Below, one piece after another: positions 1 through 64,000 of a stretch of DNA of 64,000 nucleotides. Positions within the stretch are counted from its first letter, which is position 1, and each line of letters begins with the position of its first letter. Origin of the DNA: Hydrolagus affinis (lineage: Eukaryota); NCBI GenBank assembly GCA_012026655.1, contig JAAILG010000113.1:62001-126000 (forward strand). The letters run 5' to 3'. The translations under genes were made by a program, and so were the position numbers. Below the pieces are notes generated by a model that was not told where the DNA came from, searched no databases, and was given only the letters and a program-made list of their open reading frames with translations.

Positions 1-369
1 ATGCACAGAGGGTTGACTCAATCTTGCTATTCTGTTGCCAAGTGCTTCAGCCTGGCGGCTGCATAGCTCTGAGGTCTCCACTCAAATTGCCTCCTAGGAT
101 GATATTCATATGGGACCCAGGACAGGCAATGTAACCACAAGGGGCATTACAATCAAATCTGATGGTTTTCTTACCCAATGTTCACACATAAGTACTATAA
201 AACAGTCTAGTTGAAGTAATAAAGAAGATTTGTAGCCACAAATGCTGTCCTAGCTAACTCAACTAAGACCAAATGCAACCCTGCAACCTTCTAGGCTGTA
301 CAGGCTCTGAAAAGTAATTAGCATCAATTAATTGAAAGAATATCATCCATCTTTCTTGGTATCCTGACC

Positions 370-632
370 AACAATCTTCAAAATAATGTTGGTTATTCAC
401 TTCATGCCGTTTTGCCCATAAATATACAGTCAATTAACTTTACAGTATATTCTGTGAAGCGCTTTGAGATGTCGATAAGATGTGAAAAGCGCTAAATCAA
501 ATGCAAGGATTATTGTATGATTATTATTATTGTGAGACACTTGTGTTGTGTATAAATTGATGGTTGTGTTTGCCCACAAAACAAACAGTCACTGCACTTT
601 ACAGTTTATCCCGGGAAGTGCTTTGAGACATC
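370..632 (+). mobile_element. Two tandem 3' SINE fragments
   Basis: actttacagtatattctgtgaagcgctttgaga..aaatgcaaggattatt motif, followed by a second partial copy. Confidence 0.75.
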
Positions 633-639
633 TTGGATG

Positions 640-1164
640 TCTCAAAGAATGTGAAGACATTGGAAAGGGTACAAAGAAGATTTACTAGGATGGTGCCAGG
701 ATTGAGGGACTTCAGCTATGAGGAGAGGCTAGATAGGCTAGGGTTATTCTCTCTGGAACAGAGAAGATTGAGGGGAGGCCTAATAGAGATTTATAAGATC
801 ATGAGGGGTTTCAACAGGGCAAATAAAGAACAACTATTTCCACTCGTGGGCGAATCTGTGACTCATGGTCACAGATTTAAAATAGTTTCAAAGCGAAGTA
901 GAGAGGAGCTGAGGAGAAATTTTTTCACTCAGCGAGTTGTTCGAATCTGGAATGCATTGCCTGAAAAGGTGGTGGAGGCTGATTCGATAACAACTTTTAA
1001 AAGGGAATTAGATCTTTATTTAGGGAGAACAGGTCTATTAGGCTATGGGGAGCGGACAGGGCATGGGATTGAATCGCTCTTTTCAAAGAGCTGGCACAGA
1101 CTAGATGGGCCGAATGGCCTCCTTTTGTGCCGTAAAATTCTATGAATCTATGAATCTATGAATC
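640..1164 (+). mobile_element. 5'-truncated CR1-clade LINE (ORF2 C-terminus, 3' UTR and tail)
   Basis: ORF 633..1145 reads LERVQRRFTRMVPGLRDFSYEERL..LFSLEQRRLRG..FFTQRVVRIWNALP. 3' UTR motif gatgggccgaatggcctcc; (TCTATGAA)n tail. Confidence 0.93.
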
Positions 1165-2689
1165 TTCCCAGTGCTCATAGAATGAAGGCACTGTAATTTA
1201 TGCTTTGAGAAGCCTGAGGAAGCCAAAGAAATGTAAATGACATTTGAAAGCAGAACAGTGGAGGGATTCATTAAAGCAAGTGCCAGGACCTCACAATATC
1301 GATGAGAAAGAATCCACATGATGAATCACATGGATAGTCCAGTATAAAATACCATGGCAGCTATCAGGGGATGGTTGCTGAATTCTGTGGCTGAGAAGCA
1401 ACCAATTTAAAGTAGTGAAAAACATTCAGGATAAAAATCTCTCTTTCACAAAACGAAAATGCTTTTCTCTTCATTCTCAACCAACAGTGTATTTTACATT
1501 GCTGATAATTCCCTAACATCCCAGTCAATTCAATCTCTATAGCCTAGACCTCTATATTCCACAATGCTCTGTCCATGATGGTATGATGGATAGGTTGAGG
1601 AGACCGTATCTTTCCTGGACTCCTGCTTGCAGCAAGAAGCAGCTGCCCTGTCCAAGAACTTTATAAAAACTTCATCATTAACATGCAGAAGTCATTGCCC
1701 AAAAATATATTTTTTAAGTGCCGCAGCCCATGATGACTTATGGTTAAACCCGAAATTAGTCCTAAAAGCTGCTAAATGTTCCAGCTCTCAATAAAATCAA
1801 TAACTAGCACTATATTTAGCATGTCTCTGCTTAATATGTAGGTGCCTCTACTTGTCATCATCACAAATTACCCTGGGGGTGATTAACACATCAACCAAAT
1901 CAATCTATAGGTTTAACACATAAAATGCCACAGATTGACAGAGTGAAGAACTTCCTCTCTCTACCTCTTCACTTCAATATATTGCAAGTTTGAGACACCC
2001 CCATAAGCATTTCATAATAATACCACAGAAACACCCAGAGAGCTCAATTAATTCTACAATTAACCCTGATTTAATATATAAATCTCAAATCTTTTCCTTC
2101 CTTTTGTTTCTTCTCCATTCAATCCATGTTCTTTTAAAAGCTATTTTCTACCTTATCAAAGTGTTTTCTTTAGACTAAGCATGTACTGTACTTAACTTTA
2201 ACATTGATTTCTTCTTTTTCTAGCTCCTAGAATCTGAGATAGAGCAGAATCAGCCTTTGTTAAATGTTAGTTTAATTGCCTTTGCAGCTAATGAAGGGTG
2301 AAGATTAATAGATCACACAAGAGAAGTTTGGATCAAAAAGATTCTTTAGTCCATTTGGTATCATTCATCCAAGATTGTCAAATATCAAACTGCTTCTTGC
2401 ACAAGCACAGACTCTTGCCCTGAGGCGAGTCTGTGCCTCTCCAGCCAGTAAAACAAACAGTATCAGTAAACTATCTCAACATACACAACTGGAAAAGGCC
2501 TTGAAGAGATTAAGAAGTTCTACAGTGGCTATTGTCCATGGTGACTATATTTTGTTAAGCAAATATAACAAAAACTGAACTTGTCATAATTCCTCATGCT
2601 GAAGAAGCTTGTTGGAATACCTAGCACTGGCCTAGTTCGAATTCTCCCTCACAAATTACCTTTACTTTGTCTTTTCAAACAGTTTCTCC

Positions 2690-3516
2690 GCTCACACCCG
2701 CCAAGTCACCTGTGGTGTGCCCCATGGCTCCAACTTGGGCCCCCTCCTCTTTCTCATCTGTATGCTCCCTCTTGCCAATGTCTTCCACAGACATGGGGTA
2801 AACTTCAACATGTATGCAGATGACTCAAATATACTTCTTCTCCAGCTGTGACTCCAGGTCTGCTGATGTTCTGCTGGCTTGTCTGGCAGACATTAGGGCC
2901 TGGATAAGCACAAACGTCTTGCAACTAAATGATGACAAGATGGAAGCCACATTCTTTGGCTCCCATCAATGTCTTCATTCCATCGTCTGTGACTTCCTCA
3001 ACCTCCCCGCCTCTACCTCAGACTCTCTGATCCGTTGTGCAACCTTGGCATCAGTTTAAACCCATAGCTGTCCTTCCTTTCCCACATCTGGTCCCTGACC
3101 AGGACTCTTCCCTCCACCTCGATCTCCACCTGTGGCACATTGCCAGGCTTCAACTTTACCCCAGATGCAGCCACAACACTTGTCCATGTGTTTGCCACTT
3201 CCAACTTGCTTACTCCTCAACCCACTACCTGCTGCCTCCACTCAACTGGCTCCAGCCTCTTGCATGTCCCTTGTGCCCTCTGTTCCACCATCGGTGACCA
3301 TGCTTTCAGCCACTAATTCCCCAAATTCTGAAATACTCTTCCTCTATCCCTCCACCTTGCCCTCTCCTTCCACATCTTCAGATCATGCCTGAAGACCTTC
3401 CTCTTTGACTGTGTCTACGGTAACGTCTGCCCAGCTCAAGGTCCTGCTCCACCACTGTCAAGCTATCTTAGATGCTACCTACTGTGAGGAGCTTTATATG
3501 AATGCAAGTTGTTGTA
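2690..3516 (+). mobile_element. L2-clade LINE fragment (degenerate RT C-terminus and 3' end)
   Basis: Reads G.PxGSxLGPLLF, YADDS and CLADIRAWISTNVLQLNDDKME; ends tatatgaatgcaagttgttg. Confidence 0.85.
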
Positions 3517-4189
3517 GTATCTCAGAGCAATGAACATTTGATGTTGCACAATATTTCAAAGTTCTTCACACAACAAGTGACTTCTGGTGGCAAATGTGAC
3601 ATATAGTCTGCAATAGTGCTGTCCCCAAAACAGCAAAGAGATGAATGACTAATTAATTGGTTCTTTTGTCAGTGATTTTGAATGAGAGAGCACTATCCCC
3701 AAATATCGGGAGAAATTACGTACTCTTTTTCCATATTAGTGCCATGGGACGGTTTAATGTCAACACAAACATCCTGAAAATCAGCTAAGAACTCAGTTCA
3801 ACAGATAAAGGAAGTTGCATAACAGCATTTTCTATACTTTAGATTTGCATCCAAAAAAGTCTATACTGTATGTGATTATATATGCTACTAAATGTCTAAA
3901 TATTGCTATTATCATGGGGACTAACACTGAGCAAATCTCAACCAAAAGGAGATAGGACCTTTGACATTTCAGGGCTCTTCCAACAACTTGTTGGAGTGTG
4001 TATGAGCCAATGTAGAGCTTCAATTCACAAGCGGATGACCTGGATATGAATGCATTAGCAATTGAGCTGATTACACCCTTTTGTGTTGTTCATTCATTAG
4101 GTGTTGATTATTCTCCATTCAACATGAAGTTATCACTGAAAAATAAATCAATTCCAAATTTAGAAGTGTATGGGAATAAATGATTAGAA

Positions 4190-4510
4190 CCCATTAATTG
4201 GGAGAGTGGAGATTAGTCCACTTCAATGAACATCACAGGGAGCCTGAAGAAGAGATTAATCACCCAGAGAGTACAGGCCTAGGCACTGGGACCAAGACCC
4301 ATCAGTTGCAGAATTTATTTAATCCAGTTCAATTGGGAGTGAGGGCAGGAGCATTATTGAAGTATTTCTTTATGTAGAGGGAAATTAACAACAAATATCT
4401 AGCCAGGAATGAAAGGTGGTGAAGGCCATTTAACAAAGAGCTTGGTGCAATAACAGGAAGGTTGTTATTCTAGAGCAATGAGATTAAACGGACCAAAATG
4501 CTTCTCTATT
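4190..4510 (+). mobile_element. Highly degenerate CR1 3' fragment
   Basis: Residual similarity to the CR1 3' end (..gaaggccatttaa..agagcttggtgca..acggaccaaaatgcttc). Confidence 0.4.
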
Positions 4511-6052
4511 CAAATTGAAGTTGGGTTGAGTGGCTGGGCTATTGTTGGCGCTGCACCCACTGAGCAGTGTAGCCATGACCAACAGGCCTGCTCTTTGATG
4601 GGATAGATTGTTGAAGACAGAGGCAGCAAGTAAGCATCTTCAGTGAGTGCTGGCCTGCTGTGAAAATGCAATGCAAATGAGCCATAGCCACGATCTCCAG
4701 TAACCCCACTTTCCCAGAGAGCTCCCATAGAGCCAGTCCACGTCTTCAGGTACTAATGTTAAATGGACCTTGAATGTCACGCTAGTCAGGTTTGTAAAGA
4801 CCTCTGGACGTGAAGCTGTAAAGTATGTTGACAGTTAATGCAATACTGTCAGCCCAATGAGATTTTTATGACCCTCTAAAAAAATTTTTTTTTGCATACG
4901 TGTAAAGCTTCAGGAATTAAATGCCGCAGATCCAGATATCTGGGTCAGGACAGAGTTACATTTCTAGAATTACAAAACAGCATCAGCTCTCACTGTTTTC
5001 CATTTTAAAAAATGCCAGCAACATACTGTATTCTGTTGTGAGACATTACATCAGTGGAACTGAACTGTTGAGATTCCCACTTTAAGCAGAAACTCAGGGA
5101 TCCTGTGAATTGCTCGTGATCATTATCTCTTTCAAATTAGCTTCACTCAATATATATATTTTACAAGGGAAATCATGAAGAGAGCAGTAATCGGAATACT
5201 TATTCTGAACCATTGGATATTTTGAGGGCTGCTAGTACACCGTCACTGATAGTTGGAGGATTGACATTGTGTAAAGGGAAGGGTGGGGTATTTGAGAAAG
5301 AGAGGCTGTGCAGTGTTATATGACAATATATTTACTGATGGAAGTAGATTTTAGTGATTGTTACTATGAATTGTATTTCAGGTTACGGCATGATTTTTGC
5401 CAGGTTTCCGTGTCCACAATGGAACTGGTCCCAAATAGAATGGCGGAGGGGGGTGGGGGGTGGAGGGTGGTGGATGCATTAAGTGCTTCTATCTTTTTCG
5501 TACCAAGTGGAAAGGGAAATTAGTCAAATACTTTAGGAGACACGAGAAGACAAAATAAAAGCTCTCAGTCTCCTTTTTATATTCTTGTTAAATGTTTTCT
5601 GTTTTTCCTAGTACAGAAGAGCTTGTTCCCTGCCCTAGGGAGCCCAGGGAATTCACCAGTAAAACACTGCACCACACATCAGCTAAACCCTTACTGGTGT
5701 TTTATATAAGCAGCTTTCTGAAGAATTCTGCTGACAAAAAAAGATTGTTTTCGTGTAAGTAGCACAGTAGCTCTTCCCTAACAGAGGTTCAAACCAAAAC
5801 CAGTGCCACTCACTCTTTACAAACTTGATTCCTATTGATTTCTAAGCGTTTCTACGTGTTTGGATTTTCCTCTTCTGACATTTTGCTGGTATTACAGTTC
5901 TCAATCACTGGTGTTCTCTGGTGTGTTGCCCAGCTAGTAGTTCATCATATGCAAACCTAGACAGTGACGTCAGCCTATTTCATTGTAGAAAGCATCGCAG
6001 CCCAGCTTGACCTCCATCCTCACTCAATGTTACAACCAAACATACATAGAAA

Positions 6053-6490
6053 TAAAATAACTTACATTTGATAAAATGCCTTATCAAGTAATCAAGGCAT
6101 CTTAAAGCACCTCACAGGATGATATTGTAAAGCGATGTGACTGTGTGTAGTTTGTGGACACAGCAGGCAATTTGGTGCGCAGCAATGTCACACAAATAGC
6201 CATGGAGTGAGTGGTCAATTTTATTTGAGGGATTTGTAGGTCAAGACACCAAGAAAAAGTCAGTTACCTTTTCAAATAGTGCCATGTTATCTTTAACATG
6301 CAAATGAGCAGCCAGATGTGACCTTGGTTTAATGTTTCATCCGAAGGGTGGTACCTCCAACCACACAGCACACCCCAAGCATTGCATTGGGGGCATCAGC
6401 ATAGACTATATGGGTTCCAAGTCTTAACTTTGGGGCCCAAGCCCACAGCCTTCTGATACAGAAACTTCCCACAGTAATCACTGAATAAGC
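6053..6490 (-). mobile_element. Deu-domain SINE
   Basis: ccttggtttaatgtttcatccgaagggtggtacctcc is the reverse complement of the Deu core. Confidence 0.75.
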
Positions 6491-7984
6491 ATGAGGAGCA
6501 AAAACCCTGAATGATTTCTTAGTGCTTCTAGGATGCCAACTCGAATTGTAGTCTAGTGCAGGGACTTTCATCTGCCTGTGTGATCAGCACCACAGCAGGA
6601 GGTTAATTTACCCACTGAGCCATTAGGGAGCCCATTTTCTCATGTTTTCGGTCAGCTTTTGCTGTGTAAAGCCTCATGAGTTAGCCTCAATCCCTTTAAG
6701 TTCAAGCTGTCAGGCAATTAGTAGTTGCACCCGAGTGCCTGCCAAGACTTCTATGAGTGATATAATCAATCTGTTGCCAACTACTTTAAATATGTTCCAA
6801 CATTCAGTATGGCAGTGAGCAAAACACCAGTTAATCTCCTTTGACATTCAATGTGATGTGGGCCGGGGCGCAGAGATATTGGATTGGAGATGCACTTTAC
6901 AGGGTAAATTTAGAAGCTCTGGAAGAGCTGACAATACAAATTCAGATGTCACCTGGGATTTGAAAATTCAATGTCCTGGTCAAATTTGTACAGTGAAACT
7001 AGTCAGTATATCTGTTCTTTTGATAACTTTCTCCCACAAATCCATGTTTGAGTATATCCTGTGAATCACTTTGAGACATCTCGATGATAACATAACGCGC
7101 TATATTAAATGCAGGTATACAAATTTTAAGTGTGGTGTTTGTGGTCTTATTATGTTTGAAAAATGATGCTTCAACGTTGACATTTAAGCATCAACTGTGA
7201 TCATTCAGGGTGGCTTGACCCTGGAATAATGCTGACTTTTGTATCAAATTGCAAGGATAGTGATGTACAATCGATGTCAAACTGGAAGCAAGCAATCATT
7301 AAAATTGCCACAAACAATAACAAAATCTACCAACCAGATAGCTCAATGGTGTACATCAGTGTTTCCCAATTCTAGGCTTGCCACATTCAATACAAAATTA
7401 GTAACACATTGCTTTTAGTAGGGGCAAAAGTGAACAAGAGGAGCTTAAAAATGTGCTTATTGGTGAGAGTAACACACCATTGGGTGTCCACAACGCACAC
7501 TTTTACTAAGGCAGCAGAGGAGGCATCTGTTTATATCCTCTAAGTGCAAAATTGTCATTGAAAAAGATAAGGTACAAATTGCAAATAAAAGTTTGGAAAA
7601 TTAGAAAAAAAAGAATAAAGTAATGATAATTTGCTCACTCAATATACCGCTGTTTGTGGGACAATTGGCTGTCGAGTTTCATGAAATATATAGTCAATTC
7701 ATACTGCCAGTATTTATTCATCAGATCCTTTGCCACTTTCCTCCTCCCCAAACACCTAGGAATGGCAACCTTGTTTGCAGGAAACAAATTCTATATGTCT
7801 ACGCTTATATTCCACAGGTTCCCAGAGTACTAATGGACCAAATGTTTACCTCAGAGATCAGATTCTAAACTTGTTCTTCACTATCTATGGCATTAAATAT
7901 GTATCTTAATTTTCTGTCAAGCAGTGCAGTACATTAACAGTGTGCAATATGATGCCAAGCATAGGTAAACATAAGGCACCGTAC

Positions 7985-9306
7985 CCTTCATTGAGTGCTT
8001 TGATTTTCTCCATATCTTGAATTACATTCAAGAGGACTTTAATCTTTTGTTGGTTTGATTGTAAAGTCTCCTCAATGGATTGCATCCTTCCCTGCAGGTC
8101 ATGCAAATCATCCCTAGTGAGATGAATTTGATTGATTTCCTTAATTCTTCTGGTAACTTGGGATTTTATCTTCATCCCAGGAGAAGGGGAGTGATTATGA
8201 ACAGGTGATAAACAGCTCCTAGTGTTAACTAGCCCCGGCAGAACACCATTTAATGAGTTCAGGGGTAAGGAACAAGATAATCCTGAATGATCAGTCCCCG
8301 TCAATGGCTTCGATGTTTGATCAGCTTCTAGAGCCAAAGGCTCGAGACGAAACAATGAGGCCTCTGGTTTGTCATTGTCTTTATGAAGGAAGTTGGACCT
8401 AGATTGATTTTCAGTTTGAGTCAAATCAGAAAGCCCTGTGGACCTCAATGTTTCAGACTCCAATTTGTGTATGCTGGAACAACTATAACAGCGATTATTC
8501 TTGCGCTTGGTAGGTTTAGATAAAGGGTATCCTGGTTTGCAGTGGGCATGCCTATGGTTTGTTTTATTGTCTAATGTCAAGCTTTTGGAGTGGTGTACAA
8601 CTTTGGATGCATGCAAACCACGGTGCGAACCTTTTGTTTCCTTTAGTGCATCTTGTAAATTAGTATCCGGTGCTTGTGGCAAATGTTTCTTTTTACTACT
8701 GTACGCGTTGCATTGGGAAGATGGAAGTTTGATGTTTGGGGTTTCATTTGGGGTTTCTTGAACTTGATTATCCTCTGTTTGCTTGGCCTTAGTTGTAGTC
8801 GTGAGATCAGAAAAGTCCTTAGTGGAAACACTCACAGAGACATTGTTGCCTGCAAGAGCAGGGTTGATGGCTTTTGTTGAATCAGTTGACTCCAATGCGT
8901 TGACCTTGCCTGACGTAGGAGCATTCCGAACACGACTTCTGAACTTTGGAAGGTGCTTTCGTAGACTTGGTGACGTCTGAATGGCAATGCTCTTGAGGAC
9001 ACCTTGTGGTTTAGGAATAGTCAGTGAGCAATTAGTCAGGGTACAGTGCCTGGAGGATTGCATTTTCCCTTTGAGTGCTCCTGATCCTTGCACAGACATT
9101 GCGTCACTTCTTGCTTTCATGGAAGATGCAGCATCCTCTTTGAAGTGCACCTGCTGGATCTTGCTTTTGTGCTGATGGATCTGCTGCACAATGTTAGTAG
9201 GAGGTCGACCTTCCTGCTTAAGTAGAACAGAATGTGCCTTTGGATTCTGCTGAGGGGCAGGGTTACATTTCAATGTCTGCAGAAAATTACTTTCCTTACG
9301 GCCCAT
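7985..9306 (-). CDS. INSYN2B: Inhibitory synaptic factor 2B (INSYN2B/FAM196B), large first coding exon (440 codons + 2 nt); downstream exons not found in this window
   Basis: Within ORF 7906..9324(-). Motifs APQQNPKAHSVLLK, QQVHFKED, IAIQTSPSLRKH and the C-terminal coiled coil DLQGRMQSIEETLQSNQQKIKVLLNVIQDMEKIKALNEG match recalled FAM196B sequence. First ATG at 9306 has strong Kozak context (ACGATGG). Similarity ends at a GT donor (GAAGG|GTACGG, 7985/7984). Location inside a DOCK2 intron matches the known arrangement. Confidence 0.9.
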
Positions 9307-10220
9307 CGTTTTGGGAAAAAACAATCAAACAGATAGCAGAGGAAAAGTGTCATCTAGAATTGATCAGCCACTGCAACTCAGTCTCAAAGTGCTGTATAAC
9401 CATACAACATCTGGCTCTACAGCTTGTAAGTGGTGATTTTCTCATCACTGTTGTCAATCATGTCCATTATAGTGAAAGAATAAAAAATGTGGACTCAGCT
9501 TTCATCAATGACAAAGACAATCAGTTCTTCTGACAATGACATCAAGTCAATTAATGGATGCAAATAGAACGGGAGAGGAAACGGGAATCATTCTGTCAGT
9601 TTGGTCAAAATAAGTATAGATAAGCAGGTCATGAAATTCAGTGCTTGCGCTTACATGGCACGATAACAGACATGATTCAATACTTTGTGGTTCTATGCTC
9701 CCTTTGTAAAACGACTCTTAGGTAAACGTCATACGTTTAACACGCAGCTACAGACTACAATTTGTCTGCAAACTATTGACTCTGCCGAAGTTGTTATTTG
9801 TCTTAAAATGAGGGTAAAACTTCTTTCACATTTCCTGGGGCATGCTGGAGATCAGAACAGCATGGCAGCCAGCCAGTCTAGCCAGTGCAAAAAGCACTCC
9901 CAGGTGGCCACGTTTCCCAGCACGTAAAATGGTGCTGGTGGATTGTCTCGTTTTTGGGCATCTTCCATTCTATCTCACTTCAAGTCTGCAAAACCAATCA
10001 GATCATGTTACACAAAATGTTCTTTGGTTACAATTTTGGAGCAGTGTTCATTGTTGATTCCAATTGATTTCTGCTTTGTAGCTCATGTTCCAGTTGATAT
10101 TTCACTGTCATTCTTCAGAGACTCTGAGTTGGACAGAGGCTATAAAAATTGTCCCTGGCGATTTGATAAAACGAGATAGCATATTTGTACTGTATAGTTG
10201 CATAAAATCACAGCAGATTT
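9307..10220 (-). other. INSYN2B: Predicted 5' UTR part of the INSYN2B coding exon
   Basis: Strong minus-strand acceptor cttctttttttccttccAG| ending at 10221, followed by repeat-free sequence down to the ATG at 9306. SINE-derived sequence starts shortly beyond the acceptor. Confidence 0.6.
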
Positions 10221-10289
10221 CTGGAAGGAAAAAAAGAAGTTTCAAGATTAAGTCCAGCCTAAGAAATCTTGCTCATAGACAGTGAGGAA

Positions 10290-10885
10290 TGTAGGTAATT
10301 TTTTTGCATATGGTGTAGTGTCTTTGAATTTAATGATCAATTTATTTGAGGGATTGTTTGGCACGAGAAGCAAGAAACTTCCTTCTCTTTTCAAGTGGTG
10401 CCATACAGACATGATTCAATACTTTAACATCCACCTGAACATCTCAAAAACGTGAAATACTGCAGATTCTGGAAATCTAAAACACAATCAGAAATCGCTG
10501 GGAACACTCAACAGGTCAGGCAGCATCTATGGAGAAAGGAAAAGTGTGTCAACGTTTTGGGTCAGAACTGACAAAGATTTTCTAATGAAGGGCCGTGGAC
10601 CCAAAACGTTGACTCACTTTTCCTTTCTCCGTAGATGCTGCCTGACCTGCTGAGTGTTTCCAGTGATTTCTGTTTGTGTTTTAGATGGGATCTCAGTTCA
10701 ACATCTCATCTGAAGGACAGCACCACCTACAATGCAGTGCACACAAGAAGCATTACATTATTATATTAGATAGTACACTATTGGAGTTTCAGCACACAGC
10801 ATGAGTTCAATGTCTCTACCTAGGGCTTGAATCCACTACCCTCTGACTCAGAAGTAAGAGTTCTACCAACTGAGCCAGGCTCCCA
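10290..10885 (-). mobile_element. Deu-domain SINE interrupted by the palindromic element at 10446-10686
   Basis: tttaacatccacctgaac | gggatctcagttcaacatctcatctgaaggacagcacc ... ctgactcaga..ctaccaactgagcca. Confidence 0.75.
10446..10686. mobile_element. Second copy of the palindromic element, with ~89-bp inverted arms (10475-10563 / 10598-10686)
   Basis: caggtcaggcagcatctatggagaaaggaaaagtg versus cacttttcctttctccgtagatgctgcctgacctg. Decayed core ctaatgaagggccgtggacccaaaacgttgact. Confidence 0.8.
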
Positions 10886-11154
10886 CCCACTTCTATTCAT
10901 GTTTACTTCAGTATACAGTATATGTAAAAGCAAAGCTCCATTCCTTTCAATATGTGCATTGTCTACCTTGCCACTTCTTCATCCCACAGTTAGGAAAGGC
11001 TGACCTTGGCAACTAAAAAAAAAACCCCAAAGAGAATAGAGAGAAGGGGAAAGTAAATGACGCAATAACAAAATTGTTAGTAAGAGAGGATGGAATAGAA
11101 ATGAACAAGCCAATTCATTATACCACCTTTAGAAAATGTAATACTTTGGCTGTT

Positions 11155-11452
11155 AATAATAATAATAATCCTTGCATTTGATGTACTGCTTTTCATGCCT
11201 TCTAGACATCTCAAAGTGCTTCACAGAATATACTGTAAAGTGAATTGACTGTATATTTGTGGACAAAACGCAACAGCCAATTGAACACAGCAGTGTCCCA
11301 CAAACAGTCATGGTTGAAATGCCACCTTGTTTGAGAGATTCTTATGAGGCGTGTGGACTAAGGAAACTTGCCCAAGGTTTTACCCTGTTGGGAATTGAAC
11401 CAGGTCTCTCGCTTGCAAGCCGAGTGCTCTAACCAATGAGCTACATGGTTCT
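11155..11452 (-). mobile_element. Full-length tRNA-derived SINE, same family
   Basis: Reverse complement of 15978-16284, including the head (gtgctctaaccaatgagctaca). Confidence 0.88.
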
Positions 11453-11479
11453 ACTGAGAACAGGTTCCCAAAGATTCAC

Positions 11480-11948
11480 ACCTTCCGCTCCAAGCTTCGT
11501 GACCCCATATCCCACATCCTCGCCCGACTCCATTGGCTCCAATCATCCAGAGGATCCAATAAAGATCCTGGTCCTCACATTTAAAACCCTCCACAGCCTC
11601 GCCCCACCCTACATCCGTGACCTCCTAACCCCCTACCAACCAGCCCGCCACCTCAGCTCAGTACCCTCTGGCCTGCTCCATGTCCCCTGACCCACCAGCC
11701 CCACCAATGGTGGGCAAGCCTTTAGCCACTCTGCCCCCAAGCTCTGGAACTTTATCCCCCAGTCCCTCCGCCTCCCCCCTCCCTGTCCTCCTTCAAGTCC
11801 CGCCTCAAAACCTTCCTCTTCGATAGTGCCATCGGCTACTCTTAATCCCCCCTTCCCTCCCCCCACTGTCCCCAGCTCGGGTCTGAAACAATGAATGTCC
11901 AGCGCCTTGGGATATGAAAGGTGCTATACAAGTGTAATTTGTTGTTGT
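11480..11948 (+). mobile_element. L2 LINE 3' fragment
   Basis: LHWL..KILVLTFKTLHSLAPPYIRDLL; tail gtgctatacaagtgtaatttgttgttg. Confidence 0.88.
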
Positions 11949-14817
11949 CTATCTGGCCCAACTGGTATTGTGCATTTTCAGTTTGCACATGGTGACACAT
12001 GGTGAAATTATTAACAATTTTTGTATTTGTTATAGTGACTGATGCCCTGGTACATCAATCTAGCAGAGTAGGGTCAGTCTAGCATCTATGATGTTGAAAC
12101 ATATCAAAGCAGTTGATGGGTAATTACTGTCAAGTATAGTGACTGCTTATTGGTAGGAAATTAAATACTAATATACCAGCTGATAGTTACCCAGACCTGC
12201 TACAACTGTTAACCCCCAAGTGCACAAAAATCAAATCAAAACAATTTTAAATTCAAAATAAAATGTTCCCGGAGCTTGTCCTGTTCTGCATTTGCCCCTC
12301 ACACCCCAGAAATATTAGAGCAAAGGGAGGCCATTTTATCCATTCGAGTCCCCTCCCTGAAGCATCTGCTCTACCACCATTCCCTGCTCGCTCCTCACAT
12401 CCATCAATATTATGTTCCGTCACATCCAGTTAGGAACTCGACCTTGAATGAATTCGGAACTATTCTCCCCCCTATCCATTTGTTAAATAATATTTAATAA
12501 TTCGCAGTTTACAATGTGTTTACTTTTGGGTTCTTCCTTCCAAAATCATTTTTTTTTGGAAAGGTGGGAACATCCTTCATTTATCCAAAAAGTATAACTG
12601 TTGCTGAAAAGCTGAAAGATCAATGAATGATCAAGAGAATCGGAACTGACGGTAGAAGTGGTGTCACATCACCCCTCGCCCCGAAGTGATTGCCGTAAAA
12701 ATACTTTCAGACTGTTCAAAACAGCTCCATAGAAAATAAGAAATGAAATGGGGAGCTTTCACAAACAAGAACCACGAGCACTTTAACACACAAGGTACAG
12801 GATTGTCTTTTTTACTGTACAGTCACACCAGACTTCAGGAGAGAATCATTGAAAAGTGTAGTGACTGTTCCTGCAGGCAAAACGTGGCACCAATCTCCCC
12901 ACAAATACCAGGCAAATGACTGATTCTGTCTGGGGGATTGTTGGCCAGGACCTGGGGGAAACCCATTTCTCTTTTCAAATACTCTGTACTGCCATCATGG
13001 CATCTTTAATGTCCACCTGTAAAGGCAAAAAAAAATACCAGCAACACTGACAAAACATGAGTTCCTCTGCACTGTCTTAGAGCGACCTGATCTATAATTG
13101 AAGTCCAGTCAGTAAGTCTACAGGGGGTAGATCACATCAGGAGTGGTTTGGGTGGAATGTGGTTCTAGTTAGCGATGAGGCAAGATTTCGTATTAAGAAA
13201 CCCCAGGTATTAGACTTATATGGTTTGAGGATTTCAATAGAGAGGGGAAAAAACGCCAAAGAGACGGGGGGGGGGAGGGTGGATCAAACCAGGGAGTCTC
13301 GACAAAGCTCTTGGAGGACAAATCAGTATTTGAAAAGAAAAATAGACAAATTTTCTGGGGGAGGTTTAATCGAAGTGTGACTGATGGCTCTCATGTTCCT
13401 GAACTCAACTGTAAAACTTATTTCAAGCCTAGCCAAGTCAAGCAACTGAGAGACCCTTGAAGTATGTTATCTTAATAGCCCTCATAACCCCATTATCACA
13501 GTCTCAACATTCAAAGTCCAATCTTGATTTGAGAACCAGGGCTAATGGGCGAGGAATCGATTTGAGCAGATGCTGTAAATACATCTCATACTTTTTCCAA
13601 CAAGACGCAAATGTGAAAGGGATTTTTTTTGGGGTGGGGGGAGATGGTGGGGGAGGGGGTGCGGGGGGAAAGAAAACACGGTTCCCTGCAGTTCTTAATA
13701 TAAATTAGAGAAAAGAGGCTTTTCCAAATAAAAATTTAATTTCAATTTCATCATTTTATATCATCTCAAATCTTCTTAAATCTGAACGATGTTCTCAAGA
13801 CTGAGACACAGATAAACTTCAGGTCTCTCTCTCTCTCTCACACGCACACACACACATTATTGGGGAGAGGAAAGCATGTAGGTAATTAGCTGATAGTATC
13901 CTTAAGAGTCCAGTACTGTATTCATGTCTCCACATTCTCAAGCCATTTACATTGCCAGGTTATTTTCGAAAAAAAATTAAACGTGTATAAAAGCAATATA
14001 CCCTCACCGATAATTTCGCCCACAAAACACGCAGTCAATCTACTTTACAACACATATAGATCCTGTATAGAGCCTATCAGGCGGTTTGAGGCGTCTCAAT
14101 AACACGATAGGGTTCTCTATCAAATGCACTAGTTACCTGTCAATTAATCCTTGAGCATCAATCTGGGATCCCTTTAACGAGGCGAATCCAAATCGCTGAG
14201 AGTCACAGATTCCCACCCGGATGGCAGAGGTGAGGAGGAGGAAATGTCAACCAGTCAAACCTCGGCGTCCTGCATTCTCAACAATCTAGGTCAGTCTTGA
14301 CTTGAAGGAGTTAAATCAGGTCTTGATGCCAACGGTTAGTGGTTCAATCCTCCGTGTGTTTCCTAGATTCCCGACAAGATATTGCTGAAGAAAGATTGTC
14401 TTCCCACCCACACCCCCTCCCCAACCAACCAAACCAACCAACCAAAATAAAAGGAAGGAACCATTTCGAGTTGATCTCACACATGACGCTCTGTCTCCAC
14501 GTGGGTGTCCCAGTGGTTTGGTTGTTGACTTTCAACCTCTTTTTAAGTCGTCGAATGCTGTTTGCAAGGGATTTACACACAGCTCCCCCGCGTTACTGCT
14601 GGTGTACATGACACACACACACACACTGCCTTCCTGACACAGGGGTTAACACAACCGGACACCAATCCCGATGGAGCGGTGGCCGCTGTTGTGACCACAC
14701 AGGGAGGTTCAGGAGGACAGCGAGCAACCTTCAGGAAGTCAGTCACCCCGACCAGACAGCAGTGACAGCAGGTCCATTTCACAAGGACAACAGCGGGAGA
14801 GACACACAAGAAATATC

Positions 14818-14966
14818 CACTCACTCAGTCACTCACTCAGTCAATCAGTCAGTTAGTCACTCACTCAGTCAGTCGCTCAGTCACTCACTCAGTCAGTCAG
14901 TCACTCATTCACTCACTCAGTCAGTAACTCACTCAGTTAGTCACTCACTCAGTCACTCAGTCAGTC
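14818..14966 (+). repeat. Compound (TCAC/TCAG)n tetranucleotide microsatellite
   Basis: tcactcagtcactcactcagtc.. over ~150 bp. Confidence 0.95.
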
Positions 14967-15977
14967 GCTCTGATTTTTTTTGCGTGGAAAATTCATTCAT
15001 TCCCTTGAATTTGTTGTTTTTTGTGGTAAGGAAACCTACCGCCATCAGAGAGAGAGAGCGTTCTGTACTTTAAGGCTGGCAAATACATAGTCCATTTGAA
15101 ACTGAGCGTTAAACCGCAACAGGGGCTGTTTGTACAACACTGAACACACAACAAGTCTCCACTTCACCAGCTGGGCTCTCCCTGCTCTGTGTGTGTCTCT
15201 CTCTCTCTCTGCCTCTCGTGTAGTGTTAACCGTGGATGGGCTATAACAGCCGATATAATACTGCTTCACTCGTATCTCTGTCCCTCCCTCCTCTCTCTCT
15301 CTCTCCCCCCCACCCCCCCAACACACACACAAAGATGAAGGTCAACCCTGGCTCCACTTTGCCAGTCGTGTCTCTCACAGGATCACATCCAAACGCTCTT
15401 GTGAAACAGTTTCCAACTGTATTTACCATCACTGCTGCAGAACTGTTAGCCTCACAGCTGTGATTCTGTCCCTCTCCTCCCCACACCCTCTCTCTCTTCG
15501 TTATAAGCATCAAGCCCGGGTCAGGGAGTTTGTGGGGCTGTTGAGTGAGGAAGGATTTTTCTGTGAGTAAATTAGCAGCCATGCCAATCATCCGGAATCA
15601 CCTCCACAAACATCCAGCATCTCTCCACACACACTCTCACTCACACACACTGCCTTGCCTGCCTGCCTGCCAACGCAGTCTGCCTGCTTCCACACACACA
15701 CACATCATGCCTTCAATTGTTTGGATTCAATTAGATGTTATTGCCTGCCCTGGTTTATCTCTAGCCAAGCAGCACATTTGCCAACTTCAAAACAATGATT
15801 TGCTTTTGTGTTTTGAACCTTTCCCCCCCACCACTCACTCCCTTTAACCTCCCCACCCCATCCACCCACCCAAACCCACCCACCTCCTTTCCTGAAAGTA
15901 CTGACTCATGTTCTCCCTTCCCACCCAATAACTCGCCCACCTAACCATCGTTAACGTGCAATTCCTAAAGTCCTGCC

Positions 15978-16284
15978 GAGTCCTGTAGCTCACTGGTTAG
16001 AGCACCTGCCTCACAAGCGAGAGACCTGGGTTCAACTCCAGGCAGGGCAAAACCAAGGGCAAGTTTCCTTACTCCACACGCCTGCTAATAATCCCTTTAA
16101 AAAAAAGTAATGATTTGGCCATTTCAATCCACGACTGTTTGTGGGACACTGTTGTGCGCAATTGGCTGCTGCGTTTCGCCCACATATATTCAGTCGATTC
16201 ACTTTACTGTATGTTCTGTGAAGCACTTTGAGACATCTAGAAGATGTGTAAAGTGCTATATCAAATGCAAGCATTATTATAATT
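15978..16284 (+). mobile_element. Full-length ~310 bp tRNA-derived SINE with L2-like tail
   Basis: Head gagtcctgtagctcactggttagagc (A box) and gggttcaactcc (B box); body gactgtttgtgggacac..ggctgctgcgtttcgccc; tail tatatcaaatgcaag(ATT)n. Confidence 0.9.
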
Positions 16285-17129
16285 ACTAAACCGTACAAGT
16301 CACACATCACGTGTGGGGTGCATCACGACTGAGCCATTCCTGTCCGTGCTCGATATTCACACAAACAGCAATAAACAAAATTACATTTATAGAGCGCCTC
16401 TCACATTGGGAGGACGTCCCACCCTCTCTGGCAGGGAATTTCTGGAGGATGATGAGGAATGAGAGCCCAGGCTGATGTTAATGGTTTATTATACATACAA
16501 ACATGAAATACAAACTTTCTTATCTCTAACTACGAAGCGAGAAACTCGCGTGTACCGTCTTGTAGTTTGCAATCTCATTTTTTTTTAACTTCCATTTTAA
16601 AATACTTTAAAGTACATTTTCATACCCTTTTTAATATAACTGTTTAATAGTCAAGGGAATTATTTTGGAATGTGTTCTAACATTGCCCTGTGTTTGTGGC
16701 TTGATGTAATACAAAGGGAGTATTTTACTCACGATCACCTATTCTGTGGGATGGAGTCAGGGCGTCTCCAAATGTCCATTTGGGGATTATTACCCCATCG
16801 AACGGCAGGTTGCTTTTAATCGTTATCCCTGGAGAAGCAATCTGCCAATCCACAGGTTAATAATCACTCCCAATTTTTAAAAAATAGTATTGTGATTTAA
16901 TCACTCACTCCATTGCTGTTTATGGGACACTGCTGTGTGCAATTGGCTGCCACATTTTGCCCACAAAATATTACAGTCAATTCACTTTACAGTACAGTAT
17001 GTTCTGTGAAGCACTTTGAGATGTCTCAACGATGTAATAAAGCACTGCATCAAAAACAAAGATTATTCCTATTAGAATTGGTTTCTCTGAATACGATTTT
17101 TACAAGACTCAGCTTCTCCTTTATCCTCA

Positions 17130-17545
17130 TATAGATTTTTGAAATGTGCCATTCAGTGGAAACAGACCATGCTAGTGTTTATACTCCACATTAATCTTCA
17201 CCCAGTCCTTGCTCTCTCCCTACATTGGCTTCTCCCTCACGTATATCTAGCTTCCGCTTAAATGCATCTATACTATCTGATTCAACCCCCACTTTGAGCA
17301 GTGAGTTCCACATTTTCAATACTCTTTGCGTAAAGAAGTTCTTTCCCTATTATTTTCTCCTATTACTACTGACCTTATTGAAAACCTTTTTACAATTATA
17401 AACACCTCTATTAGATCCCCTTTTAACCATGTCTTCTATCGTGAAAAAAACCCAACCTATCCAGGCTATCCTAATAACCCTCCAGCACTGGTATCATCCT
17501 CATTAACCTACGTTTGTACTCTATCCATTGCTGCTATATCCTCTC
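17130..17545 (-). mobile_element. Degenerate CR1 fragment
   Basis: gagttccacattttcaatactctttgcgtaaagaagtt and aacacctctattagatcccc are reverse complements of the CR1 FFTQRV..W and LRGDLIEV segments. Confidence 0.65.
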
Positions 17546-20500
17546 CCAGAATTTTCATTTGTTTGTACACATGTCTTTGCTCATCGAGGCACATCAATTG
17601 TGTGCAATCAAACAGATAAACTCACCCTCTTGCCCCTAACACACACACCCACACACACAGAGTTGTTCACTGAAACTTTCCTGGCTTCTCACCGTGTTGT
17701 CAATTCTTAAGGTTGAATTACATGATGTGCTACTTTCTGGGCTATAATCACACTCAAAACTCTAAACTCATGGCTCAAACGCTTATGCCTGGTTTCCAAC
17801 CATAAGCCAGAATGTAGCACATTGTTCAGCAGCAGCAAGATTGGAAGTAGGAAGTTTACCAAGTGTGGTGGGGTTAGAGTGGGGTTGCTGTGAAAAGCCG
17901 TGCAGATCCCTGGTTAATTTTTAATTTAAAGAGCTAGGCATGCAACCAGCTAATATACTGCTGGTAAGAGTGAGATTGTTTAATTGGTGTGAATTACAAA
18001 GCTCTGGTAGGTGAGATTTCATTGTCTCACGCACAAATTAGCAATGTTTAAATCTTCTGCCCAGTTTATTTTGTGGAGTTTTTTTGCATTAATTTGCTCA
18101 TCAGCTCATGCAAATATTCATACTATTATTACAGCATCATGTTAAACGAGTCCAATGTCTTGGTCCTTATCCCCCTTTCTCCTAACATTATCCAGCTATC
18201 GATTACACTCTGTGAATAAATACTTTCTGGTGTCTGCCTTGAATTTTGCCCTTCACATCTCTGAACCCTCTTGTCCTGCTGCTTCAGTGAAACTAAGTAT
18301 TGTTATTGGATTCTACATCATATTTAGTTTCTTATATTCCTCTAATAATGTCCCTATGGTTAAAACAATGCCTTGGGACATCCTCCCAAAATTAAAGGTG
18401 TTATGCAACTGACATTTTATATATTTTGTGTCTCCTTTCAAGGCTGAAGAGCTATAACTTATCTACCTCAACTGATGCTTCTGATTGCATCTCCTTCCCT
18501 TGGTTTCCAGGTTCCTTTCCTACCCAAATGTAATGAATGTTGAATCTGTTCACTTTCTCAAAGATTGAATGGTCCCCTTAATTACAAGAAGGTGAGACCC
18601 CAGTATGTCCACCCATCTACGTCTTCCCACTCATGGACTGCTGGCTTGGCATCAACATTACATTCTCTAAACTCACGGCTCACGAGGGTCCATCTGCTGG
18701 CAGGTGCCATACTTAACCACCTTCTGTCAGCCCAGGCTGTCTGACCAAAACTTGGCTGTCATACCCAAAGCTTGGCATGTATGTCAGAAATCCTCGTTCA
18801 CTTACACTAACTAAAGTCTTTTGACACATTTACACAAAATAGTGGAATCTATTTATAATGCACATTTGTAAGTGTTCCAGTCTTTCTTTCTCAGGGACAT
18901 TTTGCTGTTCATGCACCCAAGCATTAAAGAGAAAACATCTATTGATTTTCGTCAACTGTTTTTAAAACTAGCGTGCCGTTATTTCTTCCATTCAGATTCA
19001 TCATCATTCTCCAATTCTTTATTCATGAATTGTGAAGTCTTCGTTTCAAAGTAAATCATATTTTTGGGGAAATTTATCTTTCTGACATGAATGCATGAAC
19101 TGTAAATCGATCCATTCACAATACATTAGTGTAACAGGGAAGCGTGTCAGAGTGATTTCAGGACTGTCAGTCCAGAGTATTCAGCTCATCTCCTGAAGGC
19201 ACCGACTGGTGCTGGACTGGGGTTCAGCTTGCTTGGACCTTATCAAAATGGTCATTTTCACATGTGCCAACAAGTCAGTCAACTGTTTGCCCCACGGGGA
19301 AGCATCAATTATAATTTGTCCTCTCTCAACTGATAACCACATCAGAGAAGAGTTGGAACCTGTAATCCACCTAGTGAGGGCTCAAATATGTGCTTATTGA
19401 ATATCAAATGACCAACTTACATATAAATGTAATTTTGTTGTTGTTGTTGTTGTTGTTATGATTATCCTTGATGGGGGTTCAGGTAAACAGTGTTTCCTCA
19501 GAACTAATGGGATTCCAAAGTATCACCAGACACTGGAAAGTCAAGTCAGAATTACATCAACCCTCCATGGTGGTCTCCATATTCCAGTTCATGAACTAGG
19601 CAGGTCCTCAGTACTCCAGGCTACTGCTGATGACAGCATTGCCAGCCTGGCTCATTGGCAGCAATTGATAAGTTAGTCACTGGGAGCAAGGGTTCTTACC
19701 ACTGACCATTCAGCTCGTTCATTGGCTCTTGACTATCTGCACCTAATACTCTCTGGACAGCCACCAGTGTAGGTAACCAGGGTGCCACCTTCCAGGGAGA
19801 TTTCATGTTCAATTCCAGACAATTTCCTTGTATAGGTAGCAGCTTTCAATTCTCAGTGTGGTTTGGGTGCTGTTAAGCTCGGTGATGCGTTTCTGTGAGG
19901 GTCAGGTACTCGGCTGACAGAACCCCCCACCCCAAACACCCCCCCCACCCCCACACCACCCCCTCCACACACACATTCATCTTGGTGTCAACCTTTTCAA
20001 CACTCACGTCTGAGTTAGAAAGTTGTGCATTTAAGCCCCACTTTGGGACCTTGAACTCATATAGTCTAAGCTGAGACTTCAATGCAATGCTGGAGAATTG
20101 TTGCCTTGTTTGAAGTGCCCTCTTTTAGATAGGATGTTTAACTGAGTTACAGTCTACCTGTTCAGGGGTAAATTAAAGGTACATAGAAAACATATTCCAA
20201 ACGAGATTGTCCTGGCAAACAATCCCCAACATGAAATTGATCATTTACTCCATGCAGCTTGTGTAAATCGGCTGCTGCATTTATACAGTATATAATAAGA
20301 TCCACAGTCATTATACTTAATGGTATATTTTCTAAAGGTCTTTCAGGGTTCTGCCTGACATAACAAGCGCTATATCAAATGCAATGATCATCATTGTCTT
20401 ACAGGGAAGCGGGAGAGTTGTTCCCCTGTAAAAATACCCTAGAAATTCCCACCTTCCCTAACCTGAGGACATGTGTATCTCCGCCTAGACAGAAAGAGAA

Positions 20501-21557
20501 GAACTTGGATTTTTATAATGCTTTATCGGTGTAAAGCACTTCACAAGAATTACTACTAAGCGCAGTTTATAAGCAAACCTGACAACCATTTACACCAGCC
20601 AAGTCCCACAAACAGATGTGAGGTAAATGGCCAATTCATCTGAGGATTCTTACCCAGGACAGTAGTAATAATTTGCTTCTTTTCAAAAAGTTCCATGGGA
20701 TCTTTAGCATTCACTCAAACAGTCAGATGGGAGCTTGGTGTGGTATCTCATCTGTAGATCTCATGATAAGGATAATTTGAAAGATGGTTTCCCCGCAATT
20801 CTTAATCTTTCTTATCTAATTTCTCCACCTTTCTGGATACCCAAAGAATCCATCTATCTTTCTTTTAAGCATGACAATAGATTCAACATCTATGGCCTTC
20901 TGGGACATTTGATATTCTCACAAGTGTCTGGGAAAAGAAAAATGGTCTTGTCACTTTTAACAAATTTATCTTTATTTCAACATTATATTCCCCTTGGTGA
21001 ATTTCCCAAATAAATTGAAGAGTTGTGTCGTATCTACTTTGCCAATTCCCTTTCTTGTTTCAAAACCCTCAATCAGACCACCAGTTCATTACCAAGTTCA
21101 AGACACAATGCACATATGAGGAACAGCAAGTTATTAACACAAGAGAAGTGTACGGTATACACGTTATGCACAGCAGTACTGCAAACTGCACAATCAGCTA
21201 AACTATTTAACTTTTGCTATTCAATGGTATAACATGCTGAAATCTGACACTTCCTATTTATAGTAATGATGATATAGCACCATATCACATTGCGTTTCAC
21301 AGAATCAGCTAAGTTTGAAGAACAAATGCAACAGATAATCTGTGCCAGCAATGTCCCACATACAGCTGAGAGATGACTGTCCAATTAACCTTTTTTGGGG
21401 GTGAATTTGAACTTGATGGAAGAATAGCGAAAAGGGTACCAAAAGAAACTTCATGTCATTGGTTCAAATTAATATACAATAGATCACCACAAAAGCACGT
21501 GCCAGCTATCCACAAGTCCACTGATCCATATCAGGCTCCAAAGTGAAAGTGAATACA

Positions 21558-21800
21558 TAATAATCCCTCAAAAAAACAATAATAATTTGGTCACTTCAAT
21601 CCACGACTGCTGTGCATAATTGGCTGCTGCATTTCACCCACATGTACAGTCAATTCACTTTACACTTTACTCGAGACATCTAGAAGACGTGAAAAGCCCT
21701 ATATCAAATGCAAGGATTATTATTATTTCTGTATTATTATATTCAGTGAAGCGCTTTGAGACATGGAAAAGCACTATATCAAATGCAAGGATTATTATTA
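21558..21800 (+). mobile_element. 5'-truncated SINE with duplicated tail
   Basis: aaaagc.ctatatcaaatgcaaggattattatt occurs twice. Confidence 0.8.
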
Positions 21801-22539
21801 ATGTAAGGCTGAGAGTTATAGGTGAACACAGCACGTACGTACGGTTACTATTACGTGGGAGCTTGTAATGGGTCTGGTAATCTCTTGTGCATAATCAAAC
21901 TTTCTTTGCAAATAGAATGAAGGTAATTGTTTATTTAGCAATGTAGAGTCAGGGAAAGTTAGAGCAAGGGATGGAAAGAGAAAGATAGACATGGTAGAGA
22001 TTGAAAGAGAGAAAGAAACAGAGTCAAAGAGAAAGCGCTGGCACAATATATCTCCAAATTGAGCATTCATGTTAGCACTACAGTATAGTTAAATACTGTA
22101 TTTGCTTAGCCCTGTAACCAAATTTTGCAACATGATGTCCATTTAACTGCAAAGATTCCTCATGGTTGAGATTAGTGCAGATAATCAGCTCTTGACTAGT
22201 AATGATGAACTCAGTTTGTAGCTTGTTTCTGAGCCAGGACTCCACATCAGTGCTTTAAGCTCATTCCAGGCTGGTACTCAATACTGTGCATTCTTGCCTG
22301 TGCCATCCTTCAGATGTGATGTTAAACCTGTATCCATTCTGCATATTCAGGAACATTTTCAAGATCCCATGGCACAAATGTAATGAGACATGACCTGGCC
22401 AACAATTGCCTACGTAAATTAGCCATTCACTGCATGGCTGTTTGTGGGACTTTGCGGTGTGCAAATTGGCTGTCACATTCACCTACAAAATACATAGTCA
22501 ATACTCATGAAAAGTGCAAAATCAAATGCAAGGATGAAA

Positions 22540-22978
22540 AATGATCTTTGACCATCTATGATGTCAAATGTTTCAAAGTGGTTCACAGGCAATTGCTGTC
22601 AAGTTTTGTGAATGCATTTAGAGGTAAATACACCAGTCGATTTGTGTACAGTAATGACCTTCAAAGTTTACGTGGACCAGCTCACATCTCTTTATGTATG
22701 TGCCATAGCATGACCAATTTGGGGGGAGGGTTGATGCTCAGGCCACTAGGATAAACTCCTCTCTTCAAATAGTATCGTAGGGATTATCACACAAACCTGA
22801 ACTGGCAGACAGGGTCAAGGTTCAGCTCCTGATCCGAAGGATGTCACCTGTGATAATGATGTGCTCCCTCATTACTACATTGTAATGTCAGCCTTGTCTA
22901 CGAGCTCAAAATCCTTAAAACAGTGCTTCAAACCCACAACTGATCCAGAGGTCACAGTGTTACCAAGTTGAGCCACGG
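22540..22978 (-). mobile_element. Deu-domain SINE (further degenerate copies near 19995-20400, 22230-22535, 35245-35460, 46200-46690, 56755-56885)
   Basis: ggcagacagggtcaaggttcagctcctgatccgaagga..aacccacaac..tgagccac. Confidence 0.7.
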
Positions 22979-23117
22979 TGATACTTGTTTATAATGTGAA
23001 AAGTTCAGAAGCATTCTTTTATTCTAAACATTATATTACTAATGGCAAAAGCACATTGAGCAGAAATAGGGTTTTCTTCAGGGAAGCCAATGTATGTCAA
23101 GCAGATTAGTAAGATAA

Positions 23118-23322
23118 CAGTAATAATAATAATCCTTGCATTTGATATGGCGCTTTTCATGTCTTCTAGATGTCTCAAAGCTCTTCACAGAATATACTGT
23201 AAAATCATTTGACTGCATATTTGTGGGCGAAACACGGCAGCCAATTGCACAGTAGTGTCCTACAAACTGTCGTGGATTGAAATGACCAATTTTGTATTTT
23301 TTTTTCAAGGGCTTATTATCAG
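23118..23322 (-). mobile_element. 5'-truncated SINE
   Basis: Reverse complement of the SINE body and tail. Confidence 0.85.
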
Positions 23323-24564
23323 GTGAGATTATAAGATCTCAGTACTTCCTCCTGATGTGAAAGGCACTGTACAAATGTAATTTTGTTGTTGTTGTTGTTG
23401 GTGGTGGGATCTCAGGTTTCTATTCAGTTCTGATGAAATATCGTCTATGCAGGGGATCCCCTGGAAAATAACTGTTTTGACAGCAGCTACTTTGCTGCCA
23501 GCACACAACAGTTTGTGCCCTAACAGGTATCTGTCAGGCTCTACTTTCTCTGTGGAACATCGTGTGAAACAATTCTCACAAATGGCCATGTTCAGATCCA
23601 GTCAAGTGCTGCTCAAACCCACTGCTCTCTCACAAAGTGTCTGTTGTGCTCCTGTTTGTTCCCTCCCCCTACCCACTCATTCCCTTTGCTCCAACTTTCC
23701 TGTGTTTCTTCTTCCATGTCCCTTTTTGTCCACCTCACCACTGACAGTTTATCTTCCTCCCACAGCAGTCTGACAGCATCTCAATTCTCTGCCAATTTCA
23801 ATTCTGTCTGAGAGCAGATGCTGCATTATGTGAAAGCCTGGAGATGGATGGGGTATTCAATCTGCTGATAGAGGCAGGTGCAATCGTGCTGAGTTTCTAG
23901 CGAGGAGTCAAATACACTTTTTTTCTAGTTCATAATGTTCCTTTATCCAGGAATAGACACGTGTTACATCATTGTGGCAAGTACACAGAGTGTGTAGACA
24001 CATCTGAGGAAAGTTCCTACATTTTTGTTGCATGTGCTGTGGAAAGGAGGTTAGGTGATGTAATAGTACATGAGTGAGGTTAGGCTAGAGAGGAAAATAG
24101 TTGCAACTCATTGTGTGGATTAACTCCTAAACTGGTTTTATTTGGGAGATAGAATGTCTCCAGAAACAGCTTTCCAGGGTGGTGATAAAAAATAATCCCT
24201 GCGTTTGACATTGCGCTTTATCACGTCTTTAAAAAGTCTCAAAGCTCTTCAGAGAAGGCACTATAAAGCAAATTAACTGTATTTTGTAGTATCAAATGTA
24301 TCTCCCACACTTAAGATTTAGGCATAGGCTGAGTTTATTAGGCCTTGGAAAGGCTAAACCCCTCATACCCACCACCCAAAACTCACTGAATATCGTACAG
24401 GGGGGTTTTCTTGGTGCTGATATTAATCCTACAATCAATCGGCCATCACTATCGCTGTGTTTGTGCTGGGAATTGGCGAGCAAACAGGAGCATTGAGATG
24501 ATGTCCAGAGATACATATGTTGCTGTATGATTGGTCCCTTTGTATTCGTAATCTCGGATTTGTA

Positions 24565-25147
24565 TTAAAAACACTGATTTATGCAAACTCCCTGCTTGTC
24601 GGCTTTCCCAACTACTCTCCCCATAGGCTGCAGATCATCCAGAACTCTGCAGCATATGTCCCTCCCACACCAGGCTCCACACGTATCACTCCCATCCTCG
24701 CCTGACTCCACTGGCTCTCCATCACACAGAGGATACAGTTCAGGATCTTGGTCCTCACCTTCAAAGCCCTCCATGACCTTGCTTATCCCTACCTCCTAAT
24801 GCCTTCCCAATCTGCCCGCTTCTTCCGCTCAGCAGCTTCTTCCGCCTGCTTCACATCGCCTGCTTCGCCTGACCCACCATTGGTGGGTGGGCCTTCAGCC
24901 ACTTTGCCCCATCCTCTGGAACTCCATCCCATATTCCCTCTAGCTCAACCCCTCCCTTTGCTATGTTCAAGACCCTTCTCAATACCCTCCTCTTCGATCG
25001 TGCCTTCGAATAGCCTCCTTCCCCCCTGCCCTCCACCTTCCCCGATCCTGACCCCCAGCTCAGATCCAAAAAACTGAGTGTCCATTGCCTTGGAATGTTC
25101 CCCCATGTGAAAGGCTTTATACAAATGTCATTTTGTTGTTGTTGTTG
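24565..25147 (+). mobile_element. L2 LINE 3' fragment
   Basis: YANSLLVG..RLQIIQNSAA..ITPILA*LHWL..LVLTFKALHDLA; (TTG)n tail. Confidence 0.88.
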
Positions 25148-25746
25148 ACCGTAGTGGAAATTCCCCAGTTTCTCTGTTTTCTTAAAAATTTATACTGTAT
25201 TATAAAATCTGAGTGTTTGAGGATTTTGCTGTAGTGAGATTGACTATTTATTGAATTGCATTTTCTTGTCATTTACCAAGCATATAAGACTGTATGTCTC
25301 TTCACTAGATTTCAGCACTTATTTTCAGAAAAAAAATCACAGGAGATTAAATAAGCAAAAAATCCATGCGCCTTATTTTAGAAGTAGGTTGATTATGTAG
25401 CATTAAAAGCAAGTAAAAGGTCTTAAAAAGTAGCATCAGAAATGACTGAAAAAAGGCTGAAAATCCATGAGCTTTCAGGGACTTTTTGCCTTGACACTCA
25501 CCAGGGCTCAGCCTTACACCCCATGGATTGCTTTTGGTGGTCTCCAGACCCCTCACCTAAAATGTAATATCTCTGAATTGATGCCTCCGCTCTCACTCCC
25601 TCACATAAATGTCAAATTATGCCCATGGGTTGAAACCATGGCGCTGAGATGCATTTAAGAGTAATTCTTAAATTTAGCAGTTTGATGTTGCAATCGGAGG
25701 AACCTGTGATGGATATTCTGGAAGGATGAGTTCAAATGAGGCAAAG

Positions 25747-25806
25747 ATCCAAGCAGATCTTGTGATAACTATACTTATCCAAGTAGATCTTGTGATAACT
25801 ATACTT
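25747..25806 (+). repeat. 30-bp tandem duplication
   Basis: atccaag[c/t]agatcttgtgataactatactt, two copies. Confidence 0.95.
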
Positions 25807-28800
25807 ATAAAACGTTCAATGCCCAAGGGTCAGGGCTGGATTATAATTATGTTATTAACCATCAAGGGAAATGTTTAATGGTGATTCGTTATGCCTTCTG
25901 TGAATTACTACATAATTAAGGGCACCTAGAAATGTTTGAATATGACTAACACTGTAGCACAATAATCCAATCTATACTTTAAGCACCCATATGAAATACA
26001 TATGTGATTACCCTGTCGGTACAGTACTGAAACTCCTATTTTGCAGTGACATCTGACAGAATAAAAGGTTGACTTTTTAATCTGCTTCTACATATCGGCA
26101 GAATATTGTCAGCCTTCAGTTAGGCAGCTGTGTCCCAGTGCAAAGCCTTTTGATTGGAGATGTCCGTTCTGCTCATCACCTCAGTACACCAGACTCACAA
26201 ACTGCTTTGTGGCAAGATGCAAATTGTAACAGCTCTGTCTGACAATCAAGCTCAGCAGGGCTACCTCTTGTCAGAAAGCATAAAGCAAACATGCAACACC
26301 AGCCAACAAGATTTGCTGGAGCTGAGAGTGCTTCAGTTAAGAAAGACAACTTTTCTCTTTCAGGCTGTTTGTCAGTGCTTCCTCCTCCCCAGTGTATAAA
26401 CACTTGGCGGATTCAGAAGATTAATAGAACAGACACAGACATGGTTTGCGCCAGAGGTAGAAATATAGAACCTTTCCGATCAGGAGCCCATCGGTTGTTT
26501 GTCACTGGAACCCGTGTTACTAAATCACCATCTGTCCACAAATCACATTCACTAGTTCTTTCCCCATATCCCAAAAAGGTTTTACGTTCAGATGTTTATA
26601 CTGTTCCATTTTGAATGATTCATTGATTCAGCCTTAATACTGTAATGCAGCGCCTTGGGACGTCCTCCCGACGTGAAAGGCGCTCTATAAATGTAATTTG
26701 TTGTTGTTGTTGTTGTTGTACTCTACTTGTAGCCTAACAACCCTCTCAGTGGAGTTCCTTCTAGTCTTCCTTTTAACTGTTCTTCCAACAATCATGATAT
26801 AATGCCTTTGTTATCTATTCCCCAGCTAAAATAAATTAGATTCTCCATATTCATCTTACAACACTTCAGAATTTTAAAGATCACTATCACATCCCCTCCC
26901 AAACTCCTCTGCTCAATATGTATTTTCTCAGAGTTCGAAGGGCATCTGTATCCCAACATTTAAATGCCTCTCAATTTAAATCATACGGTTTAAATTCACT
27001 TAATTGTTCACTTATTGTCCTATGAAATACTTAATACATCTGATAAGGCTGATTTATAACAGCCAAGCATTTGATAGTGACCTATATTATCAAAACAACT
27101 CAAAGCACTTCACTGGTAATTGTTATCAAGTGTGTTGTCCATGTTTTTTGTAGGCAAATGGAGCAGCCAGATCAGATGATCAAAGCCCCATAGCCAACAC
27201 TGAGTCAAGTGATTAAATTATGTGTAATTCCATTGTTTTCTGGACAGTGGGATGGGAGCTTTTTATAGACACTAGAAAATACGAAATTGGACTTCAGTTT
27301 AGCAAATCATCCAAAGGACAATACTTTGAACAATGTATCACTCTGGGTTATTGACATTGGAGTGTCATAGTAACATAGAAACACAGGGTTAGTCATTCAG
27401 TCCATTGAGTCTGTTCCACAAGTTTGTTAGATTTTGTCAGATCCTTTAATCCGAGTGACCACCCTAAATACCCCTTTATATCTATGGCTACCTAAGTGTC
27501 TAGAGTATACCCTCAAACTCATAGAATGGGGGTTCGATCCCACAACCAGAGGCAAGAGCATTACTTGCAGATCCAAGCTGAGACTGATGCATTTGATTTA
27601 CATTTTAACCTTCTCTGTCAATGCAGAGGTGGTTCTTATGATTCCTATGGAACTGTAATGCCGTATAAAAGGTTTGCAATACTGATTGGTGCACAGTGAG
27701 GTTACTGTATCACCAGAATGCACTGTAATGAAATGAATAAATGAGACTGGAGGCAGTTCACTGTGAGGCTAGCATTTATTTTTAAATTGATTTTTGTACT
27801 AGTTTTTCTTACCCAATTTTCTCCCTGCTTCCTCCTGTCTCTTCAAACACATGACTCCCACCCCTATATTTGTTCCCATTGAAGTATAATTCCAAATCTA
27901 TGTCTCACCCAAGTGGACATTATTCATGTGTAAATCGTTACAGTGTCTTTTACCACAGTGGGCATTACAGTCAAGAAGTGATCCTGTTACCCAACACCCA
28001 CCTCCAACTGAGATGACTGGATAGTAATAGCATTTGATATTGTGCCTCATTACATTGTCGAGTGCATCACAGGGTATGCTGTAAAGTGGCATGACTAGAA
28101 GCAACCACTTCATCTCTTCCTCCTAACCAAGGACCGGTGATGCCAACTGCAGCTTTCCACTGATATCATTGATGTCCCTCTGTGTTCGGATCTTTGATTC
28201 CATTAATTATTTTATTTGCATGTCACCAATGGTAATTTAGAGCACTCCGGTTCACGCCGGCAAATAGATGTGTGCGTCGATTGCAACAGCCTTGGGTTTG
28301 GCTGTAATTCAACATCGATGTAGATGCCTGCAATTAGGTTTCCCCATTGAAGATTCACACTGATTACAAAACGGTATTGATTGATCTAGAGAACCTCAGG
28401 CAGCAAGCATTACCCCGAAGGAAATCACTTCTGTACATTTTTGTGTTACCAATACGATCAAAGCAGGCAGTCTGTTGTGAACATCTTACATTGACTAGAA
28501 TTCAACAAACAGGGAGGGAAGGATTCTGACAATTCCAGTGAAGCAAATATCCTCAATGTAGCAAATGTGTACTGTAATCCATTATCAGCCTTACATAATA
28601 AAGAACATGGCAATCTCTCTCTGCTGTCCCCTTTGTCACGCTAAAGGTTATATTGGCTCAGCAAGACTCCTTGCAATGGTACTCAATAATCACAAGAGTT
28701 GACAGACTCAGGTGGGAGAGTTTGTGTACTTCAGAGGTTTAATGCAGTAGTTCAGTTCAAGCCTCTAGTTTTAAAATTCTGAAAGGTTTTGGGAAGAGGG

Positions 28801-28847
28801 AAAAACTAAAGATTATTTACACTGGTTAAAGAATAGCAAGAATGACC

Positions 28848-29549
28848 CATTTGACCATCTTGTTCGACCCTCAGCTGTCCTTGCTCACCCATATTCATGC
28901 CATGATCAGCTCTGCCTTCCACCACCTACACAACATTGCCCAACTCTGCCACTGCCTCACCCCTCAGGCCACTCAAACTCCCATACATGCATTCATCACC
29001 TCAAGGCTCGACTATGGAAGCTGCCCCCTTTGTCGGCCTCCCCAACTCTTCCCTCCACAAGCTGTAGATCATCTGAAATTCTGCAGCTTGTGTCCTCTCC
29101 CACACCAGCCTTCATGAACGCATTACCCTCACCCGGCTCCACTTACTCCCTCAGAGGATAGAATTCAAAATCCTTGTCTTTTCAAGGCCCTCCACATCCT
29201 TGCCCCCTGCTACATCTCTGATCTGCTGACCCCCTTATCAACTACTCTGCTCCCTCTGTTCAGCATGCTTCAGCCTACTCATTGTTTCCACCCGACCAGC
29301 CCTAAAATGGGCGGCCGGGCTTTCATCATCTTTGCTCCCACCCATTGGGATCCCTTCAGCTTGCTCTCTCCTTTGCCTCCTTCATGGCACAACTCAAGAG
29401 TGCCTTCAGCCACCCTCCTTCCTCTCTGCCCTCCCTCATCCCAACTCTGCCCCCGCCCTCCCCATGCTTAGGTCCTGATCCCTGACTGTTCAGCACTGTT
29501 GGATGTCCTCCCGATATGAAAGGTGCTATACAAATGTAATTTTGTTGTT
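28848..29549 (+). mobile_element. L2 LINE 3' fragment
   Basis: ILFDPQLS..SAFHHLHNIA..IHAFITSRLDY; tail aaatgtaattttgttgtt. Confidence 0.88.
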
Positions 29550-30573
29550 CCAGAATATCTACCCTACTGCCTTCCCAATACAATGTCAAGATCCCAGTGC
29601 CCTGGCCTCCAGTAATCATTCTGGTAATCTTTCTACCAGTTAACTACCTCTAAAATAAATACTTCTCAGTGACTTTATACAAATTGGTCAATTTCAATAG
29701 CTGTGAAGCTGGGCTTTGGTGTCCTGCTATTCTGCTTTATTAGAATGTAATGCTCCAAATTTACTGGCTCAACCCTAAGAATCTACTAAACCACAATAAA
29801 CTGCCCTCTGAGATTTGTGTTTTTAAGGATGAAAATAATTGAAAGTATAGTTGCAATTAACTGTAATTATCATGAAAGCAATTGATGCTGTATGAAGTTC
29901 AGGGTCTGGAGGTGTATGGAGACTCAGCAATCACAAGAGTTGTTGGATTTACTCAGATTGAGATCATTCTGACACAGGCATGTTTGCTCTTGTTCTAAAT
30001 GATGTATCTCTTCCCCTCCTCTCCAATGCGCTAACTTGGCTTTGCTGATAATACTGCGGGTCAGAAGGTTGTGAGTGCAAGAACATCAGGATAATGTTAG
30101 GAGTGAGAGCCCTGGTTGATTATTTTCCTCTAGTCCATAGGATTTGAAGCCAAATTGCAGCCCTGGCTGAGCTCTGTACAGACCTGACCAGCCGATCAAA
30201 CCATCTGGTTCAGTACTTCAACAAAACCAAACACTTTCAATAACAGTATTGATCATATGGTATAACAAATGAATCTGCAAGTCTTCTCAACGCCCACCAT
30301 TCCGGAATAATTCAGCCCCACTTGATCTTAATGAGGCAATTAAAGACACAACATTTTGTCTGTGAAATTTATGCCCCGCAACATGGCATTCAAAGGTCTA
30401 TAATCTCCCAGTCATAATGTCGCTATCCCAGTTACTGACTGGTTGCTTCCAATTTAGGTCACGTGATCCGCAAAGAGAGAAAATACACTTTCTGCTTCAT
30501 TTCCACATATTCTATTTGGCATTCGGAGAAACTGAACCCAAAGCCCCAAATTATTGTGACACAAACACACTTA

Positions 30574-30775
30574 ATAATAATCCCTCAAAAAACAATCATA
30601 AATTGGTCATTTCAATCCACGACTGTTTGCGGGACACTGCTGTGCACAATTGCCCACCACATTTTGCCCACACATATATATACAGTCGATTTATACTTTA
30701 CAGTATATTCTGTAAAGCCCTTTCAGATGTCTAGAAGATGTGAAAAGCATTAGATCAAATGCAAGGATTATTCTT
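30574..30775 (+). mobile_element. 5'-truncated SINE
   Basis: taataatccctcaaaaa..gactgtttgcgggacac..aaatgcaaggattatt. Confidence 0.85.
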
Positions 30776-31216
30776 TACTATTAATAAGACCATTTCCTTG
30801 ACATTCAATTTCATACAGAATTCTGAAAAAAATCTTAATTCAGCCACACTTTGGATGCTTTTTTCCCCCCAAAACAATCCACAGAAAACTGATTTCAAGA
30901 CTTTTCCAAAATTCTGCATTGATCTAAAATTGTACGACCTTGGTACTAAGGCTATGATTGTGAAGATTTCAGGCCTATTATCTAGAGATAAGCAGCCTTT
31001 TGTTTGGATCAGTGTGGCATTCAATAGGATCCACACTGATCTAGGAGGAAATCCGTAGAGTAGAACGTGCCTTCACCTTGTAAGCTAGAGGACTCAGGTT
31101 TGATTTCCAGGCGGGACAAAAGCTTAGGCAAGTTTCCTTACTCCAAATGCCACTGTTCACCCAGCAGAAATTCGGAATCTGGTCATTGGTTGATTGCTGG
31201 ATTTCGAGGGTTTATG

Positions 31217-31636
31217 AGTCAGTGTGGCTCAGTGGTAGTTCTCTCGCTGCTAAGTCAGAAGGTTGTGGGTCCAAGCCCACGTAAGGACTTGGCATCACAT
31301 ACTTTTAGATGACACTTCAACGCAGTGTGGGGGATGTGTTGCCTTGTTGGAAGTGCAGTGCTTCAGATGGAACGTTAAACCGAGGTCCCAATCCTCCTGT
31401 TCAGAATGATAACTATTTGAAATGGCTGTATTGAAAACAAAAGAAGATTCTCCCAGTGACCTGGCCAAAAAAAATCCCCCCCAAATAAAATTGCTCACTC
31501 ATTCCATGACTGGAATGAGGTCACATTGCTGTGAACAAGTGGCTGTTGCATTTTGTCCACAAAAAGTAAATTCTGCTTTGAGACATCTCAATGACTTGAT
31601 AAGGCACTGTATCAAATACAAGGATTGTTATTATTA
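31217..31636 (+). mobile_element. Deu-domain SINE (SacSINE1/AmnSINE-like), near full length
   Basis: tRNA-like head gtggctcagtggtag..agtcagaaggttgtgggtccaagccca, Deu core cttcagatggaacgttaaaccgaggtcc, and L2-like tail aaatacaaggattgttatt. Confidence 0.8.
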
Positions 31637-33744
31637 TCCAAGAGGAGGAAGAACAATCAACATTTTATTTGTTTGATCAAACAAACTTGAATTGAGGAGT
31701 AGACTTGTAGAATATTAATATTAAGATATAGGCCATTCAACACAAGTCTGTTCAGTTCTTTTCTCCACATGAGCCACATTTAATTCCACTCTCATGCTTA
31801 TTTCTCACATATTTAATATTCTTTTTCAAGCATCTCTCCAATTTTCCTTTAAAATAATTCATGGGCTTGACTTAAACTATGGTTTAATGCAGATAATTTC
31901 ATATTCCAGCTACTCTGTGTAAAGACTTTAATTCTAACTTCTTTGAGACACTCGGTCATTATCTTGTATTTATGCCGACTCGCTGCTAACAGACTGACCA
32001 GTGGAAATTATCAAAAACTACTAAAATGAGACACACAATATCAAGATGAAATGAAAGGCTTACTAAAAAACAAGGAAAAATGGTAATCCAGGAGAAGTAT
32101 AAAAAGCAACAAAGAGATATGTAAAGTAATAGGTGCAGAAAGAGAGCGAATATGAAAAAATACTTGCAGAAAGACCTTGTGTGTCAGCCAGGTTCAGTTG
32201 GTACCATTCTCGCCTCTGGCTCAGAAGGTTGTGGCTTCAAACCCACGTAGGAACTTAAACTCACGTTGTATAAAATGACGCTCAAGATCCATCTGCATGG
32301 AGGATGGGAAAGTTGGTGTGAGGTATGCAACAGATTGAAGGCCTTAATGGCCCAATCTGTTGGGAGGAGGTGGAAAGGAGGTGGAAACTACATTTGTAAG
32401 GTAGTAGTAAGGCAGTAGGTGCTCGGGTATTTTTATGTGTAGGTGGGATAATAATCTTTGCATTTGATGTAGCACTTTTCACATCTTATCAATGTCTCAA
32501 AGCACTACACAGAATATACTGTAAAGTGAATTGGCTGTATATTTGTGGGCAAAACGCGGCAGCCAATTGCGGTCCCAGCTGCTTTCCAGGTGAACATTAA
32601 AGATCTCAAAAGAAGAGAGAATTCTCCTGACCAACAATTCCACTGATTAAAATTGGTCGTTTGGCTCATTTTGAATAATTTTTGGTGTGTTGCTGTGTGT
32701 AATTGGGCTGCTTCCATTAAATACACTGTCACTATACTTCAGAGTAAACCCTGTGAAGCCCTTTGAGATGACCTCCCAATGTGCTACAATGCAATACTAA
32801 GAGCAAGGATTATTATTTCTTAACCCTTCATAATCTTGAAAATCAGATCAATGAATAACGTTGTCAGGCTGGAGATCCCAATTCCGTCAAGAAAATCCAA
32901 GCAATTTGTTTTTATTTACTTTGGATAAGTATGCAGTAACCGTTTTGCACATTATTAAACAACAATGTGGTGAATCATCAATTCACCTTGGAGATGAGTA
33001 ACAAAGACATCAAGAGAAATTTGTTCCATTTTATATAATCTTCAAACATCCACCTGAGTTTAATATCTCATTTATCAGAAGGCAGCTCCAACAAAACAGG
33101 CAGCTCAACCCAGCCTGTGATCTCAAGTCCCTCAAGTTCGGGAGGGGGGTGTCTTAACCGACAGACTTCTGACCCAGAGGTAAAACTGTGCCAAAACACA
33201 GCTATGCTGCTGTGAGGAAAGTATCATCAGTATGTAATGTGTACGCTTTATCAAAGCAGTTAATCAACATGGCTTTGACCGCTGTTGCTGAGAGTCTGGC
33301 CCTCACATTCACTGCTCGTGGGGAAAAGTACCTCTTCTGATCTCCAGTCTTGCTCAAGGCTTGTTAACACTGTGTTGTTCTTCTGCGCTCAGAGACCAAG
33401 CTTAATAACTTGCTTTCAAGCACATTATGCACTTATTTAAATTGATCAGTCAAGGCAGGAAAGCAAGTTAAAAGGAGGAGTGAACTATTTGGAAGATCAG
33501 AGGCTGTATTAACCCACATAGCAGCTCTATCTTCATTCTTCCAACCTCATTGTTCATTCACCTCATGCCTACATGTGGAACATACTGGTGAAAAGCACTA
33601 CAGCTCTTGCTTAAAAATAACATAAACAACACTTGGCAATGATCAGTGTGAATACTTTCTGACAATTTGGCATAACAAGGTGCTGTAAAATGCAAGCTCT
33701 TTCTACAAAGTGTATGTGTTCAGTCTGTAGTGCAATAATTTCTC

Positions 33745-34215
33745 CAAGGTTGAGAGGTGATTTTTAAGATTCTAAAGGGGCCCGATAATGTAGACCATGA
33801 CAAGCTGTTTCAGCTTGTCCAGAACAGTCGAACAAGGTGACACAGCTTGTGATTGAAGGGGCGCAAATTCCAAATTAATCCGCGGAAACAATATTCCAGT
33901 GAGCGAGTGGTAACTCTATGGAACAGGCTCCTTAGGGAGAAGATGGAAGCAGAAAGTGTTGATTCATTTTCATAGAAATTATAGATTTTTTTGGGAAAAT
34001 AATCTTTTAGGATACAGTATGTAAGTAATTTGAGACATGATACATAGTCAGTGTAGTATGCTTGGAAGATTTTGGCAACTGTGGAACTAAGATGAACAAA
34101 ACTTTCCACTCTGTGGTAGACTAATCCATACAGAATTAATGGCTATCAATGTTATTGTAGCTCCTGACAACCAAGATGGAACTAGATGAACCTTGGTCTT
34201 TTTTCATCTTGCAAT
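33745..34215 (+). mobile_element. Older, degenerate CR1 fragment
   Basis: Broken reading LRGD..DNVDHDKLFQLV..SRTR.HSL.LKG..SERVVTLWNRL, equivalent to the CR1 ORF2 C-terminus. Confidence 0.7.
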
Positions 34216-35595
34216 TCGTATGTAAACAAAGTTGATGTGATTTTGTGTTTAAAAAATCTTGCAGACATAATAAGCCGGTTAAATTACCATGAAAGAAGGC
34301 AAGACCTCTGATAGAATGTGGAAAATATTGTTTTTACTGAAAGGAAAAGGGAAACTGAAAAGCAGAGAGTCCTCTCTTTCAGGCATTATGCCCCTTACTT
34401 TGTGACAGCTCTTTTAGCGTTAAGGGCTTGGGACAGGTGATAGTACTCAGCATTGTACTCCACCGTCTGAGGTATTCATCTGTCATTGTCGACCTTTTAA
34501 TAAGATCAAGGTTTCAAGAAAAGAAACTGCAAAAGGTGGGCCAGTGAACTGAGCTAAAATGACTGCAAAGCACTGCGTGTGACATGAAACTGTCATGGCC
34601 ATTTATGGAGGATTGAAAATTAGCAGTGAAACAATGTGTCACTTCTCGTCACCCTTTTCGTTCAGATGCAGAATAAAAGCACATTACAAGTCCAGCATGT
34701 CTTGTTTATAACCTACTAATTAGCATCATACTGCAAGAGTAATGATGTGTGTTCGCGTAATGTAGCCATTGAGAGTAACAGGGTATATTAAAGTAGGAAC
34801 TAAAACAAATGGGGCTCAGTGCTTGAGAGGCTTAAGGAGAAATAGGCAATAAACCAAAAGTATGTAAATAGTCTTCTCCTTGCATCTGACCTCAGCTGAA
34901 TATATGTTTTATTCATTTCTCCTTCAATTGGGGGTACAATTCTACAGTCATAAATCACTCTCTAATATCTTGCCCAAGTGTGTCTATCATTCACACTGAT
35001 AGTAAGTACAGTCCGGGTTTCAACTTCACAGTATGTCCTGGTTAATCACTGGACAGTGATCCAAAATGGAAACCATGACAATTTGTCCCATTGCTAACCC
35101 AGGTGAAACCTTTTCCAAAGGAAAGACTGTCAACTTCAAATACCCAGAATGTGGAATGAGTATAAAATAATGTGAACCAATAGGTCAGTGTGTGTTGTGT
35201 GGAACTGGGTTACTGAAGGTGAAGCTTGCCTTAATTTGTAGTTCCCTCATCCCTGAGTCAAAAGGTTTCATATTCAAAACACACTAGATTTGAGCTCACA
35301 GTTTATGTTGACATTCCAGTGCAGTGCTGGCTGCGTTGTCAGGGACCATCTGTTTGGATGAGATGTTAAACTGAGGTCCTGTCTGCTCGTCCAATTGGAC
35401 ATTAAAGGTTCCAAGGCACAGTTTGAAACAGAAGGTTCTCCCAACGTCATGTGCAAACATTTTCTAGATTAACTGATATTAACTGTTTGTGTGACAATTT
35501 CTTTTGATAGCAAGAATAAATGTATAAAGAGGAAGGATATGAAAAGGTGCATGAAATTGGGATTAGAATGGCTATCAACAATGAAACTTTAGATG

Positions 35596-36150
35596 GGCCT
35601 CAGCTAGAGTACTGTGTACAATTCTGGTCACCACACTTTAGGAAGGATGTTAAGGCATTGGAAAGGGTGCAGAGGAGGTTTACTAGGGTACCAGGAATGA
35701 GGGACTTCAGCTATGAGGAAAGGCTAGAGAGGCTAGGTTTATTCTCATTGGAACAGAGAAGGTTGCGAGGAGACCTAATAGAGGTTTTTAAAATTATGAG
35801 GGGATTTGACAGAGTAGATGGGGAAAAACTGTTTCCACTGGTGAGCGTATCAGTGACTCGTGGTCACAGATTTAAAATAGTTTCAAAGAGAAGCAGAGGG
35901 GAGGTGAAGAGAAATGTTTTCACTCAGCGAGTTGTTCGAATTTGGAATGCGTTTCCTGAAAAGGTGGTGGAGGTCGATTCAATAACAACGTTTAAAAGAA
36001 AGGTAGACATTTATTTGGGGAAGACTGGTTTACGCGGTTATGAGGAGATAGCTAGGGAGTGGGATTCAATTGCTCTTTTTAAAGAGCCGGCATAGACTCG
36101 ATGGGCCAAATAGCCTCCTTTTGTGCCGTAGGATTCTATGATTCTATGAT
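35596..36150 (+). mobile_element. 5'-truncated CR1-clade LINE, same family as 640-1164
   Basis: ORF 35520..36095 reads PQLEYCVQFWSPHFRKDVKALERVQRRFTR. (ATTCTATG)n tail. Flanks resemble an older CR1 3' end. Confidence 0.93.
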
Positions 36151-36812
36151 AACAGCAAAGGAACTAGTTACCAGGATAGGCTTGATGGAGCTATTGTCTT
36201 CTTTTATGTTATAATTACTCTAAATCTACACAAGTTAGAAAGGAAAATTATCCACCAAAATACTTATTATTGGGGACAAGCTGCCTTTTCAAATAAAACC
36301 TAAGTGTCTTTTGTGTACCAGAAGCCCATCCTTGAGGGAGGTGGGGGCGAGGGGTGTGGGGGGTGAGGGGAGAGATATAATTTGTTTATAGACCCAAATG
36401 ATTTTTACAAATAGAATGGTCAACTAGACTTTGAGTTTTTAAAGCAATAATTCATGCCAAAACAACAACCTAGGGATGTGCCCGTACACTGAACAGATGC
36501 GTGTATCTAGAAAAAGGAGGTAGGATTGAGGCAAGGGTAACAAGTTGGTTTGGGCAGCAAATCAGAGAGCGCACCTAAAGGGAAAACACGCAAATCTGGT
36601 TTTACTTAAATCAATGTGAACTACACAATACTGATTGTGTTTGCGAGGAAAAGGGGTTTGGTAAATAATGATAATCATAATAATAATAATCATCTATGCA
36701 TGTAATACAGCACCTTTCACATGTTGAGACATCCCAAAGTTCACAGGATACACTGAAAAGTGTAGTGGTTGTGCATTTTCTGGGTAAAATGGGAGAAACT
36801 GAAATCATGCTG

Positions 36813-37115
36813 ATAATAATAATAATAATCCTTGCATTTGACATCGCGCTTTTTCACATCATATCAATGTCTCAAAGCGCTTCACAGGATACATTGTAAA
36901 GTGAATTGACTGTATGTTTATGGGCTAAACACGGCAGCCAATTGTGCGTAGCAGTGTCCCCACAAACAGTCGTGGATTTAAATTACAATTTTTTTTTTGA
37001 GGGATTATTATTAGCCATGCGGAGTAAGGAAACTTGCCAAAGGTATGGCCCTGTCTGGATTCAAACATAGGTCACACACTTGTAAGGTTAGTGCTCTAAC
37101 CACTACAGGAACTCC
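36813..37115 (-). mobile_element. Full-length tRNA-derived SINE, same family
   Basis: (AAT)n ccttgcatttga ... gtgctctaaccactacaggaactcc. Confidence 0.88.
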
Positions 37116-38119
37116 GTATAGTATACTATATAAGTCATGGACAGAATTCTTGTGCAATGAAGAGTAGAGCAGAGAATAATAATAATATCTAGAACAGCAA
37201 CTTGCATTTCCAGAGCACCCTTCACGCCAGGAGAATCTCGTAGCGCTTAGCTACCCATAGAATGCGAATTTCCTTTTCCTGCGAAGTGTGTTGTTGAAGT
37301 GCATTTAGAATTGAATACTCCCACGAGAAAGAGGACAATAAGGAGGGGAATTAGTAATGGGATTTGGAAATGTTTGCGTGGATTGCCCGGATGTGCCTTG
37401 TGACCTGGAAATCCTATTTCATTTCTGATTGATAGAATCAACTGTTTCTGGTTGGATTATAGCCAAATTGGCTCCCAGTGCCAGACAAGAGACCGATGTA
37501 CGAATGAATTTTAGCATATTAGCTTGGGACAAATCCATGTTCCCACAGAATTATATAAATCAGAGCCAAATATCAAAGTCTTCATACTCAGTGGCAAAAT
37601 CTCATGTCTGATCATATGAACAAATGCCTGGGGGTTGTTAGAGAATCAAGCTGATTTTCTTTCTCTCTCTTCACCTTGTTTGAAGAGGGTAAAGATCACA
37701 ATATCTCATAAGGTAATATTAATATTAACAATAACAAAATTACAATTGTATAGTGCCTTTCACATTGGGTGAATGTCCGAAGGCTCTAGAAATATACATA
37801 TATAAATATGTTTCTCCCACAAATAGTCAATTTTCCTACTTTCCTTCCGCCAACCACAACTCCTCCTCCCTGCTCTGATCCCTAACTCTTCTCCCCCCTT
37901 TCTTCCCTCTTGTCTTCTCCCTCCCCACTGCTCTGGTCCCAACCTTGGGACGTTGTTGTATTCTGTGAAGCGCTTTGAGACGTCGATAAGACGTGGAAAG
38001 TGCTATATAAATGTAAGGATTATTATTATTATAAATAAGTGTTTTGTACTGGAGCTGGGATTCGGCATTGTGGGTTTTTGTATGGTGGCCAATGGGACGA
38101 TGAATAATAATGTCTTCAG

Positions 38120-38845
38120 ACATGTTGAAATGCAGGATAGACTTCCAGAGGGTGGGGGCAGAGTGGCTGAAGAACCCTCCGGGCGAGGGAGACGGGCAAG
38201 GCTGGGGATGTGAAGCAGGCTGGAGCCTACTGAACGGAGGGAACAGGCAGATTGGTATGGGGTTAGGAGGTCTCAGAGATCGTGGGGAGCAAGGCCATGT
38301 AGGTTCTTTGAAAGTGAGGACCAGGATCTTGAACTATATCCTCTGTGTGATGGGAAACCAGTGGAGTTCGGCATGTATGGGGGTGATAGGATCACAGAGC
38401 CTGGTGCTGGAGAGGACACAAGCTGCAGAGTTCTGTATGATCTGCAGGCTGTGTATGGAGTTGTTGGGTGGCAAGCAGGGAGTTTGTGTAGTCAAAACTG
38501 AATGTTATGAATATGTGAATGAGGGTCTCGACATCCTGCGGTGTGAGACAGCGGCGGATCCAAGTGATGGTGCGGAGGTAGGGATGTGGGATACAAAGGC
38601 TAGTTGAGGGTCAAACAAGATGTCAATGCTCCAGACTCAGTGATGTGGGGTGTGTATCCTTGGATGGTGATGCTGTCAGTATCTGAGGTGTGGAGGCACT
38701 GATGGGAGCCAATCAGGAAGGCTTCTGTCTTGTTGACTTTCAAAGGTAGAAAATTCGCTCACATACAGGACTGGATGTCTGACAGTCATTGGGTGAGGAT
38801 AGCAGTGGTCCTGAAGTTGAGGGTGGAGGCAGAGAGATAGAGATA
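38120..38845 (-). mobile_element. L2 LINE fragment
   Basis: ttgaaagtgaggaccaggatcttgaac and gcagagttctgtatgatctgcagg are reverse complements of the L2 KILVLTFK and LQIIQNSA segments. Confidence 0.85.
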
Positions 38846-38884
38846 AACATGTGTATATTTGAGAATTCTGCTCTTCAGTAGTCC

Positions 38885-39165
38885 ATATCGCCAGTCAGAC
38901 CTTCACCCTCTCTGGCCCCACCTTTGGATCTCCATCCCACGTCCATTTGCATTCCTCACTGCCTTGCCTCTGTCAAGGCATGTTTCAAGATCCTTTTCCT
39001 CTTCAACCGCAAACTTTGGCCATCCTCCTGCCCCTATCTCCTTGCCTTCCACCCCTCCTGATCCCAATTCCCATCTCTGTGCCAAATCCCTGACTGTCTA
39101 CCCCCTTGGGATGTCCTCCCAACGTGAAAGATGCTTTATAAATGTAATTTGTTGAGGTTGTTGTT
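38885..39165 (+). mobile_element. L2 LINE 3' end
   Basis: C-rich 3' UTR and tail gggatgtcctcccaacgtgaaagatgctttataaatgtaatttgttg. Confidence 0.8.
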
Positions 39166-42100
39166 ATTTCTAGATGGATCATTTGGATTTCCTGGTATCA
39201 GTGTGACCAGATCTGGTGTTGAACAGAATTCAATACACACAAATCTTTTATAAATACATTTTTAGCTTCACTAGCCTATGACAATTTGTTACGAGATATC
39301 TTGGATTAAAATTCTGGGCAATTGTATTTCTAAAAAACTAACCTATTTAAGAAGAGAATTTGTCCCATCCACTCTTAGATTCAGGTTTTAGCTTATTGAT
39401 CAAAATTGTCTCACTTTTAAGTTTTACCTGCTATTGAGACTGAAACCAGAGTTTAAACAAAATTTTAAACAAAATCCTCAATGTTTTTATCTGAATGTTG
39501 AAATCGTAAGGGAGTGAGTTGTGAGAAAACTTGAAACATTATCATGCTGACCACTTTAGGGTTACATTACACAGTAAACCCAAAGAGAAACAGAAAAGGC
39601 AGAACAAGATTCAATATTTAAAACCAGAAGCACTCATGGGAAAGAACTCGGAGAGACATAGCCTCCTCAACATGAATTATTAGCCGGTTCTCACAAACAT
39701 CAAGCTTGCAACCTGGCAAAAAATGTAAATAAGGGATCTGCCGGGTTTGAAATATCACATTTGTTCCTTAAAATAGCTGGTGTTGAATCAACACAATTAG
39801 CACAACCTTATGTAAATGCTCTAGGTATAATATATACAGCTAATTTCTTGTAAATATTCTTAACAGTGTGTTTCAGGTGAACATTACTGTTCAGATGCTC
39901 GCAGATGGCCCTACCTGCTTGTTCCTCTGTGACGAGCTAAAATCTGTTTGTAACAATGTAAACTATTAGCTCAACCTTTCATATAGTGCAGCTGCCTTTT
40001 TGTTGACAGGAGGCAGTTGGCAGCTCTGGCTCCTGGACATAGCATCGGCTCATGTCCATTAGGTCAGATGTGGATTAAAAAGGATTAAAAAGGACAAACA
40101 AACCCTTATAACAACATAATCTTAACAATCATGTAGCCTGCAACTCTTTTATACGATCAATTCCCTGTATCAGTGGGGAGCGTTTCTAAAAATTTACTTA
40201 ATTTATGTAGCATTTTAGAGCGTTTAGAATTTAACAATTTCTTGAACATAGTCTTAACTTTGAAATCGTTTCTCTGTAGTTCCTAAAATGATTGAATGAA
40301 AATCAATTCCACAATCCTTTGCCGTTCACTCAAGAGGATCCTCTTTACGTGTGAATGCAGACTGAGTATTGGGGCTCAGAGTTAGGGTTATCACACTTAA
40401 TGCTGAGTTAGGGTTATCACACCCTTTCCTCACTTAACAGCCACATTCATGCGTACTTTCCGGTAGAGGGACGGGTGTGGGAGATTGGGTGGGTGGTGGG
40501 AGAGGGGTGGGGCGCGGTCATGGTGGACAGGGAGCAGCAGAGTGACAGGGAAACCCTGGCTGACTGTTTCATTCCCAATTCTGTGGCACTGAAGCCAAGC
40601 ACAAGGCCTAACTGAACATAGTAAAGTCAGAAAATGCAACCTGGGAACTTCCAAGTCCATATGGCTCAGATGCTCACAGGGCCATGGTCTTACAAGCCAT
40701 CAGGAGCATCCGGACAGCATTATTCACCTGAAAGTTAGTGGCTAAAGGAACATGCTATTTGTTTGGATTTTAGGACAAGGACACTATTATAAGGCACTAT
40801 TAGGATAATAGGGATACATGTTATTCAGTAATAACCTGTTTGTTGTGTTGAGAAGCATAGAGTTTGAAATGGCAATCAATAATAAAATAATCTTTCTATT
40901 TGATACAACGATTACAACATATTTATTTGGAAACCTGGCAGCCGATTTATGCACAGCAATGTCCCACAAATAGCAATAAGGTGTAGAAGAAGATCATGAA
41001 TAGATGGAAGAAGAACAGTTTCAGTCAGTTTGCTGCTCACCCTTTCGAACAAATCACCCATCCATATTTTTTCACTTCCCCTTTCATATTGTCTCCATTA
41101 AAAGAGAACAAATGAAAATTTCTTCCTCACTTGGATATTTTCATTACCTTATTTAGTGGGCTATTTCCATGGTTATTTGATATCTGTCTGTGTGTGTATC
41201 CCAATAAGTTGAATGGATACATACACAATAACCTTTTTGCTTAAGAGTTAAATTACACAGACTTGAGTGTTTTCGATTTAGCTTTATCAATATAAGGTGT
41301 TGCTCTATGTCAAACGGTTACATGTAAACTATAATCCCGTTCCATCTTCAACAAATGTTTACAGTGTTGTACATCCCGCTATCTATTTGAAATTCAGGTT
41401 CTAACATGTATCCACTTTATCCAACTCTTCAAACACCACTTTTACACCTCCATTTAGCTTTGTAGATTAAGAAGCTCATTTCTGTGAGATGTTAACAGCT
41501 TTCAGATAGACTGCAACTCGTTTGATCTTTTGAAAACATTTGTTTTGTCAGTACTGGTTGCCTAAACGTCTTCTAACTGTTGCAATATTTTGTTCTTGGA
41601 GGTTTGTACTGACGTATTAGTGCCTGAGATCTCATCTCATAGAACCAGCAGCACAATTGTTAATTGAGCAACAGCTGCCTGATCTGTCTGACCAATTTCT
41701 CTCTTCAGAAAGAGCTTGCCACTCACTGTCTACTACAAGGGGCAATGTTGGAAGAGGGAAGATGTAACGAGACAGTTACATTTTAATTACTTTACCAAAA
41801 GAACAGTGAATGGGTTCAATATCTATCCAAAGATGTGTGGAGGCAGATTGTGCCAGATAATTCAGGAGATTAGGAATCCAAGGACATTTTTCAAAGAAAT
41901 TGATTGAGAGATATTGAGAGGTGCAGCAATGTATTAGTTACTTTGTAATCAGAGCTTTGGACTACAAAAAGCTTTTCCCTATTCCTGCAGATTCGTCTCA
42001 ACAATAAGATAGATTTACCCGCTTTCGGTTATTTGGGAAAAACTGAGATAGTAACGAAAACACACAGTCACTCCACTTTACAGTATATCCTGTGAAATGC

Positions 42101-42594
42101 TTTGGGACACCTCAATGACATGATAAGATGCTATAACAAATGCAAGGACTGTTATTAATATAACAGCATTTATAAAGAACAACTGCAACAAAGTTATATT
42201 TGTATAGACCCTTTCATGTCGGGATAAACCCGAATAACATTTGAAAGACTAATGTTGGGATAGTCAGCAAATTGTGGGGACATTGCACAGGACATATTAG
42301 ATGTATAGCATTAATATCACGCAGATTGAGGCCAAGACATATCTACCATTGAGACATTTCATTTGATTTTCTTTGTATCTTTGACTTTCTTTGTAACAAG
42401 AAAGCAACGTGCATCAATTTTGAAATTAACTCAACCCATCTGTAAAACACAGTTTGTAAAGTTCCCGTCGTGTCAATACCAGGTGGTGTTTGCGTCTCAT
42501 CTGCAACTGGGTTTGGAAGTTCAGCTTCTTGCTTATCCTTGAAAAGCTCTTCACTCTGACATTCTCTGCATCAATTCACAGATGCCTTCTGAGA

Positions 42595-42746
42595 TCATAG
42601 AATCAGAGAATTTTTCAGCACAAAAGGAGGCCATTCGGCCCATCGAGTCTGTGCCGGCTCTTTGAATAGAGCTATTCAAAGTCAATCCCACTCCCTGGCT
42701 CTCCCCCCATAACCACGCAAACCACGGCCTCCCCAAATAACTATCC
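42595..42746 (-). mobile_element. CR1 LINE extreme 3' end
   Basis: aggaggccattcggcccatcgagtctgtgccggctctttg is the reverse complement of the 3' UTR seen at ~1085-1135 and ~36075-36130. Confidence 0.88.
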
Positions 42747-42893
42747 AGAGATTCAACAACAACTTGCATTGATATAGCGCCCTTCACATGGGGTAGCTTC
42801 CCAGTGCGCTTAAGTTCACTGGAACTGTACCTTGTGTGTGGGGTGCTTTATAAATGCAATTTGTGGTTGTTGTGATTGAGTGGTTGCAAATTA

Positions 42894-43603
42894 CAGTAGA
42901 AGCCCGTTTATCCGGCACTCGCGGGACCTGGCTAATGCCGGCTAAAGCGCCTGCTGGATACTCGGGCGGTCTGCAGTCGAAAACCCACCACAAAAAAATT
43001 AAAGTTCTTTTAACACACACCATACCCACCAGACTAAGTAATGGCAGATAGTGACAGAGTATTGGGTTGGTGCTTGTTGTTGGGGCTGCTCTCTTGCGCT
43101 TCTCACCTTTGTTGGTTGGGGTTTGCAGTCCAGTGATTCTTTTCTGAATTGGAGGGCGCAAGGCGGGTGAAAGAAGTGGCAGCGCGATTTCAAAGTCTCG
43201 CAACTTTACTAGCTGCAAGCCAAAGCCCTAGACTCTACTAGCGGCAAACCAAAATACTGCACCTGCGTGACAATGTGGGTTATTGGCTAGCGTTATCGGC
43301 TTGCCGCTAGTATGACTTTGAAGTCCGTTTTTTTCGCCCGCTTGGCGTGCTCCATTTTGGGAGGGGTCACTGGACTGTAAACCTCAACTGCAGCAACATG
43401 GCTTCAAGCGCAGCATCTACCAGCGGGGGTGGGGGGTGCAGGAGAATAGTTTTGATGGTGAGTGCCAATGCAATATTCTGTTATTATGTTATTATTTATG
43501 GATTTACAAATGCTCCATTGCTATTGTTCCGGGTGAGTTCCAGTTTATCGAATGGGGACTTTTTTTTTGGCATGTCGAGTCACGGAAAAACGGGCTTCTA
43601 CTG
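42894..43603. mobile_element. 710-bp non-autonomous Tc1/mariner (pogo/Tigger-like) DNA transposon (MITE)
   Basis: TIRs CAGTAGAAGCCCGTTTATCCG (42894-42914) and CGGAAAAACGGGCTTCTACTG (43583-43603) are complementary at 20/21 positions. TA on both flanks; CpG-rich interior. Confidence 0.9.
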
Positions 43604-43975
43604 TACTTGCTTTTCTCTCTTGGATATTCTGGTGCTGACCTTATTTAGCTTGAACATCTTTGTTGCTTCTCTGTTTATATGCTGCGGGCAAAGGAAGCTG
43701 CAGCTTGTTTTGTGCCTCAGCTCATTGCTCTGCCCACTCATTCATGCTCATTCAGTGCATCTTTCTAAACACATCTTTCTCTTTTTAAAAGTAGCTATTT
43801 ACTGTTTAGATTTACAGTAAATAGCTACTTTTGACAATAATGAGTAGCATTCCCATTAGCAATTTAGCTTACGGTTATTTTTCTTATCATAATAATCAAT
43901 CAATTTTTTTAATCAATGTCTTCCTGGGTTTGTTTTTACAAGATATGGTCATTCTACCAAAAATGTGCGCACATA

Positions 43976-44283
43976 TAATAATAATCCGTGCATTTGAAAT
44001 TTCACGTTTCACATCTTCTAGATGTCTCAAAGCACGTCACAGAATATACTGTAAAGTGATTTGACTGTATATTTGTGGGCGAAATGCGGCAGCCAATTGC
44101 GCACAGCAGCGTCCCACAAACACTTGTGGATTGAAATGACTGATGATTTTTTTTTGAGGGATTATTATTACAGTATTAGGCGTTTGGAGGAAGGAAACTT
44201 GTGTAAGGTTTCACCATGCCGGTAAATGAACCAAGGTTTCTCGCTTGTAAGGCAAGTGCTCTAACCACTGAGCTATAGGACTC
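43976..44283 (-). mobile_element. Full-length tRNA-derived SINE, same family
   Basis: Tail, body and head all present (gtgctctaaccactgagctataggactc). Confidence 0.9.
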
Positions 44284-47200
44284 TATGAGTCATTACCATA
44301 AGAACATAACATGCTACACGAAATAAACACTGAGGTCCATCTAATTTACTGTCCCCCATCCTGGCGGTCTCATGCACTTATATTTCCAAACTACCTAGTA
44401 TGTACTATATCCCATAATACAATTAAAAAAATCTATTTATTTTAATATTTTTTAAAAAAGTAAAATGTCTTTTGCATCGGAAGAACGCCCTAAGGCACTG
44501 ATAATGTTATTTCCTAAAATAAAACTATCTCATCTGCGTTTGACGAAATCAACATTTACTGCTTCAACTGTTTCCCTAGAAAGCCTTTTCTACAAGTTTA
44601 CTGTTCGCTCGCTGAAATAGTGTCTCTGTGAATCCGTAGATCCAATCTCTGAATTTACACCATGTCCTTGGATTTTCCTATTCTGGACAAGTTGAAACAG
44701 CTGATCTACGTTTAGAATCTTAACGACATTAATCATATCCCCTTCATATCACCAAATTTATTCATTTCCTATTCTAAAGATGTCTTGACTGCTTTATTCT
44801 AATACAGTCAGGTGGGGGCAGTGTCCAAGAACAGGAACCCTGGCTGATTGCCCCTTTCCAGTCTATGCATGTTGGCCCTACTGCAAACCAAACTGCTACC
44901 CTATTTACTTCTTCCCTGTCTACTACACTGCCAAGTGTTCTAATATCAAAAGGTGGGTCGGGGTTTTGCAGCTACTAATTCATGCATTTTATTCTGTCCC
45001 CTTGTGAATTACTTCCTCATCAAATTGTTTACTTTATTTTACTCTTTACATCAGATTTAACGTCCTATTAAATCTCATACTCTCTGTTAAAGAGCTCCAC
45101 CCTGGTTATTAATTGTACATGACAGTATTTTCTCTCAGCTCCCTCCTCTCTACACACATTATCTGGCCAATACATGCCAGTTAAGGGTCCCATTGGAAAC
45201 CTTCACTGATTTTGTTCTGAAATTGATTGAGTGGCATTTATTAATGAATTTGTTAATTAAAAAATGTTGTCTTGTGGGAACACTCATTTAATTGATCTTT
45301 TGCAGAAGGATTCCCTTGAACTGAAAATAAATTTACTTCTGTTTGTTTCCCCTCCACCTCCCACACTCACCCATATGCCCTTTTGTGTAAAGAAATTTGG
45401 AAAAATTGACCTCATTGTGAAATATAATTGTTTTGTGCATATTTCAAGCAGAAAAGGAGCATTTTATTGCTGCTCATCCAAACTTTTTTTTTTAATGGAT
45501 TTCTAGGGCAATATTTTGAAGGAGTGGATAATATTCATTCACTGTGCCTCAAAGCAATAAGTCTGTTTGCGTATCTACTTACTCGATTGCATTTGGTCTC
45601 CTTACTGCAATTGCATGCATGTCACTCTGGCTTGTTTGATACTAATAAACCTGAGTAAAGGGCTGAGTACCCCAGGCCTCAGCATATTAGGTCAGGAGAA
45701 GATGAGTTAGGCAAGTTGTGATTAAGGTGACAGCGACTTTGGGTTTTAAAAACCTGCAGAGTTGATACGGACAACTGAGGAGGCTCACAGTGTTGAAATT
45801 GTGGGACAGAATGAATTAGAGAAGGAAATGGAGGGGGCTTGATTGCAACACAACAATAGAGGCTAAATATTGGTGTTTCTTACACAGAATTCCTTAATAA
45901 CATGTCCTAAATGAAAACTCATTTCAATAAATTAAATTTTACTTCCAGCAAGCTGGAAGTGGATCCAATTGGAGTATTGTTCCTGTGGTACAAGATAATT
46001 TGCCTTCTATTTATTGGACACATTTCCATTTGCCACTTGCAAACACCAGAAATTAGTTTTCCCTGAGAATTCAGGGAGGAGGACTTACTTTGCCCATCCT
46101 GCTAATCAGTTCATGGTATTCAATATTATCTGTGTAAAGTAATACTTTCTGGAGTCTAACAAAAACGTGCCTTCATACCCCCAAAAGTGTGCAATTTCGA
46201 TAACCATTTGCCTGTTCAGGTAGACGTTAAAGATTCACTATTCAAAATAGAAAGGAGTTTCTCCTGGTCTCCTTGCCATCAAGTATCCAAAATACAATTG
46301 TTCACTCACTCCATGACTGTTTGTGGGACCTGACTGTGCACAAACTTGCTGCCATGTTTCATCCACAAAATACAGTCAATCCTGTTTATAGTGCATTGCT
46401 ATTAAATGCTTTGAGACATACATCTCAATGTGTTAAGGCACCATATCAAACGCAAGGACACTTCTTATTAACACAGTACTGTATTATGAAATTCTCAATG
46501 GAAGAGTGAGAGAGGGCAATTGGCTTAGCACCTCAGTTGATCCAAAGGACACCACCTCCAACAATGTGGTACACCCCTAGCATTGCTTTAGAGTTTCATT
46601 CTAGACTATATGTGTTCAAATGATTAATGTGGGGCTTGAAACTACAATCTTCTCACTAAGAGGCAAGAGTGCTTCCAACTGAGCCAGGCTGAAATCTACT
46701 ATGCCCCTATGTTATATACTCCGTCAATGTGTACCTTCAATATGTAAAGCTCACACTTGGCCTGAGTACCAAGGGTATCTGGTAATTCCCAATAAAACAA
46801 AGGTCAAACATCTTCAGGAGAGAAGGAGGGAAGGAAACTGGAGGAAATACATTGGTGGCAAAATAACTTGTTTTTAAGTGTACAATGTGAACATGATTTG
46901 AAGCAGCTGGGAATCATGTGGGGCCGTTCAGAGTTGAGTAAAAACGAAGTGTCGCTTCTCTGATTTAACATTAACATTCAGTAGCAGACCAGAAAGGAGA
47001 TGCAATGTGACAGTCAAAACCTATTCATCTGCATCAATGCAACATGCATTTACATTGTAAAATGAGATACAAGGAAATCCCTAGAGGAATCAAGCTGTAA
47101 ATATAACAAGTAAATATGGAATTTGAAAAGAATGCTCAGCCCATAGACCATTCCATGCTCCACAAGCAGTTAACTACATTCCACCCAATCTGGCCAAAGT

Positions 47201-48366
47201 TTCTTCCTCTTATCCAAAAGGCAAATATATTAAACTCTAGGACATCTACCCAATATTGTATTCCACATTATAGATCCAATCGCCTACTATGGGATACAAT
47301 AGTGATAGCATCATGTTGGCAGCTGGAGCCAATTATCTGCATTAATACTAATAATAATCCTTGTTTTTGATATATAGCCTTATCTTGTCTGCGAGACGTC
47401 TCAAAGCGCTTCACAAAATATACTGTAAAGTGCATGGATTGCATATTTTGCAAGCAAAATGAGGCAGCCAGTTGCACACAGTAGTGCCCTACCAAGAGTC
47501 ATATCTATCCTAAAAGCCTTCAAACTCCAATCAAATTCCCACCCAGATTTACAATACAATCCAAAAATGGTTTTAATGAAAAAAATGAACACTCCAAGTA
47601 AACTTGTATTTTTGCTTAACACTTCAATGTATTGCTTGTTTTCTGGTGATATTTTAGACCTGATTGGGGCAATGCATTATTCTACAAGCTTGTCTTGCAA
47701 TATGTCAATAAGGCACAATAGAATGCTTTTATTCCTTCCCAACCTCTTCAGGTAATGATATTCAAACAGAAGAATGGAAGGCATTAGAAAGGAAATCTAG
47801 AAAATGTTGACAGACCATGTCAAAGCCACATGTATTTGTTCGCTTCCAGTGATGCAGTTAGTGACATTTCACAGCATGTAACAATGGGAATTCAACTACG
47901 TAAATTGAATATGACAAAGAATGTGAAGGAATCCCCAATCAGATGTTCTCAGCATACTGAAATGGATTGAAAGATCTCTCATGATTCAATAAGAATGAAA
48001 CAAACTCAATGGGCGAGTTCCTGTTCCTAAACTGTTTTCAAAAGCACACTTGTCATGGGCTTTGTCTACTTTTCCATTCTGATTTAAACTGACTCTGGAG
48101 CATGGTCTTAAATTCAGTCATAATGTGGAAGGTGTTTTTTCATGGAAACTGAATAGACCTCCAGCAAATTCAGTAGATTTTCTTTCTTCTTTTCAAATAG
48201 TACCTGTCACACCATGACAGGTGCTATTCTATCAATGTCATTTTATTGTTGTTGTTGTCATAGATCAAATAGCATGTGCACTGTTACTTCTAGGTTTTAA
48301 ACCTGTGTATATAAAAGGAAGCTGTTTTTGTGATTAAATTAATTCTATGGTACTTTTCTTTTTCAG

Positions 48367-48465
48367 AGTCACTTTGTAGCGTGTATGACAGCAATCCTGA
48401 ATCAGATGAATGATCAACATTACACTTACTACCTGGAAAGTTTCCAGACAAACTCAGACCTGGTT
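48367..48465 (+). CDS. DOCK2: DOCK2 internal exon, 99 nt: [33 protein letters not shown]
   Basis: Acceptor tttttctttttcAG, donor GTGAGT, phase 0/0. Peptide matches recalled DOCK2 [17 protein letters not shown]. Confidence 0.93.
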
Positions 48466-48759
48466 GTGAGTATAAGGCCTTTCTTTAGTTTCCATGTAAT
48501 GTTTGATGTTTCACCTTGGCTTTCCTCAGTTTATTTAAACTCCAATTTCTGGGTATTACACCTCTTAATTGGACATATCTTTCTCTCATATTTCTCCCTC
48601 CTATGAAGGCAAACTAACTCACCTTATCTTGCTACTCTGTGTTCAAAATACATTTGCTCATTAGTATAATATCTAGAAGGGACACAATAATTTTTTTTTG
48701 CCCAGAGAGTTGGAAGCAGATTCAATAGCAGTTTTCAAAACATGTATTATGTACTAGTT

Positions 48760-49420
48760 ATGGACTCCATAACCATTTGAAACAGTCTAATTCATGTTAA
48801 CCTTATCAAACAATTTTATTGTCAAACCTTTAAAGAAATTTTAAACTTCAATTTGGTCTCCCCTGAAACTAGTGAAAAAAGGCTTAACCTACTATCCTAA
48901 TAGCAATATCCAGCCCGCCCTGGTAACATTCTTATACCCATGATCTAGTTTTTCCATCACTGCTATATCCTTCACATAGGGTGGAAACAAAAATTGGACA
49001 TTTTACTCGAAATGTAGTCTAACCAAGGTCTTTGTTATAAATTCAGCATCATGCCTTCACTTTTATATTCAGGATATAATATAAAAAAAAGCTAGTTATT
49101 GGATATAAAGCCCAAGATCCCATTGGCTTTTTATATAGTCTACCTGTGTTGCTAATTTTACAGATTTGTGGATCTGAATCCCCAGATCTCTTTGCTCCTC
49201 TTAGATTTCTACTAGAGTATCGACAGCTTCTTTATTTTTCTTGCCTAAGAGAAATACTTTTAGTTTCTTACATAAAATTTTATTTGCCATCTATTTGCCC
49301 ATATTGGTAGACTGTTTATGACTTCCTGCATTCTTCTTTTACACCCTAAATTTGATGTCATTGGCATATTTTGACACTACACTTCCTATTCCTGAATCCA
49401 AATACATCATTTCAAGATTC
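48760..49420 (-). mobile_element. Degenerate CR1 ORF2 fragment
   Basis: caaaaattggacattttactcgaaatgtagtctaaccaaggtc is the reverse complement of the LVRLHFE.NVQF (LVRPHLEYCVQFW-like) segment. Confidence 0.7.
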
Positions 49421-51635
49421 AGTGAACATCCCTATCACAATAAAATTCCTTTTAATTTGTGTTCTTTGCTAAATGTGAATGCCATGCTATATTGGAGATT
49501 CAAGCCTGTACTAGTGTAAAATAGTAATGCTTGGTTTAGAAACTTAAAGAAAATAAATGGTTTACCAAGAAAAAATTATAAACACAATGTTCTTCAGCTG
49601 CCAGTGAAAGGATTGCAATTTCTGGATCATTGAAGTTTTCACTATACAAATACAAGCTTTTACAATAATTTGGTCCTCTTGTGAAACATAGCCAGTAAGT
49701 AACACAATCATGAATTAAACAGGGGCATTGAGCACATCTGTCCACTCAATTTTCTCATGTAATATTCTGTTAACGTAGCATTCAATGTCACAGCATAAAA
49801 CCAGGCCATTCAGCTCATCAAGTGTTCATAATCTATTATTACAAGCCTTCTGAAATTGCCTTTTGCAGCTCTCAACTTTTGCCCTCTTTTTCTGCTGTCT
49901 TGTTGCATCTAAAAGTAGCAACAACTTGAGGAATAGAAGGACTGAGAATGAGTGAAACATTTATACATCCATCTCTCTCTCCTCTTCTGTTGTTACTTTG
50001 CAATTCTCCAATCTTTGGTTTACACTTGCCACCTTCCAATCTCCTCAATGCACAATGGACTGGGTGCAGAACAGTCAAATCAGTAAAGTCATTACCATCA
50101 CTAAGCAACCACCTCCACTCCATTCCCCCCCTCTGTTGCGTAAGTGGTTGCAAGCTCAGGCCCTAGATCATTTAGACTTGATGAATCAGATCATAAATAC
50201 ATTTAGAAATTGAAGTTAATCTAAAAGTGATCAATGATTCTATCTGAGAATTCATTCACAATCACATTGCAGCTGCCAGCAGTTAACCTTTGCTCTGCCA
50301 GCACTTTCCACCAACATTAAAAAAAAATCTCTCCATGGTATGGTCGCACAAACTTCCCAGAGAGACACAATCATTGGTGGAGAATGTTGTAACCATGGGC
50401 TAAAGGAAATATTTTCCATCATTTGAATTTTTGCTTTAATATTTTAGTTTCCTTGTTAATTCTGTGCTCATCAAGTTGAAGGACGTTAAAGTCAGAACAT
50501 TCAGGATTTTCCCACTTTAAGCACCTGGTCTCAGCATCAAACTCTCCCAGTCAGTTTCTCGTTTGACTCACTAGTCAACTAACCGAATCAATGGCTCCCG
50601 CTTACCCGCTCACACTTGGTGCAAGCATTTCGCATCATCAATAGTACAAGCATATAAACCGGATGAAATGGTCAATTTTTCATCAAATGAATTTCCTAGG
50701 AGCCTGCCCCAAGCTCACTTTACACTGGATTTTCAGACCCTTACAAGAAATGAGACATAGTGCTATGTAAGCTCCAGGTTCAAGAGTGGAAGGCAACTCA
50801 AGTTTTACACAAAGCACAAGCAGATGGGAATTTATTTTGTTGATTGGAAGTCCATTTTTGGTTCAACAAATGAATAAATATGAAGTAAACTGAGCTATAA
50901 TAGTTCTCAATCCAAATACATGTAGCATGGATCGATGCATGGATTCTTCATGCCTGACAAAACTATATGTAATAATTCTTGCATTTGATATGGTCTTCTC
51001 AGGTCAAAATGCATTCAAAGTACTTCACAAGTCATTATTGTCAAATAATAATCCTTCCATTTGGTGAAGTGCTTTTCACATCAGGGCAATGTCTCAAAGT
51101 GCTTCTACTGGAACAAATTTATAGTTGATTGTGGTACCTAATTTGCTCACAGCAATGTCGCACAAACAGCAATGAATTGAATTACTCATTTTTTACTAAA
51201 TGTAGTGGCTGTGCTTTTCATGAATAAATGCAGCAGATATTTTGTGAGCAGCAAAGCCCAACAAGGTTAATGACCAATTTTATCTGAGGATTGTTAGCCT
51301 GGATCACAAGAGAAGCTCTTTTTTCTTTTTGACTCATGTCATGAGATCTTATAATCTACGTGAATTTATAGAACTCTCCACACAACCGTGCTTTCTGGAG
51401 GAGAGTTTGTCTGTGGCACTTAAAGACTAGTTAAAGAGAGGATACACTTCACCCCCGCATATTACTGTCCAAATAATAAGGTACAAAGTGAACATTGCCT
51501 TGGAATGCTTGGGGAGTTGTGCTCTATCCCCTGCTGGACCCTGTGTTTGCTTTTCACGAAGGTCACTGCTGTAGATGCTGGGTATCACACTGGTTTAGAG
51601 ATAAATTGGATGAAACAACAACAAAATTACACCTG

Positions 51636-51705
51636 TATATAATATATAATAATATATAAAATATATAATAATATATATAATATTATTATATATATATAAA
51701 ATAAT
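51636..51705 (+). repeat. AT-only low-complexity tract within an L2 tail
   Basis: tatataatatataataatatataaa.. Confidence 0.85.
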
Positions 51706-51850
51706 AGCGCTTTTCACATCAGGAGGACATCCCATTAAAGAATGTGACATGGATTGTACTTTGTGTTCATCTCTTTATTGATGGAATATTTTGGATCAAC
51801 CGCTCACATTGACAAGCATTGGAAATCAGAATCACCAAAGCACGGAATAT

Positions 51851-52200
51851 GGAGTCCTGTAGTTCAGTGGTTGTGGTGTCCTGTAGCAGTGGTTAAAGCA
51901 CTCACCTTGCAAGTGTGAGACCTGTGTTTGAATCCAGGCAGGTCAGGCCGAAACCTTGCGCAAGTTTCCTTACTCCACACGCCTAATAATAATCCCTCCA
52001 AAAAAAAAACACAATAATAAAATTGGTCATTTCAATTCACGACTGTTTGTGGGACACTGCTGTGCGCAATTGGCTGCTGCGTTTCGCCCACAAATATACA
52101 GTCAATTCACTTTACAGTATATTCTGTGAAGCGCTTTGAGACGACTAGAAGACAAAAAAAAGCACAATATCAAATGCAAGGATTCTTTTTGTTATTATTA
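51851..52200 (+). mobile_element. Full-length tRNA-derived SINE with duplicated A-box segment
   Basis: ggagtcctgtagttcagtggtt followed by gtcctgtagcagtggtt; then B box, body and tail. Confidence 0.9.
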
Positions 52201-53176
52201 TGCTTACTTGCCTTGGGTTACACTGACACTCTCCAGTTCATTATAACTGAGCCACCTTCACAAAATACCATCATTCATCGCAGAACACACTCACTCAAAG
52301 AGTCAGGAGGAAAATATGGATTCAACAGGTCATTTGGGCTATTTGATCTCATTATTATTAAACATATCAGATCTTTACCTTGTTGCCTTTGGATATTAAA
52401 CGCTGGTGCAAAGAAATCTGCAGGTCCCTGAATGTAACAAGTAACAGGCAGCCGTGGCACCGTCTCCCCCACTGTAGCTGTTTCACACAGAGCACAATAT
52501 ATTCCCAATACCTTGTCGGAATTCTTTCTCTTCAGAAGCAGCAGTACAATTGCCTGATAAAGTTTGGCAAACAAGTAAGTGAGTTGTTAGAAGGAAGGGG
52601 CAATGTTTGGAATCAGCTCCATAAACAAGCAGCAATGCTGGACTCGGTGGTGCTGTGCTGCGCAGTTCACCAAGAGCGCTGTATCGAAAGGCTGCGGATT
52701 TTACTGCCTGATAGATGAAATAAAGGTCAATGGGACAGCATGAATGATGAGTGACAGAATGAATGGAAAATGAGAGGAGGAATACAGCCAATTGATAGGG
52801 AATTAATGGCTGCAGCAGAACAGTCAGTCTACAGTGACATCTCTCACTCTGTAAGCAAATAGGCACAGGTGAGAATTCTGAATTGGAGTCCAGATTTAGT
52901 TCATTCATAATAGGCTTGAACAGTGTTTTTTTAAAGGTGTGACTGCAGAGTAAGATGTTCCATTTCAAGCAGACATGATGTTTTACTGAGATGCTCTTAG
53001 CAAGTTAGTTGCCAAAGACCCAGGGTACTCGGGCTTGGGTTGAAGGAGGACAAGGTGTGGGGAGAGGAGGGATACTAACTCAGAATACATTGACAAGAAT
53101 TTTTTGCAAAATAAAAACTGTCAAACAAATTAAAGGAAAAGGAAAAAGCATAAGCAAGGAAGAAAGTGAGATGTGG

Positions 53177-53694
53177 TTACTATGCCAACGCCCTGCTTGT
53201 CAGCCTCCCCAAGTCCTCCCTCCACAGGCTGCTGATCATCAAGAACTCTGCATGCCGTGTCCTCTCACCCCCATCCTCGCCCGACTCCACTTGCTTCCCG
53301 TCACACAGAGAATTCAATCCAAGAGCCTGTTCCTCACCTTCAAAGCCCTCCATGGCCTTGCCCCAATCTCTACCTCTATGACCTCGTAACCCACTACCAA
53401 CCTATCCATTCCACATCCCCAGCTTCACTATCGGCGGGCGAGCCTTCTGCCACTCTGCCCTCAATCTTTGGAATTCCAACCCGCAATCCGTCCACTTCGC
53501 CCCCTAGCCTCCTTCAAGTCCCGCCTCAAGACCCACCTCTTTGACCATACCAACGGTCAACCCCCCTTTTCCTCCACCCCTCCGTCTCCCCGATCTCAAT
53601 CCCAGGTTGGGTCTGAAATCCTGACTGTCCAGCGCCTTGGGACATCCTCTAGACATGAAAGGCACTATACTGTATAAATGTAATTTTGTTGTTG
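53177..53694 (+). mobile_element. L2 LINE 3' fragment
   Basis: YYANALLVSLP..ILARLHLLP..LTFKALHGLAP..SFKSRLKTHLF; L2 tail. Confidence 0.88.
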
Positions 53695-54441
53695 AGGAAT
53701 ACCAAAATTCCTCCTAGTTTCAGCCTGTAAGATCTTATGTCTTAAGTTAAGACTTCACACGATTGTTGAAAATCTTAAACTTATTAGAATAATAACAATC
53801 CTTGCAGTTGATATAGCTCCTTATCACAACATTGATGCATCTCGAAGTGCTTCACCGAATATACTCCAAAGTGAATTGACTGTATATTTTGTGGGTGGAA
53901 TGCGCATTCTTAATTGAGAAGCCGGCTTTCAGCTGTACTCACAAACAAGCAGCTTCCAAATTAAGACTGAATTTAAGAATTTTCCACAATTCTGTGTCTT
54001 GTCAGATTTTAAGACAAGGAATAGAAGGGATTCCAGCATTCCTAGTTGTTTGAAAGGCAACTGCAAGGTCAGAATACAATGACCTACTGAGTAGGAGGCT
54101 AGTTTGTGATTAGTATTTATATAAAGAACAGATCAGGGAGCATTTAAACAACTAAATATCCCGATCCTTTTTCAAAGTGTCCACAATTCAATAATTTCAT
54201 TAAAATGCAAGATTCAATAAAAATCAAATATTAAAATATCAATATCTAATGTCACATACAAGATAATGTTATGCCTGTGGCCACAATATCTTTAAAATGT
54301 TAGAGTCCCTTAAATCTGATTTTTTTAAATTGTGAAATCGTGATTCATTGAAAGATGTGGATTATTCATGGGCACCAGTTTCTCAGTTGAAGGTGAAGTA
54401 TTTTATCAGCATTCCCTAACAAATGGATTTTTTTTCCACAG

Positions 54442-54536
54442 GACTTTTTTATGGAGACCTTCCTCCTATTCATGGACCTGATTGGGAAGAATGTCTATCC
54501 TGGTGACTGGATGGCCATTAGTATGGTGCAGAACAG
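54442..54536 (+). CDS. DOCK2: DOCK2 internal exon, 95 nt: [31 protein letters not shown](R)
   Basis: Acceptor ttttttccacAG, donor GTAGGA, phase 0/2. In frame with the flanking exons; [13 protein letters not shown] is the DOCK-A motif. Confidence 0.93.
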
Positions 54537-55125
54537 GTAGGAGACCTGGGCTATGTTGATCTGAAAGACTCCACCTGGATCTAGATTAATCTACACTGAA
54601 CCAGTATTTCAGAGAGAGTGGAAATTGGCAGATTATTGAATTCAGTTGAAGCTCATATCTTAAAAAGAACTTACAAAAACACAACATTAAAATTAAATAC
54701 TTAAAAAATTTGTGAGGCTCTGAAATAGAATCAGTGTCATGGAACTCCACCCCTTGAGGTTCTGAGCATGAATTAGGCTTCAAGGCTCCATCTAGCTCAA
54801 AATGAGTTCTTCTCTCCATGTCTCCATAGAGATCATTATGTGGGATCGGGCCAAAACTAAAGCATAACAGTGGGAGGAGACAAAACATGTATATATAAAA
54901 CAAAATTCTTTCTACAAATATTGCTGTAAATATGATGTTGTCTGTTAGACACATGTGACCATTACATTAGCACAGGAAGGACATTGGAATAGATTTATAC
55001 TCACCTGATAGAGAGGAGGAGGGGAGCATATGTGGAGTATAGGATCAGGATGTATACCTGGACCATCGTAACAATAAGGTATAGTGGGACATCCATCCCA
55101 TCATACACACATAATGAAGAATTTA

Positions 55126-55300
55126 TAATAATAATAATCCTTGCATTTGATATAGCCCCTTATTACTTCTTTAAGATATCTCAAAGTGCTTCACAGAATA
55201 TTTTGTAAAGTGAATTGACTGTATATTTTATGGGCAGTTAATTGCACACAGCAGTGTCCCACAAATAGTTGTGGATTTAGTGCCCAAATTGTTTTTTGGG
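55126..55300 (-). mobile_element. 5'-truncated SINE (similar partial copies near 16860-17070, 32450-32575, 42030-42160, 47345-47490, 53790-53905, 60840-61110, 61590-61712)
   Basis: Reverse complement of the SINE tail and body; the same motif recurs at the listed positions. Confidence 0.8.
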
Positions 55301-56329
55301 GCACAGACTATTATCCCAGGAAAAGTGATCTGCCAGTTGACTAACAACCGGGTTCCTACTTAATCCTAGGATTTAGTGGCCTCATACTTATCGTCTGGAT
55401 TTTACTATGTACAGCTTCAGCCAACAACACATACTGAACTCATCAATAAATTCAATGCCATCACCTTGAGGCCAATAAACCCAAGAGCCAGCAATTCTGA
55501 GTTGATCAGTAATCAAGCACTTTCTAAGGTTAAATCCTACCTATCAGTTTACCCCCAAATGAAATGCACTTAAAATGATAGAGCTGAAACCAATGGAGCC
55601 ATAAAATGAATAATGCAAAGATTCTATACAGCTACTTTCAAGGAAAGCACCAAGTCGCCAATATCAATTAATTAAAGCTAATTGGCTCTCAATCCATCTT
55701 GATCACCTCAGATTAAAGGAGTGAGACACTGTGAAAGTAAATGCACATAAGAAAAACAATGAAACAGTCGCACTGCATATTTAACCTCTTCACTACACCA
55801 CAGCAGCCTCCTCATTCACAGACACACATTTTAACCTTCTAGAACAGATATGCACCTTGATTACCTGCTGTAACAGAGAACCTCATCACCCCTGCCTCTG
55901 CCATAATCAAATTTCCAATGTATATTTCCAAAGTGATTGATTGCAAATGCCAGAAGTGAGACACACTTAGCTACACCTTTCCTTTTGTGGCAACACGAGA
56001 CTCCTTATTAAAAATGAGCCATTTGATACCATCTGGTTCTGTGCCAGTCATTTTCTCAGCACTTAATGTACACAATTAGAGTGGGCCTTTTATTTTATTT
56101 GCATTTGTGCAACGATTTTTCCATCTTTTCAATTATCAGAATGACAAATAATCTGGGTACATTCGTGTGGATGTAAGTCACGTTGAATGGTTACAATTCA
56201 GAACTCAAAAGGTGTATCAGAATTTCACTTATAATAAGGCATATCAGCAATTCACTTAAACATGAACTTTGAATTCACATAAACTTGAATCATGTAAGGA
56301 AACTGAGATCCCTACTCTCAAAGACTCAT

Positions 56330-56690
56330 AACAACAACAAAATCAACAACAATAAAATTACATTTATAGAGCGTCTTTCATGTCGGGAGAACCGTCTCAA
56401 GGTGCTGAACAGTCAGATCAGGATCTGAGCAAGGGTGAGGGGCAGGTTAGGGGGAGGGAGAGAGAGAGTTAGGAGGGGAGGGAGAGAGTTGGGAGGGCAA
56501 TAGAAGGCACAATCGAAGAGAAGAGTTTTGAGACCGATCTTGAAAGAGGCAAGGAAGGAAGCGAGGCAAAGGGACTGGGATGAAGTTCCAGAGTGTGGGC
56601 GCAGAGAGAGCTACCGATGGTAGGGTGGGTCGGGCGGGGAACATGGAGTAGACTGGAGTCAGCTGAACAGAGGGGGCTGGGCAGGTTCAT
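56330..56690 (-). mobile_element. L2 LINE 3' end
   Basis: caacaacaataaaattacatttatagagcg tail and G-rich reverse complement of the L2 3' region. Confidence 0.82.
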
Positions 56691-56889
56691 AGGGCAGTTT
56701 CATATAAAGTCAAATCAGGATGTCCATTTGCTTCAGTTAGTAGCATACACATTTCTGAGTCAGAAGATTATAGCTTCAAGCCAGTATAGGCTGACACTGC
56801 AATAGCATTGCTGTGATCTTGAAACTACTGTACTTCAAAAAAGATGGTTAAACGGAGGTCCTATCTGCCAGTTCAGGTGGTGTCCTCTT

Positions 56890-57463
56890 GATGTCCATGC
56901 CTTCGTCACCTCACGGCTGCAGTATTCAAATGCCCTCCTCGCCGGTCTCCCCTCCCCTTCATCAAATCCAACTCATCCAAAACTCTGCCGCCTGCATACT
57001 CACCTGCATCAAACTTTGCTCCCTTATTACCCCAGTCCTTGCCAGCCTTCACTGGCTCCCTATCCAAGAGAGGATCGACTTCAAGATCCTCTCCCTTGTC
57101 TTCAAATCCCTCCACTCATCTGCACCCCCTTACCTCTCTGACCTGCTCTCTCCTGAAACCTGTTGCCTTCGTTCCACTGGGTCTGGCCTCGTCCATGTCC
57201 CCCAAATCCTCCGCTCCACCCACGGCGGCCGTGCCTTCAGCCACTATGCCCTGAGGCTCTGGAATTCCCTTCCTCACTCCCTTCACCTCGCCCCCTCTTT
57301 TCTCAGCTTCAGGTCCCAGTGAAGACCTTTCTCTTCGACCGCGCCTTTGGTCACCTTTCTACCCCTACCCCTGACTCAGTCCCAGGATCCGCTATTGTGA
57401 AGCACTCTGAGAAGCTGTCTGGCGTGGATGGCGCTATATAAATCGAAGTTGTTGTTGTTGTTG
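56890..57463 (+). mobile_element. L2 LINE 3' fragment (second subfamily)
   Basis: QLIQNSAACILT..ITPVLASLHWLPIQERIDFKIL..GGRAFSHYALRLWNSLP; tail gcgctatataaatcgaagttgttgttg. Confidence 0.9.
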
Positions 57464-58064
57464 ATGTGAAAGGCATGCTATAAATGTAAATTGGTTATTA
57501 TTTGAAGATTTGCTTTGTTATTGTTGTCGTTATTTGCTTTTGGTAGGACATTGATGGGTGCAAATTGAATGCCGTACTATTTATAAGGTACACAATCACT
57601 CCACATTGCAGTACTTTATAGGCCAAACATTCTGAGTTCACCATTCTATAATTCTATGAATATCTACATGACTATCTTCTAATTGCAGCAGTGAAGCCGT
57701 TTCATAAATATGTCCAACACCCTGGCTTTGATTATCATTCCTAGTCACATATTCCAGCTGTTTCAGCCATTTCTTCAGTACAAAGAAAAGCTTCCTTCTG
57801 CCTGTTTAACCTTGCCTTTTACATCCCTGGGTTTACTTTCTGTATCCCGTGTATTTCCTGATCTGGGAATGCCTGATGTTGAAGATGAGTGCCTGAAATG
57901 GGAAAGTACATATACAATCTCTCACTTTAATGAGCAGGCTACACAGCAAGTCTAACTTCCTAAAACAAATGCAAAATACTGCAGATGCTGGAAATCTGAA
58001 ACAAAAACAGAAGTCACTGAGAACACTCAGCAGGTCAGGCAGCATCTATGGAGAAAAGAAAAGT

Positions 58065-58102
58065 GAGTCAACGTTTCGGGTCCACGACTCTTCGTCAGCA
58101 CT
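58065..58102 (-). ncRNA. Minimal type I hammerhead ribozyme-like motif (antisense partner)
   Basis: Reverse complement reads AGUG-CUGACGA-A-GAGUC(GUG)GACCC-GAAA-CG-UU-GACUC. Core and ACGU palindrome intact; one mismatch each in stems I and II. Confidence 0.55.
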
Positions 58103-58104
58103 GA

Positions 58105-58141
58105 AGTTCTGACGAAGGGTCGTGGACCTGAAACATTGACT
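58105..58141 (+). ncRNA. Minimal type I hammerhead ribozyme-like motif
   Basis: AGUU-CUGACGA-A-GGGUC(GUG)GACCU-GAAA-CA-UU-GACU: both core boxes, stem II, and stem I AGUU/GACU. The ACGU palindrome has mutated to ACAU. Confidence 0.6.
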
Positions 58142-58181
58142 CACTTTTCTTTTCCCCAAATCTAACTTCCTAACTTGGCTG

Positions 58182-58234
58182 CACACACACACACACACAC
58201 AGACACACACACATACACACACACACTTACACAC
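58182..58234 (+). repeat. (CA)n microsatellite
   Basis: Imperfect CA run. Confidence 0.9.
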
Positions 58235-61200
58235 AAAACTAATAGAGGAACTCGTACAAGGAACCTTGTGAGGACAGGATCAAACTCAGCTGTGGTGTCC
58301 CTTTCAGTCGACCAATATGATAACACTCCCCTGAATTCTAATGCATCAATGTTCACTTGAGTCTGGAACTGTATCCCAGAGAAGGAAAAATTAATCAAAA
58401 CATATTCAGGAGAAGAAGAGGAGGCAAGAGAATTGGAATAGAAAGGAAGGCAATGTTTCACTGAACAAATCTCCAATTCAAAATATTTAATGTTAATCCA
58501 ATGTAGTTTTAGCCATGGTTTCTCTGCGATTCTTGTCCAATTGAAGTGTTAACATTCACTTGGTATGCAGAATCAAGCACCCCATTTGGCAACAACATAC
58601 TTGTTATATGCACCAAGATTGAAAAGACGTTGAATTTTTAGAGCACCTTTTCAGGTCAGAAAGTCTCAAAGCAGTTCATTGTAATTAATGCCAAGTGCTA
58701 TGCGTATTGGCAGAAGTTAAAACCTGGTGTAGACTTACTTTAATTTATGTAGCATTTTAGATCATACAGATTTTGATACATAGTTCAAATAAGTCTAAAT
58801 ATTAAAGACAGTTTTCTTTGTTCTTGGACGTTCTTACAAAAAAAAATTGGCTTCAAACTTGAAGCTTTAAAAATTTGCCAAATTTTGGCTCTACTAAAAT
58901 GATACATGAATAGACAATCAACAACAACACACAAACAAACAAAATTACATTTATAGAGCTCCTTTCACGTCGGGAAGACATCCCAAGGCGCTCATCAAGA
59001 TCACGGTGGAAATCTTTTTTTTTAGCAATCGTGGAAGCCATTTGCACTACATCCAGTGAATGACCAATTAATATAGAATATCATTGTCCAGGACAACAGG
59101 TGAAACTCCCTTCTCTTTTCCAAAAGTGTCACAATACTTTAAAGTAAACCTAAAGACGCGAACTTAGCTTCAATATCTTGTTTGATGAACAGCACGTCTT
59201 CCATTCTTGATTAAAGACAAGTCCTAGACAAACCAATGGTATTCCCATTGAAATGTACCCCTATGCATCAGTGCATTTGAGAGAAAAGGGCAAGGGAATA
59301 AACAACAACAAGAGCTTGTGTTTGTATAGCGCCCTTCACGCCAGACATCTTGGTACTAAAGAATGATAACTGATGTACGATGAAATGCATTCTGAGCAAC
59401 TCCCAAGGACTTTGAGTGCTTTGATAGTTAAGTTCCTAATCACAAACTCAGGAAGTGTAATGAAAACACTTTCTCATGTCCGATATAGCTGATGTTGCTA
59501 AATCCCAGCATTGCACTTTATCTCCAGACGAATGCATGCTTTTATTGGGCAGTAAATTCAAGACATCATTAACATTACACTGGCAAGGTCTGTCATTAGG
59601 AACTGAGCAAATGGAACACAAGTAAAGAAGACATTACCAGGATGGGCATTGCAAACTGGTTATATCCCTTAAAGCAATGGTCGGTAGGGAGGAGAAAGAT
59701 GATCGAAAGCCGTCAAAGAGATATGTTTTGAGACGTGCCTTGAATGAGGGGAGGGTGTGAATGGCTCCCTCTGTCTTAATAATATTCCTTGCATTTGATA
59801 TATTGTCATAAAAGATAAAGGAAGTGGCATAGATGGTCGAATTGACTGATGTAATATTGTGGTCCTAAGAAAGCATGGAATGAGGAACAGCTTGGTGCTG
59901 TAATGGGAAACTGGTAAGGTGGGTATTCTAGAAGGATGAGATCAAATTGGCTGAATGATTTTCCAGTTTACACCCATTTGATTTCTTATCATTGTTTGGA
60001 AATTAATGACTGCGCAGGCACATATTTTGAAGTTGTGAGATAGAATAGTGCTGCTTTTCTCTGAAGAAGGGAAGAGTTAAAGAGTTCAGCTTTGAGAATA
60101 GAGTATGCGACACATGTTCAAATCACTTGCACTGAAGTAATTACCTCCATTGTAATCCTATCATTTGTGCTCAGGATCCCATAGAGTAGACAGATCCTCG
60201 AAAGGTTTTCATTGGAATAGCTTCAACACCTCACACAGTGAGGATGATTTCATTTAAAAAAAACTTCACACTACCAGTTAATTTAAATGTTGAACATCAC
60301 CATAGGAACCGACAATCCAGGATGACAGATCTAGATAATGAAACTAACAAGCTTCAACCCAGCCAAACCCATTCTCTCTATAATCCGTTCTTATCTATGC
60401 AGCCTATAAAGGGGTGGGAGGGGGGTGGGAATCACTGGATCGCCATCAGTTCAAATTCTTGATTTTTGTCCTTCATCCATTTGGTGATGAGGCCAATTGC
60501 AGCACCTCACTAGCTCACCGAATGAACAGTTTACACTAATAACAATAGGCAACCAATATTAATAATCCTTGCATTTTGATATAGTGCTTTTCGCGTCTTC
60601 CAGGTGTCTCATTGGGACCCTTCATTGCTTTAATATTGGGACCCTCCTGGTATGTGCAGCCCCCCTTCACACTGGACGGAGGGAGAGGAGTGGGGTGGGC
60701 GCATGCGGTTAACAACTGACCCATACAGGAAAAGCAGCTGATTAGCATCTATGATTTTTTTTGATGTGTCAAGGATTCCATCCAGTCATTTCTGGATGCA
60801 AACTGCTTAGGCAGCTGTAGCTCATGGTGCATTTTACACTGTAATAATAATTCTTACATTTGATATAGTGTGTTATCACGCTGGAATGTTTCAAAGCGCT
60901 TCACAGGTTATACTGTAAAGTGGATTGACTGTGGATTTTGTGGACAAAATGTGGCTGTCAATTGCAAACAGTCGTGGATTGAGTAACCAAATTATTACTA
61001 TTGTTTATTTTTGAAGGGATTATTACCCCCGGAAAGCGATCCATCAATCCACTAACAACCAGGTTCCGACCTACTGCTAGGTAGAGGCGTATGGAGTAAG
61101 AAAGCATATCTAAAGTTTCGCCTCTATGAAGCGCTTTGGGTTGTCCTTCCAATAAAGCATCCACGATACCAAATGCAAGGATTATTCTTTAATATTGCAA

Positions 61201-61784
61201 CAGGAGCTATAATCTTGTATACAGTACTTGATACAGACACTGTAGTAAGGCACTATACAAATGAAATTTGTTATTTTAGTCACAGGAACTAACTACTGAA
61301 CTGAATGGATAGTGTCAATTTGCCTGAAGCCTCTCAAAGCTGCTCTACCCGTCTTCTATTTTAGTTACAATACCAAAATCTGTCTCCCTCCCCCAAAGCA
61401 TAAATCTCAAAGCATAATGTAGCTATTTACAGTTGTTATTGAGTTTATCATTTTTTATGAATGAGGGTTCAATGGTTATTGCTCGAAATGTAAAGTACTG
61501 AACAGATGATTTTGAAAACTCCATTTGGAAGCTGATTTTCCTTGTTGTTGTTTCAGATAAAGTATACATCAAACTAACATATCCACGGGTTAGCTGTGCT
61601 GCTGCATTTTGTCCACAAAATATACAGTATTCACTTTACAGTATATTCTGTGAAGTACTTTGAGAAGTCTCGAAGACTTGATCAGTTGCTATAGCAAATG
61701 CAAGGCTTATTACATGTACTGTACTATTATGTGAACATACATTTTAATGTACATAAATGAATAACCTGCTTCTTTTTCCCCCAG

Positions 61785-61863
61785 AGTGTTTCTCAGAGCC
61801 ATCAACAAGTTTGCAACAACCATGAACCAGAAATTCCTGGAAAACATGAATTTTGAGCATCAG
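61785..61863 (+). CDS. DOCK2: DOCK2 internal exon, 79 nt: (R)[26 protein letters not shown]
   Basis: Acceptor tctttttcccccAG, donor GTAAAC, phase 2/0. [14 protein letters not shown] resembles DOCK2 rather than DOCK1 (AINQYADMLNKKFL). Confidence 0.94.
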
Positions 61864-62942
61864 GTAAACCACTATGGTAGATGCTGGATAAATAATCCAG
61901 TAGACTGTAGACTGACATCACTGAACAATAACCTTGACTTCTCATCTGATTGGGGTTTTATGATAGGAGACGGAGTGCTTTGTTTTGGTCGGCTGGGTGT
62001 CTGATACATGCAGAGCCTATCAAAGTATCCAAACCAGACTGAGGAAACTAAAGAACCAAGAACATTGAAGATTGCTCTGTTGGTTCTTCATGTGAAAATG
62101 AGATAAAGGAGTTAGGGGAATGTGGAACACAGAGGCTTGCGATCCCTCAGGTGTTCAAACAGGAGACGGAATTGGAAAGGCTATCCAGGAATTATACAGG
62201 TGGTCTAAATTAACTCCCAAATGGCCAAATTTCTTGGGAGAAACAAAACACTGAATGGCAGCAAACTACTGTATACAGTATTTGACAGTGAGCAGCACTG
62301 CTCCCAAGACTGGTGCTGAAATCATTTGATATCCACACAAGCACAACTGAATGCTTTTTTTAGTGCTGTGCAAATGTAATTTTGATGTTGTTGTACATCA
62401 GATAGTCCCTTAATCCCTCAACCCACCAGACACCATGTAACGCCATGTAATGTATTATGCACTGATGCCACATAGAGCTGTACTACATACCCAATTGCTT
62501 ACAAAGCTGTTAAGCATAACCCATGAAAACCCAATGACTTGCTCTGGACAAGCAGTGCCGAATCTCATCTAAAGAGGAGTCAATAGGAATCTAGAAAATG
62601 CAATTATTAAGTACATTGCAAGGTTAGAGTCAATATTGGTGTGAACATCTTTTTATAGAATGTACTGAATAAATGAAATGTCGTACTGTGAAGATGATCC
62701 ATTTCAATCACATGATTAACTTTAAAATATATGGGCATATTATGAGTTTGTGTCAAAGTATGGGAATGAGGGAGTAAGTGACCAATGTTCTTCATTGTAA
62801 AACTAACAATCAATAAAACACATAATTTACACCACTCTCCCAACTGACCCCTTGGGTTCACACAAGCCAAATAATAGCTCCTAATAAAGTGTACTGGTAC
62901 AAAACGGGTGCATAATCTCAATAAGTCTTTTTATGTGTGCAG

Positions 62943-63043
62943 CTGTGGAATAATTACTTCCATCTGGCGGTGGCCTTCATAACCCAAGATTCCCTGCAGC
63001 TGGAACATTTCTCGCAAGCAAAGTGCACCAAGATCCTGAACAA
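62943..63043 (+). CDS. DOCK2: DOCK2 internal exon, 101 nt: [33 protein letters not shown](K)
   Basis: Acceptor tgtgtgcAG, donor GTAAGT, phase 0/2. Carries the highly conserved [12 protein letters not shown] motif. Confidence 0.95.
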
Positions 63044-63807
63044 GTAAGTTGTTGCTTATTGCACAGCTTGTGAAGAATGTTAACCATTGGAATATCAGAT
63101 GGTCAAACCTCACAGAGTGGGTATCTCATCAGAAGGTGCAGGTTTGAATCTCAGCCAGTCATTCATGTTCATGTGTCTTCCATTGGTTGAGCTTTTATTT
63201 GGGGGAAGGTGAAAGGGGAGGGAAAGGGTAGGGAGGAAATATCAAGTAATACAAAGAAGAACCTAACTAAACAGTTTGTTTTTTTAAAAAAAACTCCATG
63301 TCATAATAATGGGTTAAAACTTGCTCAGTGTATCCTGTGGTAACTGAATTTCACGTTGACCCACTATAATGCTGGATGCCTATCTCCAATTCCGCTTAAA
63401 TAAAGCTAGATCATTGCTGTTTGTGTCTGCCAGGAGCTTAAGTGGAATTTCAGAGGATCAGTCTGAGACACAGTCAGACAGCTGGAAGTTTTGATATTTA
63501 CAAATCAATTTGTAAATCTTGCAAGTTATTCCCAAGGATCCTATTTGCATGGCTCCTGGGAGATTCACTAACATTTTGCTGAGAGCTACAATCTCTTTGT
63601 CTCTCATATTGGGTGGCTGTAAATCATTCTACAGACCCTTGGGAGAGTTTGGAGTGTCAGAGACAGGCACAAAGTCTGAGGTGCATTAGGTGTGTGTACC
63701 GAAGTTGTAATACAGTAAAAATGGATTGCAGTGGAAGGAATATTTTATTCCAAAAATAGATTGAAATGCTTATATATGTAAAACTAAATGAAAACTTTTT
63801 TTTTCAG

Positions 63808-63866
63808 ATATGGTGACATGAGATGTCTTATTGGATTTGCCATTCGTGACATGTGGTATAAGTTGG
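63808..63866 (+). CDS. DOCK2: DOCK2 internal exon, 59 nt: (K)[19 protein letters not shown](G)
   Basis: Acceptor tttttttttcAG, donor GTATGT, phase 2/1. [17 protein letters not shown] motif. Confidence 0.94.
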
Positions 63867-64000
63867 GTATGTGTAATTTGTTGTTGTTGTGTGTCAATTG
63901 TGATCATTTCATTAAATGAGGTGACTTTCCACATTTAGATTGGCGCAGTTAGTTGAATCCTGGATTGTGGATCTTTGGGGTCTCATTGGAGCTGAACTGA

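Follow-up and report, generated by a model that had tools for sequence, protein, structure and literature searches.

The locus and its insert

The window analysed here is a 64,000-nucleotide stretch of Hydrolagus affinis DNA, and unsigned positions refer to it. Two + strand exons, at 54442–54536 and 61785–61863, match consecutive stretches of DOCK2 (residues 967–998, E 2.8e-13, and residues 998–1024, E 3.7e-8, respectively), and the insert that lies between them is therefore intronic, as an earlier sequence-only reading of this DNA had proposed. It is more than 3 kb from the nearest DOCK2 splice site on either side and is a passive passenger of the intron.

The insert is flanked by an exact 13-bp direct repeat on the + strand, with its left copy at 57951–57963 and its right copy at 58161–58173; among 2,000 shuffled flank pairs, none gave a repeat of at least 11 bp. 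The exact repeat is enclosed by a 17-nt repeat with one mismatch (57947–57963 and 58157–58173), so that the target-site duplication (TSD) is 13 bp long if it is exact and 17 bp if one substitution is allowed. Inside it, two inverted arms of 54 nt, 58049–58102 and 58105–58158, are 91% complementary and meet head to head at a 2-nt junction (58103–58104) that is specific to this copy. The RNA of the insert is predicted to fold at −105.1 kcal/mol (z −13.2), a stability reached by none of 200 shuffles. The duplication, the inverted repeat and a hammerhead motif on each strand had all been reported in the sequence-only reading, and all are present.

No insert-free allele of the 57951–58173 site was found. 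A contig from organism F spans 57600–57992 with 7 differences, and the left junction of the insert is thus common to both organisms. An imperfect CA microsatellite occupies positions 58182–58233, starting 8 nt past the right duplication.

The arms extend unequally. The long arm (57964–58102, − strand) covers family positions +1 to about +137, matches a natural copy at 93%, and represents the 3′ end, comprising the pLTR end and a tail, of a putative Neptune-type Penelope-like element (PLE). The tail of some 33 nt (57966–57998, − strand) is found on the long arm only, and is delimited by the 3′-end clusters of the family and by the tails described in the available text of PMC3846280, PMC8557442 and PMC11167929. 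The short arm (58105–58158, + strand) is a second, tail-less copy of the same end, running from +1 to about +54. We regard it as very likely that the insert consists of two such 5′-truncated 3′ ends placed head to head, probably in one insertion event.

The parent Penelope-like element

Both insert arms are 3′ ends of a Penelope-like element that encodes a reverse transcriptase (RT) and a GIY-YIG endonuclease. Some copies extend upstream into a pyrimidine-rich UTR and from there into a decayed coding region, and in 29 of 30 loci with endonuclease region and UTR, one of them the query locus, the arm lies downstream on the same strand. Both the Penelope origin claimed in the sequence-only reading and the adjacency to RT/GIY-YIG frames that it suggested looking for are borne out by these loci.

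Stop-free parent frames contain RT motifs (393 aa in L244), a CX4CXXC linker (seen in L100, L109 and L115) and a CXXC before YIG. Of the 7 endonuclease-region frames scanned, 1 scored over the cut-off of the Pfam GIY-YIG model; RVT_1 stayed below its cut-off for the RT frames (16.2 and 19.9 bits), and in the Atlas the RT frame matched RVT_1/HTH_animal clusters at 0.96–0.97. Searching the PDB sequences with this frame gave no match. Most matches of the RT query in the window were to another repeat at the frame edges, and were disregarded.

According to the available text of PMC8557442, Neptune and Nematis PLEs have a C-terminal GIY-YIG domain, a CX2-5CxxC linker between RT and endonuclease that marks these two groups, and a CCHH motif. 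The parent frames here resemble them in their order of RT, CX4CXXC linker and CXXC before YIG; the assignment to Neptune is a motif-based one, and the linker is common to Nematis. None of five extended loci held an intact full-length parent, so that neither its 5′ half nor the tandem junction was seen. At one locus (L103, G000:C5585:1-2243) a UTR plus arm is followed by endonuclease, UTR and arm, with an inverted arm in front; this short partial tandem is the textbook PLE arrangement in miniature.

Family size and copy architecture

With the 197-nt insert as query, 3,904 candidates were found in G000. An arm 30-mer gave 3,091 exact matches and a ribozyme 32-mer gave 389, against 0 for the reversed control in each case, and a rough capture-recapture estimate, from 8/30 and 2/98, puts the number of arms in this genome at 12,000–19,000. 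The ribozyme forms the 5′ end of a basic unit of about 137 nt, and copies diverge from the column majority by some 10%. Family positions are counted from the first A of stem I (+1).

Copy architecture was scored at 98 loci sampled through a mid-arm motif, such that neither end was selected for outside +57 to +86; these remain from 100 listed places after a duplicate locus (L159) was dropped and one place, belonging to the same C116 pair, was left out. Several near-identical copies with common flanks lie on short contigs (L046/L047, L130/L132, L135/L141, L138/L144 and L139/L140/L142/L143). They are likely to be haplotype duplicates or segmental duplications, and were counted once where noted.

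The sample comprises 54 single arms, 43 head-to-head pairs and one locus in which the UTR alone is inverted. The 3′ ends cluster at +100 to +110 (36 of 98) and at +130 to +139 (47 of 98), and the difference of about 33 nt between these clusters is the PLE tail. A tail is carried by exactly one arm in 38 of the 43 pairs, where 21.3 would be expected (p 9e-8). In the 30 loci closest to the complete palindrome, no two of the 30 junction strings are alike, 29 are distinct by ends and spacer, and the short arm may end anywhere from +33 to +111. The differing centres and variable short-arm ends show that the palindrome is not inherited as a unit; each is likely to have been made anew, and we hold the identification of the insert and its de novo origin, taken jointly, with the same high confidence as the two-arm reading given above.

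Exact TSDs of at least 9 bp occur in 22 of 98 copies, compared with 6 of 2,000 shuffled controls, and TSDs of that length with one mismatch allowed flank 20 of the 30 closest palindromes, compared with 42 of 1,500 controls. Under the boundary rule used, 66 of the 98 copies have no exact TSD of at least 7 bp. When tabulated, as the sequence-only reading had advised, exact TSDs proved not to be of fixed length but to range from 7 to 19 bp, and they are richer in AT than the flanks (73% versus 60%). The insert is short, palindromic and of high copy number, as a MITE mobilised by a cut-and-paste transposase would be, but such an origin has a negligible probability given the unequal arms, the variable TSD length, the single-armed majority of copies, the differing centres and the continuity with an RT/GIY-YIG frame. 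The preference of the sequence-only reading for retrotransposition over cut-and-paste therefore stands.

The window holds a second head-to-head stump of the same family, at 10447–10699, with another centre, a longer short arm and a tail on one arm; it is flanked by a 9-bp duplication (10438–10446 and 10700–10708). At two further loci (L075, 1457–1771, and L080, 1390–1583) one arm of a head-to-head pair runs 45–76 nt into the UTR, and these pairs link the short palindromes to longer truncated copies.

The hammerhead motifs

Both strands of the insert read stem I, CUGACGA, A, stem II, GAAA, C(G/A), UU and stem I′, the minimal type I hammerhead recognised in the sequence-only reading. In the − strand motif (58066–58102; predicted cut after 58070) the core is intact, and the two changes from the family majority are mismatches, G-G in stem I and A-C in stem II. 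In the + strand motif (58105–58141; predicted cut after 58137), which has the sense of the DOCK2 pre-mRNA as had been stated, the core is also intact; here stem II contains a G-U wobble, and ACAU in place of ACGU breaks the helix III palindrome. That reading had counted one or two substitutions per motif and thought the copy perhaps inactive, which agrees with the two found in each and with the predicted burial described below. An Rfam scan of the insert returned no match to a hammerhead family up to E=10, and only hairpin-driven miRNA matches below their cut-offs.

In several respects the motifs match the metazoan PLE hammerheads in the available text of PMC4209133, being of type I with an extra base before stem II, the G10.1-C11.1 pair, palindromic positions 15.2-16.2 and a 4-bp stem I; stem II is 5 bp here, in contrast to 7–8 bp in Schistosoma. 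The same text describes dual motifs on opposite strands, probably truncated PLEs, but these lie 100–700 bp apart, compared with 2 nt here.

Within the insert, the ribozyme fold is predicted to cost 51 kcal/mol (+ motif) or 55 kcal/mol (− motif) relative to the hairpin, and the ribozyme stems have a predicted probability close to zero, because in either transcript the antisense arm precedes the motif and pairs with it. By the same kind of calculation, stem II of a natural single arm (L079) forms with a probability of 0.98. Both ribozymes of the insert are accordingly predicted to be locked inactive in the hairpin, and the proposal that a transcript of either strand contains a working ribozyme is not upheld by these predictions. 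Minimal motifs require a same-strand partner or protein help, according to the available text of PMC4209133 and PMC11167929; given this need and the burial in the hairpin, the motif in the DOCK2 pre-mRNA is predicted to be harmless.

The family majority sequence forms an intact minimal type I hammerhead. In genomic copies, G8 is kept in 69% and G12 in 75%, the core is intact in 28 of 68 copies, and core, stems and palindrome together are intact in 6 of 68. The CpG sites of the hammerhead decay as those of the flanks do, and the core is no better conserved than the flanks, contrary to the preferential conservation that the sequence-only reading had anticipated: the genomic copies decay neutrally. 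Double variants of one stem II pair number 24, of which 18 are distinct; pairing is kept in 12 of the 18, in 4 by a U-A swap, which is a modest hint of selection in the source lineages, although the A-U class could have arisen by two common transitions. The copies in which the stem II G-C pair is replaced by U-A are L124, L134, L135, L136 and L141, of which L135 and L141 look like members of an older subfamily without the TATA-like motif described below.

On that reading, the insert would belong to a non-autonomous, retrozyme-like family of its own, propagated as a whole palindrome with a ribozyme in use on either strand. Palindromes are indeed numerous (43 of 98), the hammerhead is intact in the family majority, and the available text of 10.64898/2026.07.22.740005 derives retrozymes from PLE pLTRs; the non-LTR retrozymes described there are likewise non-coding, pLTR-derived and equipped with a type I hammerhead. 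Those retrozymes, however, form head-to-tail tandems bounded by the cut site, whereas the copies here are single or head to head and begin ahead of the ribozyme. The 98 loci include no head-to-tail tandem of whole arms (a second same-strand fragment is present in 4 of 98), 5′ ends fall exactly at the cleavage site, +34, in only 2 of 98, and to these are added the energetic cost of the ribozyme fold in the hairpin, the 54 single arms of 98, the 30 differing centres of 30 and the scattered short-arm ends. We consider a separate retrozyme-like family very improbable.

The common 5′ end

The 5′ ends of the copies are concentrated at −2 to +7, where 55 of 98 lie (11% per base, compared with 0.6% inside the unit), and this wall is present in both subfamilies. 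All 16 copies that pass it stop by −82, where about 63% would be expected to continue further at the inside rate (p 1e-7). Internal 5′ ends show a weak excess near the predicted cut site, with 8 of 39 at +32 to +36 (p 0.037, uncorrected) and only 2 exactly at +34, and a small share of templates could have been cleaved there. Cleaved RNA as the main template was rejected. An origin of the wall in a splice acceptor (a pyrimidine tract followed by AG) was also rejected, as 38 of 46 ends retain the G that splicing removes.

The parent carries a TATA-like motif near −30 and an initiator-like motif at +1; the TATA-like motif is not kept in the older subfamily (L135, L141). Among the non-C matches listed (100 of 652), a G, as would derive from a cap, precedes +1 in 51 of 100, possibly contributed in pairs by the partner arm; in single arms alone the count is 7 of 15 (p 0.057). 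A C at −1 is kept in 15 of 24 unbiased single arms, which indicates that the 5′ ends spread over several bases.

We place about even confidence in an RNA that starts at the ribozyme. The main alternative, to which we give appreciably less weight, needs no UTR promoter and explains the pile-up either by an RT stop or template effect at the 5′ edge of the ribozyme or by one short master RNA. It is compatible with ends that spread over some 10 bases, with a weak cap-G signal and with reads in which no RNA start was observed. A structural block, on the other hand, would be expected to halt the enzyme 3′ of the stems and not past them, and neither the presence of the wall in both subfamilies nor the termination of every wall-passing copy by −82 favours it. 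In Drosophila, the 3′ pLTR of Penelope drives downstream transcription, with a start well upstream of the ribozyme (PMC2377424, available text).

A proposed insertion mechanism

Both arms of a pair seem to come from one template, as judged from the variants they carry: 30 of 31 pairs have the same subfamily marker on both arms, and the arms have minor variants in common at 47 of 1,611 sites, twice the rate of 1.4% obtained by permutation (0 of 10,000 permutations). Gene conversion between the arms could be another source of this similarity. In a few pairs, a body and an inverted tail overlap barely or not at all (L221, with body +2..103 and tail +106..138, and L222, L066 and L068).

For a PLE that inverts by fold-back self-priming, whether on an antisense template or on cDNA, head-to-head orientation and arm-shared variants would both follow, and the available text of PMC3846280 favours this route, on an antisense template. 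We nevertheless think it unlikely here, since the barely overlapping arms of the four pairs named above cannot copy one another by fold-back, and since short arms prefer the +100–111 end, as single arms do.

Priming from both target strands is, in our judgement, rather probable. L1 twin priming offers a parallel, in which an inversion arises within one TSD-flanked insertion and the second primer anneals upstream on the same RNA; barely overlapping pairs of a body and an inverted tail are typical of it. In contrast to L1 twin priming, most arm pairs here overlap fully, and their formation would call for strand displacement or a second RNA. For the Poseidon element PAc of Anolis carolinensis, a PLE of another clade, the available text of PMC11167929 reports features that agree with those here: the enzyme cuts and extends both target strands in vitro at AT-rich targets, ribozyme cleavage is unnecessary, and RT starts internally on the RNA at two sites that lie downstream of the ribozyme and bracket the tail. 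Head-to-head pairs and a 5′ stop at the ribozyme are not addressed in that text.

A possible scheme, which we put forward tentatively, combines twin priming with an RNA whose start lies at the opening bases of the hammerhead, both copies running off that start. The RNA would begin at about the first hammerhead base, likely from a promoter in the 3′ UTR of the element, and the endonuclease would make staggered nicks in AT-rich DNA. One strand would then prime at the distal site, +137, and the other further 5′ (mostly +104, and about +54 in this insert), probably on the same RNA. Both cDNAs would reach the 5′ end of the RNA and be joined by end repair, with fill-in giving the duplication. The product would lack the upstream promoter region and undergo no further copying, with both ribozymes predicted to stay locked inside the hairpin. 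If this scheme is correct, it would explain the one-sided tail, the head-to-head arms, the variants common to both arms and the stumps of 104 and 137 nt, which number in the thousands, and the ribozyme would serve as the 5′ end of the RNA and not as a cutter. It predicts one tail per pair and an RNA start at the ribozyme, both of which can be tested. A twin-priming mechanism for PLEs had no match by title or abstract in the open literature searched; such a mechanism, or an RNA start at the ribozyme, may already be published.

Relation to known insertions, and transcripts

The insert belongs with the inverted-pLTR insertions known from endonuclease-bearing PLEs, for which the inverted pLTR, one-sided tail and TSD are already published, and is an ordinary example of them. 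The closest parallel is Pen2a/Pen2 of Adineta vaga, which in the available text of PMC3846280, PMC8557442 and PMC8969392 shows the same head-to-head inverted, 5′-truncated copy and a 30–40 bp tail at one end only, with TSDs of about 8–10 bp in contrast to 7–19 bp here. The pile-up of 5′ ends at one place is a further difference from Pen2a/Pen2 as described in the available text of PMC3846280. Both arms of the present insert are cut back to the ribozyme, so that, compared with Pen2a/Pen2, no ORF is left and the insert looks like a MITE. Such stumps carry a risk for annotation, in that they resemble MITEs, miRNA hairpins or two-way ribozymes, and their copy statistics bear on how PLEs form tandem and inverted structures, an open question in the available text of PMC8557442.

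The family is present on both strands, at 6,415–8,713 reads per run, in raw single-cell poly(A) data obtained from a single sample of a related organism. No sharp read start or end at +1, or start at +34, was seen in these reads, whose library type is ill-suited to the purpose. In run X21, 578 reads have one common flank behind the tail-less end (L065:1599), which suggests one well-expressed arm-carrying transcript in organism G.
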